Virus record (IMG/VR): IMGVR_UViG_3300034683_000092
Span: 32,584 to 96,583 of that record
Source of the DNA: a virus
Length of the DNA: 64,000 nucleotides
Reading direction: 5' to 3' (one strand)
The position numbers and the translations under genes were made by a program. Positions 1-64,000 of this stretch are shown here, one piece after another (positions within the stretch are counted from its first letter, which is position 1; each line of letters begins with the position of its first letter). The notes below the pieces were generated by a model, which searched no databases, was not told the DNA's origin, and was given only the letters and a program-made list of their open reading frames with translations.

Positions 1-304
1 AAAGTTGGCAAAGAAAAGATTGCCTAATTTAAGTTGGCCGTGCAATAGTGCTGGGATTTGTTTAGCGATAAAAAAGACTCTATTTGATAAAGGCGAAAGG
101 CTATATAATACTGCTTGTTTTTCTGGAATAGAAAGCCTAATACCGTCTTTTACACGAGAAAACGCTATTTTGTCAAGAATAGGCGAAATTGGATCTAGTG
201 CATATTGGTGGGAAACTGAATTGTCAAAAGGAGGATTAACTAACCGTTTAGCTTTTCTCGATTGGTTAATTAATGAATTAGAAAAGTCAAAAACAATTAA
301 ATAA
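1..304 (+). CDS. Hypothetical protein, 5'-truncated by the window edge; paralogue of 5211..5654
   Basis: Frame is open to the window start. Shares A(K)xR..C..I..(A/T)L(F/Y)D, IPxFxRxNAI, YWW and RxxFLDWxI with the 5211 ORF. Confidence 0.75.
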   Translation, partial: KLAKKRLPNLSWPCNSAGICLAIKKTLFDKGERLYNTACFSGIESLIPSFTRENAILSRIGEIGSSAYWWETELSKGGLTNRLAFLDWLINELEKSKTIK

Positions 305-330
305 CTACGCATTTACTAAAAATAAATCAA

Positions 331-540
331 ATGAAAACAGATAATTACAAATTAGCTTTATTTGTCCCAGAAAAAGAGTCACAAATGCCTTGCGATAAAT
401 GCCCTATAGATGACATTTGTCACGCCTATAATTCATATTTAGTTTATAACGAAATGGAGAATGGCAATAACAATCTTTTAGATCAATGTCTAAGAGAGTG
501 TTTTAATGATACAGATTGTTTAATACCTGTTTTACATTAA
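331..540 (+). CDS. Small Cys-rich hypothetical protein
   Basis: ATG ORF in the co-oriented array; CxxC and four further Cys. Confidence 0.6.
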   Translation: MKTDNYKLALFVPEKESQMPCDKCPIDDICHAYNSYLVYNEMENGNNNLLDQCLRECFNDTDCLIPVLH

Positions 541-549
541 TACTTTATT

Positions 550-1182
550 ATGCATTTATTCGTAAAAGAAGGATACCATGATATTATATATATTGGTACT
601 AAAATAAACGGATCTATGGCTAGAGCTTATGCTGGTTGCTTTAGATATTGCAATAAATATCAAATACGCCATTTTGATTTTATATTTAATTATGAAAGAA
701 AAGGCTTAAAATGTATTGATATTGGTGGATTTGGAGCTGACCTGTCTAAACGAATAGCTGATATTTGCGATAAAGAACTACAGGTGACTAAATTGATTGT
801 TAATTTCATAGAGTCTAATAAATCATCTAGGATTAGATTTGATAAAAATGTAATTAGAAAGAATGACCATCTATTGCTTTACACAATAAACGATTACGCT
901 GGTGAAAAGCTTTTTATTACATTTATAGATAACGAACGTCAATTCTATTTTAATCTAACATACAGCAAGCAAGAACGAAGACTCTATAAATGTGATTTGG
1001 AGAGTCTTAACAAACAAGATTTTGGCAACATCTTACTTTTAGATGACTCTGTTTATTCAGAAATAAAGGATTTAATAACTCCGCAATTTCTAAAAGATAG
1101 AGATTTCTTAAATGAATTAGTTCTTAGACTTGCATGTTTTGCTAAGGATGACTACAATGGTCTAGGTAGATTTAGATTATAA
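550..1182 (+). CDS. Hypothetical protein
   Basis: 210-aa ORF, tightly packed with neighbours; no motif recognised. Confidence 0.75.
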   Translation: MHLFVKEGYHDIIYIGTKINGSMARAYAGCFRYCNKYQIRHFDFIFNYERKGLKCIDIGGFGADLSKRIADICDKELQVTKLIVNFIESNKSSRIRFDKNVIRKNDHLLLYTINDYAGEKLFITFIDNERQFYFNLTYSKQERRLYKCDLESLNKQDFGNILLLDDSVYSEIKDLITPQFLKDRDFLNELVLRLACFAKDDYNGLGRFRL

Positions 1183-1198
1183 CTTAAAATAATAAACT

Positions 1199-1363
1199 AT
1201 GAATGTTAAATACTATGACATAGTACTTATAATAGTACAAGTAATTCTTATAATAGCCCATCTTAATACTAGCGGGTTTGCTGAAGCTTTGATATTAATA
1301 GCACAAGCAATCCTTTTGCTTATGCAATGTACTATGCGTCCAAATGGGTGTGAGGATAAATAA
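1199..1363 (+). CDS. Small membrane protein, 54 aa (not in ORF track)
   Basis: Hand translation MNVKYYDIVLIIVQVILIIAHLNTSGFAEALILIAQAILLLMQCTMRPNGCEDK; two hydrophobic stretches; fills an intergenic gap. Confidence 0.6.
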   Translation: MNVKYYDIVLIIVQVILIIAHLNTSGFAEALILIAQAILLLMQCTMRPNGCEDK

Positions 1364-1426
1364 TTAACCTTTTATATTTCAGGATTTTGCACTTTTTGCC
1401 ATTATAATTAAAAAGTGCTTTAAAAT

Positions 1427-1532
1427 GGAGAAGTGGCGGAATTGGTATACAGCAGTAGATTGACGGAAGCACCCTAAAGTCGTCGTAAATAATTAGCTTG
1501 GGTTTGCAGGTTCGACTCCTGCCTTCTCCCCA
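1427..1532 (+). tRNA. tRNA-like element or pseudo-tRNA with no canonical anticodon arm
   Basis: 7-bp acceptor stem GGAGAAG/CTTCTCC followed by CCA, D-arm TGGCGGAATTGGTA, perfect T-arm GCAGG-TTCGACT-CCTGC. The central ~50 nt do not fold into a 5-bp stem with 7-nt loop. Confidence 0.7.
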
Positions 1533-1555
1533 AACAATAATTAAAAACATAGATT

Positions 1556-2074
1556 ATGAAAGAACTAAAAGTTGATCTTTTTAATTCAAAGAAAGAGAAA
1601 TTAGAAACTTCTATTGAGTTGTCTAAATTCAATATATTTGTTGGTAGTGATTTTTATAATATTAGAACAATTATTAGAAATGCCAGGATAGAAGACTCTG
1701 TTTATGGATATGGGGATTTCGGATCTTCTAACTGTATATCAGAGCATAAAAGTCTTGTATATGAATTCGTCAAGCATTATTCTGATAGAAACAAAATAGC
1801 TGTAATACATACAGAAAGCCAGTTTGTGTTATACGCATTTAACAATTTAATATTTAATTATATTGTTAAAGATAAAATGCCTGCTAATTTAAGAGGTGAG
1901 ATGACGTGTAAGGACATTATGATAGACCCTAAAGATATTAGGATTTATCAAGTAGAAAACGGGGTTGTTACACGCATTCAAAATAAAGATGGTCTAATTG
2001 AACATAATTGTTTTGATAGCGAGATGAACATCATAATGAATGACTTTTATAAAATGATTGATTATTATGAGTGA
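1556..2074 (+). CDS. Degenerate ABC/AAA_15-like ATPase remnant
   Basis: IELSKFNIFVG resembles the pre-Walker-A strand but GKS/T is missing; IHTESQFVL...NNLI resembles the THS H-loop region. Confidence 0.45.
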   Translation: MKELKVDLFNSKKEKLETSIELSKFNIFVGSDFYNIRTIIRNARIEDSVYGYGDFGSSNCISEHKSLVYEFVKHYSDRNKIAVIHTESQFVLYAFNNLIFNYIVKDKMPANLRGEMTCKDIMIDPKDIRIYQVENGVVTRIQNKDGLIEHNCFDSEMNIIMNDFYKMIDYYE

Positions 2075-2498
2075 TACAATTGTATTAAATGGTATAGCTT
2101 GGGATAAAGAGAATCTTGAAGTTAACGGACAAACTCATTTTACTTACAAAGAGGCTAAAAGGGAAGCCGCTAAATTAAATAAAAGGCTTCCCACTATTAA
2201 AGAAGTTAAACAACTTTTAAAATTGCCTTATACCTGGGACGACAGCAAAATGGGCATTAGATTTGCAGCAGAAAAAGAGAATTTAACAACTGAAAATCAT
2301 TTATTTCTGCCAGTTAAAGGCTATATAGTTGAACATAGCATTGTAAGAAATGCGAGTTTATTTGGCGTATATTGGACTTCGACATCTAATGATTCTTCAC
2401 TAGCAAAATTCTTCGGTTTTTCAAAACAAAGCCGTTATACGAATGTTTATTACAGATATGGACGTTTTACTGTTAGATGTGTTACAGATATAAAATAA
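2058..2498 (+). CDS. Fib_succ_major/DUF1566-like (C-type-lectin-fold) protein
   Basis: WDKENL, FTYxEA, RLPTxxE, LFLPxxG, GxYWTST, terminal VRCV. Confidence 0.7.
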   Translation: MIIMSDTIVLNGIAWDKENLEVNGQTHFTYKEAKREAAKLNKRLPTIKEVKQLLKLPYTWDDSKMGIRFAAEKENLTTENHLFLPVKGYIVEHSIVRNASLFGVYWTSTSNDSSLAKFFGFSKQSRYTNVYYRYGRFTVRCVTDIK

Positions 2499-2502
2499 TA
2501 AT

Positions 2503-2976
2503 ATGGAAACAAATCAAGAAATAGAATTCAATATTCCAGAAGGATATGTGATAGATAGTAGTAAAAGCACTGAAAACAAAATAGTGTGCAAACCTATTGA
2601 ACCACAGTATCCTAAATTATGGGAAGACGTATTTTGGGCAAAGCCAATATCAGGGTTTGATATTAAACTTTACAACAGTGATATTAGAAGTGCAACGAGC
2701 CGTGAAAAAGCACTTTTTAAAACTGAAAAGCAAGCTGCATCCTCTTTAGCATATGCTCAATTAACTCAACTAATGGCATTGCCATGTTATAATGGAGATT
2801 GGACACCTTGTTGGAATAGTGACCAGATTAAATATTGTATTGTAAGATATGATGATGAAATTGTAGTAGATGAAATGTTCCATAATTTTGAATTTCTAGC
2901 TTTTAAATCTAAAGAAGCTAGAGATGTTTTTTTAGAAAATCATTTAGATTTAATTGACAAATTCCATCAATTATGA
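2503..2976 (+). CDS. Hypothetical phage protein
   Basis: 157-aa ORF with IPEGY and DWxPxW..KYxI..FKSKE pattern typical of Bacteroidota phage hypotheticals. Confidence 0.75.
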   Translation: METNQEIEFNIPEGYVIDSSKSTENKIVCKPIEPQYPKLWEDVFWAKPISGFDIKLYNSDIRSATSREKALFKTEKQAASSLAYAQLTQLMALPCYNGDWTPCWNSDQIKYCIVRYDDEIVVDEMFHNFEFLAFKSKEARDVFLENHLDLIDKFHQL

Positions 2977-3152
2977 CAACTGGTAAAAAGCTAATTAGCA
3001 CAATGGATAATTCTGGATTTGCTGTATTCCGCACAAAAACATGGGGAACAAGAGATTATCAATCTGATCGTAAGAAACGAATTAGAAAGATAGTTTCTAA
3101 AAAACTTAGAGTTTATCTAAAACGTGATTTAAATAAAATTATAAATGAGTAA
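2973..3152 (+). CDS. Small basic protein, 59 aa (not in ORF track)
   Basis: MTTGKKLISTMDNSGFAVFRTKTWGTRDYQSDRKKRIRKIVSKKLRVYLKRDLNKIINE; ATGA overlap with the upstream stop and overlap with the downstream start. Confidence 0.65.
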   Translation: MTTGKKLISTMDNSGFAVFRTKTWGTRDYQSDRKKRIRKIVSKKLRVYLKRDLNKIINE

Positions 3153-3609
3153 TTGGTCGTACTTTAATGCTATAATATTAGTAAGCTCTTATAAAGAGTT
3201 GCCTGATTTTGAGAAAATCATAGAAGACATGATTGAACAAGCCCCTCCTGTAACTGGTAGTGAGGGAAATTGCTCAATTCACGTTGTTGATTATTTCAAA
3301 AATGTATCAACAAATATGGACTGTAGGAGATGCCCACATTTGAATTTATATTATGGACTTCCATTTGAAGATGGTAGCCTTGATAAAAAAGGGTGTCCTG
3401 GTGCTCCTCTTGCTACGGCTAAACATCGCAAAATGTGCATAGCAGGAGAATACATCGGCTCTTGCAAAGTTGTTATTACAGATAACAATGGGTTGAGAGA
3501 TAAAACTAAAGAAGAAACTGTTAAAGAGTTTAAGGATTTAATTAAACACATGAAATCTTATAGAAATAAACTCTTTGAGATAACTGTTATATGTAAAAAC
3601 ATAGAATAA
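3145..3609 (+). CDS. Hypothetical protein with Cys cluster
   Basis: 154-aa ORF; PPVTGSEG and CRRC motifs. Confidence 0.7.
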   Translation: MSNWSYFNAIILVSSYKELPDFEKIIEDMIEQAPPVTGSEGNCSIHVVDYFKNVSTNMDCRRCPHLNLYYGLPFEDGSLDKKGCPGAPLATAKHRKMCIAGEYIGSCKVVITDNNGLRDKTKEETVKEFKDLIKHMKSYRNKLFEITVICKNIE

Positions 3610-3616
3610 TAATAAA

Positions 3617-4687
3617 ATGAATTTATCAATCGGTGAATATAAACTACCAATCGGCTACACAGCTGTAGTTGAAGATGGTAAAATCGTTGTTATAGAAAAG
3701 CAAAATTATAAGCCAACACCAGGTGATTTGCTTTATATAGAATATAACGATTGGTGCGATGACGAACAAAAAATGCTAGCTATATTCGTTAGAGAAAGAA
3801 GCGATGGAAGCGGCATTATTAAAGCCCAATTGCACTTAGAGAGTGGTAAGCTTGAAGCGAATCCAAATACAGAGTGCACACTATTAGATTATAAAAACAA
3901 ATCTAGATTTGCCAATAACGACGAAAGAATGCTTTATTCTAATAAGCTTAATGAAAATAAGCTTAGGCTAAAAGCTAAGAACTTATTAATACTACCTGAG
4001 TGGCAAAAAGGTTGTTTTTTAACTTCTTATGATGGCAATACAACCGTTGTAGTAAAGAGGGTTGCTGACGGAGGTGTTGTGGCTATTGTTGGGTATGATA
4101 AAAAGAACCATATTGTTCTTAATGCGTATGTAGGAGAGTTGTATTGTTTTAGGCGCTCTACTGAAGACGAAATTATGTCTTTGTTACAAAACCTGTATAA
4201 TAATAAAATAGTTTATGATAATTCTACTAAGTCAATTAGAAGATTACCACGTTTTGAGTTAGGGGAAATCGTTGTACTTGATAGAATCCATAGGATTTGC
4301 ATCGTAGTAAGTCATGATTTAAACAAAGACACCTTTACTGGATACAATCCACACGCTGGCTATATGACACAATTGAATTATGATGACTTTCATAGAGCTT
4401 CAAATGATGTATATTCGTGTGAGTTGTTTAATCTAGACATGGATTTAAAAGGTTTTCGCTGGAATCCAGATACAAAAAAGATAGAACGTATTATTTGGGC
4501 TCCAAAGTCTGGAGAAGAGTTTTATTATATAGACATGTATTTTGGTTTGATAAAAAGAACAAACTACGATACGTCAGATGTTGTTACGAGGCTAATAGAA
4601 GCAGGTAATTGCTTTAAAGATGAGAAAGAAGCAGAATCTGTTTTAGATAAAATTAAAAACGTATTTGAACAAAGGAGAGCTTTATGA
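3617..4687 (+). CDS. Hypothetical protein with three internal ~75-aa repeats
   Basis: RFANNDE..L, RRSTEDE..L, HRASND..LF recur; C-terminal WxPKxGExFYYI...GNCF..EAE domain. Confidence 0.75.
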   Translation: MNLSIGEYKLPIGYTAVVEDGKIVVIEKQNYKPTPGDLLYIEYNDWCDDEQKMLAIFVRERSDGSGIIKAQLHLESGKLEANPNTECTLLDYKNKSRFANNDERMLYSNKLNENKLRLKAKNLLILPEWQKGCFLTSYDGNTTVVVKRVADGGVVAIVGYDKKNHIVLNAYVGELYCFRRSTEDEIMSLLQNLYNNKIVYDNSTKSIRRLPRFELGEIVVLDRIHRICIVVSHDLNKDTFTGYNPHAGYMTQLNYDDFHRASNDVYSCELFNLDMDLKGFRWNPDTKKIERIIWAPKSGEEFYYIDMYFGLIKRTNYDTSDVVTRLIEAGNCFKDEKEAESVLDKIKNVFEQRRAL

Positions 4688-4848
4688 AATATTTAAATAT
4701 AGCAGCTATTGTGTTTGGAGTTATAACGGTTGCCCTAGCAGTCTATGGCGTCATGTTTAAACATCCATTATGCGTATCGCTAATGCCAGCCTTTGGATTG
4801 GCTACAGTGATTTTAGAACTAATTATTTTAAAGATTAGAGATGATTAA
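4684..4848 (+). CDS. Small two-TM membrane protein, 54 aa (not in ORF track)
   Basis: MKYLNIAAIVFGVITVALAVYGVMFKHPLCVSLMPAFGLATVILELIILKIRDD; ATGA-coupled to the upstream gene. Confidence 0.65.
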   Translation: MKYLNIAAIVFGVITVALAVYGVMFKHPLCVSLMPAFGLATVILELIILKIRDD

Positions 4849-4972
4849 AATTATTCTTGTAGTAATAATGATTTTAGCAATAACATTTTACTATTTAATA
4901 AAAAGCGAATTGGGGAAACTCATATTAGCTATATTGATATTCCTTATTATATTAGGGATTTATTTTATTTAA
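4841..4972 (+). CDS. Small two-TM membrane protein, 43 aa (not in ORF track)
   Basis: MIKIILVVIMILAITFYYLIKSELGKLILAILIFLIILGIYFI; overlaps the upstream stop. Confidence 0.55.
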   Translation: MIKIILVVIMILAITFYYLIKSELGKLILAILIFLIILGIYFI

Positions 4973-4989
4973 TTTAAAAACTAAAGACA

Positions 4990-5217
4990 ATGAGAAAAAG
5001 ATTTAAGCAATCCGTTATAGCTAGTAGTGAAAACTACAATGCTAAAAAGACATCACATTTATTGATGTTGCAACAAAATAGAGAGGCAAATAAAGAGTTC
5101 TTAGACAAGATGTTGAGTACTGCTGTACATAAACCAGTTAGTGATATTCAATCGTTTGAGAATGGTTTAAAAGCCCAAATAGAACGATTTAGGCAATCAA
5201 GACAAGCGGCATGTTGA
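4990..5217 (+). CDS. Hypothetical protein
   Basis: 75-aa ATG ORF in the array. Confidence 0.65.
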   Translation: MRKRFKQSVIASSENYNAKKTSHLLMLQQNREANKEFLDKMLSTAVHKPVSDIQSFENGLKAQIERFRQSRQAAC

Positions 5218-5654
5218 TACCTGATTTTATATCGCACGTAGCTATTATTATAATATTTTGCTGCGGTATTATTGTGTGTTATAAGTATAGTAGTTTGGAT
5301 AATTCCAAGAAAAAACAGTCTTTGCCTCTTGACCTACAGTTAAAAGTGCTAAAAATGGCTAAAAGTAGAATGATGGAAGCACCACATACATATTTCCTAT
5401 GCGCATGTATATCTAGTGCTTTATATGATTGTGATCTTTATAATTCTATCCAAAATCAAATACCAGTATTTTGTAGAAAAAATGCTATTATTTATGGGAA
5501 TGCGCAAGGCAATAGTTTGTATTGGTGGCCGCTAACTTTAGCTGGTAAAGAGGATAGAATAAAGTTTTTAGACTGGTGTATTAGCCAAGTTGAATTGCAA
5601 ATTAAATATGAAACCCAAAAGAATAAAAGGTTTTATCGTAAATGGTTTAAATAA
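5211..5654 (+). CDS. Hypothetical protein with N-terminal TM; paralogue of 1..304
   Basis: Hydrophobic N-terminus; YWW and RIKFLDWCI motifs. Confidence 0.75.
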   Translation: MLIPDFISHVAIIIIFCCGIIVCYKYSSLDNSKKKQSLPLDLQLKVLKMAKSRMMEAPHTYFLCACISSALYDCDLYNSIQNQIPVFCRKNAIIYGNAQGNSLYWWPLTLAGKEDRIKFLDWCISQVELQIKYETQKNKRFYRKWFK

Positions 5655-5938
5655 TGAGTTATAAAAATATTTTCATTTGTTTTTCAGTAGTTTTGTTTAC
5701 TATTATATTTGGATTAAAGTTATATGATGAAAAGTATGACTTTAAATCCAAATATATAGTTTATGAGAAATACGAACCGCATCGTTTGGAAAGTATAAAT
5801 ATGCATTCTGATGATAGCTTTAGTATCTCATACAGAACTAAATACGGATTAAAAGAAATTGAAGTAACAAAAGAATTGGTTGATTCAATTTGCGATGGTC
5901 AGATTGTGTTTATAAAATATAAAATAGAAGACAAATGA
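5654..5938 (+). CDS. Hypothetical protein with N-terminal TM/signal
   Basis: IFICFSVVLFTIIFGL; overlapping stop/start. Confidence 0.65.
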   Translation: MSYKNIFICFSVVLFTIIFGLKLYDEKYDFKSKYIVYEKYEPHRLESINMHSDDSFSISYRTKYGLKEIEVTKELVDSICDGQIVFIKYKIEDK

Positions 5939-6021
5939 GAAAGAGATTTAAGGTATTAAATGGGGTAAGATTCGAGATGGTTATGCGTGTTATTGACAAA
6001 CGTATAATCGTAGCTCGATAA
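5935..6021 (+). CDS. Possible 28-aa peptide
   Basis: MRKRFKVLNGVRFEMVMRVIDKRIIVAR; ATGA-coupled; same first six residues as the 4990 ORF. Confidence 0.4.
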   Translation: MRKRFKVLNGVRFEMVMRVIDKRIIVAR

Positions 6022-6168
6022 ACATAGATGATTGGTTTGGTTGATTAGGGTGCAAGTCATTGGATTGATTTGCATCCACTGTAGAAGTGATTACTATTTT
6101 TATTATTAATTATTAGGTAAGTTAAGGAGCTTCCCGCCGTGAAAATCGGTCATGATGATTAAAAATAG

Positions 6169-6211
6169 AACTACTGTATCACTTATCCACGTTTGTGATA
6201 CAGTAGTTTTT
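6169..6211 (+). terminator. Intrinsic terminator-like hairpin
   Basis: Perfect 14-bp stem AACTACTGTATCAC/GTGATACAGTAGTT running into a T tract. Confidence 0.65.
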
Positions 6212-6231
6212 CATAAAAATACACTTTACTT

Positions 6232-6462
6232 ATGAGCAAAAAGAAGAAAAACAAATTTAAGAAAAAACAATTTAACTTAAGAGAGAAAATTAGTGAGTAC
6301 GTACATATAGTGCGTGATATAAAAACTAAAGAGTATTCTCTTTTGTATAATTACAGCCAAAACAAAAACGCCAAAATACATTCATCTAAAAGTTTAGAAG
6401 AAATAGAAATGGCTAAAGAGATTTTTATTAATTCATTAATTTATAATATAAAAATAAGATGA
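6232..6462 (+). CDS. Basic hypothetical protein
   Basis: 76-aa ORF with Lys-rich N-terminus. Confidence 0.6.
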   Translation: MSKKKKNKFKKKQFNLREKISEYVHIVRDIKTKEYSLLYNYSQNKNAKIHSSKSLEEIEMAKEIFINSLIYNIKIR

Positions 6463-6851
6463 TTAATTTAGTTGCCAGTAACAAAGTAAAAGTAGGCGAT
6501 GAGTTCTATTCACCTATCTATGGTCGTAAAATAGGCGTAGTAGCCATTAATGACAAAGGACATATCTATTTTGGTGGTATGTGGCTTAACTCATTTGGTC
6601 AAAGGCTCAATCAAAAAGATGGAGAGCTTCTAATATTTCCTTCAAAGGATAATCGTGACTGGGGAAGTGAGTTTATTCCAGGGCAGAAAGTATTGGTTAA
6701 AAACAAAGAAGATGTGTTTTGGGCTGAAAGAGAATATGTGTCTACTAATGACAATTTACATAGAGTTAAAAACTATAAGATGTCAAGTGCTGGATCTGTG
6801 ATAGTGTTTGAAACTTATGAAGATATAAAACCGCATGATAAACTCATTTGA
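6459..6851 (+). CDS. Hypothetical phage protein
   Basis: YSPIYG...LLIFPSKDNRDW..PGQKVLV pattern seen in Bacteroidota phage hypotheticals. Confidence 0.7.
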   Translation: MINLVASNKVKVGDEFYSPIYGRKIGVVAINDKGHIYFGGMWLNSFGQRLNQKDGELLIFPSKDNRDWGSEFIPGQKVLVKNKEDVFWAEREYVSTNDNLHRVKNYKMSSAGSVIVFETYEDIKPHDKLI

Positions 6852-7278
6852 TAAATTTGCTAATGTATATGCTCCCGATAAAATAAGGGAGCATACAAAA
6901 TGGATTAACACTAAAATAGATATTTCGTGTTTAAAATCGGCTAAAAGCATCAAGATAGAAGAATTTAATCTGCTTCCTCTTGTATCAGATGTAAATGATA
7001 TTAAAGACTATAGATTTGCGTGGTACGAGAAAGGTCTTTATTTGTCTGAAAAAGACAAATCAATGCTAGATGATGACGAAATATATTTTAGATATATTCC
7101 ATATAATGCGTTTTTTAACACTGACTGTATAGCTTTATTTGCTAGAAATCATGAGAATGCATTGTGTACTGTAATGCTTGGTAAGCCAATAGCTAAACGT
7201 GGCGAGCCAATAATCTGGGTTTCAGATCAACTTTTTGAGGACGAATGTGCTTATGTAACAAAATATTATAAAACATGA
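6835..7278 (+). CDS. Hypothetical protein
   Basis: 147-aa ORF overlapping both neighbours. Confidence 0.7.
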   Translation: MINSFDKFANVYAPDKIREHTKWINTKIDISCLKSAKSIKIEEFNLLPLVSDVNDIKDYRFAWYEKGLYLSEKDKSMLDDDEIYFRYIPYNAFFNTDCIALFARNHENALCTVMLGKPIAKRGEPIIWVSDQLFEDECAYVTKYYKT

Positions 7279-7763
7279 AATCAATAGAGAAATTCAAAGA
7301 ACAAAACGGTATCAAGGATAATGGCTTACAAGAATTCTTTGAGCTGACTCTTACTTCTTATGATTTTAAAGAAGAGGTATCATTTGATGAAATTGGAGAT
7401 CAGTATTATGATCTTATAAACGAGAATCCAGAAGCTCGAATGTTAGACGAAAAAGACATTTTAGTACTTTTAAAAGCTGACGCAAAGCAGATAGATGGTT
7501 TTTTAGAGTTTAAAGATCCAAACACAGAAAAGGTCTTATCGATACCAGTAAATGATACTCTTAATAAAAGAATGTTCAAGTATTGGGTGTCAGACGATGA
7601 CGGCTTTAAACTAGCTAGAATCGTTATAGTAGATGGCAAGCTAAGAGCTAGATTCAGCGAGATACGTGATAATGATAAAGCTATATGTGTATTTGTCATT
7701 GGAGATGATTCTGTAATACAGGATTTTGAAGATTTTGAAGATTTTGAAGATTTACCATCTTAA
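7275..7763 (+). CDS. Acidic hypothetical protein
   Basis: 162-aa ORF; SFDEIGD motif; (DFE)3 tail. Confidence 0.7.
   Translation: MKSIEKFKEQNGIKDNGLQEFFELTLTSYDFKEEVSFDEIGDQYYDLINENPEARMLDEKDILVLLKADAKQIDGFLEFKDPNTEKVLSIPVNDTLNKRMFKYWVSDDDGFKLARIVIVDGKLRARFSEIRDNDKAICVFVIGDDSVIQDFEDFEDFEDLPS
7722..7753 (+). repeat. 9-bp tandem repeat GATTTTGAA x3.5, in frame (DFE repeats)
   Basis: Read directly from the sequence. Confidence 0.9.
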
Positions 7764-7771
7764 ATATAATT

Positions 7772-8041
7772 ATGGAAATAGATAAATATTCAAAAGTCTC
7801 TGATTTTATACAAGGCGATCAAGTCACGTTAGGAAATCAGCAATATGAATTCGTTGAATCCATTATGTCTTCGTGCTTTAGATGTGCGTTTTTTAATGAC
7901 AACAAAAAATGCATGGCTTCTAGTGAGATAGGTAACTGTATTAAAGGTTACTTTAAGATATTGTCATCATATGGAAGCAACTCTATTGATGATAAGAAAC
8001 AAATCAAATCAATTCAAAAATTTAAAAATGAATTTAAATGA
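7772..8041 (+). CDS. Small Cys-containing hypothetical protein
   Basis: CxxCxF...C...C pattern. Confidence 0.6.
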   Translation: MEIDKYSKVSDFIQGDQVTLGNQQYEFVESIMSSCFRCAFFNDNKKCMASSEIGNCIKGYFKILSSYGSNSIDDKKQIKSIQKFKNEFK

Positions 8042-8795
8042 ATTAAGAGAAGATGAAATAAGAATTAAGGGAGTCAATTTTGATCCATCTTGTTCTTTGT
8101 ATAGGCTAGCTGATAATTATATAGCTTTTAAAAAGAAGGCTAAAGACCGTATTGAGAATGCTATAGAGTCTGAGAAGCCTATTTTCTGTATTATTCCAAT
8201 AAATTTAATAAAGTTCTTTGCTCACTTTGCAAACAAACGCTTTTTAGAGTCATTGAGAAGAGCAGCTAGCTTATCAGTTAACGAATGTGCTGTTTTATTG
8301 TTTATTCCTTCTAAAAGGGAATTAGTAGTAGTGCCGTATCACTCTTTTGTTAATCATACTGCTATAGAAAAAGACTTTATAGAATTTCCTGTCGACTTAG
8401 TTCCTTTATATGTATATAAGTATTTTATAGGAGAAACAAATTTTCACTCTTATATATATACTGGAACTGTCGAGCCAGAGTTTATTACACAAGATATTAC
8501 TCGTGACGAAATTGGTGATTTTGGCGATATGGTTGATTATAATTTTATAGCAACACATCACTTTCTTGGCTCTAACAAAATATCAATTATAAATCATTTA
8601 AAAAGTTTAATTGATATTACTATGGAAGATCATCTTTTAAATAATGCTTTAGTTGAATTATATACTGCCGCAAAGACAGCTATAATCAATGAGCCAAAAA
8701 CATTGCAGATATTTCAAAAAAGAGATGGTTATGGATGTATGTTAGTTAAATCAAAAGAAGAATATGATAATAAGAAATTTAAAAAAACAATTTAG
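8028..8795 (+). CDS. Hypothetical protein (start probably MNLNE at 8028 rather than 7971)
   Basis: Long ORF; the 8028 start minimises overlap; QDITRDEIGDFG motif. Confidence 0.7.
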   Translation: MNLNELREDEIRIKGVNFDPSCSLYRLADNYIAFKKKAKDRIENAIESEKPIFCIIPINLIKFFAHFANKRFLESLRRAASLSVNECAVLLFIPSKRELVVVPYHSFVNHTAIEKDFIEFPVDLVPLYVYKYFIGETNFHSYIYTGTVEPEFITQDITRDEIGDFGDMVDYNFIATHHFLGSNKISIINHLKSLIDITMEDHLLNNALVELYTAAKTAIINEPKTLQIFQKRDGYGCMLVKSKEEYDNKKFKKTI

Positions 8796-10017
8796 AAACC
8801 TATGCTATTTAGAGCTATGGTTAAGTGGTTTTGGGATAGACCCAAATGCTAATATTGATCTTTTTTGCGGGGGTGCTGACGGTATAAGAACTTTTTACCC
8901 CAAAAGGCTTTTTCAAAACATAAGAGATAATATTATTTATACTCTTCCTGGTATATACAATCAGACAGGATTAGCTTATTGCGTTCTTAGAATAGATAGC
9001 CCTTTTTTAAGGATGCTAGGCATAACTCTTCCAGGCAATACGATGTATGTTGTATTAATGAAATTGCGTAGTTGTGAATCATTACTTCTAATAAGATTTA
9101 CAAACGATAACGACGCTTATTTATTTGCTAGAGAGTTCTATGAGAACACTCATATAGAGCAGTCTGGCTTTATTAATATAGTAAATAACGGAGACTTCTT
9201 TATAGAAGAAGAAAATGTCGTTAAGGTCAATAAACCAAATGTTGTTGAATGCAATTTCGTGAAGAGAAAAATAGATAGTCTATCTCAAGATATTACATTC
9301 GATGAAATTGGAGATTTCGGCTTTGACAAAGAGAATCAATTTGATATTGGTCTTATGCCGAAAAACTACACAATTAAATGTGATGATTTCAAATCTTTGA
9401 TTGATAAAATAAAGTTGTTAAATAACAATTTTATTTACAGAGATCTTAATTGTAATTACGTTTATGTCGGTATTAACTCAATGAAAAGAGTTCTTCCAGA
9501 AAACGAAGGGAAGTATAAATCTCTAAATCAACGAGAGCTATTCGCTATATTAAACTTTAATTCTGAAGAAGTTTTAGAGATAGAAAGAGCTGAACGATAT
9601 AAGTTTTATTTAATAGATAATCTTATTTATGGTACTAAGTATTCTGAAGATCTAGAAAAAGATAAAATTGAAGCAGACTGGTGCAACGATTTCACATATA
9701 TTCCTAGATTAGAGTGTCAGCAATCTAAAGCCCTTAGAGAAAAGTTTGTTCCTAATATTATGGACGAAGTTGGGGCCGCTGAGGCTGAAAAAGTAAAAGT
9801 GAAGCCAGATGTTATTAAAATGGGAGTCGGTTTAAATGATAGAGCATTTTTTGACGAGGCTCATATAAAGGCTATACATGATGCTCAAAAAAAAGGAAGG
9901 CTAGATGTTCTTAGAAGGGCGGTTGGGCTAGATGCCGATATAGACAAACCGAATGCTCCAGAAGATGCGTTTGAGGCAAAGCCTAAAAAAGATGCTGATT
10001 GGTGGGACGCATTTTAA
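8764..10017 (+). CDS. Hypothetical protein
   Basis: 417 aa; QDITFDEIGDFG motif; acidic-aromatic tail DADWWDAF. Confidence 0.75.
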   Translation: MIIRNLKKQFRNLCYLELWLSGFGIDPNANIDLFCGGADGIRTFYPKRLFQNIRDNIIYTLPGIYNQTGLAYCVLRIDSPFLRMLGITLPGNTMYVVLMKLRSCESLLLIRFTNDNDAYLFAREFYENTHIEQSGFINIVNNGDFFIEEENVVKVNKPNVVECNFVKRKIDSLSQDITFDEIGDFGFDKENQFDIGLMPKNYTIKCDDFKSLIDKIKLLNNNFIYRDLNCNYVYVGINSMKRVLPENEGKYKSLNQRELFAILNFNSEEVLEIERAERYKFYLIDNLIYGTKYSEDLEKDKIEADWCNDFTYIPRLECQQSKALREKFVPNIMDEVGAAEAEKVKVKPDVIKMGVGLNDRAFFDEAHIKAIHDAQKKGRLDVLRRAVGLDADIDKPNAPEDAFEAKPKKDADWWDAF

Positions 10018-10026
10018 TATTAAAAG

Positions 10027-10587
10027 ATGATATTCGATTTCGATTATAAACTACTATCTAAATACAGTATCACATGTCGTGACTTAGCCGTGATGGTTGC
10101 GTTACTATATTCACCAAATGGAATAAAAATAAGTGGATTCGATAGATTAATAATAAATGGCATTATTGAATATAATGAAGATGGTGATACAGCTTTCATA
10201 ACAGAATATGGATGCAAATTACTTGATTCTTTATCTAAAAGTGTTCATGCCGCTCAGTTCAATAAAGCTGAGATGGATGAATTTATTGAAAAACTTAGAT
10301 CCATATTCCCATCTGGTAAGAAAGATGGTACTAATAAATACTGGAGAGATAATTCAGAAGCTATTGCGAAAAAGCTTAGGAATTTTATGAAGAGAAATCC
10401 AAAATACTCTCCAGATGAGATTTTAAAAGCCACAGAGAGATATGTAGAGTCCTTTCATGGGAATTATAGCTTAATGAGAATATTGCCTTATTTCATAGAG
10501 AAAGAGGGCAACTCAGAGCTATTAACGTTCCTTGAAGTAGACACCTCTACTGGTGGCGAGTATATGAACATTCAACAAATGATTTAG
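10027..10587 (+). CDS. Putative replication initiator or helicase loader
   Basis: Immediately upstream of the DnaB-like gene; possible N-terminal wHTH. Function inferred from context. Confidence 0.5.
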   Translation: MIFDFDYKLLSKYSITCRDLAVMVALLYSPNGIKISGFDRLIINGIIEYNEDGDTAFITEYGCKLLDSLSKSVHAAQFNKAEMDEFIEKLRSIFPSGKKDGTNKYWRDNSEAIAKKLRNFMKRNPKYSPDEILKATERYVESFHGNYSLMRILPYFIEKEGNSELLTFLEVDTSTGGEYMNIQQMI

Positions 10588-10588
10588 A

Positions 10589-11776
10589 ATGATTGAAGAA
10601 GTCATACAAAATCTATATGAAAAGCGTGCTAGAATACTAGATGGTAAGACTAACTGTATACCATGCCCATTTATGCGATTTAGAGAAGTGTGGCCTGGCA
10701 TAGAAAGGAAGAAATACTATATAGTAACTGGTCAGCAGAAGTCTGGGAAGACTCAATTTACAGATTATACATTTTTATACGAACCGCTTAAATACGCATA
10801 CAGAAATCCAGATAAAGTCAGGGTTAAAATATTCTATTTCAGCCTAGAGATGAGTGCTGAGGAGAAACTACAGCAGTTAATATCTCATTTGCTATATATA
10901 AAAAGCAAAGGAGCAACAGTTGTGTCTCCAACAGATCTTAGATCTACTAGAGAGGATAAGCCAGTGGAAAAAGAGATTCTTGATGAGATTTCAAAACCAG
11001 AATATATGAATTTCATGAAATTCTTTGAAGAGCATGTAACAATTATCTCTGATATTAGAAATCCAACTGGCATTTACAAGTTTATGGAAAACTATGCAAA
11101 GAACTCTGGTACTATTTTTAAAAAAGAATTAGAAATAGTCAATTCGTCTACTAAAGAGAGGATTACTCAATCAGTATTTTCTCATTATGTGCCAAACGAT
11201 GAAGACGAATATGTTATTTGTATTGTAGACCATATATCTTTATTATCTCAAGAAACTGGATTGTCGCTACACGAGACAATAAGTAAATTGTCGGCAGATT
11301 ACTTTGTTAAACTAAGGAATTACTACTCTTTTATACCAGTAGTCGTTCAACAGCAAGCAATTGCTGGTGAATCAGACCAAAATGTAAAAGATAATAGGTT
11401 ATTTCCAACGGTTAGCAATCTTGCGGAAAATAAATTGACAAGTCGCGACGCCAATAGCATGTTTGGACTTTATTCTCCATTTAGACATAACATAGCAAAA
11501 CATGAGGGATATGACATCTCTGTATTTAGAGATAATATACGATTTATGGAGCTTATGATAAGTAGAGATGGTGGAGCTGGTTCAGTATGCCCTTTATTTT
11601 TTAATGGAGCAGTCAATTACTTCGCAGAGATGCCAAGAGTTGACAACAAACAAGAGTTAGACAAAATGTATAAACTTACTGATCATTATAGAAAAAAGAT
11701 CAGAGTTAATTTATTTAATTATTTTTTAAAAACAAAGAAACGAAATGGGAGTATCAGTAGCAATCGTAGGCCCTAG
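10589..11776 (+). CDS. dnaB: DnaB-like (SF4) replicative helicase
   Basis: Walker A GQQKSGKT, FSLEM (H1a), IVDHI (Walker B), VVVQQ (H3), SRDA..F (H4), SRDG. Confidence 0.88.
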   Translation: MIEEVIQNLYEKRARILDGKTNCIPCPFMRFREVWPGIERKKYYIVTGQQKSGKTQFTDYTFLYEPLKYAYRNPDKVRVKIFYFSLEMSAEEKLQQLISHLLYIKSKGATVVSPTDLRSTREDKPVEKEILDEISKPEYMNFMKFFEEHVTIISDIRNPTGIYKFMENYAKNSGTIFKKELEIVNSSTKERITQSVFSHYVPNDEDEYVICIVDHISLLSQETGLSLHETISKLSADYFVKLRNYYSFIPVVVQQQAIAGESDQNVKDNRLFPTVSNLAENKLTSRDANSMFGLYSPFRHNIAKHEGYDISVFRDNIRFMELMISRDGGAGSVCPLFFNGAVNYFAEMPRVDNKQELDKMYKLTDHYRKKIRVNLFNYFLKTKKRNGSISSNRRP

Positions 11777-12734
11777 TGGCGGTGGTAAAACGACGAGTCA
11801 CATGATTAATGTAGATGGGACAGTGGATTTAAATCCAGAAAAATACACTGGAATGAATCCTAAAACTCATTTTATAATAAACACAGACTGCAAGCAATTG
11901 CCTTTGCCACCACACCTGTGGAATAGAAAGAACAAGAATTATACAGAAACCAAAGAATTGGAAGATATTAGAAAAGTCTTTCAGTATGTAGCCAAGAACC
12001 CAGATATAAAATCTATTTCATTAGATACTTTAAATGTTTATTTAGCATATAAAGAGTATAATGATAGAAAAAAGCTTACATTTGATCAGTAAACTAAAGT
12101 TTTAACATTTTTAATAAATTTGTAAACGCTGCTGATCTAAAACTCCGTTAAACAGGGAAACTCTTGTAATATAGACAATCCTGTGCTAAACCTTTTAGAA
12201 ATAAAAGAAAATGCCAAACGACTAGGAATGATGCTTAACAAGTAATGTTGAAGCTATAAAATTTCCCACGAAAGCGGGGCACTGCTTATTTTTTTTTTAA
12301 TAAGCTAAAGATATAGTCTGAGCTATATGGTGACATATAGAAGCACGAGATAAAGAGCTTGTGCGATAACAAATGGGCGTGATGTAGCCAATGATATTCT
12401 TGAAATAATCGACATGTGCAATAACGTGTTAAGAGAAGATCAAATTGGATATATATTTTGTCACACGAACATACAAACTGATGTTGATGGTGCTGATAAA
12501 AGAGTTATTGCTGTTTTAGGTAAAAAGTCGGTTTCCAGACCTCCAGAAGCATTCTTTCCAATTGTTTTAATGACAACTGTTGAAGATGACGGAGATGGAG
12601 AACCTCGCTTTTTCTTTGAAACAAAAATGAATCGTAGTACTGCAAAAACTCCACTTGGGATGTTTAATGAATTTAGAATTCCAAATTCATTAGCTTTAGT
12701 AGATAAAGCCATTAGAGATTATCATAAGATCTAA
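11745..12734 (+). CDS. AAA_24/Sak4-like P-loop ATPase, intron-split: join(11745..12090,12376..12734), 234 aa
   Basis: Walker A GPSGGGKTT, Walker B ISLDT. Splicing restores LTFDQ-W-RDVANDILEIIDMCNN, in frame with the 12414 ORF. Confidence 0.85.
12091..12375 (+). ncRNA. Group I self-splicing intron (IA-like), no homing endonuclease ORF
   Basis: P1 GATCAGT/GCTGATC with U.G at the splice site; P10 ACGCT/GGCGT; P3 CTCCGTT/AGCGGGG; P4 ACAGG/CCTGT; P7 GACTA/TAGTC (AAACGACTA and AAGATATAGTCT); P8 GCTTATT/AATAAGC; P9 CTATATG/CATATAG; terminal G 12375. Confidence 0.93.
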
Positions 12735-12982
12735 TGAAAGACATTCTAAATAGAGTTATAAGCGGTGATTTATCAGTTGTAGACGTTTTAGTTAGAGAGG
12801 CTTTAGACGATGCAAATGTCGTTAAAAAAGACGATTTAAATAATAGCGTATCATTGGTTCTTGCTGTGTCGATGCATAATCCAATAATGTTGGAAATGCT
12901 AATATCAAATTTAATAGGTTATTTTGAAAGAAAATATAACCTAACAAAAATAATCCACAAAAATAAAGCATTTTATGTCTAA
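12734..12982 (+). CDS. Hypothetical protein
   Basis: 82 aa, coupled to both neighbours. Confidence 0.65.
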   Translation: MKDILNRVISGDLSVVDVLVREALDDANVVKKDDLNNSVSLVLAVSMHNPIMLEMLISNLIGYFERKYNLTKIIHKNKAFYV

Positions 12983-13931
12983 AAAGAAAAATGTAGTATT
13001 GATGGCTTGGGGCGGAGCCAAAGAAACAGCTCAACAAGTGACTGAATTCAATAAGTACACTGGAATTCTTCCTGTATCAATTATTGCCTTGAATCCAAAT
13101 AAGACAGAGTTGTCTAAGATCTTAGGTAGAGAGATAGAAGAAGAACCATCGTATATTATTGATGCCAAAGATGGTAAGCCAAAAACCTTGCGTATTGAAT
13201 TACTAGTTAAGCCTGCTGGAGTTGAGTTTGAAGGGATTCAATTTATGAATAGGATTAACTATTTTATTCGTATGGAGATCATGCGAAATAAAGACAAGAC
13301 GAAGGTTCAAGTAATAAATAAATACGGTCAGACCGCTTGGGTTACAAACGAAGAATTTGATGCCAAAGAAGCTCCTAGCACGTCTTTCGCTATGCCGTAT
13401 AGAGCGGCATTGTCTGGAGAGGCTGATTTCGTAGAAGCTATCAGAATTTACTTTGACGTTAAAAGGCCTGATGTATATAAGGATGGAGCGTGGGAGTTAA
13501 GGCCAGCTGTTGAACTTAAGGATTGTGAGGGCGAATTAGATGACTCTATGCTTAAGAAAATGGCTAGAGGAGATTTCTCTGATTTGCAAAAGTTAGTAAA
13601 AGCTTATCCTAATAACAGAATTAAATACTTTTTTGGAGTTAAAATCTACGAAGGCAAGGAGTATCAAACTGCTTGCACAAGGGTTCCTATTGCTCCAAAT
13701 GCAAGAAACCTAACAAGGTATTTTGAGAGATTGAAATATCTAATGGGTACTCCATCTTATCAAAACACTTCATTTGGTCAAGAACCTTATGTGTTTGGTG
13801 TTTATAAGCCTATGGCATCTGATTTTGAGCAAAAAGAATCAGTAGCTATTCCATCTGTAGCTGACCCATTTGCTGCTAATGATAACTCAATGGCCACAAA
13901 CAGTGACGCAATTGATGATTTACCATTTTAA
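12975..13931 (+). CDS. Putative single-stranded DNA-binding protein
   Basis: Flexible acidic tail ending DDLPF; lies between the ATPase and primase. Confidence 0.65.
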   Translation: MSKKKNVVLMAWGGAKETAQQVTEFNKYTGILPVSIIALNPNKTELSKILGREIEEEPSYIIDAKDGKPKTLRIELLVKPAGVEFEGIQFMNRINYFIRMEIMRNKDKTKVQVINKYGQTAWVTNEEFDAKEAPSTSFAMPYRAALSGEADFVEAIRIYFDVKRPDVYKDGAWELRPAVELKDCEGELDDSMLKKMARGDFSDLQKLVKAYPNNRIKYFFGVKIYEGKEYQTACTRVPIAPNARNLTRYFERLKYLMGTPSYQNTSFGQEPYVFGVYKPMASDFEQKESVAIPSVADPFAANDNSMATNSDAIDDLPF

Positions 13932-13937
13932 TAAAAT

Positions 13938-14909
13938 ATGATTAAAGCTAATCTATCAGAAGTTTCTTTAGAAGATATAGCTCATATTGATCAAGTAGAA
14001 TTAGCACGTAGGTATCTTGGTATATCCAAGATGCCTATTGTTATTTCTTCTCCATTTAGAGAAGATAAACATCCGTCTTTTTCTATTAGATATAAAAATG
14101 GAGTAGTTCAATTTATGGATTTTGCAACAAATGATTATGGTAACATATACACATTGCTTTGCAAGATGTGGAATTGTTCTTTTAAAGAAGCTATATCTAA
14201 AATCTATTATGATTATGCATGTAATAACTACAGCAAAATAAATGGATTTAAAAAGCCTATAATAGACAAAGAATCTGTATTCCAATCGCAAATAGATGTA
14301 AAAGTAAGAGCTTTTGAGGATTATGATTTAGAGTTTTGGGGCAAATACGGTATAAGCAAAGAATGGTTAGTTTTTGGAGATGTATATGCAATATCACATA
14401 TATTTATTAAAAAAAGCGATAAAGAGTACTCTTTTTTAGCTGATAAATATGCTTACGTTTATATAGAGCGCAAAGACAATATTGTGTCTAAAAAGATATA
14501 TCAGCCTTATAATGATAGATATAAGTGGATTAATAAATCAGATGCATCTGTTTGGGACTTATTTGCTAAACTACCATTCTATGGCGATAAGCTTATTATT
14601 ACTTCGTCACGAAAAGACGCTTTAAATTTATGGAGTAACTTAGCAATCCCAGCAACATCCTTGCAGGGAGAAGGGTTTATTCCAAAAGAAAAAGTTATCA
14701 ACGAATTGAAGCATAGGTTTAAAAGAATATATGTTTTATACGATAATGACGAAGCTGGTATTATTAACTCAAAAAAGATATGTGATAAATATGATTTAGA
14801 AAACATAATGATTCCATTGGAAGAGTTATCTAAAGACCCTAGTGATTTATATAAAAACACTGGTGAAAGAAATTACTTATCAGTATTTAAAAAAATATTA
14901 AACATTTAA
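13938..14909 (+). CDS. dnaG: DNA primase (DnaG-like, Toprim)
   Basis: Degenerate Zn-ribbon SSPFREDKHPSF...FMDF; Toprim IITSSRKD and YDNDEAG; KDPSD. Confidence 0.85.
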   Translation: MIKANLSEVSLEDIAHIDQVELARRYLGISKMPIVISSPFREDKHPSFSIRYKNGVVQFMDFATNDYGNIYTLLCKMWNCSFKEAISKIYYDYACNNYSKINGFKKPIIDKESVFQSQIDVKVRAFEDYDLEFWGKYGISKEWLVFGDVYAISHIFIKKSDKEYSFLADKYAYVYIERKDNIVSKKIYQPYNDRYKWINKSDASVWDLFAKLPFYGDKLIITSSRKDALNLWSNLAIPATSLQGEGFIPKEKVINELKHRFKRIYVLYDNDEAGIINSKKICDKYDLENIMIPLEELSKDPSDLYKNTGERNYLSVFKKILNI

Positions 14910-14911
14910 AT

Positions 14912-15802
14912 ATGAATTTTGATTCTTTTTATTCAATTTATCAAAAATATGATGATATAAACGCAAAAGAATATCCAACACCGTCTAATCCTAAGTCGAG
15001 GATACAACACAGATGGTGTTTTTCTCCGCTATTTAACAAAAGCACTGAATCTTTTAAATCCATACAAGTTATTAAGATATGGATGACCAGTAAAGATGTT
15101 AGTAATGAAATCGAAGGTAAAGATATTGACCCGTATAATAGGATGATGTCAAATGAATCTCATAAAGTTTTAATAACAGAAGAAGAACTTCGTAACTACA
15201 TCAATAATGTATCTCTTCTTTTTAATGTTGAAATGACATTAGATACTATCGATGATTCAGAATGGGTGGTATCTATCTTTACGAAAGGATCTACTGACGT
15301 TGGAAGGATAAAAACTGTTATGACTTTTGTTCGATACGCTTATGAGTTCTCTTTTAATTACATATTGGCATTATTATATGGATCTATTGACTTAGGTATA
15401 TTTAGTAAGGATGAAGACTTCTTTGCTTTATTGTTCTTCTTTAGTGTTACAGAGCATAGCAATGACAATCATGCTTTTGCTGGAAATAGTGACATATTGT
15501 ATACTAATCCTGCAATATTAAATGAACATATTGGAGAAACACGAATAGAAGGCGTATATTACTTTATGGAAAGAGCATCTATAAATGTTGATCGTTTATT
15601 ATATGAAGATGGTGAGAAAGTTTGTGAAACAGTAAGAACCGAGTCTTATTTTAGAAATCTATTAAGCGAAGGAAGTGCTGAGTATTGTAGTGATCCAAAT
15701 AAAAATGGAGTTTATGATTATTTAAAAAACAACAAAGATCAAATAATTAAATTATATGAAAGTTATAAAAAACAGATTAAAGATCAGGTCCAAAAACCAT
15801 AG
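14912..15802 (+). CDS. Unknown protein of the amidoligase module; paralogue of 16555..17376
   Basis: CFSxxF, ITEEEL, KTVMTFVRYAYE..N.IL and HAF motifs shared with the 16555 ORF. Confidence 0.7.
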   Translation: MNFDSFYSIYQKYDDINAKEYPTPSNPKSRIQHRWCFSPLFNKSTESFKSIQVIKIWMTSKDVSNEIEGKDIDPYNRMMSNESHKVLITEEELRNYINNVSLLFNVEMTLDTIDDSEWVVSIFTKGSTDVGRIKTVMTFVRYAYEFSFNYILALLYGSIDLGIFSKDEDFFALLFFFSVTEHSNDNHAFAGNSDILYTNPAILNEHIGETRIEGVYYFMERASINVDRLLYEDGEKVCETVRTESYFRNLLSEGSAEYCSDPNKNGVYDYLKNNKDQIIKLYESYKKQIKDQVQKP

Positions 15803-16562
15803 TGCAAAACTATTGGATCGTTTAGAGTGTGACAAATTATCAGTGTTAAGACTTGGAAGCAAAACGCCAAATGACGTAGTCTTCGCAAATAGCAAACGCT
15901 ACAAAAAAGGAGAAATCCCTTTTGAGATAAACACTGTTGAAGCATGCGTTAACTCTTCTAACAAGAGATTAATGAAGCAATGCTTTAACGAATTAGACGT
16001 AGCAACAGCGTTATGGTGCGATTTAAGCGAGTTTATCGAAGGAGATGCTGAATTCTCTTATCCAATAGTAGTAAAGGGCATATACGGCTATAAAAACAAA
16101 GATAACTATTTTATCAAAGGCAAAGAAGAACTTGATGAATGGTTGAAAGTTGATAGAAAAATTGAAAACTATATAGTAGAGAAGTTCTACACCTACTCAA
16201 AAGAGTATAGAGTTCATGTAGCTAAGGTTGGAGATGAATATAATGCTTTTTATAGTTTGCGTAAAATGCTTGTAAATGACATTCCTGATGAAGATAGGTG
16301 GTTTAGAAATGACGCAAATTGCGTGTGGATTTTAGAGGACAACGAGCAATTTGATGCTCCTATAAATTGGGATAGCATCAAAGAGCAAGCTTGTAAGGCC
16401 ATCGAGTCTGTTGGATTGTCAATGGGTTGTGTAGATGTAAAAACGCAATCACGCAAAGGTGAATGCGGATGCATTATATTAGAAACAAACTCTGCGCCAA
16501 GCCTTTCTGAGATAACTGCTGAAAAATATAACGAACAATTAAAATTGATGTTAAATGTATAG
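15756..16562 (+). CDS. ATP-grasp ligase (RimK-like fold)
   Basis: SSNK, YPIVVK, YIVEK, EYRVHV, GCVDV, ILETNSAP. Confidence 0.88.
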   Translation: MKVIKNRLKIRSKNHSAKLLDRLECDKLSVLRLGSKTPNDVVFANSKRYKKGEIPFEINTVEACVNSSNKRLMKQCFNELDVATALWCDLSEFIEGDAEFSYPIVVKGIYGYKNKDNYFIKGKEELDEWLKVDRKIENYIVEKFYTYSKEYRVHVAKVGDEYNAFYSLRKMLVNDIPDEDRWFRNDANCVWILEDNEQFDAPINWDSIKEQACKAIESVGLSMGCVDVKTQSRKGECGCIILETNSAPSLSEITAEKYNEQLKLMLNV

Positions 16563-17376
16563 AGGGTATCAGTGTATATATAGTATAATAGAGACTACTG
16601 AAAAGGATTTTGATGTAGCTAATAGTGATAGCTATAAAAAGTTTATAGCATCAACAGTCCCATCTGGAACTATCCATGTGTGTTTTTCAAATATATTTGG
16701 AAGAAAATGCTTTGATTACTTATTAATTAAAGCTTTCGCAAACCCTCAATACGCAATTCAGTCTGGAGGGTCAAATGTATGCGTATTAACAAAAGACGAA
16801 ATTATGTTTTTTGTTGACCAGATAAAAGAGCTTTACAAAGTGAACATTGAAATATTTTTTCACGAAAAGCATCAAACAAGAAATAAATTGTCTAAATATC
16901 CATTCTTTGTTATATCATATAAATCATCTGACAATTTATTCATAGATAAAGTAGTACTAACGCTGCTGAGATATATGTTTGAAGAGCCATATAATCTTAT
17001 TTTGAAAACTGTATTTTTAATGGCTGATGATGATTCTTTTAAAGATAACGATTTTTGGTTTAACTTCGAGACGGCTATAGGATGTTGTTATGGTGGAAGT
17101 GGGCACGGTTTTGTTTCTACATATGCAATACAACCTTTAAAATTGGATTTTAAAGAGAACAAAGAGTGTAGAGTAAATTCTATGGTTAAATATTGCGGAG
17201 AATCTGTAAGCAATAACAAATCGATCGATTTCGCATCTATACCAGACGAGATATTGTATGAAGATAAAGATTATTCTTGCGGTTTGAAGTTCTTGAATTT
17301 ATATGAAGAGAAAGTTAGGCCTTTATTATTAATTGTAAACGATATTAAAAAACAAAACTTAAATGAAAAAGTGTAA
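16555..17376 (+). CDS. Unknown protein of the amidoligase module; paralogue of 14912..15802
   Basis: CFSNIF, LTKDEI, KVVLTLLRYMFEEPYNLIL, HGF. Confidence 0.7.
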   Translation: MYRGYQCIYSIIETTEKDFDVANSDSYKKFIASTVPSGTIHVCFSNIFGRKCFDYLLIKAFANPQYAIQSGGSNVCVLTKDEIMFFVDQIKELYKVNIEIFFHEKHQTRNKLSKYPFFVISYKSSDNLFIDKVVLTLLRYMFEEPYNLILKTVFLMADDDSFKDNDFWFNFETAIGCCYGGSGHGFVSTYAIQPLKLDFKENKECRVNSMVKYCGESVSNNKSIDFASIPDEILYEDKDYSCGLKFLNLYEEKVRPLLLIVNDIKKQNLNEKV

Positions 17377-17998
17377 TATTTTTGTTGTTGGAGGTAGCAC
17401 TGGCTATGTTTCATGGATTGAGAATGTTAATTTAGTAGACTCTCCTTTAAAGGCCGACATAGTATTCTTTACTGGAGGCGAGGACGTTAGTCCGTCACTA
17501 TATGGAGAAGAATCTCATAGAACAACATTCGCAAATAAGAAAAGAGATATTGTTGAAATGGAAGTTTTTAACCTTGTAAAAGACAATCCTGATATTCTTA
17601 AGCTTGGAGTTTGCAGGGGATCTCAATTCTTAACAGTAATGAATGGAGCAAAACTAGTTCAGAATGTCAATAACCATGCTATTTGGGGTGGTCACGACAT
17701 AGATGTAGAGCATCCTGAATTCGTTGGTACTATAAAGATAACGTCTACGCATCACCAAATGCTAAGACCCTTTGTGTTGCCAGATGAAGAGTACGATTTA
17801 ATAGCTGTGTCTTCCACTAAAAGAAGTGATGTCTATCAAGGCGGAAATGGCGATATAGAAATGCCTTGTGAACCAGAAATTGTGTATTATAAAAAGACAA
17901 ACAGTCTTTGTATTCAAGGGCATCCTGAAATGCTTCCTTTTGAATGCGAGACAAACGTTGTTTTGAGAAAGATTTTAAATTATTATATCAACAAGTAA
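17363..17998 (+). CDS. Class I glutamine amidotransferase (peptidase C26 / gamma-glutamyl hydrolase-like)
   Basis: FTGGEDV, nucleophile elbow GVCRGSQ, STHHQ, QGHPE. Confidence 0.9.
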   Translation: MKKCNIFVVGGSTGYVSWIENVNLVDSPLKADIVFFTGGEDVSPSLYGEESHRTTFANKKRDIVEMEVFNLVKDNPDILKLGVCRGSQFLTVMNGAKLVQNVNNHAIWGGHDIDVEHPEFVGTIKITSTHHQMLRPFVLPDEEYDLIAVSSTKRSDVYQGGNGDIEMPCEPEIVYYKKTNSLCIQGHPEMLPFECETNVVLRKILNYYINK

Positions 17999-18011
17999 TC
18001 AATTATCAATT

Positions 18012-18833
18012 ATGGACAAGTTTATTAAAGTTCAAATGTTGGGTTCTGACCCAGAGTTTTTAATCAAAAATCAAAAAAGTAACAAATATATATCTTCTAT
18101 CGGGATTATCCCTGGTACAAAAGAGGAACCTCATAAAATTGAGGAGCTGGGCAAGGGTTACGCTATCGAGATAGATAACGTACTGGGGGAATTTAATATC
18201 CCACCTGCAAGTACAAAGGAGGAATTTGTTGCAAACATGAATAAGATGAAGTTATTTATTGATAAGTGGCTTAAATCTAAAGATGAAAATCTAATTGCAG
18301 TTCATTTAGCTTCTGCCAGATATGATGAAGATCAATTGCAATCAGAAGAAGCTAAGCTATTTGGTTGTGACCCAGATTTCTGTGCTTGGACGAGAAGTCA
18401 AAATGAAAAGCCAAAAGCGAAAGACACAAGACTTCGTTCAACAGGATGTCATATCCATGTATCTTTTGAAGATAAAGACATTGACAAGTGCGAAGTACTT
18501 GTTAAAGCAATGGATTTGTTTTTAGGAGTTCCATCCATACTAATGGATAAAGACAAAGATAGAAGACAACTCTATGGAAAAGCTGGATGTTTTAGAATTC
18601 AACAATATGGTGTTGAATATAGGACTTTATCTGGGTTCTTCCTTGGCAGCGATGAGCTTATTGGATGGATGTTTGACAACACAATGGCAGCTATCGATTG
18701 GATAAATAGTGATTTGTCTGCTGCTAGAATTGCATTAGAAGAAAACAGAGAGGAAATAATCTCTGCAATCAACAATGGAGATGAAGAAAAAGCATCTTCA
18801 TTAGTTCAGAAGTTCGGAATTAAATTAGTGTAA
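18012..18833 (+). CDS. phiEco32-like COOH-NH2 ligase type 2
   Basis: LGSDPEF, DNVLGEFNIPP, FGCDPD, RSTGCHIH, RRQLYGKAG.FR, YGVEYRTLS. Confidence 0.88.
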   Translation: MDKFIKVQMLGSDPEFLIKNQKSNKYISSIGIIPGTKEEPHKIEELGKGYAIEIDNVLGEFNIPPASTKEEFVANMNKMKLFIDKWLKSKDENLIAVHLASARYDEDQLQSEEAKLFGCDPDFCAWTRSQNEKPKAKDTRLRSTGCHIHVSFEDKDIDKCEVLVKAMDLFLGVPSILMDKDKDRRQLYGKAGCFRIQQYGVEYRTLSGFFLGSDELIGWMFDNTMAAIDWINSDLSAARIALEENREEIISAINNGDEEKASSLVQKFGIKLV

Positions 18834-18840
18834 AACATTA

Positions 18841-18864
18841 CGGCCTGTTGAAATATACAGGCCG
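18841..18864 (+). promoter_or_regulatory. GC-rich intergenic hairpin without U-tail (possible mRNA stability or processing element)
   Basis: CGGCCTGT-N8-ACAGGCCG. Confidence 0.45.
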
Positions 18865-18878
18865 CAAAACTTAAAAAT

Positions 18879-20444
18879 ATGATTATAACAAACTTTATTA
18901 TTTTAGCCGTATTGATTCATTCTATTATGGCATTCACACTTAAAGACAAAGTAAAATCAAACGCTTATTGTGGGCTGTTTGGATTCGTAGGAGGCGGTGG
19001 ATTCGATCTGTTCAGAATGTGTATTCTTGGCATTTATAATGACACAAGAGGCGGAGACTCAACAGGCGTATCCTTGGATGGCGTTCATTATGGATCTAAA
19101 GGTAATAAAAACAAGCTATTTAGAGCTTTTATCGCTGAAGAGAATCCATTTGACGAGTTAGCAATGAGACCCAAGGTAGCATTAGGACATTGTAGAAAAG
19201 CTTCTGTTGGTGGAATTGGGGAAGCGCAAGCACAGCCAGTGTATATAAAAGAAGGTGACAAAGTGAAATTTGTTATGATTCATAATGGTACTTTAGTTAA
19301 TTATAAAGAATTAGCTAAAAAGTACGAAGTAGAATATGAAGCCTCAGAAACGGATTCTCAGATATTTTGTAAAATAGTTTATAAAGCTGGATATAAAGTT
19401 CTTGGTGAATATATAGGCGCTGGAGCATTTGTGTTCCATGATCTTAGAATTAACAAGGTGTTTGCATTTAAAGGTAATAGTAAGATGTATAACAACTCTG
19501 CTAATACAGAGGATGAAAGGCCTTTTTATATTTTAAAATCTGGTGGTGGATATTATTTCTCATCAATAAAAGAGTCTTTAAGTGCTATTAGAAAAAACAA
19601 TGATGGAGATGTAATGACTATTAAAGTTAATACACTTACTGATTTGACTGGTGGTATTTTAGGTTATGCAAACACATACGATAGGGCTAATTTGCATCAG
19701 CTAGAATCCAAATATGGAATGTTTGACGACTACGGATGCAATACAGCTTTAATAAACAGGGGTGGAGGATACAATCCAAACAAAGAGGTTATTCTTACTT
19801 CAAAGTTAGAGCTAGAGGGAAATCATAAAAACACAGATTCATATATTACTCATGACGAAGATGGGTTTTATAATATTGGTGGAAAGCCTTTCACTGGAGC
19901 TATTTTGACAAGTACTGCTGGTTGGATTTATGACAGGAATGAAGGGTTTGGCAAATTGAATGGGCCTAAGTATAATGGAACTGTATTTGAGTCGTATTTC
20001 ATGCGTGGAATAAAAATGAATTCAAAAGTTGATTTTTACGCATGCAATTACTTTATTCGGAATTTTGTTGATAAATACGATTCGGATTTAAAGGATTTAT
20101 CAGAGGAAGAAAAGCAAGATCTTTTTGGGACTATCTTAGCGTTCTCAAATACGTCAGTAAAAATAGGCGGATTGTTTAAAACAGTTAAAAAAGGTGATTT
20201 AATAAATGCTTCTACTGTCTATCTAGTTCCACTATTCCAGTCTGGGCTGGAAAAGCATTATTATATTCTTTCTGGTAAAGTATACTCTTATAAAAAGGCT
20301 TCGATTTCTCAAAAAGATCTAATGAATACACCAAAGCATTCAATAGATGGAACGGCTGAATTAAATAAGATGTTAGAAAACAATAGTTCAGATAAAGAGC
20401 TTGAAGAATTTTATGTTAATTATATAAAACAAAATATAATATAA
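18879..20444 (+). CDS. Class II (Ntn) glutamine amidotransferase with a 30-aa leader
   Basis: CGLFG, RGGDSTG, GHCRKAS, AQP, HNGT, TDS. Confidence 0.88.
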   Translation: MIITNFIILAVLIHSIMAFTLKDKVKSNAYCGLFGFVGGGGFDLFRMCILGIYNDTRGGDSTGVSLDGVHYGSKGNKNKLFRAFIAEENPFDELAMRPKVALGHCRKASVGGIGEAQAQPVYIKEGDKVKFVMIHNGTLVNYKELAKKYEVEYEASETDSQIFCKIVYKAGYKVLGEYIGAGAFVFHDLRINKVFAFKGNSKMYNNSANTEDERPFYILKSGGGYYFSSIKESLSAIRKNNDGDVMTIKVNTLTDLTGGILGYANTYDRANLHQLESKYGMFDDYGCNTALINRGGGYNPNKEVILTSKLELEGNHKNTDSYITHDEDGFYNIGGKPFTGAILTSTAGWIYDRNEGFGKLNGPKYNGTVFESYFMRGIKMNSKVDFYACNYFIRNFVDKYDSDLKDLSEEEKQDLFGTILAFSNTSVKIGGLFKTVKKGDLINASTVYLVPLFQSGLEKHYYILSGKVYSYKKASISQKDLMNTPKHSIDGTAELNKMLENNSSDKELEEFYVNYIKQNII

Positions 20445-21856
20445 TGTTAGTAAAAACAATATCTAATAATGTAGTCGATAGAGCTGACTGCATCCAAATC
20501 AAAGATAAATTTTATCAAAAAGAAGTAGACTGTGTTAGACTCGAAGGAAAATGGTATTGGGTTAAAAGTCGAATGATTTATTTCAATGAAAGACTTGATA
20601 AATACAAGAAGGTGACTAACGATACTACTGACTTTTTTACTAAAAAAGATGGCGTTATTAAGATTGTAAGAGATGAATTGGAGCCTGGGGAGTCTGTTGA
20701 AGTTTCAATTAAAGGTTTTGGTGATGGAGTTGTATCTTCCAGGGACGAAGCCTTAAGGATGGATCTTGTTTATGATAATAGATGCGGTCGGTATGTAGAC
20801 CCAACCTATTTTCGTGAAAGAGGACTAACTGTAAACTCCAAAGATGCTATAAAAACTGGTAAGAAGCTTTATGCAACTCTTCCAGAGAAATATAATTCAT
20901 CTGACCTAATGGATAAGTTCAATGTGCCACAACGAGTAGCAAAATATAATCCAACGTCTTTTAATGTTCAAGAAAAACTTGGACTTGAATATTCATTTGG
21001 ATTTGAGTTTGAAACCAGTGGTGGAAACATCCCATTAGAAGAGCTTTATAGAACTGGGTTAATGCCTTTAAGAGATGGGTCTATTTCTGGACACGAGTAC
21101 ACTACTATTCCATTAATGGGGGATTTTGGTTTGTCTGTTTTAGAAAATCAGATAAATTTGCTAAATAAGTATACCATTATAGATAAAGAATGCTCAATGC
21201 ATATCCATCTAGGTGGTTATCCAATTAGTGAAAAAGCCATTATGTCTGCTTATCTTATGGCGGTAAATCTAGAACATGAGATCGGAACGCTATTCCCTAG
21301 ATATATATTTGAAACCCATAACTACAAGGCAAAAGGCAAAGACTATTGCAAGCAGCTTTATGGTGCATCAAGTATAAATGACATCTATAAGATACTATCT
21401 GCTGGATATTATAAAACATTTGGTGGAGATTTCACTCTTAATCATCCAAGCGATTCAGGCGATCAGCAGAAATGGAATATAGAGTATCGTTATTACTGGT
21501 TTAATCTTATTAATATGATGTTTAAAAATCATGGAAAGACGATTGAATTTAGAATCCATACTCCAACTCATAATGCAGATAAGATTTATGCATGGCTGCT
21601 AATAACATCTGCTATATTGAAATATGCAGAGGAGAATATCCCAGAAGTGTTAGACAGAGATAAGGCTTATGACTTATCTTATATTATAAAGAAGTCTGGG
21701 TATCCTTTGGAATTGCAGACTATTTTATTGGAATATATAAATTGGAGAGAAAGCTTTTGCAAAGAGATGGATCGTGTTGGTGATTACGCTGGAATAAGTG
21801 AGATCATTAACGATTCTCAAGAGTTTGGGCTTCTTAAATATTTGAAATCATTATAA
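20444..21856 (+). CDS. Amidoligase_2-like (glutamine-synthetase-fold) enzyme
   Basis: FGFEFE, RDGSI..HEYTT, CSMHIH, YYWFN, TIEFR.H. Confidence 0.85.
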   Translation: MLVKTISNNVVDRADCIQIKDKFYQKEVDCVRLEGKWYWVKSRMIYFNERLDKYKKVTNDTTDFFTKKDGVIKIVRDELEPGESVEVSIKGFGDGVVSSRDEALRMDLVYDNRCGRYVDPTYFRERGLTVNSKDAIKTGKKLYATLPEKYNSSDLMDKFNVPQRVAKYNPTSFNVQEKLGLEYSFGFEFETSGGNIPLEELYRTGLMPLRDGSISGHEYTTIPLMGDFGLSVLENQINLLNKYTIIDKECSMHIHLGGYPISEKAIMSAYLMAVNLEHEIGTLFPRYIFETHNYKAKGKDYCKQLYGASSINDIYKILSAGYYKTFGGDFTLNHPSDSGDQQKWNIEYRYYWFNLINMMFKNHGKTIEFRIHTPTHNADKIYAWLLITSAILKYAEENIPEVLDRDKAYDLSYIIKKSGYPLELQTILLEYINWRESFCKEMDRVGDYAGISEIINDSQEFGLLKYLKSL

Positions 21857-21857
21857 A

Positions 21858-22559
21858 ATGGCTGCACCAGTAAATGCGCAGAAGCATGTTTACGACGGTG
21901 TTAAATTCGATAGCGGTCTAGAGGTTTTTTGCTATAAACAGCTTAAAGCCTCTGGCATCGCTTTTGAATATAATACTATGTCATTCGTGCTAGCGGACTC
22001 TTTTAGACCAGATAACGTTTTGATATATAAATACAATAAAGAGCATGGGTTTATATGTAGAAATCAAGCGGAACGAGGTCAGATCTATACTCCAGACTTT
22101 GTGATAAAGGATGGAAATAGAATTTTTATAATAGAATGTAAAGGCAGAGCTAATGAAAGATACCCTTTAATGAGAAAAGCGTTCTTTAGAATGATGGACT
22201 TAGATAACAATAACAGGTATTTCTTTTTTGAGCCAGCCAATAACAAACAAGTAATAAGCACAATCGAGACGATTATGAGTAAATTAAATCTAATTAAAAA
22301 CGGTCTTCTTTTAGTAAAAGACAATTTGTCTAAAAAGGATTTTCTTCTTTTAAATAATCTTTTAGATGATCGAAAGTTTGTTGACTTTATAGAGTTAACA
22401 AGAGCGATGCTCAGAAAAGAAAAAGGCAAACCAAGAGAAGAAAGAGATAAGATGTTTATTTTTAACCTTGAAAACACTATTTTTGAGACTACAGAGTATT
22501 ATAAACAAACACTTCCTCAAGACGAAGAAGATATATTAGAAAGCTATGATGAACTTTAA
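21858..22559 (+). CDS. PD-(D/E)xK endonuclease (T7 endonuclease I/DUF1064-like) with C-terminal extension
   Basis: FDSGLE, YTPDF, IECKG. Confidence 0.8.
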   Translation: MAAPVNAQKHVYDGVKFDSGLEVFCYKQLKASGIAFEYNTMSFVLADSFRPDNVLIYKYNKEHGFICRNQAERGQIYTPDFVIKDGNRIFIIECKGRANERYPLMRKAFFRMMDLDNNNRYFFFEPANNKQVISTIETIMSKLNLIKNGLLLVKDNLSKKDFLLLNNLLDDRKFVDFIELTRAMLRKEKGKPREERDKMFIFNLENTIFETTEYYKQTLPQDEEDILESYDEL

Positions 22560-23571
22560 GGATATTTCGTGGCAAGTTACAGAGCCAGAGTATAGAGCCT
22601 CTAAAAACTTGTCTTACTCAACGCTAGCGACCTTTTTAAGAGAAGGATTACCTGGGCTAAAAAGAACGCTAGATGGAGAGAAGAAAAGCTCTTCGTCATT
22701 GCTTTTTGGCAGCTTGTTTGATACAATGCTAACAGGCGCAGAAGATTTTGACAAGTTGTTCTTAGTTGGTGATTTTAAACAGCCAACACAGGCAGTGTTA
22801 AATATAATAAATGAATTGTTTAGTAAATACAAACAAGCTGATGACTTTGAGAAAATAAGACTATCTAGTCTCTCTGGATTTACAAAAGAGGAAGTTATAG
22901 CTGCATGCAACAAGTATGATTATTACTCTAGAGCTAAAGACGATACCCGCATAGGGTATATAAGCGGAGCAAAAGACTATTATTCAATGCTTGTTTTGTC
23001 AGAAGATAAATCTGTTGTTTCAAAAGAGGATTTTCAATCGGCTGTAGACTGCATCAAAGCTGTTAAGTCATCGAATTTCACGAAATGGATATTTGATGGA
23101 ACTTATGAATTGCATTATCAATTGAAATTTAAGTTAGATGGAGTTTTTAATATAAGATGTATGTTTGACATAATACTAGTAGATTATGAAAACAAGCAAA
23201 TATTCCCAATTGATTTAAAAACATCTTCTCATCAAGAGATTGAGTTTTATAAATCCTTTTATGAGTGGAGTTATTATATACAAAGTTCTATGTATTCTTT
23301 TATTTTAAGAGAATCAATAAAGAATACTCCATTTGCAGATTTCAAGGTAATGCCGTTTATGTTTTTACCTATAAACAGATATACTAGATCTCCTTTATTG
23401 TGGATTGATTCAAAATCAATACTAGAAGACCCAAGCTATTTCTATTTAAATGGGAACAAAATACCGTCTTGGAAAGAACTGTATGAAAACGCTTTGTATG
23501 CTATTAAAAACAATGAGTTTCATTATACGAGAGAGATTATTGAAAATAAAGGTTTCATGGAATTAAAATAA
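22546..23571 (+). CDS. PD-(D/E)xK exonuclease (RecE/DUF3799-like)
   Basis: LSYSTL, FGSLFD, CMFD, IDLKT, YYIQxxxY. Confidence 0.8.
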   Translation: MMNFKDISWQVTEPEYRASKNLSYSTLATFLREGLPGLKRTLDGEKKSSSSLLFGSLFDTMLTGAEDFDKLFLVGDFKQPTQAVLNIINELFSKYKQADDFEKIRLSSLSGFTKEEVIAACNKYDYYSRAKDDTRIGYISGAKDYYSMLVLSEDKSVVSKEDFQSAVDCIKAVKSSNFTKWIFDGTYELHYQLKFKLDGVFNIRCMFDIILVDYENKQIFPIDLKTSSHQEIEFYKSFYEWSYYIQSSMYSFILRESIKNTPFADFKVMPFMFLPINRYTRSPLLWIDSKSILEDPSYFYLNGNKIPSWKELYENALYAIKNNEFHYTREIIENKGFMELK

Positions 23572-23579
23572 ATAAAAAT

Positions 23580-24071
23580 ATGATAATACTACTAATAATT
23601 ACAATTTGCTTATGGGTTTGGTTATGCTTTTCAGTTTTGCCAATTAAGAAAAAACAAATCAATTTAATATCTTCAAACAAAAAAGAAGACGATCTGTTAT
23701 TACCGATCATAGATATTGAGATAGCTGGAATAAAAACAAAAGCTATAATTGACACAGGTTCTTCTTTGAATATAATCAATAAGCATTTTGCGATGAAGAA
23801 TAATTTATTTGTTGATTATGCAAAAGAAAAAGAAGTAGACAGCTTTTTAACAGCGCAAGGAGAGACATCTACAGATGGTGTTTTGGCTTGTCAAACTGTT
23901 ATAAACAATGATTTTATGAGAGATCTTGAATTCGTTGTTTATGACATGCAAAGAGCTATGGACGCTATCAGCGAGTCAATAAACAGCGAGGTGTCTATAA
24001 TACTTGGTGTTGAAGCTATTAAGAAATTTAATATAACTATTAAAATGAATGAAGGAGTTATTATTTTATAA
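23580..24071 (+). CDS. Membrane-anchored retropepsin-like aspartyl protease
   Basis: N-terminal TM; IIDTGSS catalytic motif; IILG. Confidence 0.82.
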   Translation: MIILLIITICLWVWLCFSVLPIKKKQINLISSNKKEDDLLLPIIDIEIAGIKTKAIIDTGSSLNIINKHFAMKNNLFVDYAKEKEVDSFLTAQGETSTDGVLACQTVINNDFMRDLEFVVYDMQRAMDAISESINSEVSIILGVEAIKKFNITIKMNEGVIIL

Positions 24072-25449
24072 CGCTAGAATTGATAATCAAGGATTAGCGA
24101 TTTGTGTTTCAAATAAAGATAAAGTTGTTAAATTCACGATCAATGAGAATCAAAATGATATAAATGGTATTGTGAGTTTGTTCTCAAGCGACAGATATAT
24201 ATTTGTGGGATTCGGAAATCAAAGACTTGAAAATCCATGGATAAATTCATTGATAGCTAACTATTCAATGATTGTAAAAGAGAATCTATCATTTCCTCAA
24301 ATAATTGAGGAGATGGATAGGCTCTCTAGAGAAATAGAACATGGAGAAGTCCCTGAAGAAAAGTATATGAGGTTTTTTGAATACATAGATTTATCTTGCA
24401 CTGAGAAGTTTAAAGACTTTAATAAGGGAGTTTTAGATCAAGCTGAAGAGTTGAAAGTTATACAAAGGATGTATATTGAATCTAAAAACTATATTAGTTT
24501 TGCTAATTATATAAAAAACAAATATAGACTGGCAGATATAAATATGCATCCGCACAAACTTATTCAAGCTGCTTTAATAAATTTCATTGCCGTAGAAACG
24601 TTTAGCACTGTATCTGAAACATACAGGCGTATTAAGAAGATCAAGCCATTGCCTCGAATGATAGAATGCTTGGTCAACCCGCCAATGAGAGAGTCATTAA
24701 GAAAAATGCTAGAGGTTAGGGCTGCCAATATACGCATTGGTAGTTATGAAATTTATACGAGCAATTCAGTAATAAGATATTGCAAAGGATCTTTTAAGCT
24801 AGACGAGGAGTCGGATGACATTGTCGTTCAATTAGATGTGAATAGATTCTATCCATCTATTGTTGTCAATAATGAAATCTACCCGTGGTCGTGCGGAGAT
24901 TATTTCATAAAGGCTTTTAAAGAGCTCTACGACGAGATCTCTTCGCCAGCGTGTTATGGCAACAAAGATGGATATAAGCTTCTTAAAACAGGCTTAAATT
25001 CAATCTGCGGGAGCATTGGCAATGGACAGAGTATCTTATTTGACGAAGTAGCTAGAAAAGCGATCATTGATTTCTCAAAGAAATACATATTATCATTAGT
25101 TGATATGATACTATTCAATGATTTTGATGTTATAGCTATTAATACTGATGCAGTATTTATACGTGTTAATAAAAACAAATTAGAGCTATTAAAGAAGTGC
25201 ATTAAAATTTGGGAGTCAAAATCAAAATTATCATTAAAGATAAAAGAGTATTCTTTTTTCGTTATGAGGAATGAATGCGAATACATTGGTCTTTCAGATG
25301 ATGATTTTGAATATGAGATTAAAGGAAATTTGTTTAATGATAAAGATGTATTTGATTACTTCGTTAACAAATGCAAACCCAATCAAAAGAATAAAGCTCT
25401 AATGAAGTTTTTAAATAGTTTAAACCCTAAACAATTAAGTTTATTTTGA
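24049..25449 (+). CDS. Degenerate, compact family-B DNA polymerase
   Basis: Motif A DVNRFYPS, motif B KTGLNSICG, motif C NTDA; exonuclease acidic residues not recognisable; only 466 aa. Confidence 0.78.
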   Translation: MKELLFYNARIDNQGLAICVSNKDKVVKFTINENQNDINGIVSLFSSDRYIFVGFGNQRLENPWINSLIANYSMIVKENLSFPQIIEEMDRLSREIEHGEVPEEKYMRFFEYIDLSCTEKFKDFNKGVLDQAEELKVIQRMYIESKNYISFANYIKNKYRLADINMHPHKLIQAALINFIAVETFSTVSETYRRIKKIKPLPRMIECLVNPPMRESLRKMLEVRAANIRIGSYEIYTSNSVIRYCKGSFKLDEESDDIVVQLDVNRFYPSIVVNNEIYPWSCGDYFIKAFKELYDEISSPACYGNKDGYKLLKTGLNSICGSIGNGQSILFDEVARKAIIDFSKKYILSLVDMILFNDFDVIAINTDAVFIRVNKNKLELLKKCIKIWESKSKLSLKIKEYSFFVMRNECEYIGLSDDDFEYEIKGNLFNDKDVFDYFVNKCKPNQKNKALMKFLNSLNPKQLSLF

Positions 25450-25628
25450 TGAAAATACAAAAGAATGAATCAGTGATAATGTCTTTTGAGGGTAGAAAAG
25501 AGATTTTGTTGTTAAATAGAATATTAACTGCTTTACTTGAAGACAAGGTTGGATTTAAAAACAATTTATTAAATGAGAAAGAGAAGGATTTTGTTAAAAA
25601 CATAAAAAAAGATATAGATGGAAAATAA
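25446..25628 (+). CDS. Small hypothetical protein
   Basis: Fills the gap and overlaps both neighbours; start uncertain. Confidence 0.55.
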   Translation: MMKIQKNESVIMSFEGRKEILLLNRILTALLEDKVGFKNNLLNEKEKDFVKNIKKDIDGK

Positions 25629-26223
25629 TATATTTATATTTAGTGACCCGCATTTTGGTCATAAAAATATAGTAAGATCAGTATCTTCTTGGGATGATAA
25701 GTCTGGATGTAGAGATTTTAATTCCATTGAAGAAATGAATGAAACAATTGTAAAAAACATAAATAGCACTGTTTCTGAAAACGACTTTCTGTTTTGTTTA
25801 GGTGATTGGTCTTTTGGAGGTCAAGCTAATATTTCTAAATACAGAAATATGATAAACGTAAAAGAAATAAGTTTAATACCAGGAAATCACGACGACAAAT
25901 TGGTAAGTCTAATAAGGACAGATCCATTAGTTAGATCGTCATTTGTCTTATGTAGAGATATAACTATATTTAAATGTCATGGATGCATATTTGTTTTGTC
26001 TCACATGCCAGTAAGAGATGACATTGTTGATAAGCTATTAAATGGTAGAAATATCGACAATACGCCTATTATATTAATTAATGGGCATCTTCATGGGAGT
26101 AAATATCCTGATAACGGATTTAAACGATATTTCAGGCTAGACGCATCAATTGAAACTAATAATTATCTTCCTTACAATATTCTTGATATAATTAAACTAT
26201 ACAATGAGTCAGAGTATATTTAA
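25618..26223 (+). CDS. Calcineurin-like metallophosphoesterase
   Basis: SDPHFGH, LGD, GNHD, SH.P, GHLH. Confidence 0.9.
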   Translation: MENNIFIFSDPHFGHKNIVRSVSSWDDKSGCRDFNSIEEMNETIVKNINSTVSENDFLFCLGDWSFGGQANISKYRNMINVKEISLIPGNHDDKLVSLIRTDPLVRSSFVLCRDITIFKCHGCIFVLSHMPVRDDIVDKLLNGRNIDNTPIILINGHLHGSKYPDNGFKRYFRLDASIETNNYLPYNILDIIKLYNESEYI

Positions 26224-26647
26224 AAAAGGGATGTATTTTAGACGCAAAGACGGAGCTTTGTTTATTAAACGAGGCTCCGTTTACTTGTCTAGAAGATACC
26301 CTCTTAGAAGTACTGAGAATAGGTTATTAGAAATACATTCTATAGAGAACTCAGAAGATTATACTATAATTAAAAAAATACAGTATAATCAGATGATGAA
26401 CAATTTATTTAATAATAATAAGCTATTAAATAAAGATGATAAATACAAACCTGGAGGCGTATTAGAGGATGATATTTCTGAGAAAGATCTACCAGAACAC
26501 GTATTCCATCAAGGTAAACTATGGGATGTAGAGAAAAACTGGTTTAGATATGGAAGACTAATGCTTCGTATTGGTAATAATATGAAGATTACAAAACTAA
26601 AAAACTGTAGGTATGCATGCTTGAAGAAAAAAGAAATAACGGACTAA
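26204..26647 (+). CDS. Hypothetical protein
   Basis: 147-aa ORF. Confidence 0.65.
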   Translation: MSQSIFKKGMYFRRKDGALFIKRGSVYLSRRYPLRSTENRLLEIHSIENSEDYTIIKKIQYNQMMNNLFNNNKLLNKDDKYKPGGVLEDDISEKDLPEHVFHQGKLWDVEKNWFRYGRLMLRIGNNMKITKLKNCRYACLKKKEITD

Positions 26648-26937
26648 AAAATGATTTAGCAGAAGATAAACTCAGATGGGATCTTCTGCCCATCGAAGAA
26701 ATAGAAGAACTAGTAGATGTTCTAACTAAAGGCGCTAAAAAGTATGCTGACAATAGCTGGCAAGAACTACCAAATGGAGTCGAGAGATATAAAGCTGCTT
26801 TAATGAGGCATCTAGTCGAATGGTGGAAAGGTAATGAGATAGATAATGGTGTTGGAGGAATTGGAGTTAGACATATAGCTCAAGTAGCAGTAAACGCTAT
26901 ATTTTTAATGTATTTAACTAAACATAATCCAAAATAA
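26617..26937 (+). CDS. dATP/dGTP diphosphohydrolase-like protein (DUF5664)
   Basis: KND...KLRWDLLP, VLTKGAKKY...W, RYxAALMRH, HIAQVAVNA. Confidence 0.82.
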   Translation: MLEEKRNNGLKNDLAEDKLRWDLLPIEEIEELVDVLTKGAKKYADNSWQELPNGVERYKAALMRHLVEWWKGNEIDNGVGGIGVRHIAQVAVNAIFLMYLTKHNPK

Positions 26938-26947
26938 TATTAATATT

Positions 26948-27469
26948 ATGGAAATAAAAACTGTAAAAATAGAAAGAAATTACTATATAGCAGATGACGG
27001 AAAACGTTTTGAACACGAAGACGATTGCACTGCTTATGAAAGAAGGGTATTATTAGGCATAAAAGAAATAGAGGATGCTACTTTTTTAAATCTTTATTTA
27101 GATATAGATCCAAATAGTTATGACAACGAAGTAATACCATATATATTTACGGCAAACTCAAATTACTCAATGCTTGACTATTATTTCGCTTGCCAAATGG
27201 ATAAAAAGTCTTATGATTTTTACAAACTTGGAATAAAGACCTTTGATCTCCTGTGTAATAAACACGAAGCTCCAGAACATCTAAAAAAGGATATTATTGA
27301 TGACGTTCAATTGATCCCTGGTAAAAAGTATATATTAGTTTATCATAAATATGGCGGAGAGCATATTGAATCATACGGATATGACGATTGCGTCATTCTG
27401 GATGAACTTGACCGTGTAATAGACCACACGAACATTTGGATTAACAATGCGTTTTATTTAAATAAATAA
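26948..27469 (+). CDS. Hypothetical protein
   Basis: N-terminal YIADDGKRF...C..YE motif common in phage hypotheticals. Confidence 0.7.
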   Translation: MEIKTVKIERNYYIADDGKRFEHEDDCTAYERRVLLGIKEIEDATFLNLYLDIDPNSYDNEVIPYIFTANSNYSMLDYYFACQMDKKSYDFYKLGIKTFDLLCNKHEAPEHLKKDIIDDVQLIPGKKYILVYHKYGGEHIESYGYDDCVILDELDRVIDHTNIWINNAFYLNK

Positions 27470-27474
27470 TTATT

Positions 27475-28341
27475 ATGAAACTAGAAAAAGCTAGTTATGA
27501 AATATGGGATGAGAAAATCCCATTATATGACCACATAGAAAGATGCGGTAGAATTTGCTACGCTAGTGAGCCTATTGGCGGAGAAAAAGCAATTGAGTTT
27601 TGCAATAGATTAATTAAGTCTGGTCATTTAAGCGTTTTAGAGCATGGTACAATTTATTTATCAATGAATTCTGAAACAGAAGAGAGTTTAAAATATGATG
27701 AAAATCCATATTCTGAATACTACGACAACGATGAGTTTGAGCTTGGGCAAGCGTGTATAGTGACTAATTTAAGAGTTCTTATTGAGAATAGATGGATGGA
27801 TGATTTGCAATATGCATGCGAGCCAACACCATATCATGATAAAAGGATAACAGTCAAATGGAATGTAAACAGAGCCATAGCAAATGAAATAGTAAGGCAC
27901 AGAAAATTTAGCTTTAGCCAGCAAAGTACTCGCTATTGCAATTTTTCCAAAGATAAATTTGGCAATGAGCTAACGTTTATTATCCCAAGTTGGATTGATG
28001 AGAATATAATAATCAAAGAGTTTGGTTCATTAAACGGGTTGTCATATCATAAAGACATCGATAGATTTCAGAAGTCAGAATGCGCAAATGAATCTAACTT
28101 TTTGCAAGGCATAGCATTTTCTGAAGCTAACTATTTGACTCTTCTTAAAAACGGATTAAAGCCAGAGCAAGCAAGAGATGTATTGCCTTTGGCTTTAAAA
28201 ACAGAGCTTGTGATGACTGGGTTTGCTCATGATTGGGCTGCATTCTTTAAATTAAGATGCGATAATCATGCGCATCCAGACGTTAGACAATTAGCGATTA
28301 AATTAAGAGATGACTTTTATAAAAAGGGGTATATAGTATGA
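27475..28341 (+). CDS. thyX: Flavin-dependent thymidylate synthase
   Basis: GHLSVLEH, signature RHRKFSFSQQSTRY, PEQARDVLP, FFKLR, AHP. Confidence 0.95.
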   Translation: MKLEKASYEIWDEKIPLYDHIERCGRICYASEPIGGEKAIEFCNRLIKSGHLSVLEHGTIYLSMNSETEESLKYDENPYSEYYDNDEFELGQACIVTNLRVLIENRWMDDLQYACEPTPYHDKRITVKWNVNRAIANEIVRHRKFSFSQQSTRYCNFSKDKFGNELTFIIPSWIDENIIIKEFGSLNGLSYHKDIDRFQKSECANESNFLQGIAFSEANYLTLLKNGLKPEQARDVLPLALKTELVMTGFAHDWAAFFKLRCDNHAHPDVRQLAIKLRDDFYKKGYIV

Positions 28342-28616
28342 CACCGAAAGAATTAATAAAAAAAAATTGTTTATCTAATATAGTTGTAGGTAAAAATCAA
28401 AAAGTTGTATACGCAGAGATCGCTCTTACAGCAATAGAAATGGCATTGAATGGCAACTCTAATTCAAATGTAAAATATATTCCATATCAAAAATGTCCTA
28501 TATGCCAAGGGAAAGGAACCGTTCAAGAGTTTAATGGTAGTGCTATAAATTTAATTCCATGTAGAAAATGCAATGGATTAATGGTTATACCTATGTTTGA
28601 AATAAAACAAAAATAG
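28338..28616 (+). CDS. DnaJ-type zinc-finger small protein
   Basis: CPICQGKG and CRKCNG. Confidence 0.7.
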   Translation: MTPKELIKKNCLSNIVVGKNQKVVYAEIALTAIEMALNGNSNSNVKYIPYQKCPICQGKGTVQEFNGSAINLIPCRKCNGLMVIPMFEIKQK

Positions 28617-28630
28617 TTTAAAATATAATT

Positions 28631-29023
28631 ATGACACCAAAAGAATTAATGAACGAGAAAAGGCTTAGTGTCTTAGAAGAAGCAGCTAAAATGAATACTC
28701 ATATTCATTATATAGATGAAGTTTATCCATCTGAAATAAAAGATATAGTATCTGATATGGAGCAATCTTTTATTGATGGAGCGCAATGGCAAAGAGAGAT
28801 GTCTTGGAAGGATATTGAAAAATCAGGTTATCCTCCATTTGATAAAAACTGCGAGATTTATAAACGAGAAAAGTATTTAGTAAGAGTTTCGGCTGGATCA
28901 ATAGACCGTAAAGTTTACTATACAGTCAGTTTTCTAATTAACAAATGCAGATTTTCAGTAGAAGGTGACTGGGTACAAGTAACTCATTGGATGCCAATAC
29001 CTGAGTTTAATATAAAAACATAA
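28631..29023 (+). CDS. DUF551-like protein
   Basis: FIDGAQW...W and terminal VTHWMPIP. Confidence 0.7.
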   Translation: MTPKELMNEKRLSVLEEAAKMNTHIHYIDEVYPSEIKDIVSDMEQSFIDGAQWQREMSWKDIEKSGYPPFDKNCEIYKREKYLVRVSAGSIDRKVYYTVSFLINKCRFSVEGDWVQVTHWMPIPEFNIKT

Positions 29024-29025
29024 TA

Positions 29026-29601
29026 ATGATTGACAATTTTGAATTAATCAGTGAATTAATTAAAATAAATAAAGAAAAAGACTGCTTTTTTCATTTGCAG
29101 ATAATCAGGCGTGGCAAAGACCACCCTGATTTGCCCGCTGCAAATAGAACTATAATGCAGTATTTTATAGAAGATGAGATACATTTATCTAAACGAAAAG
29201 ATGAAATTATCTCTTTATGTGAATCGTTCAAAGCTAGAGCTTATATAAATCTAGCTCCTAAAAGCTCTATTAGATTAGCTCAATTAGCCAATTGCGAGCT
29301 TTCTAAGCGTATATTCGATAACGACTATAAGAAAGTACACAAGATATTCAATACTGCCGCAGGGAAGCTTAAAAGCAAGAATCCAATGTGGGTTATTGAT
29401 GTTGATGATCCTAATTTGCTAAATGTAATATTAGGGTACTTTGCCAATAATAATATAGATATAAAAGCTATCGTTCCAACTAAAAGCGCTGGTCATATAA
29501 TATCAAAACCATTTAGGCTAGATCATTTTATGAAGGAGTTCTCTTATATATCTGTGCACAAGAATAACCCAACTATTTTATTTATACCAAACAGTATATA
29601 A
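29026..29601 (+). CDS. Conserved phage protein, possibly AEP/primase-like fold
   Basis: RRGKD, RAYI, WVIDVDD, PTKSAGHII; fold assignment is inference. Confidence 0.55.
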   Translation: MIDNFELISELIKINKEKDCFFHLQIIRRGKDHPDLPAANRTIMQYFIEDEIHLSKRKDEIISLCESFKARAYINLAPKSSIRLAQLANCELSKRIFDNDYKKVHKIFNTAAGKLKSKNPMWVIDVDDPNLLNVILGYFANNNIDIKAIVPTKSAGHIISKPFRLDHFMKEFSYISVHKNNPTILFIPNSI

Positions 29602-29603
29602 TT

Positions 29604-30308
29604 ATGGAAGAGATTATTAAAATTTGTGCGTTTAGCGATTTCCATGGAGATTTACCTAATATAGAACCATGCGATTTAGTTATTATAGCTGGTGATATTA
29701 TACCGTTTAATATACAGCATAAGAACAATGATTCAAATGAATGGATTAGAACAGTGTTTACGGATTGGTGTAATAGCATCGACTGTAAATATATAGTTGC
29801 TATACCTGGCAATCACGATAGATGGGCTGAGGGTATTACTAAGACTAAAATGAATAAGTTATTAAGTGGAATAAGCAATATATATATGCTTAGAAATGAA
29901 TTCTTAGAGTTAGACGTTTTAGATTCAGGTCATGATTTGAAGATTTTTGGGACTCCATATTGCGCTAGGTACGGCAATTGGCCTTTTATGAGAGAAGATA
30001 AAGTGCTTAAAAAGAAGTTCGCAGAAATACCAGATGGATTAGATATTTTGATAACGCATGACCCTCCAAATGGATTAAGCGATTGTGATTATTCAAAATA
30101 CGACGGTCAACATTTGGGGTCTGTAGCTTTAACTGATAGAATAGAAGACCTAGACAAGTTTGGTAAAAAGCCACGGCTTATTATTTGCGGACATATACAC
30201 GAAGGGTCTAGAAAATTTGAGAATGGCATAATTAATGTAGCTATGTTGAATAGACATTGCAATGCTATAATAAATAATCCGAAATATATGTATTTTGTGT
30301 ATGGATAA
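29604..30308 (+). CDS. Calcineurin-like metallophosphoesterase (second, different subfamily)
   Basis: SDFHG, AGD, PGNHD, THDPP, CGHIHE. Confidence 0.9.
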   Translation: MEEIIKICAFSDFHGDLPNIEPCDLVIIAGDIIPFNIQHKNNDSNEWIRTVFTDWCNSIDCKYIVAIPGNHDRWAEGITKTKMNKLLSGISNIYMLRNEFLELDVLDSGHDLKIFGTPYCARYGNWPFMREDKVLKKKFAEIPDGLDILITHDPPNGLSDCDYSKYDGQHLGSVALTDRIEDLDKFGKKPRLIICGHIHEGSRKFENGIINVAMLNRHCNAIINNPKYMYFVYG

Positions 30309-30588
30309 AGGTGTATTTTTAAATGTGTATAAACCAGCAATATCGCCAATAGAAGGTAGTGTTGCTGGGATTGACGTAGTATTAGATAAATATATACTGT
30401 CAGAAAAAGACCAGCAAGCTTATTCTGTTTATTTTAATGACAATAGAATATGGACTGTATATTATGACGCTGTAGGTGAGTTGTATATTATGGCTGGTAA
30501 AATGAACGGTGTTGGAGTTGTTGGCTATATAGTGACTGAAAATCTGTATTCTCGTATAGAAAGAAATAAGTTAATATTTAAAATTTAA
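30295..30588 (+). CDS. Hypothetical protein
   Basis: 97-aa ORF. Confidence 0.65.
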   Translation: MCMDKGVFLNVYKPAISPIEGSVAGIDVVLDKYILSEKDQQAYSVYFNDNRIWTVYYDAVGELYIMAGKMNGVGVVGYIVTENLYSRIERNKLIFKI

Positions 30589-30591
30589 AAA

Positions 30592-31119
30592 ATGAAATTA
30601 GGAACAAAGAGTTTATTGTTTGGTGCTCACTGCTTTTTTGTGCATCCTGTCTGCGTGTTAATTGCATGGATTAAAATCTATGGCTTCCCTTTTGATCCAA
30701 GAATATGGATTGCTATATTAGTTCATGATTGGGGCTATTGGGGAAAGCCAGATATGGATGGCTTGTTAGGTAAGATGCATCCATATTTGGGTGCTAAAAT
30801 AATGAGATTCTTATTTGGAGAGAAGTGGTATTGGTTTACATTACTACATTCTAGGTTTATGGCTAGAGAATATGATTTAGAAGTTTCTAAATTGTGCTAT
30901 GCAGACAAGCTTTCTATAAAATATGAATTAAAATGGTTTTACTCGTTAAGAGTTAAGTTATCAGGTGAGTATTTAGAGTATTTTGAACTGATGAGAAGCT
31001 ATAGACGTCAGTCAGATAAATGGCTTGCATCATTTAAAAAGAGGCAAAACGCTCTATCAGAATGGTTTGACTGGGCTAAAGGCCACATGATCTCATTTGT
31101 TGAAGACAAACATAAATAA
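30592..31119 (+). CDS. HD-domain-like protein
   Basis: H...HDWG...H...HSR...ADK spacing matches the HD fold. Confidence 0.6.
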   Translation: MKLGTKSLLFGAHCFFVHPVCVLIAWIKIYGFPFDPRIWIAILVHDWGYWGKPDMDGLLGKMHPYLGAKIMRFLFGEKWYWFTLLHSRFMAREYDLEVSKLCYADKLSIKYELKWFYSLRVKLSGEYLEYFELMRSYRRQSDKWLASFKKRQNALSEWFDWAKGHMISFVEDKHK

Positions 31120-31120
31120 C

Positions 31121-31157
31121 AAAAAAAAGAGGGACTACGTATTGTAATCCCTCTTTT
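31121..31157. terminator. Bidirectional intrinsic terminator between the convergent genome arms
   Basis: A8-GAGGGA.TAC...GTA.TCCCTC-T4, between the last + gene and the last - gene. Confidence 0.8.
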
Positions 31158-31173
31158 ATCCTGTTTTTTGCCT

Positions 31174-34100
31174 CTATCGGAATAATCCAGTTAAATCAGA
31201 CAATTGAGTATCGTCATCAATAAATCCAGACTTTTCTAATTTAGATGCAAAGTCATAATAGCTTGACATATATGGTATTGATTTTCTAAACTCAACCCAT
31301 CCTCTTAAATCACCTCTTTGAGTGTATGCATCCTGCCCATTGTTGATCGCTATATCAACACCAGCAACAAACATTTTTGATGCAGCCTCTAACGATTTAT
31401 AGGCTCTCGTAACAGCTACTGGTTCTAAGAACGACTTACCTGTATTGAGAATATCAACTGGGTTGTATTGCTGAGAAACGTTCATCATCATATATGTATA
31501 CCACCATTTTTTCATGGTATCATCATCATCGTTATCTTTGAACATAAATCCATAGATAGCATAAGCCATGAAGAAAGACATAGTAGTATTCATAAAATGA
31601 ACCAAGCTAACTTTTTCCTCATCAGAAAGAGACTCCCATCTTTTAATCATTGGTCTATATCCTTCAGTTGAAAACATGGCTATTGATTTTGCTGTTCCTC
31701 CAAAGAAGTCTAGCATTAATGGGAATAGTATTCTTAATTTTCCATTAACACCTTTTCTAGGAGTCCACTTTAAAATAGGAGTGCCATCTTTCTCTAAGCC
31801 AACTTGCTCGTATTCACCAAGAGTTATATCGTTATGTTTTGATTGAATCAAATTCATTATGATTCTAGGGAAATACTTCTTTAAAGATATTGCAAATTGT
31901 CCAAAAGCAGTCATCTCCATACCAGACATTTCTTCATTCTTATAACCACCTTGAGTTCTTTCATGTATACGTCTGATACGACCTATCTCCATTGGAGTTA
32001 AGTCTTTCACTTCTTCTCTATTACCATTAGAATCATAGGTAACACCTCTAAGCGGGCCGTCATAAACAAGCTGTCCATCAACTATCTTATATGCATCCCA
32101 CATTGATCTCCCATCTTCTAACTTCATGTTTTTAAGAACACTAGCAACGGTCGTCATGCTAATAGACATCTCTCCAAATGAATGCAATCCCATCATAAAT
32201 TCTCCAGCAGAAGTTCTTTCTCTTAGCGCCATTGTTTGACGATCTCTCCAACCTCTTACTTCTCCATCATGCATACCAAGTAAATCCATGAATAGCCATA
32301 ATTTCTCGTTCTCTAGCTTTCCACCAGACATTACTCTACCAGACATAGCTGTAAACTCTTTCCATGCAGCAAGGACTGTAGAAGCTTTATAGTCAGTCAT
32401 TTTAACGCCTAAAAACTTAGTAGCCCAAGAATAACTTAAGGCGCTTAAGAAAGTCGTCAAATGCCCTACTATAGCATTACCAGCAGCACCAAATGGTCTA
32501 GCCCACATAATAGTAGCCGAACTCCATCTGTTTAGCTTACGCATCGTCTGTTCTGGAGATAGAAATATTTGCTGTCCAGTAACAGGGTGAGTTCCTAGTG
32601 CTATCTTTGTTTCACCCATTATACCTTGAGACTTATTCACACGTCTTATGACTCTATTTGAGAATCTCTCTATTAATGAAATATCGCTTTTAAACTTACC
32701 ATGCAAAGAATGTATCCCACTTTCTCCAAGAGCTAACATCTCTTGTCTTACAGCTTGTGCGTAAGAATAAACATCGTCCATCTCTCGCTTATACTCTGAC
32801 CATTCAACGAATTGTCCTAGAGAATCAGCTAGATTCATAGAGTAAAACCTCTTACTATTAATAGATGTATTGCCTAAATATTTCAATGGTATTGCAATAT
32901 CGTCGTTGTCATATTCATCAAATAAGTTTTCATCATGAAAAGACATGCTTTCTAGTATTTCTCTCTTTATATTTGTAGCAGAGAAACGCCCAACCAATGA
33001 ATTTCCATTACCATACTTTTTATGTAAGTCAATATTTCTAGCCCTTGTTTTAGGGAAGAATCCTTTATAATACACAAACTTCTCACTTGTAGATAATGCA
33101 TTTCTGACCTCTAAATTACTATATGCCTTACCATTTGGTGTAGTAACAGCAACCTGATTAGCCAAAGCGTCATTGCCTATAAAATATGAATCCATAATAG
33201 ACACATATTCTTTTATAAAAGCTTTCTGTACATCACTCAATGAATTCCACTCGTCATCTGTTTCTAATATAAGCCTTTGAACTAGACCAATATTTGGTAT
33301 TTCTGCCTCTTTAAGAAGTTGTTCATACATCCCAGTATAATCTGCTTCAACCATTTCTGATATAGACCTCTTACTTATGTATTCTTTTCTAAGGTCATCA
33401 GTTAGCTTCTTTATATTTGAAAGCTTTTTCATCGTAGCTTTTCTAAAGGTCTCTTTAGCTATAGTGTACATCTTTACGATGTTTTGTATAACTGGATTCT
33501 TAGAGTCTTTTATATTACCTAAGAAAGATGAAACAATACCAGTGTCTTCTGATGCCGCAATATTTAATGCTACGCCGTCAAAGTCTGTATCAAACTTGTG
33601 TTTCTCCCTTAATAGTTCTGATATTAAAGACCTAACACGCATTAATTCAGAAGGATTATTAGCAACCTCTGGAAGTTTTAGCCGTTGTTCTAATATACTA
33701 ATAGATCTGTTTATTTCCTTTAGTGTTCTACGCCCTGATTTACCAGACAGAATAGCATCTTCGGCCTTATAGTTACTTGAATGAGAATAGTGCCCAGTAT
33801 TAAATACATCCTTTGATTTCTCAATCATTTTAGCATGTACGTCAAGTGGCAATCCAAGTTCTTCAAGAACCTCCTTGTCTTTTAAAAGCTGTTCTACCAT
33901 AGGGATGAAAGCTTCTACTTCAACAGATGTATTAGGATTATTTACAACAGCAGAATACTCATTAGCTGCATATGCCACTTTTAAATCCCTAAAACGAATT
34001 GTTGGGTTCTCAAGTTTCATTATAACAGCATAAAAAGCCAACTGCAACTTAGCTTTATCTAAAGGAGAGTTTGTAATAGTTTTTATCTGATCCCCATGAT

Positions 34101-37100
34101 TCATGATAAATGTACCGATTTTATCAGCCATATTATTACCTGTCTTGAAATCATATATAGATACAAAATTACCTATTACGTTTCCATCTGAATCAGAATA
34201 TGTATCAGCATGCTCAACCATTAAATCGACTGAACCAGCATAACCAAGAAGGTCGCTTTTAATATGAACTTCAGGAACTGGTTTATCTCTTAAATCATCT
34301 GGTATTGAATCAGAAAAGAAGTTTATTCCTAATGCTTTATAGATTTTATCTATCTTTTCTAAAAACCAATTGTATCTAGTTGAATCAACAGCAGTAGAAG
34401 CTTCGACATCTCTTATTTTAGATCTAATCTCAGCACGTTCTTCTTCGGATGTAGCTAGAGCGTATTCATTCATTAAGTGTAATATAAGTCCCTTACCACG
34501 GCTCTTATTTAAAACAGTGTCTACCTCCTTAATATAATCTTCAAATGTGACAGGCTTATTGCTAATATCACTAAGGAGCGTTATACTTCTAGGGTTATCG
34601 CCCCATAAAGCTTCTGCTTTGCTCTCAGCATAAGTTTTTTCGTGCTCTTTAAAAAATGGGTTAGCTGATGTCATTAAAGACTTAGGCCCGTAAGTAACAC
34701 GTCTATACCTATCACCGCTTGATTTATCTATATAAAACTCGGTCTGTTCATCTCTTCCATCTACTTCTTTCATCTCAACAGATACTGAGTCTCCCTCTTT
34801 GAATATATTTTGAGAGCTGTTAGAGAATTCATCTATTCTATATCCGCCAGCAAATATTCTACTTGAAGAATCAGCCATTGGCAGAGGTACAAATTCTGCT
34901 TTTTCTAGATTGTAGCTTTCGTACTCAGAAGTTCCTTCTATAATATTAAATGATGCATTCATCGCATTATCTAAAACAGACTTAGGCTTAACGCCAAACA
35001 TCCTTTTTATAAAATTAACAACCTTACTAAATAAGCTTTCTCTCTTTAAAGCCTTTTGAAACTCACTGTTTGATAACGTCTCTGAAACAAACTCATGCAA
35101 GTTTTCAAATGCATAGGCATCTCCAACTTTGTTTTTAGCCTCTTCAAATGCCTTTCTAAGCTCGTCTAAGGTCTTTTTGTCAGCTTCTGATAATAATCCC
35201 TTCTTCTCTAATTGCAACATCTTCTGTAGCCTCTTATACGATGCAGCATGTATAAGCTCATGCATGAATATCTCAGAGAATAGCTTCTGATTGTAAATTA
35301 CTGATTTATCTTTATTTATAAGAATAACATCATTTGTCGAATCATAGAAGGCAATATGGTCTTCTCCATTTGTAATATCACGCATTTCTTCAGAAGACAC
35401 AAATCTGACATTTGGATTTAAAGATATATCATTAGTAAGCCTTTTTACAATAGCTTTTTGAGCTTCTGTGCCAACGGATAATATGTCTTTTACTATAATA
35501 GATGATTTAAACGCTTTTCCTACGTACTTAGCGTAATATCTAAATCCATTAAGCAACGCGTCTACAAACTCTGGCTCTACTTCTGAGTCACTAACAAAAG
35601 GCGCTCCATCTACTTTCTCTACTTTAACAACTCCATTCGCTGCTGACTTAACGACAACTGGCACAGCCTTTTCTCTTGTTGAATCTTTATAATCAACTAA
35701 TACGAATATAGAGTTTTTATTTGTCTTCGCCGTTTCTATGCCGTTTATTTCAAATTGACTAACATTAAAGCTTGACTTTGACGTATCATCAACAGATATT
35801 GCTTTTACATTTGGTGAAAACAATGGACTGCCAACAATAGAGTATTTAGTATCAAGCATTCTAGTATCAAAATTATATATCTTACTACCTTTTGACGTAC
35901 CAGCTTTTTGATAATATGTATAACCATTAGCCTCTGCCGATTTAACGTATATAGAATCAGTTCTATTGGATGATCTCTTTATTAGAGTAGGGAGACCTGT
36001 CTCTGATTCGTCAGCAGGAGTGTTAAACTTAATATCATAATTTATTGGATCTCCATTAATTGCGTCTGTGCCATTAAATAATCCTCCTTTTTTAACTGGA
36101 GCCATCTCTTTTTTAAGACTTCTAACAGATGACGGGTTGTTAATAGCGAACTCTAATATAAATCTATCTCTAATATTAGTAAGATTTTCATTAGATATAT
36201 TAGAGATAACAGATTCAAAACCATCACTTAGAGATTTATATAAATCAGACGGCAATGCTAAAGAGTAGTTGGTAGCACCAAATGACATTCCAAATGTATT
36301 AACTCCATATCTAACAAAGTCTTTTTGGAATTCTGTATATCTATCAGAAAAGTCGGTTCGTTTAATAACTTTAAATTCCCCATTTTCATCTTCTACTACT
36401 TCTAGCTGACCAAGTATTTCAAATGTGTATTGCAACTCTTGAATGTCTTCTACTTTAAACTCTGGAGACCCTGGCATTCTAATTTCTTTTGTGCCGTCTC
36501 GTTTTGTCGATGTAGTTAACTCATTCATAAATCTAACATGCGTTTTGCCATTCTCTTCAAGCCATTGTGATACGGCTGTAACCTTGTCTACAAAATGATT
36601 ATTAAATGCGTCTTTGCCAGTTAGATTCCTTTTAACAGTATGTTTTTTACCGTTTTTTCTATAAGTAACAGTTACTGGGTATGGCTTTATGCTATTATAT
36701 CCTTCAAACTTAGAATCCCATTGTACGCCATTTATTAAATATTGTACGAGTTCTTCACGCATAAGATGATTAGTCTTTGAATCAGATTTTAAATCTAATA
36801 AGTTAGACTTTAATACTGAATCCACAAAGGCTTTCACAATCTTACTATGCTTAAAGAATACGCTCTCGTTTATAGTATTTGCATCAGTTAAAGCACCAAG
36901 CGATTGCTCTAAGTGTGGCAGAGATGATAGTATGTTATCTATCTTATAAGGAAATGATTTTTTTGTAACTAAAACCCCTTCCTCGTTAGAGGATAGTACC
37001 TCGTTGACTGTATCTATAACATCCTCTATTAACATCTGGTTGCTTGGAAGACTCTTTAACGTACTTAACATCTTTGAGAACAATGAGAGGCTATCACCCA

Positions 37101-40100
37101 TATGTCTAAATGTTCTAAATAGATTAAGAACAGCAGCCTGCTCAGTGATAAACTCTATTTCCTTAGCAGAAAGAATGTCTTTAGATAGAAGAGATCTTAA
37201 TGAATCCATATTATCTAAAGCTAAAATCCCATTTGTTAAGAAGTTAGAATCAAATGTGTCAAAAGTAACATCTGAAAACTTCTTATTAGCACCAGCTTTG
37301 TCTAATAAAGCATTCATTATAAATACAGCCTCATTATAGCCAGCATCTCTTGATATGCCTTTTGTGTCAGCAATGATTTTAATAATCGGTTGAGACATCA
37401 TATTGAAAGCAAAATCCTCACTTAATCCATTAACTGATAACATTGCTAGCAATGAAGGAATAGTATTCTCATTCAGATTTAAATAAGGCAATATCTGCTC
37501 TTTAACGTTATCAATAGCTGCATTTATCAAAGAGTCGGCTATTTCAAATTTAACTGGCTCGCTTGTTAATGTATCGTATTTAACTCCGTCTATATTTAAT
37601 TGCACATAGTTATCTGCTAATTCAATCTTTGGCGAGGAATGGTTTTCTCCAGCTCTTGATAAATAAGACAAAGATTTCATTCCAAGAGCAAATATGCCAG
37701 TACCTAAAACGCCATTAAATGAACTCTGATGGACTTTAAATTTATCAAGGATACTTGACAGGTCTAAGTCGTCAGAGGCTGATTTAACTCCTCTAATAGC
37801 GTTTATTCTATTTATCTGATCTCTAAGATTAGACATAGAAATAGGAGTCATCATTCTCTTTAGATTGTTTTCATCAGAGAAAGCTTCTAGCATTCCTTCA
37901 ATAACAATGTTTTTATAATGCTTAATAGCGTCTTCGTAGTCTAATTCGCTGATTTGTTCTTCAGATAATTCATTAAACTCAAACACGCCAGCTTCTTCAT
38001 TATATGTATAATCTACTGTGTTGCCGTCTTCGTCACGTATTGGGTCTCTAAATAAAACAAACAACGAGTCTACGTCGAAGTCGCTACCGTGTAACTCTAC
38101 TACATCTTTTGGTACTATAACACCATTGCCTTTGTTTTCATGGAAGCCAACTATATTAAGTACTACAGCGGAGTGCATCTCAGATGACGGAATACGAAGC
38201 CCTAATGCGTCCCCATTAGCAAATAGTAATCTTGCTGGTTTACCATTTGCTATATCCGACTCCATCTGTTCAAAAGCTTCTTTACCAATCATCTTTTTAG
38301 CAGCAGACCTAGAAATCATTGCGTCTGCAACAATGGTGTTTTTCCCAGCAACAGTAAAGCTATTATAAGACAGCTCTTTGCCATCTGGTCTCTTTATGCC
38401 GACAGCAGCTTGCAAAACCAGCTTACCACCATTAAACTTAATACCAACAGTATTCCTTGTTATATAAGAAGACATTTGGCTTATACTCTTTTGAACAATA
38501 GCAGGGAAGTTTATTGATATACCATTTTTAAGCATATCGTAAATATTATCATCAGTGCCGCCTTCTAGCTTAGTTTGAATGACTTCTTTCGCTTTTGTTT
38601 TATCAATATTACCATTTGATACCAGTTCAGACAAAACCTTTTTACGGCCTTCTAATATTAAATTAGCAGTTGCATTATAAACCTTAACAGCACGTTCGAC
38701 ATTATGTCCAAGGATATTTAAGAAATAAACAAGCTGCGATGGATAAGCAACAATATTATCTTCTACATCATGCATTGGATTTAACTGCATTCTATAATGA
38801 GCGTTGTCTATCATTACAGATGCCTTGTTGTTAGCTGCTTCAACGTCACCAGATGTAGCTTCTTCAAATGTAATCATGTCACCTTTAGGTATACCAGTCT
38901 TCATTGCTGATTCAAATACGGCTTCTCTATACCCATTAGCGTTCATCATGTCTCTAAGATTAGACAACTCTTTAGACCCCTCACATAATTTATCTGTTAA
39001 TACAACCCATGAGTATTTCACAGATCGTGGTATTCCATCTTTATCTACTGAGAAATAAACTGGTTTACCAATAATGCCAAGATTATAAGATTCTCCAAGA
39101 CCAAATTTAATTTGTTCATATCTTTCTGGAGTAATAAACCCCATACCATCTGCATAGTCGATTGTACCATCTGAGTATTTTTCTAATATTTCTTTTTTAA
39201 TGTTATCCCATGATTCTTTATCTTCTTTATCTAAATGTGGCTTTATTAGTCTATCAAGACGCTGCATTCTGTATTCGTCACCAAATTTAACATCCTGCAT
39301 AACAAGCACTTTAGACTCTTTCTCAACACGATTATCATTCATGTTTAAAGATGTACCAGGCGCATAAACAAGCGACATACGCTTTGTTTCCTTAATAGCA
39401 TTGCCGTAATAGTTATGATTACCTGTAGCTAGCTGAGTCACTGAATAAGAATTAACATAGTGATTCATAACAAACAACTTTACCAATGGCAATAAGACTT
39501 CTTTTCTATTGTTGCCTATATCAGCCTTTGTCTGTCTAAGTTTACCTTTGTTGTTTATATGCATTTGACCAAGCTCCTTGCTAGAGAACTCAACGCCTGT
39601 AAACCGTTTTGTTATTTTAATAAAGTCTTCATCTAATGAGATTCCATCCTCAATCATCTTTGAAGCTAAAGAGTCTGCCATCTTATCAAAGAAGTCATTA
39701 ATTGCTTTGTCAAACCTATCTTTATTCTTAGTATTTTTCAAAGCTTCTTTAAGGCTATTTGTATTATTAGCAATGTCATTTCTAAGTATAGATTTATACT
39801 CCTCTCCAAAAACTGCTTTTAGGGCTTCTTCTAAAGCCTTCATGTTTACAAATGAATCTACCTTGAACCCTTTTATAGAAGACTCGTGAGCTAAATTCTG
39901 ACTTAAATACTGCTCGTATAAAGCAGGGAATATTCTACCTATAATCCATGGTTCTGGCTTCATCGCTACTTGCGCAGCTTCTGTGTCTGGTCTGTTTGAT
40001 TTTACATAAATAAACTGCCAATACTTAGGTTCATTTGGGTATCTTCTTAATTGATCGATAAAACCAGCTTGAAATTCACGAGCAATAAACGTTTCAAAAG

Positions 40101-42867
40101 ACTCTCCTTTAAACTCTATAATTTTATCATCTCCAAATGGATTCCTAAGCACTATACCGTTGTGTTGATAGTAATCGTATATTTGGCTTATACCTTTTGT
40201 GAATATATTGTTTTTAAAGAAATCAAGTTTCATAAATGGCATCTCAAGACTACCTAATAACGGAAATTTTCTAGCATATGTAGCAAATGGCCTCATTTGA
40301 AACAATGTATTAAAAACTCTATTACCCCAAGATGCATTAGATATAGTATATCGCTTTTTCCCCTTTGCATCCCTATAAGAACCAGACTTAGCTGTTTCGC
40401 CATATCCTTCAAACAATGATGACATATGTTCTAAGAAAGATCCCTCATCTTCTAATATACGCTCCATGAAGTCATTAAATGAAATATCCTCTCCTTCTTT
40501 CTCTGCCTCCTCTGCATCTATTTGTTTATCTCCTTCTCTAGCTTCGTTCTCATCAGTTTTTAGTATTCTTTCTATAAAGAAATAAATATCTTCTGCTGCT
40601 AATGTATAAGATGAATCTATTACATCACCAACCAATGTGGCTGGTTTTAATTTAGATATATTGAAGCCTAGATTTTCTAGGAATCTTTTAGATATATTGT
40701 ATGAAGATAAATCATCTTTTCTTTTACGTAAAATCTCTATAGTCTTTAGTTCTTCTCTTAAAAAGTCCTTAAATTCAGACGCAGAATTAAATTTAGATGC
40801 TAAAAGAGATTTAAATTTACGAATAAATGTATAATCTTTACTAGAGTTTGCCCCCTTTTTATATCTAAACTTTCTGTTTCCGTAATCTTGAGATTGTTCA
40901 GCTATTAGTAGTTTAGACTCTTTCATAGAGTTAAACGTAGAGAATATCTCTGAAAACAAATTCTTAGCGTTAACAGAATGCATTATTCCATAAACATCTT
41001 GATTTTCATCTATTGGATTAGCCAAGCCTTTCTTTGCTAATTCATTTACAGCGTTTATGTATCGTTCTACAAAGTCAAAAGTAGATTCTTTGCTTCTTCT
41101 GTATAACACTAAAGATCCATCTGTTTTCGCTTTGTTAAGAGTGTTTTTAGACGAATCCTTATTAGCATTACCTTTGTTATAAGCTAATATAGAAATACGA
41201 CCGTCTTCTCCATAGAAAGCAGAGATGTCTTTACGCATCTTCTCGTATTTTTTAGTCTTATGATATTCACCATAGTCATCATCTATTGATTTAATATACG
41301 CATCTATTAGTCTTTTAGCGAGTACAACATCGTCTCTTTTTGCGTATCTTTCATCAGTGAATAATCTCCCAATTAATCTATCATTACCTACTATTAAATT
41401 AGAAAGTCTAGATTCTATCTGTTTAATAAAATCTCCATTTGGATCTAGCCCTTCTAGCAATTGGAATGTTTTAAAAAATGCGAATCTTGGATTTACAAGC
41501 CTTCCCTTTTTGTCATTATAGATAGCACCTAAGAATTGTTTTACTTTATCAAATATCTTGGATTCTCTATCAACCTTGCTTGAATTTGCCTCAAAGGCTC
41601 CTTCTACTCCAATTTTATCAGCACCCTCTGCCTCTTCTAGTAAGTCGTCAAAAGATTCTAATTCCCCCTCGTCTACTTCATCATCTATCTCTTGCTGTTC
41701 GAGAGATTCGTCTTCTTCTTCTAAATCCTGCTCGAATTGCTCTGAGCTTTTAAATCTAATAGGCTTTTTACTAGGGAATATATCTTTTAATATTTTATTG
41801 TAAACAGAATTAGACTTAGACACATTTGGGTCTGACACAACAGCTTCAAGCATTTTAAATCTAGCACTAGATTTAATTTTAAGAGCGCCAACTCTCAGTA
41901 GATCAAGGGTTAATACCTGCCCGTTATTTAAAGTTATATCTTTACCAGTACGCTCTATTATTGACTCAGCCTTTTTGTACTCTGCAAGCTTTCGACAAAA
42001 CAGTTTGTATTCAGAAGATAGCGTGTTTAATATGTATGTAAGGATTTCATTGTCATCCATTTGCATCCCGCTTTCTGGATCACCATTATTATATAGATTA
42101 CTATATTGTAATGTGATTTCCTTTTTGATCTCTCTATACACATCATAAACACCAAACACCTCTATAATACCCTTGAAATTCCTTTCTCCAGTGAATTCAT
42201 TTTGCTTAACAGAAAAAACTCCAGCATCCATTAAATCGAAATAATTGTCTATCATTTTTCTGTTAGACAATAAATTTCTAATAAGCTTTTTAATCTTATT
42301 TATTATAGCGCTAAATATAGACTCTGATGGCTTATCTTTTTTATTTTGATATTCAAAGGCTAGCATTTCCTCTACAGCAATAGATCTTTGCTCATCACTC
42401 ATCATATCTAATGATGCTTTTAGATCGTTGCTGGCTGAATTGTAATAAGCGTTATATAAATTAGCTCTGTCTTTTTGAGATAGATATTCATTATATATCT
42501 TATGAAAAGCCTCATGTCTCAAAGCCGCTTTATCAACGACGCCATTGTTTGATTCTATTTCTATAATACCATCTATAAATCTACTTCTTGACTCTTTATC
42601 AGAAGAGTTCATTTCATTTGCTATAAACGAATAGAATCCATCAGATTCATTTTTAAATACAGATTTAAGCCAGCTTATAGCTTGCGATATGTTCATCTCT
42701 TTATCTAGAGATAGTTCTTGTGTAGACAGAATAGAGATTGCTTCATTAAGAGTAGGGATATTATCCCCACTCTTTATATACAAAGCATAAGCTATTGTTT
42801 CTCCATACTGCGCTACTAAATCTTTCCAAGCCTTAGATGACTTGTTTGGACATTTTAATGCACTCAT
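31174..42867 (-). CDS. Virion-packaged two-barrel RNA polymerase polyprotein (crAss-like) with zincin-like and PD-(D/E)xK domains
   Basis: GSDFDVD (38068-38082) preceded by GLRIP; DGMGFITP; HEAFH (~42510); HELIH...EFVSE (~35255); GSVDL...YDFKTG...LQLAFY (~34030-34240). Confidence 0.88.
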   Translation of the reverse strand: MSALKCPNKSSKAWKDLVAQYGETIAYALYIKSGDNIPTLNEAISILSTQELSLDKEMNISQAISWLKSVFKNESDGFYSFIANEMNSSDKESRSRFIDGIIEIESNNGVVDKAALRHEAFHKIYNEYLSQKDRANLYNAYYNSASNDLKASLDMMSDEQRSIAVEEMLAFEYQNKKDKPSESIFSAIINKIKKLIRNLLSNRKMIDNYFDLMDAGVFSVKQNEFTGERNFKGIIEVFGVYDVYREIKKEITLQYSNLYNNGDPESGMQMDDNEILTYILNTLSSEYKLFCRKLAEYKKAESIIERTGKDITLNNGQVLTLDLLRVGALKIKSSARFKMLEAVVSDPNVSKSNSVYNKILKDIFPSKKPIRFKSSEQFEQDLEEEDESLEQQEIDDEVDEGELESFDDLLEEAEGADKIGVEGAFEANSSKVDRESKIFDKVKQFLGAIYNDKKGRLVNPRFAFFKTFQLLEGLDPNGDFIKQIESRLSNLIVGNDRLIGRLFTDERYAKRDDVVLAKRLIDAYIKSIDDDYGEYHKTKKYEKMRKDISAFYGEDGRISILAYNKGNANKDSSKNTLNKAKTDGSLVLYRRSKESTFDFVERYINAVNELAKKGLANPIDENQDVYGIMHSVNAKNLFSEIFSTFNSMKESKLLIAEQSQDYGNRKFRYKKGANSSKDYTFIRKFKSLLASKFNSASEFKDFLREELKTIEILRKRKDDLSSYNISKRFLENLGFNISKLKPATLVGDVIDSSYTLAAEDIYFFIERILKTDENEAREGDKQIDAEEAEKEGEDISFNDFMERILEDEGSFLEHMSSLFEGYGETAKSGSYRDAKGKKRYTISNASWGNRVFNTLFQMRPFATYARKFPLLGSLEMPFMKLDFFKNNIFTKGISQIYDYYQHNGIVLRNPFGDDKIIEFKGESFETFIAREFQAGFIDQLRRYPNEPKYWQFIYVKSNRPDTEAAQVAMKPEPWIIGRIFPALYEQYLSQNLAHESSIKGFKVDSFVNMKALEEALKAVFGEEYKSILRNDIANNTNSLKEALKNTKNKDRFDKAINDFFDKMADSLASKMIEDGISLDEDFIKITKRFTGVEFSSKELGQMHINNKGKLRQTKADIGNNRKEVLLPLVKLFVMNHYVNSYSVTQLATGNHNYYGNAIKETKRMSLVYAPGTSLNMNDNRVEKESKVLVMQDVKFGDEYRMQRLDRLIKPHLDKEDKESWDNIKKEILEKYSDGTIDYADGMGFITPERYEQIKFGLGESYNLGIIGKPVYFSVDKDGIPRSVKYSWVVLTDKLCEGSKELSNLRDMMNANGYREAVFESAMKTGIPKGDMITFEEATSGDVEAANNKASVMIDNAHYRMQLNPMHDVEDNIVAYPSQLVYFLNILGHNVERAVKVYNATANLILEGRKKVLSELVSNGNIDKTKAKEVIQTKLEGGTDDNIYDMLKNGISINFPAIVQKSISQMSSYITRNTVGIKFNGGKLVLQAAVGIKRPDGKELSYNSFTVAGKNTIVADAMISRSAAKKMIGKEAFEQMESDIANGKPARLLFANGDALGLRIPSSEMHSAVVLNIVGFHENKGNGVIVPKDVVELHGSDFDVDSLFVLFRDPIRDEDGNTVDYTYNEEAGVFEFNELSEEQISELDYEDAIKHYKNIVIEGMLEAFSDENNLKRMMTPISMSNLRDQINRINAIRGVKSASDDLDLSSILDKFKVHQSSFNGVLGTGIFALGMKSLSYLSRAGENHSSPKIELADNYVQLNIDGVKYDTLTSEPVKFEIADSLINAAIDNVKEQILPYLNLNENTIPSLLAMLSVNGLSEDFAFNMMSQPIIKIIADTKGISRDAGYNEAVFIMNALLDKAGANKKFSDVTFDTFDSNFLTNGILALDNMDSLRSLLSKDILSAKEIEFITEQAAVLNLFRTFRHMGDSLSLFSKMLSTLKSLPSNQMLIEDVIDTVNEVLSSNEEGVLVTKKSFPYKIDNILSSLPHLEQSLGALTDANTINESVFFKHSKIVKAFVDSVLKSNLLDLKSDSKTNHLMREELVQYLINGVQWDSKFEGYNSIKPYPVTVTYRKNGKKHTVKRNLTGKDAFNNHFVDKVTAVSQWLEENGKTHVRFMNELTTSTKRDGTKEIRMPGSPEFKVEDIQELQYTFEILGQLEVVEDENGEFKVIKRTDFSDRYTEFQKDFVRYGVNTFGMSFGATNYSLALPSDLYKSLSDGFESVISNISNENLTNIRDRFILEFAINNPSSVRSLKKEMAPVKKGGLFNGTDAINGDPINYDIKFNTPADESETGLPTLIKRSSNRTDSIYVKSAEANGYTYYQKAGTSKGSKIYNFDTRMLDTKYSIVGSPLFSPNVKAISVDDTSKSSFNVSQFEINGIETAKTNKNSIFVLVDYKDSTREKAVPVVVKSAANGVVKVEKVDGAPFVSDSEVEPEFVDALLNGFRYYAKYVGKAFKSSIIVKDILSVGTEAQKAIVKRLTNDISLNPNVRFVSSEEMRDITNGEDHIAFYDSTNDVILINKDKSVIYNQKLFSEIFMHELIHAASYKRLQKMLQLEKKGLLSEADKKTLDELRKAFEEAKNKVGDAYAFENLHEFVSETLSNSEFQKALKRESLFSKVVNFIKRMFGVKPKSVLDNAMNASFNIIEGTSEYESYNLEKAEFVPLPMADSSSRIFAGGYRIDEFSNSSQNIFKEGDSVSVEMKEVDGRDEQTEFYIDKSSGDRYRRVTYGPKSLMTSANPFFKEHEKTYAESKAEALWGDNPRSITLLSDISNKPVTFEDYIKEVDTVLNKSRGKGLILHLMNEYALATSEEERAEIRSKIRDVEASTAVDSTRYNWFLEKIDKIYKALGINFFSDSIPDDLRDKPVPEVHIKSDLLGYAGSVDLMVEHADTYSDSDGNVIGNFVSIYDFKTGNNMADKIGTFIMNHGDQIKTITNSPLDKAKLQLAFYAVIMKLENPTIRFRDLKVAYAANEYSAVVNNPNTSVEVEAFIPMVEQLLKDKEVLEELGLPLDVHAKMIEKSKDVFNTGHYSHSSNYKAEDAILSGKSGRRTLKEINRSISILEQRLKLPEVANNPSELMRVRSLISELLREKHKFDTDFDGVALNIAASEDTGIVSSFLGNIKDSKNPVIQNIVKMYTIAKETFRKATMKKLSNIKKLTDDLRKEYISKRSISEMVEADYTGMYEQLLKEAEIPNIGLVQRLILETDDEWNSLSDVQKAFIKEYVSIMDSYFIGNDALANQVAVTTPNGKAYSNLEVRNALSTSEKFVYYKGFFPKTRARNIDLHKKYGNGNSLVGRFSATNIKREILESMSFHDENLFDEYDNDDIAIPLKYLGNTSINSKRFYSMNLADSLGQFVEWSEYKREMDDVYSYAQAVRQEMLALGESGIHSLHGKFKSDISLIERFSNRVIRRVNKSQGIMGETKIALGTHPVTGQQIFLSPEQTMRKLNRWSSATIMWARPFGAAGNAIVGHLTTFLSALSYSWATKFLGVKMTDYKASTVLAAWKEFTAMSGRVMSGGKLENEKLWLFMDLLGMHDGEVRGWRDRQTMALRERTSAGEFMMGLHSFGEMSISMTTVASVLKNMKLEDGRSMWDAYKIVDGQLVYDGPLRGVTYDSNGNREEVKDLTPMEIGRIRRIHERTQGGYKNEEMSGMEMTAFGQFAISLKKYFPRIIMNLIQSKHNDITLGEYEQVGLEKDGTPILKWTPRKGVNGKLRILFPLMLDFFGGTAKSIAMFSTEGYRPMIKRWESLSDEEKVSLVHFMNTTMSFFMAYAIYGFMFKDNDDDDTMKKWWYTYMMMNVSQQYNPVDILNTGKSFLEPVAVTRAYKSLEAASKMFVAGVDIAINNGQDAYTQRGDLRGWVEFRKSIPYMSSYYDFASKLEKSGFIDDDTQLSDLTGLFR

Positions 42868-42871
42868 ATTT

Positions 42872-45800
42872 TTAACATTTTTTCTTTCTATCCTCAGCGT
42901 TGTTTATTTCTGATTGATTGAATAAATTTTCTTGCAAAGATAATCCATTTTCTTCAGACATAAAGGCTTTTTCTGCTTCTGCAACATTTCCTGATAAATC
43001 ATCAAATAAAGAAGCTTCAATAAAATCATCATTTAAGTCCTCCTCAATTGAAATAGTTTTCTCTTGTACAGCTAAAGCATTAGTTTCTTTTTTGATTGAG
43101 GAGCCAGATTCTACTGATATACTGATTTCAGTAGGATTCACTTCAGATAAGTTAGTCATTAAATTAGATGAGATCTCTTTTATAAAATCAGACATTTCCT
43201 CGTCATTTAAGACGCCTTTTGAATCGTTCATATTTTTACTCATTGAATTATAATAGTTTCTATCTAATGGAATATTATTATTGTCATCAATAGATGATTC
43301 TAGCACATCAGTAGTTACTGTTTTTAATCCATTTGTCTCATATTCATCTAAAACAGCCGCCGCCTGGTCTATTGAGAATCCGCTGTTTATTAGCGATTGC
43401 TCAACTTTATCTCTATCAGATGAGAAATTAGGTAATTGATCCTCCTTTATTCCAGCTAATTCAGACAAGAACCTTTTAAATTTAAGTCCATACTTAACTT
43501 CGGTAGGCAATATTGGCTCTCCGTAAAATAAGAAATTCCTTTTTTCTCGTTCCGTTTCATTGGCCTGACGTCTATATCCTTCCATAGACTTATTTGACCT
43601 AACTAAATAGTCAAAACTTGTCTGAGCATTAGATGAATTCTTTTTTGAAATTCTCTTTGATTCAAGTTTTTTAAAGTCTGCCAATTGATTCTCATCGTCA
43701 GAGTTCATGTAGTATATAGAACCAACACCACTGCCTTCGTTGCCATAGCTGTATTTATATAAAATTCCGTTTACTGGAGAGCCAGGCATTGTTTGTATTG
43801 GCGATTTGTCTAGTATTGACTTAGTTAAATCTCTAACGCATCTAACCAACTGCACGTCATCTTTTGACTTAGAAAGACCAAGCTCTTCTGCTATAACGAC
43901 TGATGCGCCTTTGCTAAATATTTTACCAGATAAAAAACTTTTTCCAGTAAATATATCTATAAGCTGTAAATACATCGCTTCTTTATCTTTTGCTGTAGCG
44001 AGAAGATTGTATATACCTAAGAATGATTGTCTACTCAATGAAGGCAAATCCTTAGCATTTGAATATGCATTATAAGCTTCTTCTGCATCGTATTTATCTG
44101 ATATTAAATCAAATATATTACTTAATGCGCTATTGAATTGACCATTATAAACAGCTATTGATTCTGCAAATCCGTATTTATTAACTTCCTCGTCTATTGA
44201 CAAATCAGCTTTTGTTGAAACCATTGACTCGTCATATAAACTACTTAGAATGGTAGCTAGCTCTTTCTTGTGTAAATTATAAAATCCATTTAACTCATCA
44301 ACTGAATCATTAAATATTTCTTTTAAAAGTGTTTGTCCATATGAGTCAAAATGCTCAAACGAAATAACTCCATCTGGTAATGAGAATCCATTTGATTCAT
44401 TTAGTAATTTACTGAACTGATGTATAAAGTTGTTAAATTTTAAATTACCTAATTTGAAATCTTCGTTCATGAAATAAGTAGATATACTCTTAAACGAATT
44501 AGCTAAATCTGATATTATTGACTTAACGTTTAGATCACGACCGTTTTTACCTATTTTAGCTAAACCTGTATTAGACATCTTCTTTGCTGAAAGAGCTACA
44601 TATATTTGCTTTTTTGAATTAGGAATATTCAAAATCATATATACATGAGATCCAGAATATAATTTTTTAGTCTTTAATGCTTCATCTTCTAAGTCTTTGT
44701 TAGAAAATATTTTAAATCCAACTATGCTATTAGAATTAAACTCAACACCAAATGCATTAGATACTTTTTGAAGCACTCTACTTATCATGTTGCCATCGGT
44801 GTTTTCATCAAATGAATTCTCTGAATATACAAACTTTAACTTTTTAGGACTGCTAACTATTTTACCAGATATATTTTCTCCATTTAGTTTAATAAAAGCC
44901 GACTTGCTAATTTTATCTATATTCTTAACTTTTTCAATTGTTATAGAGTTTTTATCACCAGTTACTTCATCTGCTAAATTAAGCATTGCCACTTCAGCTT
45001 GGCTTAGCATGCCAACATTTACTAGGTCGCCATTTTGCTTTTTAGCATATACTCCAATCATCATTTTACCATTCTTGTTTACCCTCAAGAATACTAATTC
45101 TGCACCTTTTTTAACTGGACTATCTACGCTATCTATTATACTTGAAGACGTTGGGTGTTCCATTTTAAATGAGACTACATTACCTTCTATATTTACACCA
45201 ACAATACTCTCATCAGATTGTTCTTCATCTGATAAATCCTCCTCTGGTATTAAAGAACCGTCGTCTAATACGTCTTCAAAGTCTTCGTTTAAATCCGCTT
45301 GAGCCTCTTCTACTTCTTCTCTAGCTTCATCTAGTTCAGCCTCTTCTTCTGTATTATTTACTAGTTTTTCTTCCGCTTTTTCCTCTTTAGTACGAGTAGC
45401 TTTTTTTGTAGAAGTTCCAGACAATACCTGTTTTTCAAATATTAAATCATCTGAATATACATTATAGTTGTTCTTGATAGATTTCTTAGACTCCTCAGCA
45501 GTGCTAGTTATAGATGATATAAACTTATTATCTCCAAACGGATAACTGCCGTCTGGCCTTTGGGCGTTATATATCAAAGCGTATTTTGTAGCTCTAGAAA
45601 TCATTGTATACATAGCTGTGTTGAATTCACTATCTTGCTTTTTCTGGTAAGATGCGAATCCATTTGGAGTTATATATACAAAGATGCTGTCAATAGTACG
45701 ACCTTGCATGTCTTTATAAAATACAAACTCATATCTACTTGGATCTACATCAGCAAAAGCCCTTGTTAACGAATTTAACTCATCTTGTGTATTATAAACA

Positions 45801-48800
45801 ATAGTTGCTTTTGCTACTGATTTGTTATTTAATAACGTGTTTATTTGGTCTACAAAAGATGTTATAGATGAGACATTATGTACTCCTAATGGGTTGACAG
45901 CATTTGCGTCAAATAGATTAGCTGTGCATTTTGTATCTACACTATACCCAAGCTTTCTCTTTTTACCTTGAAAAGCATCTGCTGTCTCAGAGATTTCAAC
46001 AACATCGCTTCTGTATGGCACAATTAATGTAGGAGAATTCTCTATACCAAGCCCATTGCCGTTAAGTGCAAAATAACTATTTAACGGAGAACCGAGAGAA
46101 TCAAATGAAGCTGTTTTACTTATTTGGTTTGGGTCTCCAAGCATTAATAGTTTTACAGGTTTTAGACCAGTAGACTTTCTAGATTTATTTACTTCATCTA
46201 TTACGCTAGCTATACTATTTAATTCGTCCTTGCTAAGAAAAGCTGCTTCATCTACTACCAATAGTTTTACAGTATTTGGAATGTCTTCCTTAGAGATATT
46301 CAAAGATGCTTTAGGAGTTTCTATCTTTCTACCAGGAAATACTGTAGCATTTAAATCAATAGTATTACTTTCTGTGTTGCTAAAAGCTATTACTTCATTA
46401 TCTTTTAAATATCCAAGTTTAGATAATAGATTTAGCGTCCATTTAACTACTATTTTTGTTTTTCCAGTTCCAGCGATACCTTGAACAAACATAGCTCCAT
46501 CTAATCCATCAGGTCTGTTCTTATTCTTCAAAGACTTCTCGTCTTTACTAGGTCTTAGAAACCATTTTATTACACTATGGATTGCAATCCTTTGTTGCTT
46601 TGTTGGAGCTATAACTAATGAAGGGTTATTCTTTTTTGCGTCAGATAATAAACTTTCTTCTGCATCAACTGTTTTAGCTCTGTTAAAATCAGACCTCAGA
46701 TCGTTTGATAGATTAGTTAACTGCTGTGCCTTCTTTATTAAATAGATACTTTTTATAAATGCATTTGTTAATTCCGCATCATTTAAAATAGTATATATAC
46801 CAGACGCAACTTCTGCTTGCAAATCTAAGAGCAATCTATTTATGTCTAGCGTAGCCATATATTTTTCTAGAGCAGTAGATTTCTCTTCTGGTATATTGCC
46901 TGGTCGATTTGCGGTTCTTAAAAATGTAGTATATAAATCAACGGCTCCTCTAGATGGATTATATCCTATTATGTATTGAATAAAAGACGAGAACACTCTT
47001 AGTTCTTCTGGTACTGCTGAAGTACCCATACTGCGATAAATCAGACTACCATCTAATTCGTCAGGGACTTCATTTTGTAGTTCCTTAATCCTTTTGTCTA
47101 TCTGAGTTGAAATAAAGCTTTCTACATTCTCGTTTTCCTTTGCTAACTGAATTATTTTATCGTAGAATACAGAAGCCATAGGTCTATCATCTGTTCCAGA
47201 TAAAATAGAAAGTAAATTATTAGCCTCTTTCTCAGGTAGCAACTTTTTAAACTCGTCAAACAATTCAGCGTCTTCTACTACAAGCTTATCACCTTTTAAT
47301 GAAAGTCCTAGTGACTCTAATTTAGACACTGCGTCTTCTGATGCTAAAGTAGAATCCAATGCAGACTTATTTGCGCTATTTAATGATACCTGCTGATATA
47401 ATGCGTTTAACAGTTCTATTTGCTTTTCTAAATCATCTGCTATCGCATCAAATTCTGGCATTAGTGAAGAATATCTATTTCTATAAACAGACAATCTGCT
47501 TTTAGCCTTTTTTATTTCTCTATCTAAAGCTTGCTTGTCAGAGTATGTTTCTATTTCTGAATTTATTCTAGCAATATATTTGTTTAGTTCATCAATATAC
47601 TCTTTTGCAAATTGAACTTTTAGAAACACATCAAACGATTTAGCTTCTTTGTTTAGTTCTTCAAATTTTTGTTCTCTGTTTGCAATAGCGGTATCAAGCA
47701 ATGAAGCTGCTTTTTCTATGTCCATATACATGGATGAGTAATCATTTAATTGTGCTCTCAACTGGCTTATTCTTTGAAGGCCCATTTGAATCATTGATGG
47801 ATCCTGCTCGTTTGCTACCGATTCGTTTATGTCAGATAGTTCACGTTCTATTTCGTTCGATCTATTTAAAACATAGTCTTTCGCCTTTTGGACAATTGAT
47901 TTTCTAGGATAATCAAATTTGTCATCCCATGCTATAATTTCTGCATTCTCTAAGCCATAATTTAGAACATCAAAAGCGTTGTTTAATCCTTCATCTGAAT
48001 TTATATCATTTCCAATATTACTCATCTTTTCATATAAAGATGAAGTCATTACTCTTGACTTTCCAATGTTATAAATCCATTTATCTCTAAATCCTAGCTT
48101 TACTCCATTTATTATATCGTCTACGGATAAACCAGTTTTAATGAAGTCCAGACCGTACATTAAAGCATCCTTGCTTGTACCGTGAATAGCAATTGTTTCC
48201 TCTATTTCGTATCTTATATCCGAAAGCCTTTGATCGTTTTTGTACTTATTAGATATTTCTTCTTTTTTTGCATTTAAATCATCATTTATAGATTTTAAAG
48301 ATTCCGCTTTTTCTTCATCAGATTTTGATTCATCTAATTTAACCTCTTCTATTTTATCAGCATACTCTTTATCTAAAGCAAGCAATTTATCTTGTTCTTC
48401 TTTTGTCATGGCAGGCTTTGCAGACTCTTTGTTAAGCTCTAGCTTCAAAGCGTCAACCTTATTTAAATCCTGTTTAATGGCGTCAACTGCTTTTGTTACG
48501 CCTTCTTTTGTGCTTAATTCAGCTATTAGATTTGTTGACTCATCTTTTAATCCAGAGTATCTCGCTCGCTCTTCATCAGATTTAGCTCTTTCCATACCTC
48601 TAGAGAATACTTGCTCCTGTTGCATAGCATAGAATAGGGCCTTTTCTAAATAATATAAATAGCCACTATTTGAATTGTCAGTTAATAATGATGAATCAGT
48701 ATTGTCTGATATGATAGATTTAGCTTTAGTGTACTGCTCCATCATAGTGTCAAGAGAGGCTTTCAATTGATCTACTCTTTCTTGAGTTGTCTCATCTGGC

Positions 48801-50632
48801 TGGTTTTTAAGCATTGCATCAAGGTCTGATTTAACACCGTCTAAAGCTTCTTGCTCATTAGTATAAAATGTTCCATCGACTTTTTGCATGGCGCCCCAAA
48901 ATAAATCTCCTAGCTTAGCCGTTGTAACAGCTTCTGCTAATGGCTCTGATAAATCTGTGTCTTCTGTAGCAGCAAAAGCTAAAGCTTCAATTGCAGACTT
49001 ATCTCTAGTCTTATACTCTAAGACCTTCATTATTTTATCTAAATCATAATGAGTCTTTCCGTTCTCGTCAGTATAAACTTTGATCTTTTTACCAGTAGGA
49101 TTGCCTTCTTCATCTAATTCATCTTGCTCGCCAAATTCTTTTAATAAAGAGCTATCTACATCCATCATAGCTAAATTGCTATTGCGCATGTACTTGCTTA
49201 GCGTCTCCCATTTGCTTGCTAACACAGAGGCCTCAGCAGCCTCTCTACGCCTAGTTCCATGAGCAGCCATGCCACCCATCAATAATCCAGTAATACCGCC
49301 TAACAAAGCCTCTGAAGAGCCTTCTGGATCTTGCATAAATATATTCTTAACGAATTGATTTACATAAGACCCTAGTCTGCTATCATCTCCATTAGTTCTA
49401 AACAGTCTTTCTTCTTCATATTTAGCAATTGCATTTTGAGCGCCTTCTTCTGATGATTCAGATACATAGCTTAATCCCATGTCTTTTAAAGTACCCTTCC
49501 ATACGTTTATGCTTTTTGGGTCTAGTTCTCCATCCATTATTTTCTTAGCAACAGATTTTGTTCCGTTTTTTAAGAATCTATTGAATAGCACAGACTGTAT
49601 TGTGTTTGGCAAAACAAGAACCGCTGAGTTTGCTAGAAAGACATTCTTAGCTGATTCACCTTTCTCAAAGTCAAACTTCTCATTATATTCTCTTAGCATG
49701 TCGTCTTTTAATTGACTAGCTAATTTCAGCAGTTTTTCTTTTGGCCCATCAATAATTACTCCGCTTTCTTCTTTTGCAAATGATGGAGGATATTTAGAAG
49801 CTTCTTCTTCAAGCTTTAATATCTCTTTATATCTTGGATCTTTTGTAGCATTAGTCATTATATAGTCATTTCGACTAGCTTCAATCGATTTAGCTACTTG
49901 GCTCGCTTCTAATCCAGCTTCGTTAATTGTATTTACAGCAGTTGTAAGACCTATTGATCCATACTGTAATGCTTTACCAGCCATTCCAACAGCTTTTAAT
50001 GCAGAGCCAACCCCTGCGCCAGTAGCCATAGCTGATGCACTAAATGCTATTCCATCAAATAAATCCTCAGTCCAGAATTTTGCTGTCCCAATTTTATCAG
50101 CAAGCGATTCAGTTTGATAGTAGTCATCTCCTCCATATACAGGAAGGCTTTCTTTTAAACTATCATCCCAGGCTTGCATAGCTTCTGATACAGGATTATT
50201 ATAAGTCTTTTCTAATGACCTTGCAAAATCAACGTCTTTGTCTTTGCTTATAGCGTCAGATATTAAATCAGGAATAGTACCTCCTAAAAAAGACGCTCCC
50301 ATAGCTACACTAGATAATGTTTTAGGAATTATTGATGTAGCACGTGATACTAATGCATTTCCAAAAGCGTCATACCAAGGTTGTTCTTCCGCTCTCCATT
50401 GATTCAAATTATCAACTTGTTCTTGGAATAACTCAATTGATGTATCGTCATATTGACTTTCACCAAAATCTTCACCAAGTGATTGAGTAAATGAAAAACC
50501 CCTATTTGGATCAAAGTTACTGACAGCATAATCTAATATGCTGCCAGTCTTATCCTTTTTAATATTTGAATCACTATCTATATTCTCTTGCCCAACAACT
50601 TCTGGTTGGTTATAAAGCTCTCTTGATACCAT
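42872..50632 (-). CDS. Large virion cargo/ejection protein with SF1 (RecD-like) helicase domain
   Basis: PTKQQ, QGIAGTGKT, VVDEA, LGDPNQ, YRS, MQGRT, YTMISRA; N-terminal Gly/Ala-rich hydrophobic segments and long coiled coils. Confidence 0.8.
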   Translation of the reverse strand: MVSRELYNQPEVVGQENIDSDSNIKKDKTGSILDYAVSNFDPNRGFSFTQSLGEDFGESQYDDTSIELFQEQVDNLNQWRAEEQPWYDAFGNALVSRATSIIPKTLSSVAMGASFLGGTIPDLISDAISKDKDVDFARSLEKTYNNPVSEAMQAWDDSLKESLPVYGGDDYYQTESLADKIGTAKFWTEDLFDGIAFSASAMATGAGVGSALKAVGMAGKALQYGSIGLTTAVNTINEAGLEASQVAKSIEASRNDYIMTNATKDPRYKEILKLEEEASKYPPSFAKEESGVIIDGPKEKLLKLASQLKDDMLREYNEKFDFEKGESAKNVFLANSAVLVLPNTIQSVLFNRFLKNGTKSVAKKIMDGELDPKSINVWKGTLKDMGLSYVSESSEEGAQNAIAKYEEERLFRTNGDDSRLGSYVNQFVKNIFMQDPEGSSEALLGGITGLLMGGMAAHGTRRREAAEASVLASKWETLSKYMRNSNLAMMDVDSSLLKEFGEQDELDEEGNPTGKKIKVYTDENGKTHYDLDKIMKVLEYKTRDKSAIEALAFAATEDTDLSEPLAEAVTTAKLGDLFWGAMQKVDGTFYTNEQEALDGVKSDLDAMLKNQPDETTQERVDQLKASLDTMMEQYTKAKSIISDNTDSSLLTDNSNSGYLYYLEKALFYAMQQEQVFSRGMERAKSDEERARYSGLKDESTNLIAELSTKEGVTKAVDAIKQDLNKVDALKLELNKESAKPAMTKEEQDKLLALDKEYADKIEEVKLDESKSDEEKAESLKSINDDLNAKKEEISNKYKNDQRLSDIRYEIEETIAIHGTSKDALMYGLDFIKTGLSVDDIINGVKLGFRDKWIYNIGKSRVMTSSLYEKMSNIGNDINSDEGLNNAFDVLNYGLENAEIIAWDDKFDYPRKSIVQKAKDYVLNRSNEIERELSDINESVANEQDPSMIQMGLQRISQLRAQLNDYSSMYMDIEKAASLLDTAIANREQKFEELNKEAKSFDVFLKVQFAKEYIDELNKYIARINSEIETYSDKQALDREIKKAKSRLSVYRNRYSSLMPEFDAIADDLEKQIELLNALYQQVSLNSANKSALDSTLASEDAVSKLESLGLSLKGDKLVVEDAELFDEFKKLLPEKEANNLLSILSGTDDRPMASVFYDKIIQLAKENENVESFISTQIDKRIKELQNEVPDELDGSLIYRSMGTSAVPEELRVFSSFIQYIIGYNPSRGAVDLYTTFLRTANRPGNIPEEKSTALEKYMATLDINRLLLDLQAEVASGIYTILNDAELTNAFIKSIYLIKKAQQLTNLSNDLRSDFNRAKTVDAEESLLSDAKKNNPSLVIAPTKQQRIAIHSVIKWFLRPSKDEKSLKNKNRPDGLDGAMFVQGIAGTGKTKIVVKWTLNLLSKLGYLKDNEVIAFSNTESNTIDLNATVFPGRKIETPKASLNISKEDIPNTVKLLVVDEAAFLSKDELNSIASVIDEVNKSRKSTGLKPVKLLMLGDPNQISKTASFDSLGSPLNSYFALNGNGLGIENSPTLIVPYRSDVVEISETADAFQGKKRKLGYSVDTKCTANLFDANAVNPLGVHNVSSITSFVDQINTLLNNKSVAKATIVYNTQDELNSLTRAFADVDPSRYEFVFYKDMQGRTIDSIFVYITPNGFASYQKKQDSEFNTAMYTMISRATKYALIYNAQRPDGSYPFGDNKFISSITSTAEESKKSIKNNYNVYSDDLIFEKQVLSGTSTKKATRTKEEKAEEKLVNNTEEEAELDEAREEVEEAQADLNEDFEDVLDDGSLIPEEDLSDEEQSDESIVGVNIEGNVVSFKMEHPTSSSIIDSVDSPVKKGAELVFLRVNKNGKMMIGVYAKKQNGDLVNVGMLSQAEVAMLNLADEVTGDKNSITIEKVKNIDKISKSAFIKLNGENISGKIVSSPKKLKFVYSENSFDENTDGNMISRVLQKVSNAFGVEFNSNSIVGFKIFSNKDLEDEALKTKKLYSGSHVYMILNIPNSKKQIYVALSAKKMSNTGLAKIGKNGRDLNVKSIISDLANSFKSISTYFMNEDFKLGNLKFNNFIHQFSKLLNESNGFSLPDGVISFEHFDSYGQTLLKEIFNDSVDELNGFYNLHKKELATILSSLYDESMVSTKADLSIDEEVNKYGFAESIAVYNGQFNSALSNIFDLISDKYDAEEAYNAYSNAKDLPSLSRQSFLGIYNLLATAKDKEAMYLQLIDIFTGKSFLSGKIFSKGASVVIAEELGLSKSKDDVQLVRCVRDLTKSILDKSPIQTMPGSPVNGILYKYSYGNEGSGVGSIYYMNSDDENQLADFKKLESKRISKKNSSNAQTSFDYLVRSNKSMEGYRRQANETEREKRNFLFYGEPILPTEVKYGLKFKRFLSELAGIKEDQLPNFSSDRDKVEQSLINSGFSIDQAAAVLDEYETNGLKTVTTDVLESSIDDNNNIPLDRNYYNSMSKNMNDSKGVLNDEEMSDFIKEISSNLMTNLSEVNPTEISISVESGSSIKKETNALAVQEKTISIEEDLNDDFIEASLFDDLSGNVAEAEKAFMSEENGLSLQENLFNQSEINNAEDRKKKC

Positions 50633-52393
50633 TTATTTAGTGTCTTTTCTTTGTTCAGTAGGAGTTATAAATCCTTTACTAACTGCAAATCTAGTAGTTA
50701 AATTAAGCATGTCTTCTGGAGACATAGCCTCTACCTCACCTGTTTTATCATTCCTTGCTAATATCTCTAATCCATTTAATCCCTTTGACAACTGGAATGT
50801 CACGCCGTAATCAGTTTGTATTTGTTTTGGCTCAGAAAATAGCCCAGCAGTTTGGTCGTATTCCATAGCTTTAGCCATTGTAGACCAAACGGCTTCTTCG
50901 CTCTTATCCATAGCTTTATGAACAACATGCCCATTTATGACCTTTGTGAACATCGGTCGTCCATTTACTGAGGTTATATCCCACGGCTGTTTTGAGTTGC
51001 TAATTAACGTACCATAATCCTTTGTATTCATATCTATTTCACCCAGATATTCGCTTGGCGTTGCATTCTTGAGCGGTTTACCATCAATATAAATAGGCTT
51101 TTTATCAGATGTCATACTTGCTAAATCCCAGTACTTATCTGAATTACCAAATGCAGAATAATCATCTCTTTGTGAAATCTGTGCTGATGCAAATCCTCCA
51201 GATGAAGCCGAATTATAATATAGAGTTAATATATCCTTGTCAGTCATATTTTTAATAGGAACGCCTTCTACGCCTCTAGACGTAGTTCCTTTAATATTAC
51301 CGTAAGTAGATTTCATCTTTTTAACAATAGAATCATACGTTTGGTTATATTTATTTATAATAGGGCTGATTTTCTCGTCTTTTGTAAACATGACGTCAAA
51401 ATTCTTAGGTTTCTCAGCAGCTACTCTCTTTTGTGGTTCAGCTTGTGAGTAATTAAATATATCTAATGGTTGCGGATCAGGGGTTTCTAGTGTCTTTTTA
51501 TATCTAAGCAGCTCTTTGTCGTTCTCTAGTTTTTTAGATTCTAACGCAGAACTCATACCATACTGATCTGCCATGTTACCCCATTTATCTTCTCCAACTG
51601 CTGCCGCCAACCCAAGTCTTGCGTGTTGCTTTAATCGTTTGTATTCGTTGCTGTCTACTCCAAACATCTCAGCAGCACCGCTCGCCTCCATTGTGGTATC
51701 AACTATACCAGATAGATAATTAGTTATATTGTCAAATGTAGTCTTATCACCATTATCTAATGCAGCTTTTTGTATTTGTTCTAATGTAGCACCCTGTCCG
51801 TATTTAACAAAATATTGATAATTAATTCCAGCAGCTTTAACAAGCTCAGGTGTTACATTTGTCGTCTTAGCAACAACAGATGCTTGTTGGGCAACTGTTT
51901 TCATAAGCTCTCTACCGCTTTTACCAGATTGCATATATATACTAGGGTCTGCAAGTCCCTCGGTTAAGCTTTTTTTGTATGGATCTACATACTCATACGT
52001 ATCATCGTTTAGCTTTTTTTCAGCTAATGTTTTTGCTGCTTGTTCTCTTTTTAGAGCAACACTTTGCAACGGCATCAACTTCTCATTGTAATCTTTCTTT
52101 ATATTTAAAAGATTCCTTCTTGTTGCTCCACCGACTACTCCTTTGTTAGACAGCTCATCTATTGCTGAAGTAACAGTACCACTATATCTATTTAATTCAG
52201 ATATAGCCTCTTGGTCTACGCCCTGCACAAGCATAGTCTTTAATAGTGCAGCCTTGTCTTGCTCCGCTTGATATTCTTTCTCTGCCTCAATATGCTGTTG
52301 TGCCAGCATTTGGGCTGGATATAAAATTTCTTGCATTGACAGCGGAGTAAACTTTGCAACAGATGATCTATCTTGTGATGAATAACTAGCCAT
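50633..52393 (-). CDS. Putative virion cargo protein
   Basis: Position in the crAss-like cargo block; FTPLSMQEILYP N-terminus; helical composition. Confidence 0.65.
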   Translation of the reverse strand: MASYSSQDRSSVAKFTPLSMQEILYPAQMLAQQHIEAEKEYQAEQDKAALLKTMLVQGVDQEAISELNRYSGTVTSAIDELSNKGVVGGATRRNLLNIKKDYNEKLMPLQSVALKREQAAKTLAEKKLNDDTYEYVDPYKKSLTEGLADPSIYMQSGKSGRELMKTVAQQASVVAKTTNVTPELVKAAGINYQYFVKYGQGATLEQIQKAALDNGDKTTFDNITNYLSGIVDTTMEASGAAEMFGVDSNEYKRLKQHARLGLAAAVGEDKWGNMADQYGMSSALESKKLENDKELLRYKKTLETPDPQPLDIFNYSQAEPQKRVAAEKPKNFDVMFTKDEKISPIINKYNQTYDSIVKKMKSTYGNIKGTTSRGVEGVPIKNMTDKDILTLYYNSASSGGFASAQISQRDDYSAFGNSDKYWDLASMTSDKKPIYIDGKPLKNATPSEYLGEIDMNTKDYGTLISNSKQPWDITSVNGRPMFTKVINGHVVHKAMDKSEEAVWSTMAKAMEYDQTAGLFSEPKQIQTDYGVTFQLSKGLNGLEILARNDKTGEVEAMSPEDMLNLTTRFAVSKGFITPTEQRKDTK

Positions 52394-54173
52394 TCTTTAC
52401 CTCCTTTGCTTTTCTATTTCTTTTAGACCAAGCTTTGGCTGGGACTTTAGACATCGAGTCTTCTAATAGAGAAATAACACTATTATCACTAGTTGGATTA
52501 TTCTTATCTTTATTAATATATTCACCAGTAGCAGAATATCCATATAGCTTAGGAGCTAAATTCATCCATCTTTGTTCAGTTCCAATAGCTCCAAGGTTTT
52601 CACCAAGTCCAGCTATTTGTTCTCTGATAGCATTTCTTCTAGCCGCTCTATTAGCTGCATTCGTTGCTATCATCCTATCTTCTGCATTTGCATTGTATTG
52701 ATCTGCGGCCATACGCATTTGAGCATTAGCTTGCGATGTAGCTCTGTTAAACTCTAATGTTTTAGCAAGCATATCTCTATTATATTCTTTTGACTTAATA
52801 GCTGTGTCTCCGTAGGCATCGTATAGATTGTTCATAGCTGCAATCATAGAGGCATTAGCTACGCCTCTATTTCCACCAGAAGAGCCTTGTATCTTATCTG
52901 CTAGATTAGCATAATTACTAGTTAACTTGTTTGTTAGATACTCTTGATCAATTGGATCGTAAGACATCTTTTCAGACAGCAACGGAGCTTCTATTTTAGA
53001 TGTTCGTATAGTTTCTGGAGTAGACGCAATGTCTGATGCCAATCCTATTACATTAGAAGCTACTGGAGCGTATCTAAGCCAATCTCCGTAAGCGTGTTTA
53101 ACTGTTTTAGGATTTCCATTTATTGATACTTCCTGATGCCCTGGAGCCTCTTTAAATGCGCCTGTAGCATGCCCATAGGCAAGCCATGCATTATATGCTG
53201 ATTTTGATTTAAAATTCATTTGACCACCACTTTTAAATTGGTTAGTATTTTCTGATATTGCGTTGTGTTCTTCTTGCGCAGACATTAAATAATCCATTTG
53301 CTTGTTTAATCCACGCTTGCTAATTAAGTCAAGAGGCCTTTCCTCTGATTCTTTTTGAATTGTTTTTGCAGCAGAAGAAAAGGTTCTATTATTAAGCATC
53401 CCTGGCAGTCCAAATCGTTGCGCTTTGCTTAATTTGTTTCTATCAGAAAATATATAATCTTTCCATTTAGTTTCTCCTTGTTCAACTAGATTCAACTCGC
53501 CATTCTCGTTATATCCCTGTGGTATTCCTCCAAACGGGTTTTCTTCATGAGATCCACCATTTTTAAATTCTACAAGACTTCCTCCTTCTGCTAGTTGACT
53601 AGACAAACTACTGTATATAGAGTCTTCTGTTAGTTCTGTATTTTGAGCATTTATATTATTCATAGCAGCTCTTTCAGCTCTTCGTTTAGCTCTCTTTCTT
53701 TTACTATTACCAAATATAGATGAAACGGCTCCTCCAACTAATCCAACGCCAGCACCAATGGCTGTACCTATGCCTGGGGCTATAGCTGTTCCAGCAGCAG
53801 CTCCAGATGCAGCTCCGCCAAGCCCAGAGCTTACAGCGTTTGTTTTAGGCATTTCATATCCTTTAAAATCTGTAGCTTTTGAAAGAAGCTCTTGCTTACT
53901 TCCAGAAGTAAAATCCTGTTCTTGTATTTTTGGAACGCTTAGATTACCAGCCATCGTTTGATATAGACCAACAGCTCCTTGAACTCCACCAGCTATATTA
54001 CTTAGACCTATTGATGGAGCCTGCGCCCCCTGTATTGGTTGCGCTATGTTCGGTGTTGGTGCTTGATTTAGATTAGTCGCTGGAGCCATATAAGAAGGCA
54101 TCGCTGATTGAGGTATTACTAATGGGCCTCCAGGATAAAGCATCTTGAAGCCTCTTTGTTTCTTTTTTGCCAT
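52386..54173 (-). CDS. Putative virion cargo/ejection protein with glycine-zipper segment
   Basis: GAASGAAAGTAIAPGIGTAIGAGVGLVGG; GGSHEENPFGGIPQG, LVEQGET and YIFSDR, typical of the crAss-like gene next to the muzzle gene. Confidence 0.75.
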   Translation of the reverse strand: MAKKKQRGFKMLYPGGPLVIPQSAMPSYMAPATNLNQAPTPNIAQPIQGAQAPSIGLSNIAGGVQGAVGLYQTMAGNLSVPKIQEQDFTSGSKQELLSKATDFKGYEMPKTNAVSSGLGGAASGAAAGTAIAPGIGTAIGAGVGLVGGAVSSIFGNSKRKRAKRRAERAAMNNINAQNTELTEDSIYSSLSSQLAEGGSLVEFKNGGSHEENPFGGIPQGYNENGELNLVEQGETKWKDYIFSDRNKLSKAQRFGLPGMLNNRTFSSAAKTIQKESEERPLDLISKRGLNKQMDYLMSAQEEHNAISENTNQFKSGGQMNFKSKSAYNAWLAYGHATGAFKEAPGHQEVSINGNPKTVKHAYGDWLRYAPVASNVIGLASDIASTPETIRTSKIEAPLLSEKMSYDPIDQEYLTNKLTSNYANLADKIQGSSGGNRGVANASMIAAMNNLYDAYGDTAIKSKEYNRDMLAKTLEFNRATSQANAQMRMAADQYNANAEDRMIATNAANRAARRNAIREQIAGLGENLGAIGTEQRWMNLAPKLYGYSATGEYINKDKNNPTSDNSVISLLEDSMSKVPAKAWSKRNRKAKEVKNG

Positions 54174-57100
54174 TATATTGTATATGTTATTATTAAATCA
54201 TGAAAAACAAGTTTAGCTGGTTTAGACTGAAACTTATTATTATAAACAAGTTTTAGTGATGCCCACGGATTTCTAATTCTATGTATAGAGTTAGCTTCCC
54301 TAGGTAATGTAGAATTCCATATTCTAAACCGCCTAGTAGTGCCTTTTTCTATCACAGGAGTAGACTTAGTATTATCCATTATGTATTTAAATCCATTCTG
54401 ATATTCATTGCTTATAGATAAACTATTAAAAGACTCTTCTGGAACAAGTATATTATATTCGTTAGAGTTTGAATCATAAGAGAATACATCAGCTCTCCAT
54501 TGGATATTGTCGAATATTTTATCTAGAACTCCATCTGGATTAATGAATAATTCAACGTGTGAATCTTTTTTATTACCAAAGAATGTGTTGTAATCTCCAT
54601 CAAACATTGAATAAACATCTGAATGACTATCAGTAGTATATCTGTTGGCTATTAAGGAGTTATTTATGCTATCCATAAATGATGTCTTATCATAAGAATA
54701 CCTCCCCTCAAAAGCTTGAAGTTTATCAGAGTATTTTATGCAATCATCTTTTGTTATAATATATACATCATTATTAGACAAATCTGAAATAACTCTCTCT
54801 ACATCAAAATCTATAGGATTCCATCTTTTGTCTTTATAGAATATGTTTTCTTTAAACCACTGGCTACACCCTGTTGTTTCAGAAATGCTTTGCAATGACT
54901 CTCCGTTAGTGTAAAACAATTCTTGTCTATTGCTGTCAACGAAGACAACACCATCTTTAAATTTATCTATAGACCATTTATTATCTGAGCCTATTTCTTT
55001 AGATATATATCTAGTGCTATCTATTTTTGCAGAAGAGGCTAACTCAATTGGAACTCCATCTGATGTATTTACTTGGACTCTTGAATTAAAGAATATCTTA
55101 AATAATCCCTTATTTTGGAATCCTAAAATGTTTTCTCCACTTGTGAATAACTTACTAATCTTTCCTTTTGTACCATCAACAAAATAGGTAGTACCTAATT
55201 GGATGCTAGTCCATTCGTCTATTTTAGCACCAGGTGATTTCTCGTTAGTTATTGCAAAAGCAGATGGCATATTATCTGAATCTAATAAGTCATGATCTAA
55301 ACTTTGGTATTTAAAATAGTTATTAGATTGAGAGTACACATCATTATATTTTCCGTATGTCTCAAACGTCGAGTATTTTGAATTAGATTCATATCTGTGT
55401 TTGTCATATCTGCCATCTAAGTTAGAGTACGATTCACATATAAATGATAACACATTTGAATTCTTTTGCCAAGAATCAGAAGATCTTGGAGTAGTTCTTA
55501 ACACATCATATCTTTGAATGAATGTATTTCCCTCTGTAATTTCTATTAAATCAGTAAATCCATTATTTATAATATCAGAAAGCTTTAAAGATTGACCACA
55601 TGGAATCCATATATTAGACTTCAATGATTCTTCTGTTGCAATCCAATTACCGTTGATAAACTCTTGACCACCATACTGTATTGAATAATTAGATGAATGC
55701 AAATCTCTTACTAAGTCTACAATCCAAAAATATCCATATGGAAATAAAGAAGTAAAACTATCGTATGAATATCCAAAGCAAGTATTAGTACTTAACAAAG
55801 GCAAATAGTATTTAGACCCGCCACTTTTTCTATAAAAAGGTTTTGTTAATCCAGAGTTCGTGTCTGGGTAAAGCATCTGTGGATTATATTCAGTTCTAGA
55901 TTCGCCTGGTACTTCAAATTGCGGCATAAGCATTTGATACGGCTGATCGCTAGAATACCCCAATGATAAAAGAATATGATTATTGGCTTTATAGTTTATG
56001 TATAAAGTTTGATCTGTGCTTAATGCGTTAATTTCATCAACATAATTGTTGTATATAATAGTGCCGCTATCTCCATCGTTTGAATCTTGTTGATATTTTA
56101 TTGTTTCATCTGTAGCCCTAACAATTGACGGTTTATATATATTTAAATCAGTAATGCTATTGTCTACTGAACTTAAAAACATTCTATTAAATCCACTAAA
56201 TATAATAGATGAAATGGATTTGTCAGAATATACTTTGCTTGACTCGTAGAGTAATTGTTTTGCATCCCACAACCTAGTCTCGTCAGTGGCATTAGGAGAT
56301 TTATAATACATTAATTTTGTCGATGCAAACTTAGATATATTTTCATATGACAAGCTTGTTTGAGCTTTGTTTTTGTCATATTTAGTGTCTGTGTTTGTAA
56401 TACTACCATAGTTTTCTGCCATAGCAGTAGCAAATGCTACTCCTCTCAATCTAAGCTTATCGCATGATGCAAGCATTGAATCTATACTTGAATCATTAAC
56501 TTCTGGCGTCCAAAGATTTATTACATTCTTATCTATAAAATATCTTTCAGGATAAGATAATTCGCTATTTGTTATAGATACATGATCTGATGCTATTATA
56601 TATTGATATGGCGATGAGAAATCTGGATCACCAGTTGAAGAAGATACCATTGCTATCTCTGTAGGAGAGTCTTTTAGATATGGATATTTCTTTGTTCCAA
56701 TATTCATACCAGGCCCTCTATATGATAAAAACGAAAATGGGTCTACAAGCATCGGGCCAGCATTTATAGTAGGCCAAGCTGGCCATTCGTTTATAAATTC
56801 CTTATTTGGTCTAGATAAATAATCTGGTACAGCAAATGGTGAATTCCTATATCTATTAGAAACATTTGCAATAGTATTAGTTATAACTCCTTGAGCAATA
56901 ATGCTCTTGTCGCTATTTTTAGGATCTACAAAAACTGGTCTGATTGCCTTAAAGCCATTTGAATATAGCTTTGATATTACATTTTGAAATTTAGCATTGT
57001 TTTGTATTGATCCATATACAGGATTTATTGAAAACTCAAAATTGCCATAGTTTTTATCTAGTTTATTAGACTGATAGCTAATTGGCACTTTAAACTCTTT

Positions 57101-58708
57101 ACCCAAATAAACTGGTTCACTCCACGAACCGTCTTTATACTGAGCCTGTATACCGAACCTATAATACTCATTTTTTCTAAATGATTTTATTGGAACTTGC
57201 AGGTTATCTATTGTTTTTGGTTCATAAGAATAGACGCTATTAGATTTGTTTCTATTTAATGAATCGCAAACAATTATGCTTTTATCGTTATGCCAGAATA
57301 TATCTACAATAGATTCTCTTCTTGTTACTAGAAACTTACTTATTTTTATATCGCTTGATGAATCGTTGCTGTATATCTGAGCGTCAACACCGCTTGCTAT
57401 TAACTCAATAGAGTGCTCACCAATAGAAGTATCTAATGGTGTTGATAATCCAGCTAATAAAATAGTACCATCTGTGAATTCATCAACCGTATAAGTGAAT
57501 TTATATAAAGTCCCGACAGTTAGTTTATCTTCTTGCATTAACGTGTATTGCCCAGTTAAATGCGCAACGTTATAAGAGCCATTAACTGATTGTTCTATAG
57601 CAACGCTACCTGATACATACCCAAATAGGTTATTAGAAAATATTGGATTTATAGTTATATTTGCGTCTTCATATAAATCATCTTCAATTATATCTTTTAT
57701 CTTAGGTCTTTTTATTGATATGTTACCAGCGAACAAAGTGCCTTCTTTTGAAGTTAAAGTTCCAACAACTAATTCATCACCTCCAACAAAAAGAATGTGA
57801 GTATCAGATATAGAAGATCCTTTTATCCCATCGTCTACTAATGTAATAGAGAATGCGTCTTCTGAAATGTTATCTGGTATTTTAATGTCTGCGACTATTC
57901 TACATTGTGCTGTTGTATCTTTGCTTGTTCTTATTACTGAATATACTCTTAAGTAATCAAATCCTGAATCTAAGTCGTTTATAGTTATAACAAAACTATT
58001 TTGAACGGTTTCATCTGGTGATGCGCCTCTATCTTCTTGTGTTAAATAAAACTGCTTTGATGTTTTGAATATGTTTGATTCGCTGCCATTTTTATTCCAA
58101 TAACTAAATGCGTATTGTATAACGCCAGATGGGAACTGACCACCTCCATATTCTTTTGTAATAGATATATCATCTACAAAGTTTATCTCTGGGCAAAAAT
58201 TAAAATTGTTTGCTAATGTGGATGGGTTTTGTATATTGATATATCTTGGCTGATTATAGTCGTCAGTCCAGTATACTTTTATTATATTCTCATTCTCATA
58301 ATTACCAATAGCTTCTATTGGGTCTTTAACACAAAAGTTTAAATTTCCATCAAATAACTTTTCATATATAAAATCATCTTCTTTATATATCTTATATATA
58401 TAATCACCACTAGGTGAATCGTCTCTATTTAAGTTCTTTGTAGAGAATACTACTAAGTATTTGTCTATAACACAAGTGCCTATTACAATACCTTGTATGT
58501 TGTCTATTTGAGATAGGCCGTCTTTGCTTTTTAAAGATAGCTTTTTAGTTCCTTTCTCATTTGAAAAAGAAAACATGTCTCCATTATTTGATTTGCTTAT
58601 AGATATATTATAATTGTCTCTAGAATGTTCGCTAGAAAACTTGCTTATATTTATATCTTTATTCATTCCTTTTACGGGAGATATTCTTATGGATTTTCTT
58701 TCTCTCAT
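54173..58708 (-). CDS. Tail muzzle/stabilization protein (crAss-like)
   Basis: KGMNKD N-terminus, KVYWTD..NQPRYINI, GVIQYAFSY, YRFGIQ, RRFRIW...RIRNPW; beta-rich; synteny. Confidence 0.78.
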   Translation of the reverse strand: MRERKSIRISPVKGMNKDINISKFSSEHSRDNYNISISKSNNGDMFSFSNEKGTKKLSLKSKDGLSQIDNIQGIVIGTCVIDKYLVVFSTKNLNRDDSPSGDYIYKIYKEDDFIYEKLFDGNLNFCVKDPIEAIGNYENENIIKVYWTDDYNQPRYINIQNPSTLANNFNFCPEINFVDDISITKEYGGGQFPSGVIQYAFSYWNKNGSESNIFKTSKQFYLTQEDRGASPDETVQNSFVITINDLDSGFDYLRVYSVIRTSKDTTAQCRIVADIKIPDNISEDAFSITLVDDGIKGSSISDTHILFVGGDELVVGTLTSKEGTLFAGNISIKRPKIKDIIEDDLYEDANITINPIFSNNLFGYVSGSVAIEQSVNGSYNVAHLTGQYTLMQEDKLTVGTLYKFTYTVDEFTDGTILLAGLSTPLDTSIGEHSIELIASGVDAQIYSNDSSSDIKISKFLVTRRESIVDIFWHNDKSIIVCDSLNRNKSNSVYSYEPKTIDNLQVPIKSFRKNEYYRFGIQAQYKDGSWSEPVYLGKEFKVPISYQSNKLDKNYGNFEFSINPVYGSIQNNAKFQNVISKLYSNGFKAIRPVFVDPKNSDKSIIAQGVITNTIANVSNRYRNSPFAVPDYLSRPNKEFINEWPAWPTINAGPMLVDPFSFLSYRGPGMNIGTKKYPYLKDSPTEIAMVSSSTGDPDFSSPYQYIIASDHVSITNSELSYPERYFIDKNVINLWTPEVNDSSIDSMLASCDKLRLRGVAFATAMAENYGSITNTDTKYDKNKAQTSLSYENISKFASTKLMYYKSPNATDETRLWDAKQLLYESSKVYSDKSISSIIFSGFNRMFLSSVDNSITDLNIYKPSIVRATDETIKYQQDSNDGDSGTIIYNNYVDEINALSTDQTLYINYKANNHILLSLGYSSDQPYQMLMPQFEVPGESRTEYNPQMLYPDTNSGLTKPFYRKSGGSKYYLPLLSTNTCFGYSYDSFTSLFPYGYFWIVDLVRDLHSSNYSIQYGGQEFINGNWIATEESLKSNIWIPCGQSLKLSDIINNGFTDLIEITEGNTFIQRYDVLRTTPRSSDSWQKNSNVLSFICESYSNLDGRYDKHRYESNSKYSTFETYGKYNDVYSQSNNYFKYQSLDHDLLDSDNMPSAFAITNEKSPGAKIDEWTSIQLGTTYFVDGTKGKISKLFTSGENILGFQNKGLFKIFFNSRVQVNTSDGVPIELASSAKIDSTRYISKEIGSDNKWSIDKFKDGVVFVDSNRQELFYTNGESLQSISETTGCSQWFKENIFYKDKRWNPIDFDVERVISDLSNNDVYIITKDDCIKYSDKLQAFEGRYSYDKTSFMDSINNSLIANRYTTDSHSDVYSMFDGDYNTFFGNKKDSHVELFINPDGVLDKIFDNIQWRADVFSYDSNSNEYNILVPEESFNSLSISNEYQNGFKYIMDNTKSTPVIEKGTTRRFRIWNSTLPREANSIHRIRNPWASLKLVYNNKFQSKPAKLVFHDLIITYTI

Positions 58709-58709
58709 A

Positions 58710-59408
58710 TTAATGCCTTTTTAATCTTTGCTCAGTACCAGTGTTTTTAAACCTATTGTAGAACTCTCTTCTTCTAGGTATAAGAGTATTCATCTGCGTA
58801 AAGATCCTTTCTGCATCACCAAGACTTAATCTATTCGCATTTGTGTCACACTGTCCAACCCGCCATGAATAATCCTGCTCTGCATTAGTAAAAGATTGAG
58901 CTGTTATTTTACCCATGTCAAAAAGTATAGTATAATGCTTTAATTTGATATACGCTTCTAGAGCAGACGTTGTTTTAGCATCTGACTGTATCATAGGGAA
59001 TCCTTCTTCGTCTATGTTTATAGCGTTATAAACGATGTTTATAGCACCTTCTTCTTTAGATAAAAAAATAAAATCTTTATTTATAGAATACGTTATATCT
59101 AAAGACTGTGTTTTTAGACTTGGATCGTTTTGCTCATTCGCAAATTGCATATTTGAATCACCAGATGTTCTAACTGGTATTCCATTAACAGATATGTTTA
59201 TCTCTGAGACAAAGTCATCAGGTAGTTTACATCTATATTTTGAAAACTTTGAATCGTATGATTTGTTTATAAAAAGATTGCTATTGCCAACAAGCTCCAT
59301 AAATTGAATCGCATAGTCTATAGCAGCTTCTAACTCAATATCTGCCATTAGTGGATTTCTCATCAGTCTATCCACTATAACTTTTATACTTATATATTTA
59401 CCTTCCAT
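58710..59408 (-). CDS. Tail ring/tubular protein
   Basis: ~230 aa; LPDDF, DEEGFPMI, ALEAYI; directly upstream of the muzzle gene. Confidence 0.72.
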   Translation of the reverse strand: MEGKYISIKVIVDRLMRNPLMADIELEAAIDYAIQFMELVGNSNLFINKSYDSKFSKYRCKLPDDFVSEINISVNGIPVRTSGDSNMQFANEQNDPSLKTQSLDITYSINKDFIFLSKEEGAINIVYNAINIDEEGFPMIQSDAKTTSALEAYIKLKHYTILFDMGKITAQSFTNAEQDYSWRVGQCDTNANRLSLGDAERIFTQMNTLIPRRREFYNRFKNTGTEQRLKRH

Positions 59409-59409
59409 A

Positions 59410-59886
59410 TTATTTTAAATCTACATATTGAGTACCATTTGATATAGCTCTTTTAAAGAGCGTTCTAGAGACTCTCATTTGCCATATTGAGCGATTCTTT
59501 ATATTACTAAACCTTGGGTCGTAACACACTTTAAAATACCTATCTGCAATACGCCTTACTAATGTTTTTTGCTCTTTAGACTCTTCGTCTTGCCTCCATA
59601 AAATGTTGGTTGCAGCCCAGTCTATTGGAGCTGTATATTTAATGCTACCATCTGGCATTATCTTAGGCTCTACAGTATAACTATAAAAAGTTATTTCTCC
59701 AATATAAAATGGCAAATCGATTGTTCCATCTCTAACAAACATATCACCTAGATAGCTATTTGCCCTAGATACTATGTTTGAAAAGTCATTTAATGACATA
59801 TAATAGCCATCTGGTTTATTTTTCATAAAATACTTATACGCATCAAGCATATTTAAACTCCATCTAGCTCTTGGTCTTGGTCTCAT
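59410..59886 (-). CDS. IHF/HU-like protein of the crAss-like tail block
   Basis: G.IDLP..IGEI and PIDWxAT..LW; lies between two ring genes. Confidence 0.6.
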   Translation of the reverse strand: MRPRPRARWSLNMLDAYKYFMKNKPDGYYMSLNDFSNIVSRANSYLGDMFVRDGTIDLPFYIGEITFYSYTVEPKIMPDGSIKYTAPIDWAATNILWRQDEESKEQKTLVRRIADRYFKVCYDPRFSNIKNRSIWQMRVSRTLFKRAISNGTQYVDLK

Positions 59887-60567
59887 TTATTGTTTTTTAT
59901 TTAAATCGTCTGATGCATTATTAACCTCGTCGCTGTTTAACCTGGAACTTCTTAAAAGCCTTTCTACAATGACTTCTATTAGAGTTGATTGTAACGAGTC
60001 TTCTAATGGAAATTCAATGTCTAGCATGTCAAATCCATTCTTATCTTCATTAAAGAAGAAAACCTCTCGTGGGTTATCAAATACAGCAGTTAGATTTACT
60101 GATTTTAAATACTGTATTGCATTTCCATTAGATTTTGCTATAAGCTTATTATTTTTATCTAAAGAGAAATAGATCATTTTGTTTAGAAATTGATTGTTTC
60201 CAACAAATCTAATTCTTTCGTATGGAACAAAAGACATGTGTATTCCATTTAAGTCATTACCAACTGAGCTAATAGATACGCTTGAGTCTAAAGCTCCAAT
60301 GCTTACCATTTGAGGAATATAAGAAGTGCTTATAAGCTCATTTGTAGACAGTCCTAAATCATCGTTTTTCTGCTCAAATGAGACTTTGACTGTTTGAGTA
60401 TTAGAACTAGGTATCCGTTTTCTTACATCTGAATACTTTTGTTTTAATAACATAGATCTATATTTATCGATTAAATAAGATATATGTGCATCGTTATATA
60501 GCGAATCGTCAGATGTCGCTCTTATTTGGTCTAGTATTATATATACTAATTCTCTGTATGTACTCAT
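59887..60567 (-). CDS. Tail ring protein (true start MSTYRELV at 60567)
   Basis: TYRELVYxILD, YRxMLLKQxY, AVFDNP, FPLE. The track start at 60582 lies inside the IscB element. Confidence 0.72.
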   Translation of the reverse strand: MSTYRELVYIILDQIRATSDDSLYNDAHISYLIDKYRSMLLKQKYSDVRKRIPSSNTQTVKVSFEQKNDDLGLSTNELISTSYIPQMVSIGALDSSVSISSVGNDLNGIHMSFVPYERIRFVGNNQFLNKMIYFSLDKNNKLIAKSNGNAIQYLKSVNLTAVFDNPREVFFFNEDKNGFDMLDIEFPLEDSLQSTLIEVIVERLLRSSRLNSDEVNNASDDLNKKQ

Positions 60568-61850
60568 ATTAAATTTCGGCAAGGAAACCCATGTATTGAT
60601 GCATGGGAGGAATTGCCACTATTCCTTCTTTCTATTAATAATGTTCTTCTTATTTCTACTAACCGTAATGTCTTGCAGTTGACACTGCCTTTGTCGACTT
60701 TGGTTCCGTTCAACCTGCGAATATCGAAATAACCACTCTTTCTTCTTCCGAACACATAAAACAGTTCTTTCTGATATTCCACTAAGTCAAACAGTCTAAA
60801 TCCTTTTACCGTGAAAGGAGCCTGATTGAGCTTCTTCTTGCCGCCTTTCAGAATATTAGCCTTATGTAACTGTCTGTTCTGACATCTTACTTTCCTTTGA
60901 TAGAAGTAATATCCAAGAGGCTTAGCTTGCGGGTTTCCGCTTATACAGCGAGCATCAACATAGTGCTCCTTTGGGAGCCCATTAACAATACGGGTATTCT
61001 TAGTGATATATCCGAATGTCATAGATACATTGGAATATATTTGCTTCAGTCTTTCAAGAAAAGCCCATCGCATAACGCCCATAAATGAGGCGTCTCGGAA
61101 TGAAGCCCCACGTTTCACCTTTAGCTCAAACTTACCAGAATGATAAGCCTTGTGACAGGTCTCGCACAACGTGATAAGGTTGCTTGGGCTATTGCCTCCA
61201 GTCTTTCTCGACTCAAGGTGGTGTACATTGAGAATCTTATTTCCGCTCTTCCCATGACAATGCTGGCATGTATGCCTGTCACGCCAAAGAACGTATTCAC
61301 GGATATTCCAAAATCCCATCTGCTCTCCATTCTGATAATCTTCGCCATCAACATTTGGATTCTTTATCTTCTGAATGTCAAAAGATGCAGTTTCGACGAC
61401 AATTTTTGATATAGGAAGTATTTTGTAAGCGTCCATCACAACCGTCAAGTGAGTCTGTATTTTGTTCTCGATAGACGGAGCCATCCATCCTTTATGCTTT
61501 GACGATACCCGATTATTAAATCGAGCCTTACGATAACGAAGCCTGCTTCTACGTGTTCTTCTCTGTTCTCTACGTGTAGAGATCTTATCCACAATGTCGT
61601 TCCTAAGCTCAACGTTTGCAGCATACAAATCTTTTTTATCTGTCGTAGCGCATACGCCTATGAATTTACTTCCTGCGTCTATTCCCAACGTTATTGGCTG
61701 CGTGATTTCAGTTGTATCATAGTCCAATTGAATTGTAAACGGAATATGTCGCACGACATGAGCAAGACCACTTTTCAACAGTCGTCTTACTTTTCCATGT
61801 CTATCTGTAGGCATCAATGCCTTCCCCTGTCTGTTTGTTACGTAAACCAT
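60564..61850 (-). CDS. iscB: IscB RNA-guided endonuclease (PLMP, split RuvC, bridge helix, HNH)
   Basis: ALMP, GIDAG (RuvC-I), RREQRRTRRSRLRYRKARF (RRXRR), VVE (RuvC-II), CQHC..HH..GGN...NL.TLCETCH (HNH), HYVDA (RuvC-III). Confidence 0.95.
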   Translation of the reverse strand: MVYVTNRQGKALMPTDRHGKVRRLLKSGLAHVVRHIPFTIQLDYDTTEITQPITLGIDAGSKFIGVCATTDKKDLYAANVELRNDIVDKISTRREQRRTRRSRLRYRKARFNNRVSSKHKGWMAPSIENKIQTHLTVVMDAYKILPISKIVVETASFDIQKIKNPNVDGEDYQNGEQMGFWNIREYVLWRDRHTCQHCHGKSGNKILNVHHLESRKTGGNSPSNLITLCETCHKAYHSGKFELKVKRGASFRDASFMGVMRWAFLERLKQIYSNVSMTFGYITKNTRIVNGLPKEHYVDARCISGNPQAKPLGYYFYQRKVRCQNRQLHKANILKGGKKKLNQAPFTVKGFRLFDLVEYQKELFYVFGRRKSGYFDIRRLNGTKVDKGSVNCKTLRLVEIRRTLLIERRNSGNSSHASIHGFPCRNLI

Positions 61851-62100
61851 TATTGTTAATTTAAAATACTGTAAGTCGGATTTCTCCGTTAAATGCTCAT
61901 CGCCAATGTTATAGGGAGGTTTTGTGTGCCAGCAACACTGTTCCTACCTCACAGAACTGTTTAATCACTGACCGCAGAGCAAGGAACTTGAACAAACATT
62001 CCTTTGTGCCTATATATTCTACCCTAACGTAGCACCGAGGTGCTTAGGCTAATCAGTCAAGGCTTCTACAAGCCTGCCCCTTCAGGGGTGGGTAACTGAC
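60568..62100 (-). mobile_element. Non-autonomous IS200/IS605-family IscB element (omega-RNA + iscB, no tnpA)
   Basis: Begins GTCAGTTACCCACCCCTGAAGGGG; ends with hairpin GGCAATTCCTCCCATG...CATGGGTTTCCTTGCC (60578-60617) just before ATGA; visibly more GC-rich than the flanks. Confidence 0.88.
61865..62100 (-). ncRNA. omega-RNA (HEARO-type) scaffold
   Basis: GTCAGT...ACTGAT terminal stem, CCCCTGAAGGGG and GGCTTGTAGAAGCC hairpins, AGCCTAAG, CTACGTT, CTCTGCG, AACATTGGCGATG blocks directly upstream of iscB; 3' end approximate. Confidence 0.88.
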
Positions 62101-62119
62101 ATTTATTATTATAATTTTG

Positions 62120-62151
62120 CAAAATTAATAAAACAATAACCAATTATCAAC
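62120..62151 (-). promoter_or_regulatory. Putative Bacteroidota sigma-A promoter (-7 TAATTTTG; weak -33 GTTG)
   Basis: Exact TAnnTTTG on the - strand at 62127-62120, part of a 16-bp palindrome; GTTG 20 nt upstream. Confidence 0.55.
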
Positions 62152-62164
62152 ATGATACAAAAAA

Positions 62165-62229
62165 AAATCACACTATATGATAAGATTTAAAACGCTATTT
62201 AACGCTAAATTTACTATATAGTGTGATTT
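62165..62229. repeat. 14-bp inverted repeat with a 37-nt spacer
   Basis: AAATCACACTATAT ... ATATAGTGTGATTT; spacer has AACGCTA twice. Confidence 0.75.
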
Positions 62230-62232
62230 ATA

Positions 62233-62547
62233 TTATACCGTTTTCTTTTTAATAAAATAATTTTTATAAGAAAACTTAATTCTTTCATTCAGGTAATTGT
62301 CATTTGACTGATTCAAATATGCCTCACGTTCAAAAGGATTATCCTTGTATCCGTACAGAGCATAATAATAGATATATATTATATAAAACAATACATAATA
62401 TAATTCTTTCATTTGTGCCGTATGAATTAATTCGTGATTTATTATTTTCTTTGATATTTTAACTCCTTTTCTAGCAAATAAAACACCAAATAAGTTTATT
62501 GCAGAGAATCCTTTGAATGGAATAATGTTATTATATACTATCTTCAT
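62233..62547 (-). CDS. Small HExxH metallopeptidase-like protein (DUF4157-like)
   Basis: INHELIHTAQ...NPFEREAY with an intervening hydrophobic segment. Confidence 0.72.
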   Translation of the reverse strand: MKIVYNNIIPFKGFSAINLFGVLFARKGVKISKKIINHELIHTAQMKELYYVLFYIIYIYYYALYGYKDNPFEREAYLNQSNDNYLNERIKFSYKNYFIKKKTV

Positions 62548-62754
62548 TTTACAATATCTGCATTATTAAATTACTTACTATTATTTAGTACATAGTTAAA
62601 CAGTTCCTAACACTTAAATCAAAACTGAACGATAAAGCATTGTATATCACCAACTATTTGACTTATATAAATAAGTTACTCGCAACCTAATACGTATTAC
62701 CATTTGCTTTATTTATATCTTTATTATTTATTTAGTAATCAGTTTAGGCTTGAG

Positions 62755-63060
62755 CTAAATGATTCCTGCCTCTGTGCACCAACGTTTAACGTCCTCTGAA
62801 TACCTATTAAACGCTAAGTAATCAGCATCCGTTTTATCTGCAATTCCTTTACGAAGAGCCGCTTCACGTGCATCATCGCTAAACTCTGCACGAATAAAAG
62901 CTGCAATTACCTTGTCACGAGTAACAGGATGTTCAACTCTCACAACTAAAGCTGAAACTTGATTGTCAGCTTCTTCTTGCACATTAAGGTGCACTAGGCT
63001 ATGCCCTGTACCTAAATCCTGAATAGTTTCAGGAATAGAATCGAAAATAAGTTTTTCCAT
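62755..63060 (-). CDS. Hypothetical protein downstream of the DGR-type RT
   Basis: 101-aa ORF, 14 nt after the RT stop. Confidence 0.7.
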   Translation of the reverse strand: MEKLIFDSIPETIQDLGTGHSLVHLNVQEEADNQVSALVVRVEHPVTRDKVIAAFIRAEFSDDAREAALRKGIADKTDADYLAFNRYSEDVKRWCTEAGII

Positions 63061-63074
63061 AATTTTTTTTTTAA

Positions 63075-64000
63075 TTAAATTGTTCCCTCAAAATAATAAC
63101 CTCTATCCTGGAGTATAACCACATCTGTAAGAGGTAACTCAGATCGATCTACTTTTTCCAAGACGTTAATCAAATATTGATAGCTACCACAGAGGAATAA
63201 TTTTTCACCTCTGTATAGTATCTGCATATCTACACGCATTCGATCATTCTTGATAGATGGTAATATGCGATAATCAAGAATCTCAATTTTTTCGCCTACA
63301 ACTTTATCAATCTTGACCTTACGGCCGTCAAATGGCCGCTCTATTTTTATCCCTAAATTAGCTAAACTACCCATGTGATTATTATCATTTGTAATTGTTT
63401 TATCAATTAAATTACGGCTGTTACAATGCTTCATAATGCCCATATAGCTAGCCATTGAGGTTGGACTATGACGTTTCTTTATCATAGACTTTTTAATACT
63501 TTTCCTCACTTTTGTGTAGCCTGGAAAAAACACATAACCTCCCATATCAATGCCATCTTTAACACGACCTATTCTTCGGTTTTCCTTTAGTTCTAGTTTC
63601 AGATTGTACCATAAAAAGTTTCCAATGCCCCACATTATACGATGTAAGTCCTGTTTTGAATCTGATAATATTAGCATATCATCGGCATATCTAAAGTAAT
63701 GTTTAACTCTTAATTCTTGCTTAATATATCTATCAAGCGAACGAAGTATAACATGACTAAGCAACTGAGAGTCTGGACTACCGATTAACAATCCCTTATG
63801 ACTATAATTCATTTCGTCAAGTAACCAAAGCAACTCTTTATCCTTGCAATCACGCCTGTAACATAATGCCAATACATCATTATCAACTGATTCATAGAAC
63901 TTTTTAATATCTAATTTCAAATAATAAACCGACTCTGGTAATAAGATAGCTCTTTTTATCTTTTTGTTCATATTGTATACTTTGTTTCGGCTTGTAATGC
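63075..64000 (-). CDS. DGR-type reverse transcriptase, 5'-truncated by the window edge, with fused C-terminal domain
   Basis: YYLKLDIKKFYxSVD, GLLIGSPDSQ (IGxxxSQ, DGR-like), YFRYADD, GIDMGGY; frame is open beyond 63971. Confidence 0.88.
   Translation of the reverse strand, partial: ITSRNKVYNMNKKIKRAILLPESVYYLKLDIKKFYESVDNDVLALCYRRDCKDKELLWLLDEMNYSHKGLLIGSPDSQLLSHVILRSLDRYIKQELRVKHYFRYADDMLILSDSKQDLHRIMWGIGNFLWYNLKLELKENRRIGRVKDGIDMGGYVFFPGYTKVRKSIKKSMIKKRHSPTSMASYMGIMKHCNSRNLIDKTITNDNNHMGSLANLGIKIERPFDGRKVKIDKVVGEKIEILDYRILPSIKNDRMRVDMQILYRGEKLFLCGSYQYLINVLEKVDRSELPLTDVVILQDRGYYFEGTI

What the first reader, a model, noticed from the sequence alone, without database searches (positions are those of the whole stretch)
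14912..21856. Seven-gene phage amide/peptide-ligase module with unknown product
Seen: a contiguous, largely overlapping run of unknown paralogue A, ATP-grasp ligase, unknown paralogue B, class I GATase, COOH-NH2 ligase type 2, class II GATase and an Amidoligase_2-like enzyme, all with intact-looking catalytic motifs. It sits between primase and the nucleases. Established: phiEco32-like phages carry related ATP-grasp/COOH-NH2-ligase/GATase clusters, and to my knowledge their product is unresolved. Inference: three amide-forming enzymes plus two amidotransferases or hydrolases form a small biosynthetic or write/erase tagging pathway. It could glutamylate or amidate proteins, the cell envelope or DNA. 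No gamma-glutamylcyclotransferase gene was recognised here. This is the strongest candidate for an uncharacterised system in the window.
Basis: partly seen in the sequence, partly recalled or inferred. Interest (0 to 1): 0.75.

Follow-up and report, generated by a model that had tools for sequence, protein, structure and literature searches.

The report
Known phage amide-ligase cassette, crAss-like copy
This crAss-like gut phage carries an intact copy of the "phiEco32-type" set of enzymes that make and cut amide bonds, known from hundreds of phages since 2009 with its product still unidentified; here it also includes two fast-evolving helper proteins of a family with no known relatives.

Summary
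Seven co-directional, tightly packed ORFs (14912-21856) encode unknown A, an ATP-grasp ligase, unknown B, a class I GATase (Peptidase_C26 type), a COOH-NH2 ligase (PF14395), an Ntn class II GATase and an Amidoligase_2 enzyme. All family-invariant catalytic residues are kept. The genes co-occur strongly: among 85 distinct phage loci anchored on the COOH-NH2 ligase, 84 have the Ntn GATase, 77 the ATP-grasp, 77 Amidoligase_2 and 73 the class I GATase.

This is the phiEco32/LUZ24/RIO-1-type cassette (Iyer 2009; Hardies 2013), which the literature calls a "peptidoglycan modification cassette". I found no experimental test of it. This scan has already flagged the cassette many times on other DNA, including crAss-like copies.

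- A and B belong to one orphan family, present in 40 of 85 loci, under purifying selection and with no fold match.
- That family is found fused to a class I GATase domain in two phages.
- The Ntn GATase carries a conserved hydrophobic 26-30-residue propeptide in 8 of 50 homologues that keep the catalytic Cys.
- The ligase family is essentially restricted to phages.
- The genome has no known DNA-base-modification entry enzymes.

Best reading: a cytoplasmic pathway that builds and trims gamma-glutamyl or amide bonds. Its substrate is unknown.

The parts
14912..15802 (+). Unknown A (296 aa), the degenerate paralogue of the orphan 'AB' family
   Evidence: ORF, with no hit in any library. It is a member of the AB family. 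It keeps C36, F37, R141 and E145 but has lost the conserved N-x-C motif (H84, V86). dN/dS is 0.11-0.18. The AF2 model has pLDDT 68.6, and no fold match was found.
15756..16562 (+). ATP-grasp ligase (268 aa), RimK/MptN-like
   Evidence: PHROG 2599 at 2.8e-21 and NCBIfam MptN over residues 25-254. The invariant residues K70, E150, R152, H154, K170, D227, E243 and N245 are kept. dN/dS is 0.04-0.08.
16555..17376 (+). Unknown B (273 aa), the AB-family member that keeps the full motif set; it overlaps the GATase I gene by 14 nt
   Evidence: C43, F44, N74, C76, R139, E143 and P145 are all kept. dN/dS is 0.11. AB lies next to GATase I 44 times in 85 loci. GATase I-AB fusion proteins occur in L043 and L058.
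17363..17998 (+). Class I GATase / Peptidase_C26-type gamma-glutamyl hydrolase (211 aa)
   Evidence: PF07722 at 2.7e-13 and PHROG 7218 at 2.4e-36. There are weak NCBIfam hits to gamma-glutamyl-CDP-amidate hydrolase and PuuD. The C84/H187/E189 triad is intact. dN/dS is 0.035.
18012..18833 (+). COOH-NH2 ligase type 2 (PF14395, GCS/GS-like; 273 aa)
   Evidence: It is 51% identical to the cr108_1 protein and 38% identical to PaP3 orf48. The residues found to be invariant in 80 homologues are all kept. dN/dS is 0.011.
18838..18867 (.). Stable 11-bp hairpin (6 G-C pairs) in the only sizeable intergenic gap, between the COOH-NH2 ligase and GATase II genes
   Evidence: No T-run follows it on the + strand, so it is not a typical terminator for this operon. 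Its role is untested.
18879..18968 (+). Hydrophobic 30-residue leader (propeptide) in front of the catalytic Cys of GATase II
   Evidence: No start codon precedes Cys31; the preceding codon is TAT. The AF2 model shows a helix over residues 2-22. Mean Kyte-Doolittle hydropathy of the first 20 residues is 2.15. A similar 26-30-residue leader (hydrophobic helix, a His in 7 of the 8 at about position 11-14, a Lys-rich stretch (KPK in 5 of the 8), then Cys) is present in 8 of the 50 homologues that keep the Cys; the other 42 start Met-Cys or another start codon directly before the Cys.
18969..20444 (+). Ntn (class II) glutamine amidotransferase: a PurF/GlmS-like glutaminase domain (aa 31-275) plus a fast-evolving C-terminal region of unknown fold (aa 276-521)
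   Evidence: The PDB profile search gives PurF at 1.2e-26 and GlmS at 5e-19 over the N-terminal domain only. Foldseek matches GlmS, PurF, AsnB and EgtC over about 250-300 columns only. Invariant residues are listed. The C-terminal region is modelled with low confidence.
20444..21856 (+). Amidoligase_2 (PF12224, GS-like; 470 aa); its start overlaps the GATase II stop by 1 nt
   Evidence: The invariant residues G186, E188, E190, D211, S213, E218, H253 and H255 are kept, as is the near-invariant R370. No solved relative was found by sequence. It lies next to GATase II 78 times in 85 loci.

Best explanation
This is a complete, functional copy of the phage-specific phiEco32/LUZ24/RIO-1-type amidoligase cassette. 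It sits in the replication-gene block of a crAss-like phage.

Most likely it is a cytoplasmic multi-step pathway that builds and then trims gamma-glutamyl or amide bonds on a small carboxylate-rich substrate, either a peptide-like metabolite or a precursor. DNA is an unlikely substrate.

Inferred division of labour:
1. The GS/GCS-like ligases (COOH-NH2 ligase and Amidoligase_2) activate carboxylates with ATP.
2. The PurF/GlmS-type Ntn glutaminase is almost always the direct neighbour of Amidoligase_2. It probably feeds that enzyme ammonia, converting a carboxylate to a carboxamide.
3. The RimK/MptN-like ATP-grasp enzyme adds an amino-acid unit, probably glutamate-type.
4. The C26-type class I GATase is the neighbour of the COOH-NH2 ligase and of protein B. 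It either hydrolyses a gamma-glutamyl amide, as PuuD does, or supplies ammonia.
5. A and B are lineage-specific partner subunits of that class I GATase, with B the likely active one.

What is shown: the gene content, the intact catalytic residues, the co-occurrence and adjacency, purifying selection, the restriction to phages, and the fusion. What is inferred: the pairing logic, the gamma-glutamyl theme and the class of substrate.
For: - Family assignments and intact catalytic residues.
- Co-occurrence in 85 distinct loci: GATase II 84, ATP-grasp 77, Amidoligase_2 77, GATase I 73. All 509 assigned genes lie on the same strand as the ligase.
- Adjacency counts: Amidoligase_2-GATase II 78, COOH-NH2 ligase-GATase I 54, AB-GATase I 44.
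- The same core is found in cr108_1, PaP3, ECBP2, GAP52, 7-11, BUCT695 and Slicky01.
- GATase I-AB fusion proteins with an intact GICRG/HPE triad occur in L043 and L058.
- dN/dS is 0.01-0.18 for the five genes covered by the related contigs, A through the COOH-NH2 ligase.
- The gamma-glutamyl theme has several supports: a GCS-like ligase, a C26 hydrolase family with weak PuuD and gamma-glutamyl-CDP-amidate hydrolase hits, and a gamma-glutamyl cyclotransferase gene in 31 of 85 related cassettes.
- The ligase family was found in only 27 of 185,579 species genomes, 24 of them MAG or uncultured-bin contigs, several of phage size, so it is a phage invention rather than a borrowed host gene.
- Published descriptions agree on the operon and that its role is only hypothesised (PMC4819975, PMC5498523, PMC10580990, PMC3890496).
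Against: - No substrate, product or phenotype has been measured, here or in any paper I could find.
- Adjacency does not prove ammonia channelling. Both GATases could act purely as hydrolases, as EgtC and PuuD do.
- The C-terminal half of GATase II and the N-terminal 185 residues of Amidoligase_2 have no recognisable acceptor domain.
- A and B have no fold match, so a 'partner subunit' role rests on adjacency and two fusion proteins only.
- The fast evolution of A, B and the GATase II C-terminus would also fit recognition of a variable macromolecular target.
Confidence: 0.5

Rival explanations
1. Peptidoglycan-precursor editing, which is the hypothesis in the literature. The three ligases and two amidotransferases rebuild or amidate the stem peptide of UDP-MurNAc-peptide or lipid II. 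This changes the cell wall so that other phages cannot superinfect, or it affects lysis.
For: - This role was proposed by Iyer 2009 (as cited in PMC10580990) and by Hardies 2013 and Duhaime 2017 (PMC5498523, 'peptidoglycan modification cassette').
- From my own knowledge of the families: both known stem-peptide amidations use a carboxylate-activating enzyme plus a GATase. MurT/GatD uses class I, and AsnB1/LtsA uses class II.
- The ATP-grasp gene gives weak D-Ala-D-Ala ligase hits.
- A conserved membrane-like hydrophobic leader on GATase II in 8 of 50 homologues could place the proenzyme at the inner membrane, where lipid II is made.
Against: - None of the enzymes is a Mur ligase, and none gives a significant hit to a peptidoglycan enzyme. 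The best Ddl E-value is 9e-6, far below the family cut-off.
- Forty-two of the 50 GATase II homologues lack the leader.
- No muropeptide data exist.
- The gamma-glutamyl cyclotransferase and C26 hydrolase have no obvious role in building a stem peptide.
Confidence: 0.2
2. Write/erase peptide tagging of a protein. The ligases add glutamate-type residues or amides to carboxylates of a host or phage protein, as RimK, tubulin glutamylases or PafA do. The GATase-type hydrolases remove them. A and B act as adaptors or as the substrates.
For: - The ATP-grasp enzyme is closest to RimK/MptN/LysX-type ligases.
- A, B and the GATase II C-terminus evolve several-fold faster than the enzymes (dN/dS 0.11-0.18 against 0.01-0.08). 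This is as expected for parts that contact a variable protein.
- An earlier scan note (e1-3433680) reports a related cassette interleaved with proteins that share a common acidic tail.
Against: - From my own knowledge: known protein-tagging systems use one ligase and one hydrolase, not three ligases plus two amidotransferases plus a cyclotransferase.
- A and B have no acidic C-terminal tail.
- No target is indicated by any conserved neighbour.
Confidence: 0.15
3. DNA or nucleotide hypermodification. The cassette attaches or amidates an amino-acid-like group on a base or nucleotide to protect phage DNA from restriction.
For: The cassette lies directly beside the primase or primase-helicase gene in crAss-like, PaP3-like and phiEco32-like phages. 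It sits among replication and nuclease genes.
Against: - The 96.6-kb genome (about 95% complete) has no ThyA-type hydroxymethylase, no TGT/DpdA and no UDG, only ThyX.
- None of the enzyme families present is known to act on DNA.
- An earlier scan follow-up (e1-3261384) also argued against DNA modification on indirect grounds.
Confidence: 0.07

Closest known systems
phiEco32 / LUZ24-PaP3 / RIO-1 / 7-11-type phage amidoligase cassette (Iyer et al. 2009; Hardies et al. 2013; 'peptidoglycan modification cassette' of PMC5498523)
   Same: It has the same five enzyme families: PF14395 ligase, PF12224 ligase, ATP-grasp, Ntn GATase and class I GATase. They form one co-directional block among early and replication genes next to the primase.
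   Different: - The gene order differs. Here it is A-grasp-B-GAT1-CNL-GAT2-AL2, whereas PaP3 and phiEco32 have U1-U2-CNL-X200-AL2-GAT2...grasp-GGCT.
- There is no gamma-glutamyl cyclotransferase.
- There is no homologue of the roughly 200-aa protein found between the two ligases in PaP3-type cassettes.
- The two unknowns here belong to a different family, or one diverged beyond recognition, compared with PaP3 orf49/50 and ECBP2 86/87 (hhalign probability 1% or less with the five-member profiles; 9% or less with single sequences).
crAss-like phage cr108_1 (MT774385) genes gp_22632-gp_22626
   Same: This is the closest annotated relative. It carries the same seven families between the primase and the nuclease genes. 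Identities are ligase 51%, GATase I 47%, ATP-grasp 44% and Amidoligase_2 34%.
   Different: In cr108_1 the order is grasp-AB-AB, whereas here it is A-grasp-B. In cr108_1 GATase II starts Met-Cys with no leader. In cr108_1 a UDG gene follows the cassette; this genome has none.
PuuA/PuuD gamma-glutamyl-putrescine pathway and EgtA/EgtC of ergothioneine synthesis (analogy only)
   Same: The logic is the same: a GS/GCS-like ligase makes a gamma-glutamyl amide, and a GATase-fold hydrolase later removes the glutamate. PuuD is a C26 enzyme and EgtC is an Ntn enzyme. There is a weak NCBIfam hit to PuuD, and EgtC appears among the Foldseek matches of the Ntn domain.
   Different: There is no significant sequence membership in either family. 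The cassette has three ligases and no oxidising or sulfur-transfer enzymes. The substrate is unknown.
MurT/GatD and AsnB1/LtsA peptidoglycan amidation systems (analogy only, from my own knowledge)
   Same: A carboxylate-activating enzyme is paired with a class I or class II glutamine amidotransferase. This matches the two conserved ligase-GATase gene pairs seen here.
   Different: The activating enzymes here are GS/GCS-like. They are not Mur-ligase-like or asparagine-synthetase-like. No hit to these families was obtained.

Membership tests
phiEco32-type phage amidoligase cassette | COOH-NH2 ligase type 2 (PF14395) | tested here: met
   41.9 bits against a cut-off of 25. PHROG 3815 at 5e-74. 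The residues found to be invariant in 80 homologues are kept.
phiEco32-type phage amidoligase cassette | Amidoligase_2 (PF12224) next to an Ntn class II GATase | tested here: met
   27.9 bits against a cut-off of 22. The genes overlap by 1 nt. They are adjacent 78 times in 85 loci.
phiEco32-type phage amidoligase cassette | ATP-grasp ligase in the same block | tested here: met
   The Pfam score of 24.4 bits is under the cut-off of 27. However, PHROG 2599 scores 2.8e-21 and the ATP-grasp K/E/K/D-E-N residues are kept.
phiEco32-type phage amidoligase cassette | Class I GATase / C26-type hydrolase | tested here: met
   PF07722 at 50.6 bits against a cut-off of 20.5. The Cys-His-Glu triad is intact.
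phiEco32-type phage amidoligase cassette | Gamma-glutamyl cyclotransferase (frequent, not universal) | tested here: not met
   PF06094 gives no match in the whole 96.6-kb genome. It is present in 31 of 85 related loci, so it is accessory and its absence does not exclude membership.
phiEco32-type phage amidoligase cassette | Co-directional cluster among early/replication genes of a phage | tested here: met
   It lies between the primase and the nucleases. The same position is seen in 45 crAss-like loci.
phiEco32-type phage amidoligase cassette | Defined product or activity | not testable with these tools
   No experimental characterisation was found in the held literature.
Two-domain class II amidotransferases (PurF, GlmS, AsnB type) | N-terminal Ntn glutaminase domain with a catalytic N-terminal Cys | tested here: met
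   PurF at 1.2e-26 over aa 28-275. Foldseek gives GlmS at 5e-11. Cys31, R57, N136, G137 and D159 are conserved. The Cys lies behind a 30-residue leader that must be removed.
Two-domain class II amidotransferases (PurF, GlmS, AsnB type) | Recognisable acceptor domain (PRTase, SIS or PP-loop synthetase) | tested here: inconclusive
   No sequence or fold match extends beyond about residue 300.
Orphan 'AB' family (defined here) | About 250-340 aa; N-terminal Cys-Phe, N-x-C, and an R-x3-E-x-P helix motif; gene next to GATase I inside the cassette | tested here: met
   B keeps every motif. A keeps C36, F37, R141 and E145 but not N-x-C. HMM E-values are 2.5e-65 for A and 1.5e-54 for B, although both are in the model. 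BFVD fold hits go only to the two cr108_1 and two ctelJ1 crAss-like proteins.

The most novel reading that the evidence does not exclude
A and B define a new acceptor ('synthase') subunit family for the class I amidotransferase. The Ntn amidotransferase is made as a membrane-tethered zymogen. Together the cassette amidates or re-tailors a lipid-linked or cytoplasmic envelope precursor, or makes a new gamma-glutamyl amide metabolite, and this changes the infected cell's susceptibility to other phages. That would be a new phage-only biochemical pathway with a new enzyme fold.
Probability: 0.12. Interest if true: 0.7.

Novelty: new member of a known kind. Interest (0 to 1): 0.4.

Why it matters
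The cassette is one of the most widespread phage-specific multi-enzyme modules without a known product. It occurs in 319 of 50,697 sequenced phage records, at least 371 IMG/VR contigs and many crAss-like gut phages. Identifying its product would explain a conserved part of how short-tailed phages take over cells.

This copy adds little that makes the problem easier to test, because the phage is uncultured. E. coli and Pseudomonas carriers are the practical models.

The useful additions are three concrete handles for biochemistry:
- The definition of the AB family.
- Its fusion to a class I GATase domain.
- The conserved hydrophobic propeptide on the Ntn amidotransferase.

Tried and rejected
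- **Distant homologues of A.** phmmer against 1.8 billion representatives gave only one weak hit beyond close relatives (P0084, 2.6e-4). Word-based searches for A and B returned only proteins at 79-94% identity. The ESM Atlas gave nothing.
- **Fold of A.** Foldseek against the PDB gave a best E-value of 0.07. VIA-align against 48,161 chains gave a best Z of 4.0. The low-ranking arginine-kinase, McsB and plant GCL rows suggested a degenerate GS-like fold. However, hhalign of the AB profile against the COOH-NH2 ligase, Amidoligase_2, ATP-grasp, GATase I, GATase II and X200 profiles all gave a probability below 1%, so I dropped the idea.
- **An apparent AB-GATase I homology.** This appeared in iterated searches and turned out to be profile contamination through two fusion proteins. 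It disappeared after domain trimming.
- **Homology of A/B to the two unknown ORFs upstream of the ligase in PaP3, ECBP2, GAP52, 7-11 and BUCT695.** hhalign probabilities were about 1%. Only weak BFVD hits appeared, such as GAP52 K4F9T7 at E 0.07, plus a shared N-terminal Cys-aromatic motif. The result is inconclusive.
- **Longer fused forms of AB.** None was found, which is weak evidence.
- **Solved relatives by sequence.** The COOH-NH2 ligase and Amidoligase_2 have none.
- **Nucleotide similarity.** blastn of the cassette against the phage collection found nothing.
- **Known defence-system families.** There were no PADLOC hits.
- **Tools and papers not available.** The metagenome scan returned only three short contigs. 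The Iyer 2009 paper itself (PMC3268129) is not held, so its content is cited second-hand.


Full report
**What is there**

The window belongs to a 96.6-kb virus record that is about 95% complete. Its best annotated relative is the crAss-like phage cr108_1 (Steigviridae).

Seven + strand ORFs fill 14912-21856 with overlaps or gaps of 45 nt or less. Library scans identify five of them:
- An ATP-grasp ligase, RimK/MptN-like.
- A class I GATase of the Peptidase_C26 type.
- A PF14395 COOH-NH2 ligase.
- An Ntn class II GATase.
- A PF12224 Amidoligase_2.

A and B hit nothing. A primase lies upstream. A DUF1064 resolvase-like nuclease and an exonuclease lie downstream. The residues that are invariant across 50-80 homologues of each enzyme are all kept in this copy.

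**Do the genes belong together?**

The COOH-NH2 ligase has 319 tblastn matches among 50,697 phage records and 371 in IMG/VR. I fetched 80 IMG/VR loci plus cr108_1, PaP3 and ECBP2, called ORFs and built iterated profiles.

In 85 distinct loci the counts were: ligase 85, GATase II 84, ATP-grasp 77, Amidoligase_2 77, GATase I 73, AB family 40 and gamma-glutamyl cyclotransferase 31. All genes lie on the ligase's strand.

The most stable gene neighbours are Amidoligase_2-GATase II (78), ligase-GATase I (54) and AB-GATase I (44). Some of the gaps in these counts come from truncated contigs. The 80 loci are the best of the 371, so the sample leans towards relatives of this window.

In 185,579 species genomes the ligase was found only 27 times, 24 of them in MAG or uncultured-bin contigs, several of phage size. 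It rings in 0 of 14 control genomes. The module is phage-specific.

**It is a known cassette**

- Pfam names PF14395 after phiEco32.
- PMC3890496 lists the same genes in LUZ24-like phages.
- PMC5498523 calls it a "peptidoglycan modification cassette" conserved in RIO-1, phiEco32, 7-11, PA11, tf, LUZ24, PaP3 and CW02.
- PMC10580990 attributes the cell-wall and superinfection idea to Iyer et al. 2009.

I found no experimental determination of product or phenotype. The cr108_1 GenBank record already annotates the enzymes. This scan has flagged the cassette in at least 188 genomes, including crAss-like copies.

1. *A and B belong to one orphan family.*
   - They are 25% identical over 108 aa.
   - Profiles recover 60 members in 41 of the 86 fetched loci (40 of the 85 distinct loci), one or two per locus. 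All lie in cassettes ordered grasp-AB-(AB)-GATase I-ligase-GATase II-Amidoligase_2.
   - The family has an invariant Cys-Phe near the N-terminus, a conserved N-x-C, and an R-x3-E-x-P helix motif.
   - B keeps all of these. A has lost N-x-C and the Pro.
   - Both are under purifying selection (dN/dS 0.11-0.18) but evolve several-fold faster than the enzymes (0.01-0.08).
   - The AF2 model of A (pLDDT 68.6, pTM 0.71) has no PDB match. In BFVD it matches only the two cr108_1 and two ctelJ1 crAss-like proteins.
2. *Fusion to a GATase I domain.* In two phages (L043, L058) an AB domain is fused behind a second, catalytically intact GATase I domain. With the 44 adjacencies, this ties the family functionally to the class I GATase.
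3. *PaP3-, phiEco32- and 7-11-type cassettes differ.* They carry two other unknown proteins of about 300 aa in front of the ligase, and a protein of about 200 aa behind it. Homology of these to AB could not be shown.
4. *GATase II has a conserved leader.*
   - In this copy a 30-residue leader precedes the catalytic Cys, with no start codon directly before it.
   - Eight of the 50 homologues that keep the Cys, from different cassette layouts, share a similar hydrophobic helix. Seven of the eight have a His in it, all have a Lys-rich stretch after it (KPK in five) and all end at the Cys. The other 42 have a start codon directly before the Cys, Met-Cys in the alignment consensus.
   - Hydropathy is in the range of membrane helices, and AF2 models a helix.
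   - An Ntn enzyme needs a free N-terminal Cys, so this is a propeptide.
5. *The acceptor side of GATase II is unrecognisable.* Only the glutaminase half matches PurF, GlmS, AsnB or EgtC.

**How it most likely works**

Shown:
- Three ATP-dependent carboxylate-amine ligase families and two glutamine-amide hydrolase families, all apparently active.
- They are inherited as a unit by unrelated short-tailed phages.

Inferred:
- Two ligase-GATase gene pairs suggest either split glutamine-dependent amidotransferases or "ligate glutamate, then cut it off" steps of the PuuA/PuuD and EgtA/EgtC kind.
- The frequent cyclotransferase and the C26 family point to gamma-glutamyl intermediates.
- The ATP-grasp enzyme adds a further residue.

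A set of three ligases, two amidotransferases and often a cyclotransferase resembles small-molecule or precursor pathways more than protein-tagging systems. I give this reading 0.5.

The published peptidoglycan-precursor idea is a special case that I rate at 0.2. It gains a little from the membrane-like leader but has no direct support.

Protein tagging is rated 0.15. It fits the fast-evolving A, B and GATase II C-terminus.

DNA or nucleotide modification is rated 0.07. It rests only on the position next to the primase. The genome lacks ThyA-type, TGT/DpdA and UDG genes and has only ThyX.

**Verdict**

This is a real, intact and correctly read gene set. It is another member of a cassette that has been known, but biochemically untested, for over fifteen years. 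The AB family, its GATase I fusion and the Ntn propeptide are modest new leads.

Noticed in passing
window 18879-18971; L023, L029, L039, L047, L051, L075, L077 GATase II genes: A conserved hydrophobic 26-30-residue leader (His inside the helix in 7 of the 8, then a Lys-rich stretch, KPK in 5 of the 8) precedes the catalytic Cys of the Ntn amidotransferase in 8 of the 50 representative homologues that keep the Cys. It implies a propeptide and possibly a membrane-tethered zymogen.
   Followed up: partly
window 18838-18867: An 11-bp, GC-rich hairpin sits in the 45-nt gap between the COOH-NH2 ligase and GATase II genes. It is the only notable non-coding element inside the cassette. No T-run follows it on the coding strand.
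   Followed up: no
L043:5800-7335 and L058:5843-7351: These are 502-511-aa proteins. Each fuses an intact class I GATase domain to an AB-family domain, and a separate GATase I gene lies immediately downstream.
   Followed up: partly
window 21856-22559 versus L001:12753-13391 and 28 other crAss-like loci: Twenty-nine related loci have a uracil-DNA glycosylase gene directly after the cassette. This phage has none there or anywhere else in its 96.6-kb genome (PF03167 search). It encodes ThyX rather than ThyA.
   Followed up: partly
window 23580-24071: A 163-aa ORF between the exonuclease and DNA polymerase genes matches retropepsin-like aspartyl protease families (PF13975 at 5.9e-7, above the cut-off). 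This is unusual in a phage replication block.
   Followed up: no
L040:10504-13107, L049, L053, L062; L051, L056, L057, L072, L085: Some cassettes carry an Ntn GATase of about 850 aa with a large extra region of unknown nature, and they lack GATase I. Others carry a second Ntn GATase gene after Amidoligase_2.
   Followed up: no
L002:7794-8369, L003:8799-9425 and 19 IMG/VR loci: A conserved orphan protein of about 200 aa sits between the two GS-like ligases in PaP3-, phiEco32- and small-podovirus-type cassettes. hhalign links PaP3 orf47 and ECBP2_84 to it at 86-90% probability. It is absent from crAss-type cassettes, which have the AB family instead.
   Followed up: partly

Follow-up and report, generated by a model that had tools for sequence, protein, structure and literature searches.

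A 1533-bp IscB element (62100..60568, minus strand) is inserted in the genome of a crAss-like gut phage exactly before the ATG of the tail ring protein 2 gene. All coordinates refer to the window, the whole stretch of 64,000 nucleotides of viral DNA analysed here. The locus is a clean case of an established element type at the ATGA target already described for it, and no new system. It is a non-autonomous ISC transposon of the IS200/IS605 type, and its IscB-omegaRNA complex, guided by the leader of the ring gene, would probably act in homing or retention against empty alleles. As judged from the sequence, RNA-guided homing or retention is the best reading because iscB is under purifying selection, the empty allele combines a guide match with a TAM and the occupied allele carries GTCA instead. 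Cleavage, homing and phage competition as such we infer by analogy. The features of the locus are:

59887..60567, minus strand: crAss-like tail ring protein 2 gene (PF25702, CrAss_Ring_2, 3.5e-36; PF24228, 4.1e-53; phrog_28748)
60564..60567, minus strand: ATGA, serving as transposon target, predicted TAM and ring protein 2 start, with its TGA as iscB stop
60564..61850, minus strand: iscB ORF of 428 aa (ORF and Pfam matches)
60568..60577, minus strand: 10-nt terminal spacer GAAATTTAAT, its end set by the empty alleles
60578..60617, minus strand: 3′ subterminal imperfect hairpin (GGCAA..CCCATG / CATGGG..TTGCC; DNA fold and covariation)
61888..62100, minus strand: omegaRNA scaffold (HEARO, RF02033; model 1-211, 132.6 bits at a cut-off of 83 bits, E 1.3e-28)
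62101..62116, minus strand: predicted guide segment AATTATAATAATAAAT, directly 5′ of the scaffold start and equal to the empty-allele protospacer
62120..62127, minus strand: TAATTTTG, read from the sequence as fitting the Bacteroidota -7 box
62159..62229, minus strand: strong terminator-like stem-loop with a nine-U run (-22.7 kcal/mol, z = -5.6)

Element boundaries and the empty site

The upstream end of the element adjoins the leader GCAAAATTATAATAATAAAT (62120-62101), in line with an earlier note made from the sequence alone, which had placed an AT-rich leader there. Since AAT ends both flank and element, the boundary could lie anywhere within 3 nt, and it was set at 62100/60568 because the scaffold starts with GTCA. 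The first base of the scaffold is then the 5′ terminus of the element, exactly at 62100, and the omegaRNA, the only HEARO copy in the 96.6-kb genome, extends from this end towards iscB, which it immediately precedes in the same orientation.

Two metagenome contigs (L002 and L003) with flanks about 97% identical to the occupied genome carry the empty site, ...ttgcaaaattataataataaat|atgagtacatac..., in which the leader ...ATAATAATAAAT is directly continuous with ATGAGTACA. This junction is exactly the one predicted in the earlier note, according to which removal of 60568-62100 restores leader plus ATGA; L002 aligns to the window minus 60568-62100 without gaps and with 96.9% identity over 2185 nt. 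Both contigs place the insertion 5′ of N|ATGA, without target-site duplication and with a 5′-GT(CA) terminus. On the level of sequence, these related element-free contigs prove that the ring-gene site was occupied by insertion, the comparison comprising one occupied genome and two empty contigs, from which neither gain versus loss nor co-conversion can be read. As a signature of a recent event or of co-conversion, the 195-nt mismatch-free stretch at the junction (window versus L002) is not significant, since the same alignment contains another one of this length.

The ring protein 2 gene opens the virion block, in which an ORF of 158 aa, ring protein 1 and a structural protein of 1511 aa come next. 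Its homologues begin at the same Met, and the Ring-2 protein cluster has 399 members. No close relative of the ring-2 gene of this phage was found in IMG/VR, and the nearest crAss-like phages of INPHARED were unusable for the site comparison because their Ring 2 is too divergent (only 33-40% identical).

At the other end of the element the subterminal hairpin is likely the recognition structure of a Y1 transposase, to judge from its fold and from covariation: among 23 relatives 79.6% of the cells are paired (57% in shuffles, 26-43% in slid controls), and 71 cells contain changes on both sides versus 23.5. The gap between hairpin and ATGA is constant in the relatives (10-12 nt), and at the 5′ end a CCCC/GGGG stem lies 12 nt from the element end. 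A Y1 transposase gene was searched for across the 96.6-kb genome without any PF01797 match at E ≤ 1, in agreement with the earlier statement that tnpA is absent. With no tnpA in element or genome the element is therefore non-autonomous and falls outside the autonomous IS605/ISC2Y elements; about 98.5% of iscB loci are likewise non-autonomous (bioRxiv 10.1101/2023.03.14.532601).

The IscB protein and its selection

The ORF matches RRXRR (PF14239, 1.3e-59, residues 2-175) and HNH (PF01844, 1e-7) and has an N-terminal PLMP domain followed by a RuvC domain, which is split by an Arg-rich bridge helix and the inserted HNH domain. The best match to a solved IscB chain has an E-value of 2.6e-50. In the alignment to 11hr_A the Asp of LGIDaG, the RuvC-II Glu (vvEtasf), H209/H210 (nvHHle) and eHyvDA are all kept, so the RuvC and HNH motifs are indeed intact, as read earlier from the sequence; D58, H209 and H210 correspond to the positions mutated in dGstIscB. 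Homology to the OgeuIscB-omegaRNA structures (PDB 7UTN, 7XHT and the related 11HR; E 2.6e-50 to 1.7e-47) covers PLMP, RuvC, bridge helix and HNH, whereas the C-terminal TAM-reading part aligns poorly to this protein of 496 aa, whose TAM is also a different one (NWRRNA, quoted in PMC12660989).

The C-terminus differs from that of most relatives, where iscB stops at a TAA in the loop of the terminal hairpin, about 35 nt upstream. The present copy reads the hairpin in a different frame and gains 15-16 codons; its final ~15 codons come from reading across the hairpin in the shifted frame, and the stop codon TGA (60566-60564) is located in the flank, where it overlaps the ring-gene ATG (60567-60565). 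The overlap itself had been described correctly. Concerning the proposal that one tetranucleotide has three roles, ATGA holds as target or predicted TAM and as start codon, but the coincidence of the iscB stop with the TAM is peculiar to this copy. An adaptive family design of the stop-in-TAM overlap was rejected, as close relatives stop in the hairpin loop.

Relative to the copies L004 and L055, which reside at other sites, iscB has a dN/dS of 0.15-0.18, indicating purifying selection, and the scaffold is 93-97% identical although the dS of the coding sequence is about 0.3. These values bear on whether the insertion might merely be tolerated at a harmless site, with IscB and omegaRNA no longer active in this phage. 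Such inertness would fit a genome without tnpA, a C-terminus changed by the frame change through the hairpin and the visible decay of some relatives (premature stops in L014, L080, L052 and L066). It is nevertheless quite unlikely in view of the full-length ORF with every catalytic residue, the omegaRNA score far over the Rfam cut-off and the dN/dS; moreover, the altered tail lies outside the region aligned to relatives (IscB residues 1-413 only) and to the solved structures.

Guide, TAM and upstream signals

The guide of OgeuIscB is 16 nt long, and this length was assumed for the segment directly preceding the scaffold. The segment is identical in L002 and L003, where ATGA comes next, while in the occupied allele it is followed by GTCA. 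The empty allele is thus a perfect guide match with a TAM. Within the genome of the phage itself, guide plus TAM has a single near-match, namely the occupied site with its GTCA. Composed of 100% A/T, the predicted guide may form a weak R-loop.

Insertion at ATGA/GTGA was reportedly noted in the HEARO paper of Weinberg 2009. An ATGA-like TAM, as proposed in the earlier note, agrees with three lines of evidence: 29 of the 32 distinct 3′ flanks of relatives (31 sites) start with ATGA, N|ATGA has been published as the insertion target of ISC/IscB transposons (Kapitonov 2016, PMC4810608), and the tested TAM of GstIscB, TTCAT, reads ATGAA on the iscB strand (Meers 2023, bioRxiv 10.1101/2023.03.14.532601). 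The guide of GstIscB is encoded outside the right end and depends on outside transcription (bioRxiv 10.1101/2023.03.14.532601). The start codon had also been called hard to mutate; the protection it gives covers only the TAM, and the 16-nt all-A/T leader, the would-be protospacer, is free to mutate.

Upstream of the leader none of 200 shuffles folds as well as the stem-loop at 62159..62229, a terminator-like end of the upstream transcription unit. The sigma-70/terminator scan missed this hairpin because its stem is GC-poor, and for sigma-70 promoters the scan was uninformative (6 found, 8.6 expected). With the terminator-like hairpin upstream, the guide would have to be transcribed from the 60-nt leader region. 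There, TAATTTTG fits the -7 box of Bacteroidota, TAnnTTTG, and is a candidate promoter that would have served the ring operon and, since the insertion, the omegaRNA as well. Support from the motif is weak because it is common by chance (about once in 1.2 kb on each strand; the window has 54 on this strand). The transcription start, like translational coupling at the stop/start overlap, is presumed.

The position of the element between the likely promoter and the first virion gene, together with a stop/start overlap that would couple ring-protein to iscB translation, could also suggest that the main effect of the element, through its omegaRNA, its hairpin or bound IscB, is to adjust when or how strongly the ring operon is expressed, in the manner of the TnpB-derived TldR repressors. 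We regard this as very improbable. With its catalytic residues intact the protein falls outside the TldR-like class (nuclease-dead domesticated guide-RNA regulators), element-free siblings whose flanks are ~97% identical evidently manage to express the operon, and the relatives do not conserve the overlap.

Under the preferred reading of homing or retention, a Y1 transposase supplied in trans would have inserted the element 5′ of ATGA without target duplication, a start-codon ATGA being presumably among the few harmless spots for 1.5 kb in a gene-dense phage genome. The promoter region of the ring gene would then drive the element, so that ~16 nt of leader become a guide fused to the omegaRNA scaffold, and ring protein 2 would be translated from the same long transcript, its initiation in this copy perhaps aided by the overlap with the iscB stop. 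IscB with its omegaRNA would cut leader-ATGA alleles, be it a copy that has undergone excision or a sibling phage without the element in the same infection, and spare its own allele, which has GTCA in place of the TAM. Repair by recombination with the occupied allele would restore or spread the element (restorative or non-restorative homing).

Related loci and known systems

In 23 aligned element ends the ATG is invariant and the final A is present in at least 90%. As to the suggested survey for enrichment at ATGA starts, 20 of 32 flanks have a junction ATG that begins an ORF of 50 aa or more, compared to 25% of control ATGA sites. By a stricter measure, the first ATG of the ORF in the reconstructed empty site, 6 of 20 qualify (p = 0.017); this measure was distrusted because upstream genes often overlap the frame, and start-codon landing is reported by the ORF ≥ 50 aa measure. 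The IscB lineage occurs in gut phages of several families, for the most part where a gene starts. Among 23 related phage records with IscB, 2 contain Y1 transposase genes. A hairpin-less subclass, probably no longer movable by TnpA, has a dN/dS of ~0.1 across at least 10 sites; that these copies are still under selection argues for a transposition-independent role of the nuclease in phages.

A wider interpretation, possible but held only tentatively, is that the lineage is a phage-resident, largely transposase-independent RNA-guided homing endonuclease, i.e. a gene drive among co-infecting gut phages. Start-codon sites would protect the ATGA TAM via selection on the host gene, whose promoter would make the guide, and many copies would have lost the hairpin while IscB stays under strong purifying selection. 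Beyond selfish spread, IscB might even be kept mainly for cutting element-free competitors at the ring-gene start, with an edge in interference competition for the carrier phage. An overwhelmingly phage-resident lineage (more than 80 loci in IMG/VR versus 11 in 185,579 species genomes), the low dN/dS of the hairpin-less copies and the precedent of an intron endonuclease in phage competition (PMC11620839) speak for such a weapon. We consider it rather unlikely, since the data would look no different under purely selfish homing, the target was set by where the element landed and not chosen, and competitors could mutate the unconstrained A/T leader protospacer.

The element shares with ISC1-1_MA, ISC2-1_HM and ISC2-1_MS (PMC4810608) a length of ~1.3-1.7 kb, IscB as only gene, the 5′-GT(CA) terminus, non-autonomy, subterminal imperfect hairpins and insertion 5′ of ATGA without duplication. 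Those elements are chromosomal, in cyanobacteria and proteobacteria, whereas the present one resides in a crAss-like gut phage and its lineage almost only in phage contigs; start codons are mentioned 0 times in PMC4810608. With the IS605-family GstIscB element of Geobacillus stearothermophilus (bioRxiv 10.1101/2023.03.14.532601) it has in common the right-end omegaRNA, the outside guide, D58/H209/H210 and the lack of a cis tnpA. The GstIscB TAM TTCAT 5′ of the left end, when read on the iscB strand, becomes ATGAA 3′ of the target, while the present site reads ATGAGT (G instead of A at position 5). Cleavage of the donor joint by GstIscB promotes retention (bioRxiv 10.1101/2023.03.14.532601); for the lytic-type phage genome, the empty allele that matters would reside in a co-infecting sibling and not on a sister chromosome. 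The predicted outcome, a sibling cut in a mixed infection and into which recombination copies the nuclease gene, is that of free-standing and intron-borne phage homing endonucleases such as T4 Seg/Mob and PhiPA3 gp210. In contrast to these, recognition here would rely on an RNA guide copied from the flank and a 4-5 nt TAM and not on protein-DNA contacts, and transposon ends are kept.

Non-restorative OMEGA homing from phage to phage has so far existed only in theory, by extending the transposon-retention model (review PMC13565253). The locus provides a ready test case, with both alleles known to the base, guide and TAM readable, and self and non-self distinguished as GTCA versus ATGA. For annotation it carries a warning, namely that an 'HNH endonuclease' gene preceding crAss-like structural genes can turn out to be an IscB transposon.

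Element layout and empty allele

The element lies on the minus strand of a 96.6-kb IMG/VR virus record, estimated to be 95% complete, and is inserted directly before the ring protein 2 gene of a crAss-like phage.

Features of the locus, listed 5' to 3' along the minus strand
62547..62233, minus: 104-aa gene
62229..62159, minus: strong terminator-like stem-loop with U9 tail (RNA fold -22.7 kcal/mol, z = -5.6)
3' end at 62101, minus: A/T-rich 58-nt leader, ending in GCAAAATTATAATAATAAAT
62100..61888, minus: full-length HEARO/omegaRNA scaffold (RF02033, 132.6 bits vs cut-off 83, model 1-211)
61850..60564, minus: iscB ORF, 428 aa (Pfam RRXRR, 1.3e-59, and HNH)
60617..60578, minus: imperfect hairpin at the element 3' end, followed by a 10-nt spacer and the target ATGA
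start 60567, minus: crAss-like tail ring protein 2 gene (PF25702, 3.5e-36)
downstream of ring protein 2, minus: 158-aa ORF, ring protein 1, 1511-aa structural protein

The record contains one HEARO copy, and a genome-wide search of its 96.6 kb found no Y1 transposase, in keeping with the absence of tnpA stated in the earlier note. An ORF at window positions 63075-63971 (minus strand, open at the window end) matches the reverse transcriptase family phrog_1423 (4.1e-49) and may be part of a diversity-generating retroelement, an element type that crAss-like phages carry.

Close relatives of the phage were found neither in IMG/VR nor in INPHARED. Ring-2 proteins of at least 90% identity form a 399-member cluster in the protein database, and a scan of JGI metagenome contigs yielded two loci, L002 and L003, with a 97% identical Ring-2, which both read ...ttgcaaaattataataataaat joined directly to atgagtacatac.... 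The full 2185 nt of L002 align with the window minus 60568..62100 at 96.9% identity and gap-free, thus the insertion comprises 1533 bp and is seamless, without target duplication. The expectation that excision of 60568-62100 restores the leader and the ring gene start is hence matched by both empty alleles. Because flank and element both end in AAT, the cut point could formally shift by 3 nt; the GTCA start of the scaffold puts the boundary at 62100/60568. The contig of L003 starts just 24 nt before the point of insertion, and the majority of the Ring-2 cluster members reside on 1-3 kb contigs; assemblies broken at a polymorphic insertion could be the reason.

The 5' end of the element is GTCA. 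In an alignment of 23 element ends from phage and cellular relatives, 79.6% of cells in the two helices of the 3' hairpin are paired (57% when shuffled, 26-43% with the partner slid), and double-sided changes amount to 71 versus 23.5 expected. ISC transposons are defined by 5'-GT(CA) termini, subterminal hairpins for the Y1 transposase and N/ATGA insertion without duplication (Kapitonov et al. 2016, PMC4810608), and the window element shares with them the GTCA terminus, a subterminal hairpin, the N/ATGA insertion and the lack of a duplication. The observation of the earlier note is thereby confirmed, and an element of a known kind, sitting at the target known for it, accounts for the whole anatomy.

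The ATGA target, start codons and the iscB stop

GstIscB and its TnpA share one recognition motif, TTCAT, which is located 5' of the left end (Meers et al., bioRxiv 10.1101/2023.03.14.532601) and corresponds to ATGAA 3' of the target when read on the iscB strand. The IscB relatives surveyed here (80 IMG/VR loci of 51-91% identity and 11 loci from species genomes) collapse to 32 distinct 3' flanks representing 31 sites, one being shared by L006 and L007. ATGA opens 29 of these 32 flanks, with ATGC, ATGG and ATAA occurring once each, at a constant distance of 10-12 nt from the hairpin; position 5 of the flank is mostly A among the relatives and G in the window. Literature and survey agree on ATGA as the predicted target-adjacent motif (TAM). 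At six loci (L016, L022, L030, L013, L077 and L084) ATAA or ATTA follows the element instead; the ATG opens no gene there, so that a TAM without a start-codon role seems able to decay freely. At L006:4275-4300, the element end is separated from the ATGAAAACACTGG site of L007/L008 by 12 extra nucleotides (ATGAAACAGACA), which create two tandem ATGA motifs and may represent carried-over flank or alternative cleavage.

An ORF of 50 aa or more begins with the junction ATG at 20/32 flanks, compared to 25% for the 2158 ATGA sites that served as controls within these loci (binomial p = 8e-6). Landing on start codons is hence the usual outcome for the IscB family rather than peculiar to the window phage. 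From their translated starts, we take the N-termini at junction ATGs to include a Dam-like methylase, a PncB-like and a Ddl-like protein. Several insertion sites lie between genes, either in spacers of 2-10 nt or where the two genes overlap in an ATGA stop/start. The simplest cause is that the ATGA target is fixed and that only insertions leaving genes unbroken survive. Start-codon landing is not mentioned by Kapitonov et al. (PMC4810608).

The overlap of the iscB TGA (60566-60564) with the ring-2 ATG (60567-60565) can be read directly from the minus strand, as described in the earlier note. In nearly all hairpin-bearing relatives the iscB stop is a TAA within the hairpin loop (consensus TAAAG) and precedes the host ATG by about 35 nt, which rules out the overlap as a conserved design. 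Compared with the closest relatives, the window hairpin has a 5' arm reduced by 2 nt, and there is no TAA in its loop; consequently, the ORF crosses the hairpin in another frame, gaining 15-16 codons, and the target TGA is the first in-frame stop that it meets. Relatives align to residues 1-413 of the window IscB only. The overlap arose accidentally in the window copy, in which translational coupling of iscB to the ring gene is possible. The proposal that one tetranucleotide serves as TAM, iscB stop and host-gene start thus holds for this copy, while its stop-codon part is accidental.

A second route to the overlap is represented by a 414-aa IscB subclass (IMG/VR loci L005, L007, L010, L012, L015-L017, L021-L056 and others), in which a deletion of about 45 nt, located approximately 1240-1245 nt after the iscB start, removed the 3' subterminal hairpin (GCAAG-GTAAATTT-ATGA), so that the target TGA serves as the stop. 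This subclass is found in gut phages of about 92-99 kb at no fewer than 10 distinct sites with a median dN/dS of 0.105, which argues for a nuclease function in phages not dependent on transposition. In L028, an intermediate form that shares its site with the hairpin-less L050, the hairpin is shortened. Decaying iscB copies are also present (L014 and L080 stop at codon 214, L052 at codon 24, and the frame of L066 is broken at the start); their sites hold intact copies in other phages.

Nuclease integrity, predicted guide and proposed homing

Alignment of the window IscB to the solved structures 11hr, 7utn and 7xht (E 2.6e-50 to 1.7e-47) depicts a retained N-terminal PLMP-type segment, RuvC-I Asp (LGIDaG), RuvC-II Glu, the HNH His pair 209/210 and the RuvC-III HyvDA motif. 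The nuclease motifs are therefore intact, as noticed earlier, with the RuvC and HNH catalytic residues present. Its D58, H209 and H210 correspond to the residues whose mutation inactivates GstIscB (bioRxiv 10.1101/2023.03.14.532601). The two closest relatives, L004 and L055, share 90-91% amino acid identity and occupy other insertion sites. A dN/dS of 0.15-0.18 for IscB versus these two, together with an omegaRNA scaffold that is 93-97% identical despite a dS of about 0.3, indicates selection on both protein and RNA.

For GstIscB the guide was shown to be located beyond the right end, so that its transcription depends on the surrounding DNA (Meers et al., bioRxiv 10.1101/2023.03.14.532601). 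From the terminator-like hairpin at 62229..62159 it follows for the window that transcription of the guide has to come from the 58-nt leader. The Bacteroidota -7 consensus is matched by a TAATTTTG box at 62127-62120, which, as a promoter, would start the RNA about 15 nt before the scaffold; since motifs of this type occur by chance about once per 1.2 kb, the promoter reading is hypothetical.

The predicted guide AATTATAATAATAAAT, which consists entirely of A/T, is intact together with ATGA in L002 and L003. Within the phage's own genome the near-match to guide plus ATGA is the occupied site only, with GTCA in place of ATGA, and self would be spared through this difference. If it behaves like the IscB and TnpB elements that have been tested, the IscB-omegaRNA complex would cleave alleles from which the element is excised or absent, and the element would then be copied back in by recombination. 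The start codon shields the TAM only, not the leader. Phage-to-phage homing of this type is treated as theoretical in a 2026 review (PMC13565253). Homing or phage competition is a reasonable hypothesis for this element, and the locus provides a clean, testable case of proposed RNA-guided homing in gut phages.

Hosts and spread of the IscB lineage

IscB relatives of at least 74% identity are found almost exclusively in viral contigs. The best match within 185,579 species genomes (78% identical) comes from an Odoribacter MAG, on a contig of 39 kb, the others reaching 54-66%. Within 23 sampled IscB-bearing phage records, crAss Ring-2 is present in phages of about 155 kb only and was not found in the complete 92-99 kb genomes, hence several gut phage families host the lineage. 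Two of the 23 records encode a full-length Y1 transposase (PF01797; L095, G023:C1:22474-22830, E 2.7e-41, and L096, G006:C1:13248-13604, E 5.8e-39), thus a transposase source exists in the phage pool. One of the two records, a complete phage genome of 92 kb, carries two IscB copies (L034, L035), its Y1 gene being located apart from both.

The same downstream gene follows the element in many phages, while the 5' flank, the would-be guide, differs widely; one such gene is preceded by five unrelated 5' flanks. The 3' flank ATGAAATGTAATTTTACC is shared by L017, L032, L042, L053 and L081, and ATGAAAACACTGG by L007, L012, L018 and L056. With shared 3' flanks and unrelated 5' flanks, the element marks a mosaic or recombination boundary. 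Phage homing endonuclease genes have been reported at such boundaries. In L066, from a 155-kb crAss-like phage, a tRNA-like 3' end (ggttcgaatcc...) is found in the 5' flank about 30-70 nt upstream of the element, so that a tRNA gene seems to lie immediately ahead of this copy.

Follow-up and report, generated by a model that had tools for sequence, protein, structure and literature searches.

Avd is a basic four-helix bundle of ~120 aa that is pentameric in BPP-1, and it is indispensable in the only DGR system studied in depth. The DGR of Bordetella phage BPP-1 is arranged as mtd-avd-TR-brt and is represented by the structures 8ub7 and 8ubc-8ubf. According to Wu et al. (2018, PMC5758913), 26% of DGRs have no avd, lineage 3 lacks the gene entirely, and an Avd-independent mechanism must exist. 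The same authors reported unexplained C-terminal extensions of up to ~150 aa in ~20% of DGR reverse transcriptases (RTs), with no motif found in them. The DGR of the crAss-like phage LMMB has been assigned to lineage 3 (PMC7290462). Papers on the DGRs of crAss-like phages describe no avd save in two zeta phages, and the RT C-termini are said to vary. For Hankyphage (PMC6199706) and the archaeal virus ANMV-1, an 'Avd-like' small ORF was proposed from pI and size only, and the respective papers contain no discussion of an extra domain or a downstream gene.

The locus analysed here belongs to a crAss-like phage and carries an element of the same kind as the BPP-1 DGR, with the same enzyme fold. 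Both share the GxxxSQ and YxDD motifs, a C-terminal variable repeat (VR) in the target and a spacer between the template repeat (TR) and the RT. BPP-1 has Avd, whereas the clade of the present RT has neither an avd gene nor a slot for one and adds an OB-like module that is absent from bRT. The target-VR-TR-RT order without avd is also that of lineage 3 (architecture A) of Wu et al. (2018, PMC5758913), to which we liken the locus by architecture. The extension was left unidentified in lineage 3 and in Hankyphage, whereas here it emerges as a discrete family that is mostly encoded by a separate gene after the RT. No description of the OB-like family was found in the literature on OB-type or Avd-independent DGR accessory factors, and one of the 'potential accessory genes' of Wu et al. 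(PAG1-4) could correspond to it. As a DGR the element is of a familiar kind, but one of its components seems not to have been described before. We consider it likely that the ORF at the contig end is the 3' two-thirds of the RT gene of an Avd-less DGR in a crAss-like phage, and that the full explanation proposed below, with the OB-like module as cofactor, applies to it.

A reverse transcriptase gene at the contig end

The window, i.e., the whole stretch of 64,000 nucleotides that was analysed, corresponds to bases 32584-96583 of a linear virus contig of 96,583 nt, and window base 64000 is the contig end. The completeness of the contig was estimated at 95% (CheckV). The phage is crAss-like and ~97 kb in size, and its own 1511-aa virion protein is 34% identical to the 'stabilization protein' of crAss001. 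Megablast of positions 56000-62000 retrieved no close phage, nor did an exact 24-mer taken from the contig end match anything. A stop-free ORF of 307 codons runs on the minus strand from 63998, at the window and contig edge, to a stop codon at 63075-63077. The ORF matches Pfam RVT_1 (E 4.8e-11), with the match beginning at profile position 58 of 205, as well as phrog_1423 'reverse transcriptase' (E 8.7e-49). It contains the motifs DIKKFYESVD (motif 3), IGSPDSQ (the DGR hallmark [I/L/V]GxxxSQ) and YADD (the catalytic YxDD), and the thumb ends in SYMGIMKHCNS. The features of the locus are as follows.

63402..63998, minus strand: DGR-type RT, from just before motif 3 through the palm and thumb (RVT_1, phrog_1423, motifs)
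63375..63401, minus strand: linker from the thumb to the extra domain, ending at the Met equivalent to the start codon of stand-alone genes (pLDDT dip, kept Met)
63078..63374, minus strand: C-terminal OB-like domain of 99 aa, candidate DGR accessory module fused to the RT (homolog search, AlphaFold2 model, RT linkage)
63075..63077, minus strand: stop codon of the RT::OB ORF
62755..63060, minus strand: acidic protein of 101 aa and pI 4.8, encoded 14 nt past the RT stop by a second gene with facultative DGR linkage

The first-pass annotation had identified these ORFs correctly and omitted their strand; all of them lie on the minus strand. The Met at 63374 and the 99 aa that follow it (63078-63374) were found as described there. 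The ATG at 63971 is not the start of the RT, because no stop interrupts the frame up to the contig end and the nearest full-length relative continues upstream. This relative, P0037, is 423 aa long and 96% identical to the window ORF. The first residue of the window ORF corresponds to position 117 of P0037, so the window ORF lacks 116 residues at its N-terminus (fingers, motifs 1-2) and the true start lies beyond the contig end. A pattern scan with the window RT matched solely L002, a distant canonical DGR with the order target-avd-TR-RT. The L002 RT (374 aa) stops ~20 residues past the SYMGIMKHCNS thumb motif, which shows that the extension of ~100 aa after the same motif in the window is real.

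Conservation of the fusion

A DGR-type RT fused to a C-terminal domain of ~100 aa had been proposed for the window, and both the continuous ORF and 12 fused relatives agree with this proposal. The relatives are clusters retrieved by a search with the C-terminal part. They are 75-99% identical over the domain, and all carry PF00078 together with the complete domain. The clusters are drawn from Logan, ENA and JGI sources, and one of them holds 123 member sequences. Eleven are full-length RTs of 423-460 aa, most of them (10) within 423-427 aa, and the twelfth, P0036, is a 398-aa variant. Remoter fused forms of 431-488 aa are also known, and remote fusions include those of P0003-5, P0008, Hankyphage, L049, L062, L077, L086, L110 and L169. 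In Hankyphage, the RT of 434 aa can be aligned across the extra domain as well, and its ORF is a hit of the domain HMM. The junction Met is kept in all fused proteins inspected (P0002-P0006, P0008, P0022, P0037-P0048 and the Hankyphage RT), and we read it as a scar left by fusion, though it may still serve as a start codon. Among the relatives, P0016 and P0036 are decay forms.

An assembly error, for which the first-pass annotation had allowed, would mean that a missed stop or a frameshift between two genes created the fusion in the window. Such an assembly or sequencing artefact might be suspected because the metagenome contig breaks inside this very cassette and because a near relative has P0001 (91 aa) predicted as a protein of its own. 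However, clusters from three sources are likewise fused, nearly all of them as full-length RTs, and the remoter forms show the same arrangement. We therefore reject an artefactual origin as barely credible; the RT::OB fusion is genuine and conserved.

Linkage of the OB-like family to reverse transcriptases

With the domain as query, a complete HMMER search across 1.84 billion representative proteins returned 35 hits, a mix of fused (435-488 aa) and stand-alone (96-134 aa) proteins. The window's domain and 25 of its hits form the 26-member alignment A1. There is no Pfam family for the OB-like domain. The family phrog_19665, of unknown function, matches 20 of the 26 A1 members (best E 4.3e-11), and the window's own domain has no PHROG hit at E <= 0.1. 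A tblastn search of a phage collection found nothing with the domain alone, though the Hankyphage RT could be aligned across the domain when the whole RT served as query. The stand-alone proteins have a mildly basic mean pI of 8.7, and the window's own domain is near neutral (pI 7.8).

Stand-alone genes lie directly 3' of the RT in the GenBank records of the DGR of archaeal virus ANMV-1 and of Methanosarcinales virus vir525. A scan of IMG/VR with ten stand-alone members yielded 77 viral loci. In each of the 77, the OB-like domain is immediately preceded by an RT on the same strand; it is encoded by a separate ORF in 73 and fused in 4. The separate viral gene is usually found 14-30 nt from the RT match. 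A reciprocal sample was formed by the best 80 metagenome loci, picked by RT similarity alone. There, 67 loci have a separate OB gene, mostly overlapping the RT stop, and 5 have a fused domain; of the rest, 3 stop before a copy could appear, and 5 extend far enough yet show no detectable copy. The gene or domain is thus present in 72 of the 77 metagenome loci with DNA downstream. Species-representative genomes contain 18 loci with the OB gene, all in Bacteroidota, with hosts including Flavobacterium, Chitinophagaceae, Apibacter and Prolixibacteraceae. An RT adjoins the gene in 17 of these, and L175 is the one genome locus with the OB gene and no RT.

The linkage is tight in both directions and makes the domain RT-associated across viral, metagenome and genome loci, as an HMM search with a tally of adjacency and fusion, suggested in the first-pass annotation, was meant to establish. 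The idea that the domain was formerly an independent gene is borne out, in the sense of formerly or alternatively independent, by the stand-alone homologs of ~100 aa directly after the RT in most viral loci. The statement that such proteins are encoded separately just 3' of RTs in DGRs of Bacteroidota phages likewise fits the genome loci, with their near-complete RT adjacency and exclusively Bacteroidota hosts.

In a FastTree phylogeny of 166 RTs, the window lineage falls inside a supported clade of nine fused RTs. Fused and separate states require at least three changes on this tree, and the strongly supported branches alone force only one. The domain might still be a lineage-specific passenger, held by chance synteny or present as a thumb extension without a role of its own, in which case the fusion would be neutral. 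The unannotated status of the family and the five RT loci without a copy would both suit a passenger. However, the linkage holds over viral contigs, proviruses, Bacteroidota chromosomes and archaeal viruses, at RT identities down to ~40%, and the gene almost always overlaps the RT stop or lies within 30 nt of it. Together with the repeated changes between fused and separate states and a domain that tracks the absence of Avd, this makes a passenger very improbable. The two-way linkage, the translational coupling, the repeated fusion and the lack of Avd argue instead for an OB-like module that serves this RT clade as a dedicated partner.

A DGR cassette probably split between the contig ends

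TR/VR pairs with at least 80% adenine-specific mismatches are present in 73 of the 77 viral loci, and, with a single exception, the TR of these loci stops 94-138 nt short of the RT. Among the Bacteroidota genome loci, TR/VR pairs were found in 17 of 18. Structured RNAs of the Rfam families RT-3 and RT-17 are located in the TR-RT spacer of Hankyphage and of several loci of the RT clade. The closest relative with a complete cassette is L084, whose RT is 71% identical. Its order is target, VR, 91 nt, TR, ~130 nt, RT::OB, 11 nt and a homolog of the 101-aa gene, and 17 of 18 TR/VR mismatches fall at TR adenines.

A self-repeat search of the 96.6-kb contig found no TR/VR pair, because the TR would lie in an unassembled gap. 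A tail-fibre-like ORF of 588 aa on the minus strand (contig positions 2-1765) is truncated at the contig start and has a VR-like stretch at its end, and its C-terminus parallels the VR-bearing end of the L084 target. Of the 110 nt of the L084 TR, 91 align to the contig start; the alignment has 31 mismatches, 16 of which fall at TR adenines. Given this alignment and the layout of L084, the two contig ends would therefore be neighbours in a real, circularly permuted genome. By comparison with the relatives, the sequence between the ends is predicted to span ~0.7 kb and to contain the VR end, the TR, the structured spacer and 116 RT codons. The assembly appears to have broken inside the TR/VR region. 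The variable repeats of DGRs are known to break contig assemblies (Benler et al. 2021, PMC8008677). As assembled, the element in the contig lacks the TR, the RT N-terminus and the VR end. The first-pass annotation had expected the TR, avd and target beyond the window edge. This stands for the TR, which falls into the unassembled gap; the target is located at the other end of the same contig, and avd is absent from the lineage.

Predicted fold of the extra domain

The AlphaFold2 model of the domain, based on the 26-member alignment, has a pLDDT of 90.7 and the strand order b1-b2-b3-helix-b4-b5, which corresponds to OB topology (strands 39-49, 56-64 and 67-73; helix 76-82; strands 92-99 and 102-105). 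The model matches the earlier description of the domain as beta-rich and possibly OB-like. A full-length model of P0037 shows the same OB layout. For this model, alignment A6 was used, which omits the stand-alone domains that MAFFT had misplaced in alignment A5. The P0037 model has a pLDDT of 92.8, dropping to ~70 at linker residues 320-340.

The best solved match of the P0037 model is bRT (8ub7_A; E 2e-21, TMt 0.88, 25% identity), followed by group II intron RTs. The alignment to 8ub7_A covers 336 columns against a 328-residue target and leaves the extra domain uncovered. The RT core is bRT-like and the OB module is an addition, because the match spans bRT and not the extra domain. The assignment of the RT to the DGR type, made earlier from the letters of the window, is upheld by the GxxxSQ motif, by bRT as best structural match, by the adenine-specific TR/VR mismatches of L084 and by the VR-like target end in the contig. 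With a bRT-like fold and TR/VR pairs in most viral relatives, the RT does not fall outside the DGR clade.

Structural searches with the domain itself point to OB folds at low scores. Foldseek against the PDB returned nothing at E <= 0.001 (best E 0.09), and the weak top rows are the OB domains of Teb1, LEF-3, PRD1 P12 and RPA. VIA-align against 48,161 chains gave a best Z of 6.2 (RuvBL2 OB domain) and Z of 4-5.2 for SSB, PriB and editosome OB domains; by the tool's own warning, such Foldseek and VIA-align values lie within the chance range for small beta-barrels. A PDB sequence-profile search with the domain retrieved no solved protein. Among Atlas clusters with a Pfam assignment, the nearest is Phi29 SSB, which is a weak lead. 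The OB-fold binders SSB, PriB, RPA and Teb1 are the top structural neighbours and share the predicted strand order and small barrel; with Z of just 4-6.2 and no sequence similarity, the domain is a putative member of this group. The extra domain thus appears OB-like by the topology of its model, and its similarity to SSB and PriB is weak.

The identity of these neighbours bears on the main rival to a cofactor role, which is a purely post-synthetic handling of the cDNA. The OB-like protein would then be a dedicated ssDNA-binding factor that acts after cDNA synthesis, protects the cDNA and aids VR replacement, and it would not substitute for Avd. A structured spacer RNA of the Rfam RT-17/RT-3 type would make an Avd-like scaffold unnecessary. 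The top neighbours SSB, PriB, RPA, Teb1 and PRD1 P12 all bind ssDNA, the Phi29 SSB cluster points the same way, and RT-3 and RT-17 RNAs are found in the spacers of Hankyphage and several clade loci. However, the fold matches are weak, RNA binding is as conceivable as DNA binding, and a protein so strictly coupled in translation, or fused, to the RT is no less readily seen as a subunit of the RT complex than as a downstream factor. We regard a purely post-synthetic role, including the scaffold made superfluous by RNA, as unlikely though worth keeping in view, and prefer a cofactor that acts with the RT.

Absence of Avd

Avd is absent from the DGR lineage of the window, although Avd is poorly conserved and an HMM may miss one. 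The bAvd family PF22296 was found in none of the 48 viral records with a stand-alone gene, 13 of which are at least 90% complete, and the control record L002 scored 2.6e-32 with the same family. In the whole contig, neither PF22296 nor 23S_rRNA_IVP (PF05635), the families that mark the avd gene of a canonical Avd-dependent DGR (architecture B), had a match at E <= 1, with ~0.7 kb of the cassette unassembled. The gap between VR and TR in viral cassettes measures 40-140 nt or ~500 nt. The longer gap holds a second small target-like ORF rather than a helical basic protein, and the 91-nt gap of L084 is too small for avd. There is no slot for avd because the VR-TR gap is either short or taken by the second target-like ORF.

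The OB-like domain is not itself a divergent form of a known helper. The beta-rich model and the lack of any Avd-family Pfam match among the 26 A1 members rule out homology to Avd, a four-helix bundle in BPP-1. A relationship to the MutS-like MSL was rejected as well, since the model is rich in beta strands and Pfam returned no match.

A second, facultative DGR-linked gene

The acidic gene that follows the RT stop encodes a protein of 101 aa with a pI of 4.8. More than 345 clusters of this protein exist, all named just 'hypothetical', and Pfam has no family for it. A tblastn search of phages with the ORF found nothing, and neither did a pattern scan. An iterated HMM recovered homologs in 15 other RT/OB loci, always inside the RT-OB block: between RT and OB in 9, after OB in 1 and after RT::OB in 5. 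The pI is 4.4-5.6 in 14 of these 15 homologs. Viral loci fetched by the 101-aa family itself (n=17) have an RT directly upstream in 13 cases, 12 of them with OB, and the remaining 4 have neither RT nor OB within 3 kb. The gene is therefore a second, facultative DGR-linked gene. The first-pass annotation had suspected that it belongs to the same cassette; it is linked to such cassettes in the 15 other loci, and the association is not obligatory.

The 161-aa ORF that follows the RT in Hankyphage was considered as a counterpart and rejected, as the two show no similarity. CH1 of Wu et al. (2018) resembles the 101-aa protein in being small and acidic (pI 4.7 vs 4.8) and in occurring in avd-less, Bacteroidota-type DGRs. 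At 160-169 aa, CH1 is longer than the 101 aa found here, and the comparison is one of charge, context and length as described.

Possible role of the OB-like module

On the minus strand, the cassette of the window would read as a target with C-terminal VR, a gap of ~0.7 kb, RT::OB and the acidic 101-aa gene. Viewed from its sequence and context, the OB-like domain is a strong candidate for the missing helper of Avd-less DGRs. We suggest that the module is a nucleic-acid-binding cofactor that acts with the RT in mutagenic retrohoming. It could hold the TR-spacer RNA, the nascent adenine-mutagenised cDNA or both, and might thereby do some or all of what pentameric Avd does for bRT in BPP-1. Fusion would set the ratio of RT to OB at 1:1 and guarantee co-delivery. 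Nucleic-acid binding by the module, a need for it in cDNA synthesis or homing and the replacement of Avd are what we infer here. The modest OB similarity, the five RT loci with room for a copy but without one, and the lack of an RT at L175 are points against a cofactor.

The telomerase factor Teb1 already provides an example of a reverse transcriptase aided by an OB protein. By analogy with the OB proteins that work with telomerase, the Avd-less DGRs of lineage-3 type in Bacteroidota phages and chromosomes and in some archaeal viruses may use an OB-like helper that is essential for cDNA synthesis or homing, joined by the acidic partner in a subset of loci and perhaps by a spacer RNA of RT-17/RT-3 type. 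We hold this general form of the proposal tentatively, at slightly less than an even chance.

About a quarter of known DGRs do without Avd, among them the elements in crAss-like gut phages and in Hankyphage, which is abundant worldwide. An OB-like protein that is coupled or fused to the RT is a concrete candidate that is open to deletion, supply in trans, purification and imaging. If the proposal is correct, the annotation of DGRs would improve for the small genes after the RT that are now left as hypothetical, and DGR-based tools for directed evolution would gain an RT and its helper in a single polypeptide. An OB-like helper would answer how mutagenic retrohoming runs without Avd and would define a second class of DGR ribonucleoprotein.

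Contig ends and downstream neighbors

The target of the diversity-generating system (DGR) lies outside the window, at the start of the same contig (locus L003), and its reading frame is truncated there.

Contig bases 2-1765, (-) strand: DGR target, 588-aa ORF, running off the contig start within its own variable repeat (VR)

Since the target ORF leaves the contig start inside its VR, a single DGR cassette holds both contig ends. Beyond the reverse transcriptase (RT) and the 101-aa acidic gene directly downstream of it, the window carries the following neighbors.

62233-62547, (-) strand: 104-aa protein with an HELIH motif, matching phrog_15610 'protease' (E 3.2e-25)
61851-62110: GC-richer stretch upstream of the IscB-type ORF, candidate omega RNA
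60564-61850, (-) strand: IscB-type protein, 428 aa, with Pfam RRXRR (E 1.3e-59) and HNH (E 1e-07)

The HELIH protein begins about 200 nt past the acidic gene and is probably outside the DGR cassette. The IscB-type ORF of this crAss-like phage appears intact, and the GC-richer stretch could be the guide (omega) RNA of its product.

Rearranged and split relatives

Two near relatives of the window's RT are decay or rearranged forms. In protein P0016, an internal deletion makes the first ~78 RT residues run straight into the final ~26 of the OB-like domain. In P0036, the fingers are replaced by an unrelated N-terminus until just before motif 3. At both L164 and L170 the RT is divided between two ORFs, and at the Parafilimonas MAG locus L175 no RT was detected, with the stand-alone homolog of the OB-like domain (OB gene) coming after the template repeat (TR). 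The Quimbyvirus RT is reported to be encoded by three overlapping ORFs (PMC8008677). Because the OB gene usually overlaps the RT stop in the Avd-less clade, the last of these three ORFs might by analogy be an OB gene.

Tandem target-like genes and probable spacer RNAs

Many DGRs of the stand-alone clade with a VR-TR gap of ~500 nt contain small target-like genes in tandem; their products measure 119-138 aa and carry the motifs KYYPWF and VGSRLCF, and the second copy is located between VR and TR (e.g., L007 398-775, L009 2454-2831). At the loci listed below, the spacer between TR and RT start contains orphan Rfam motifs, namely RT-3 in the Hankyphage spacer (146.6 bits) and RT-17 in further spacers (42.7-53.8 bits). 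In L084, the nearest relative with a complete cassette, RT-17 scored 23.8 bits, which is below threshold.

Spacer sites of RT-3 or RT-17
L004: 4401-4550
L011, L012 and L014: ~2969-3047
L016: 2577-2663
L084: 2673-2769

RT-3 and RT-17 are probably DGR spacer RNAs of the Avd-less clade.
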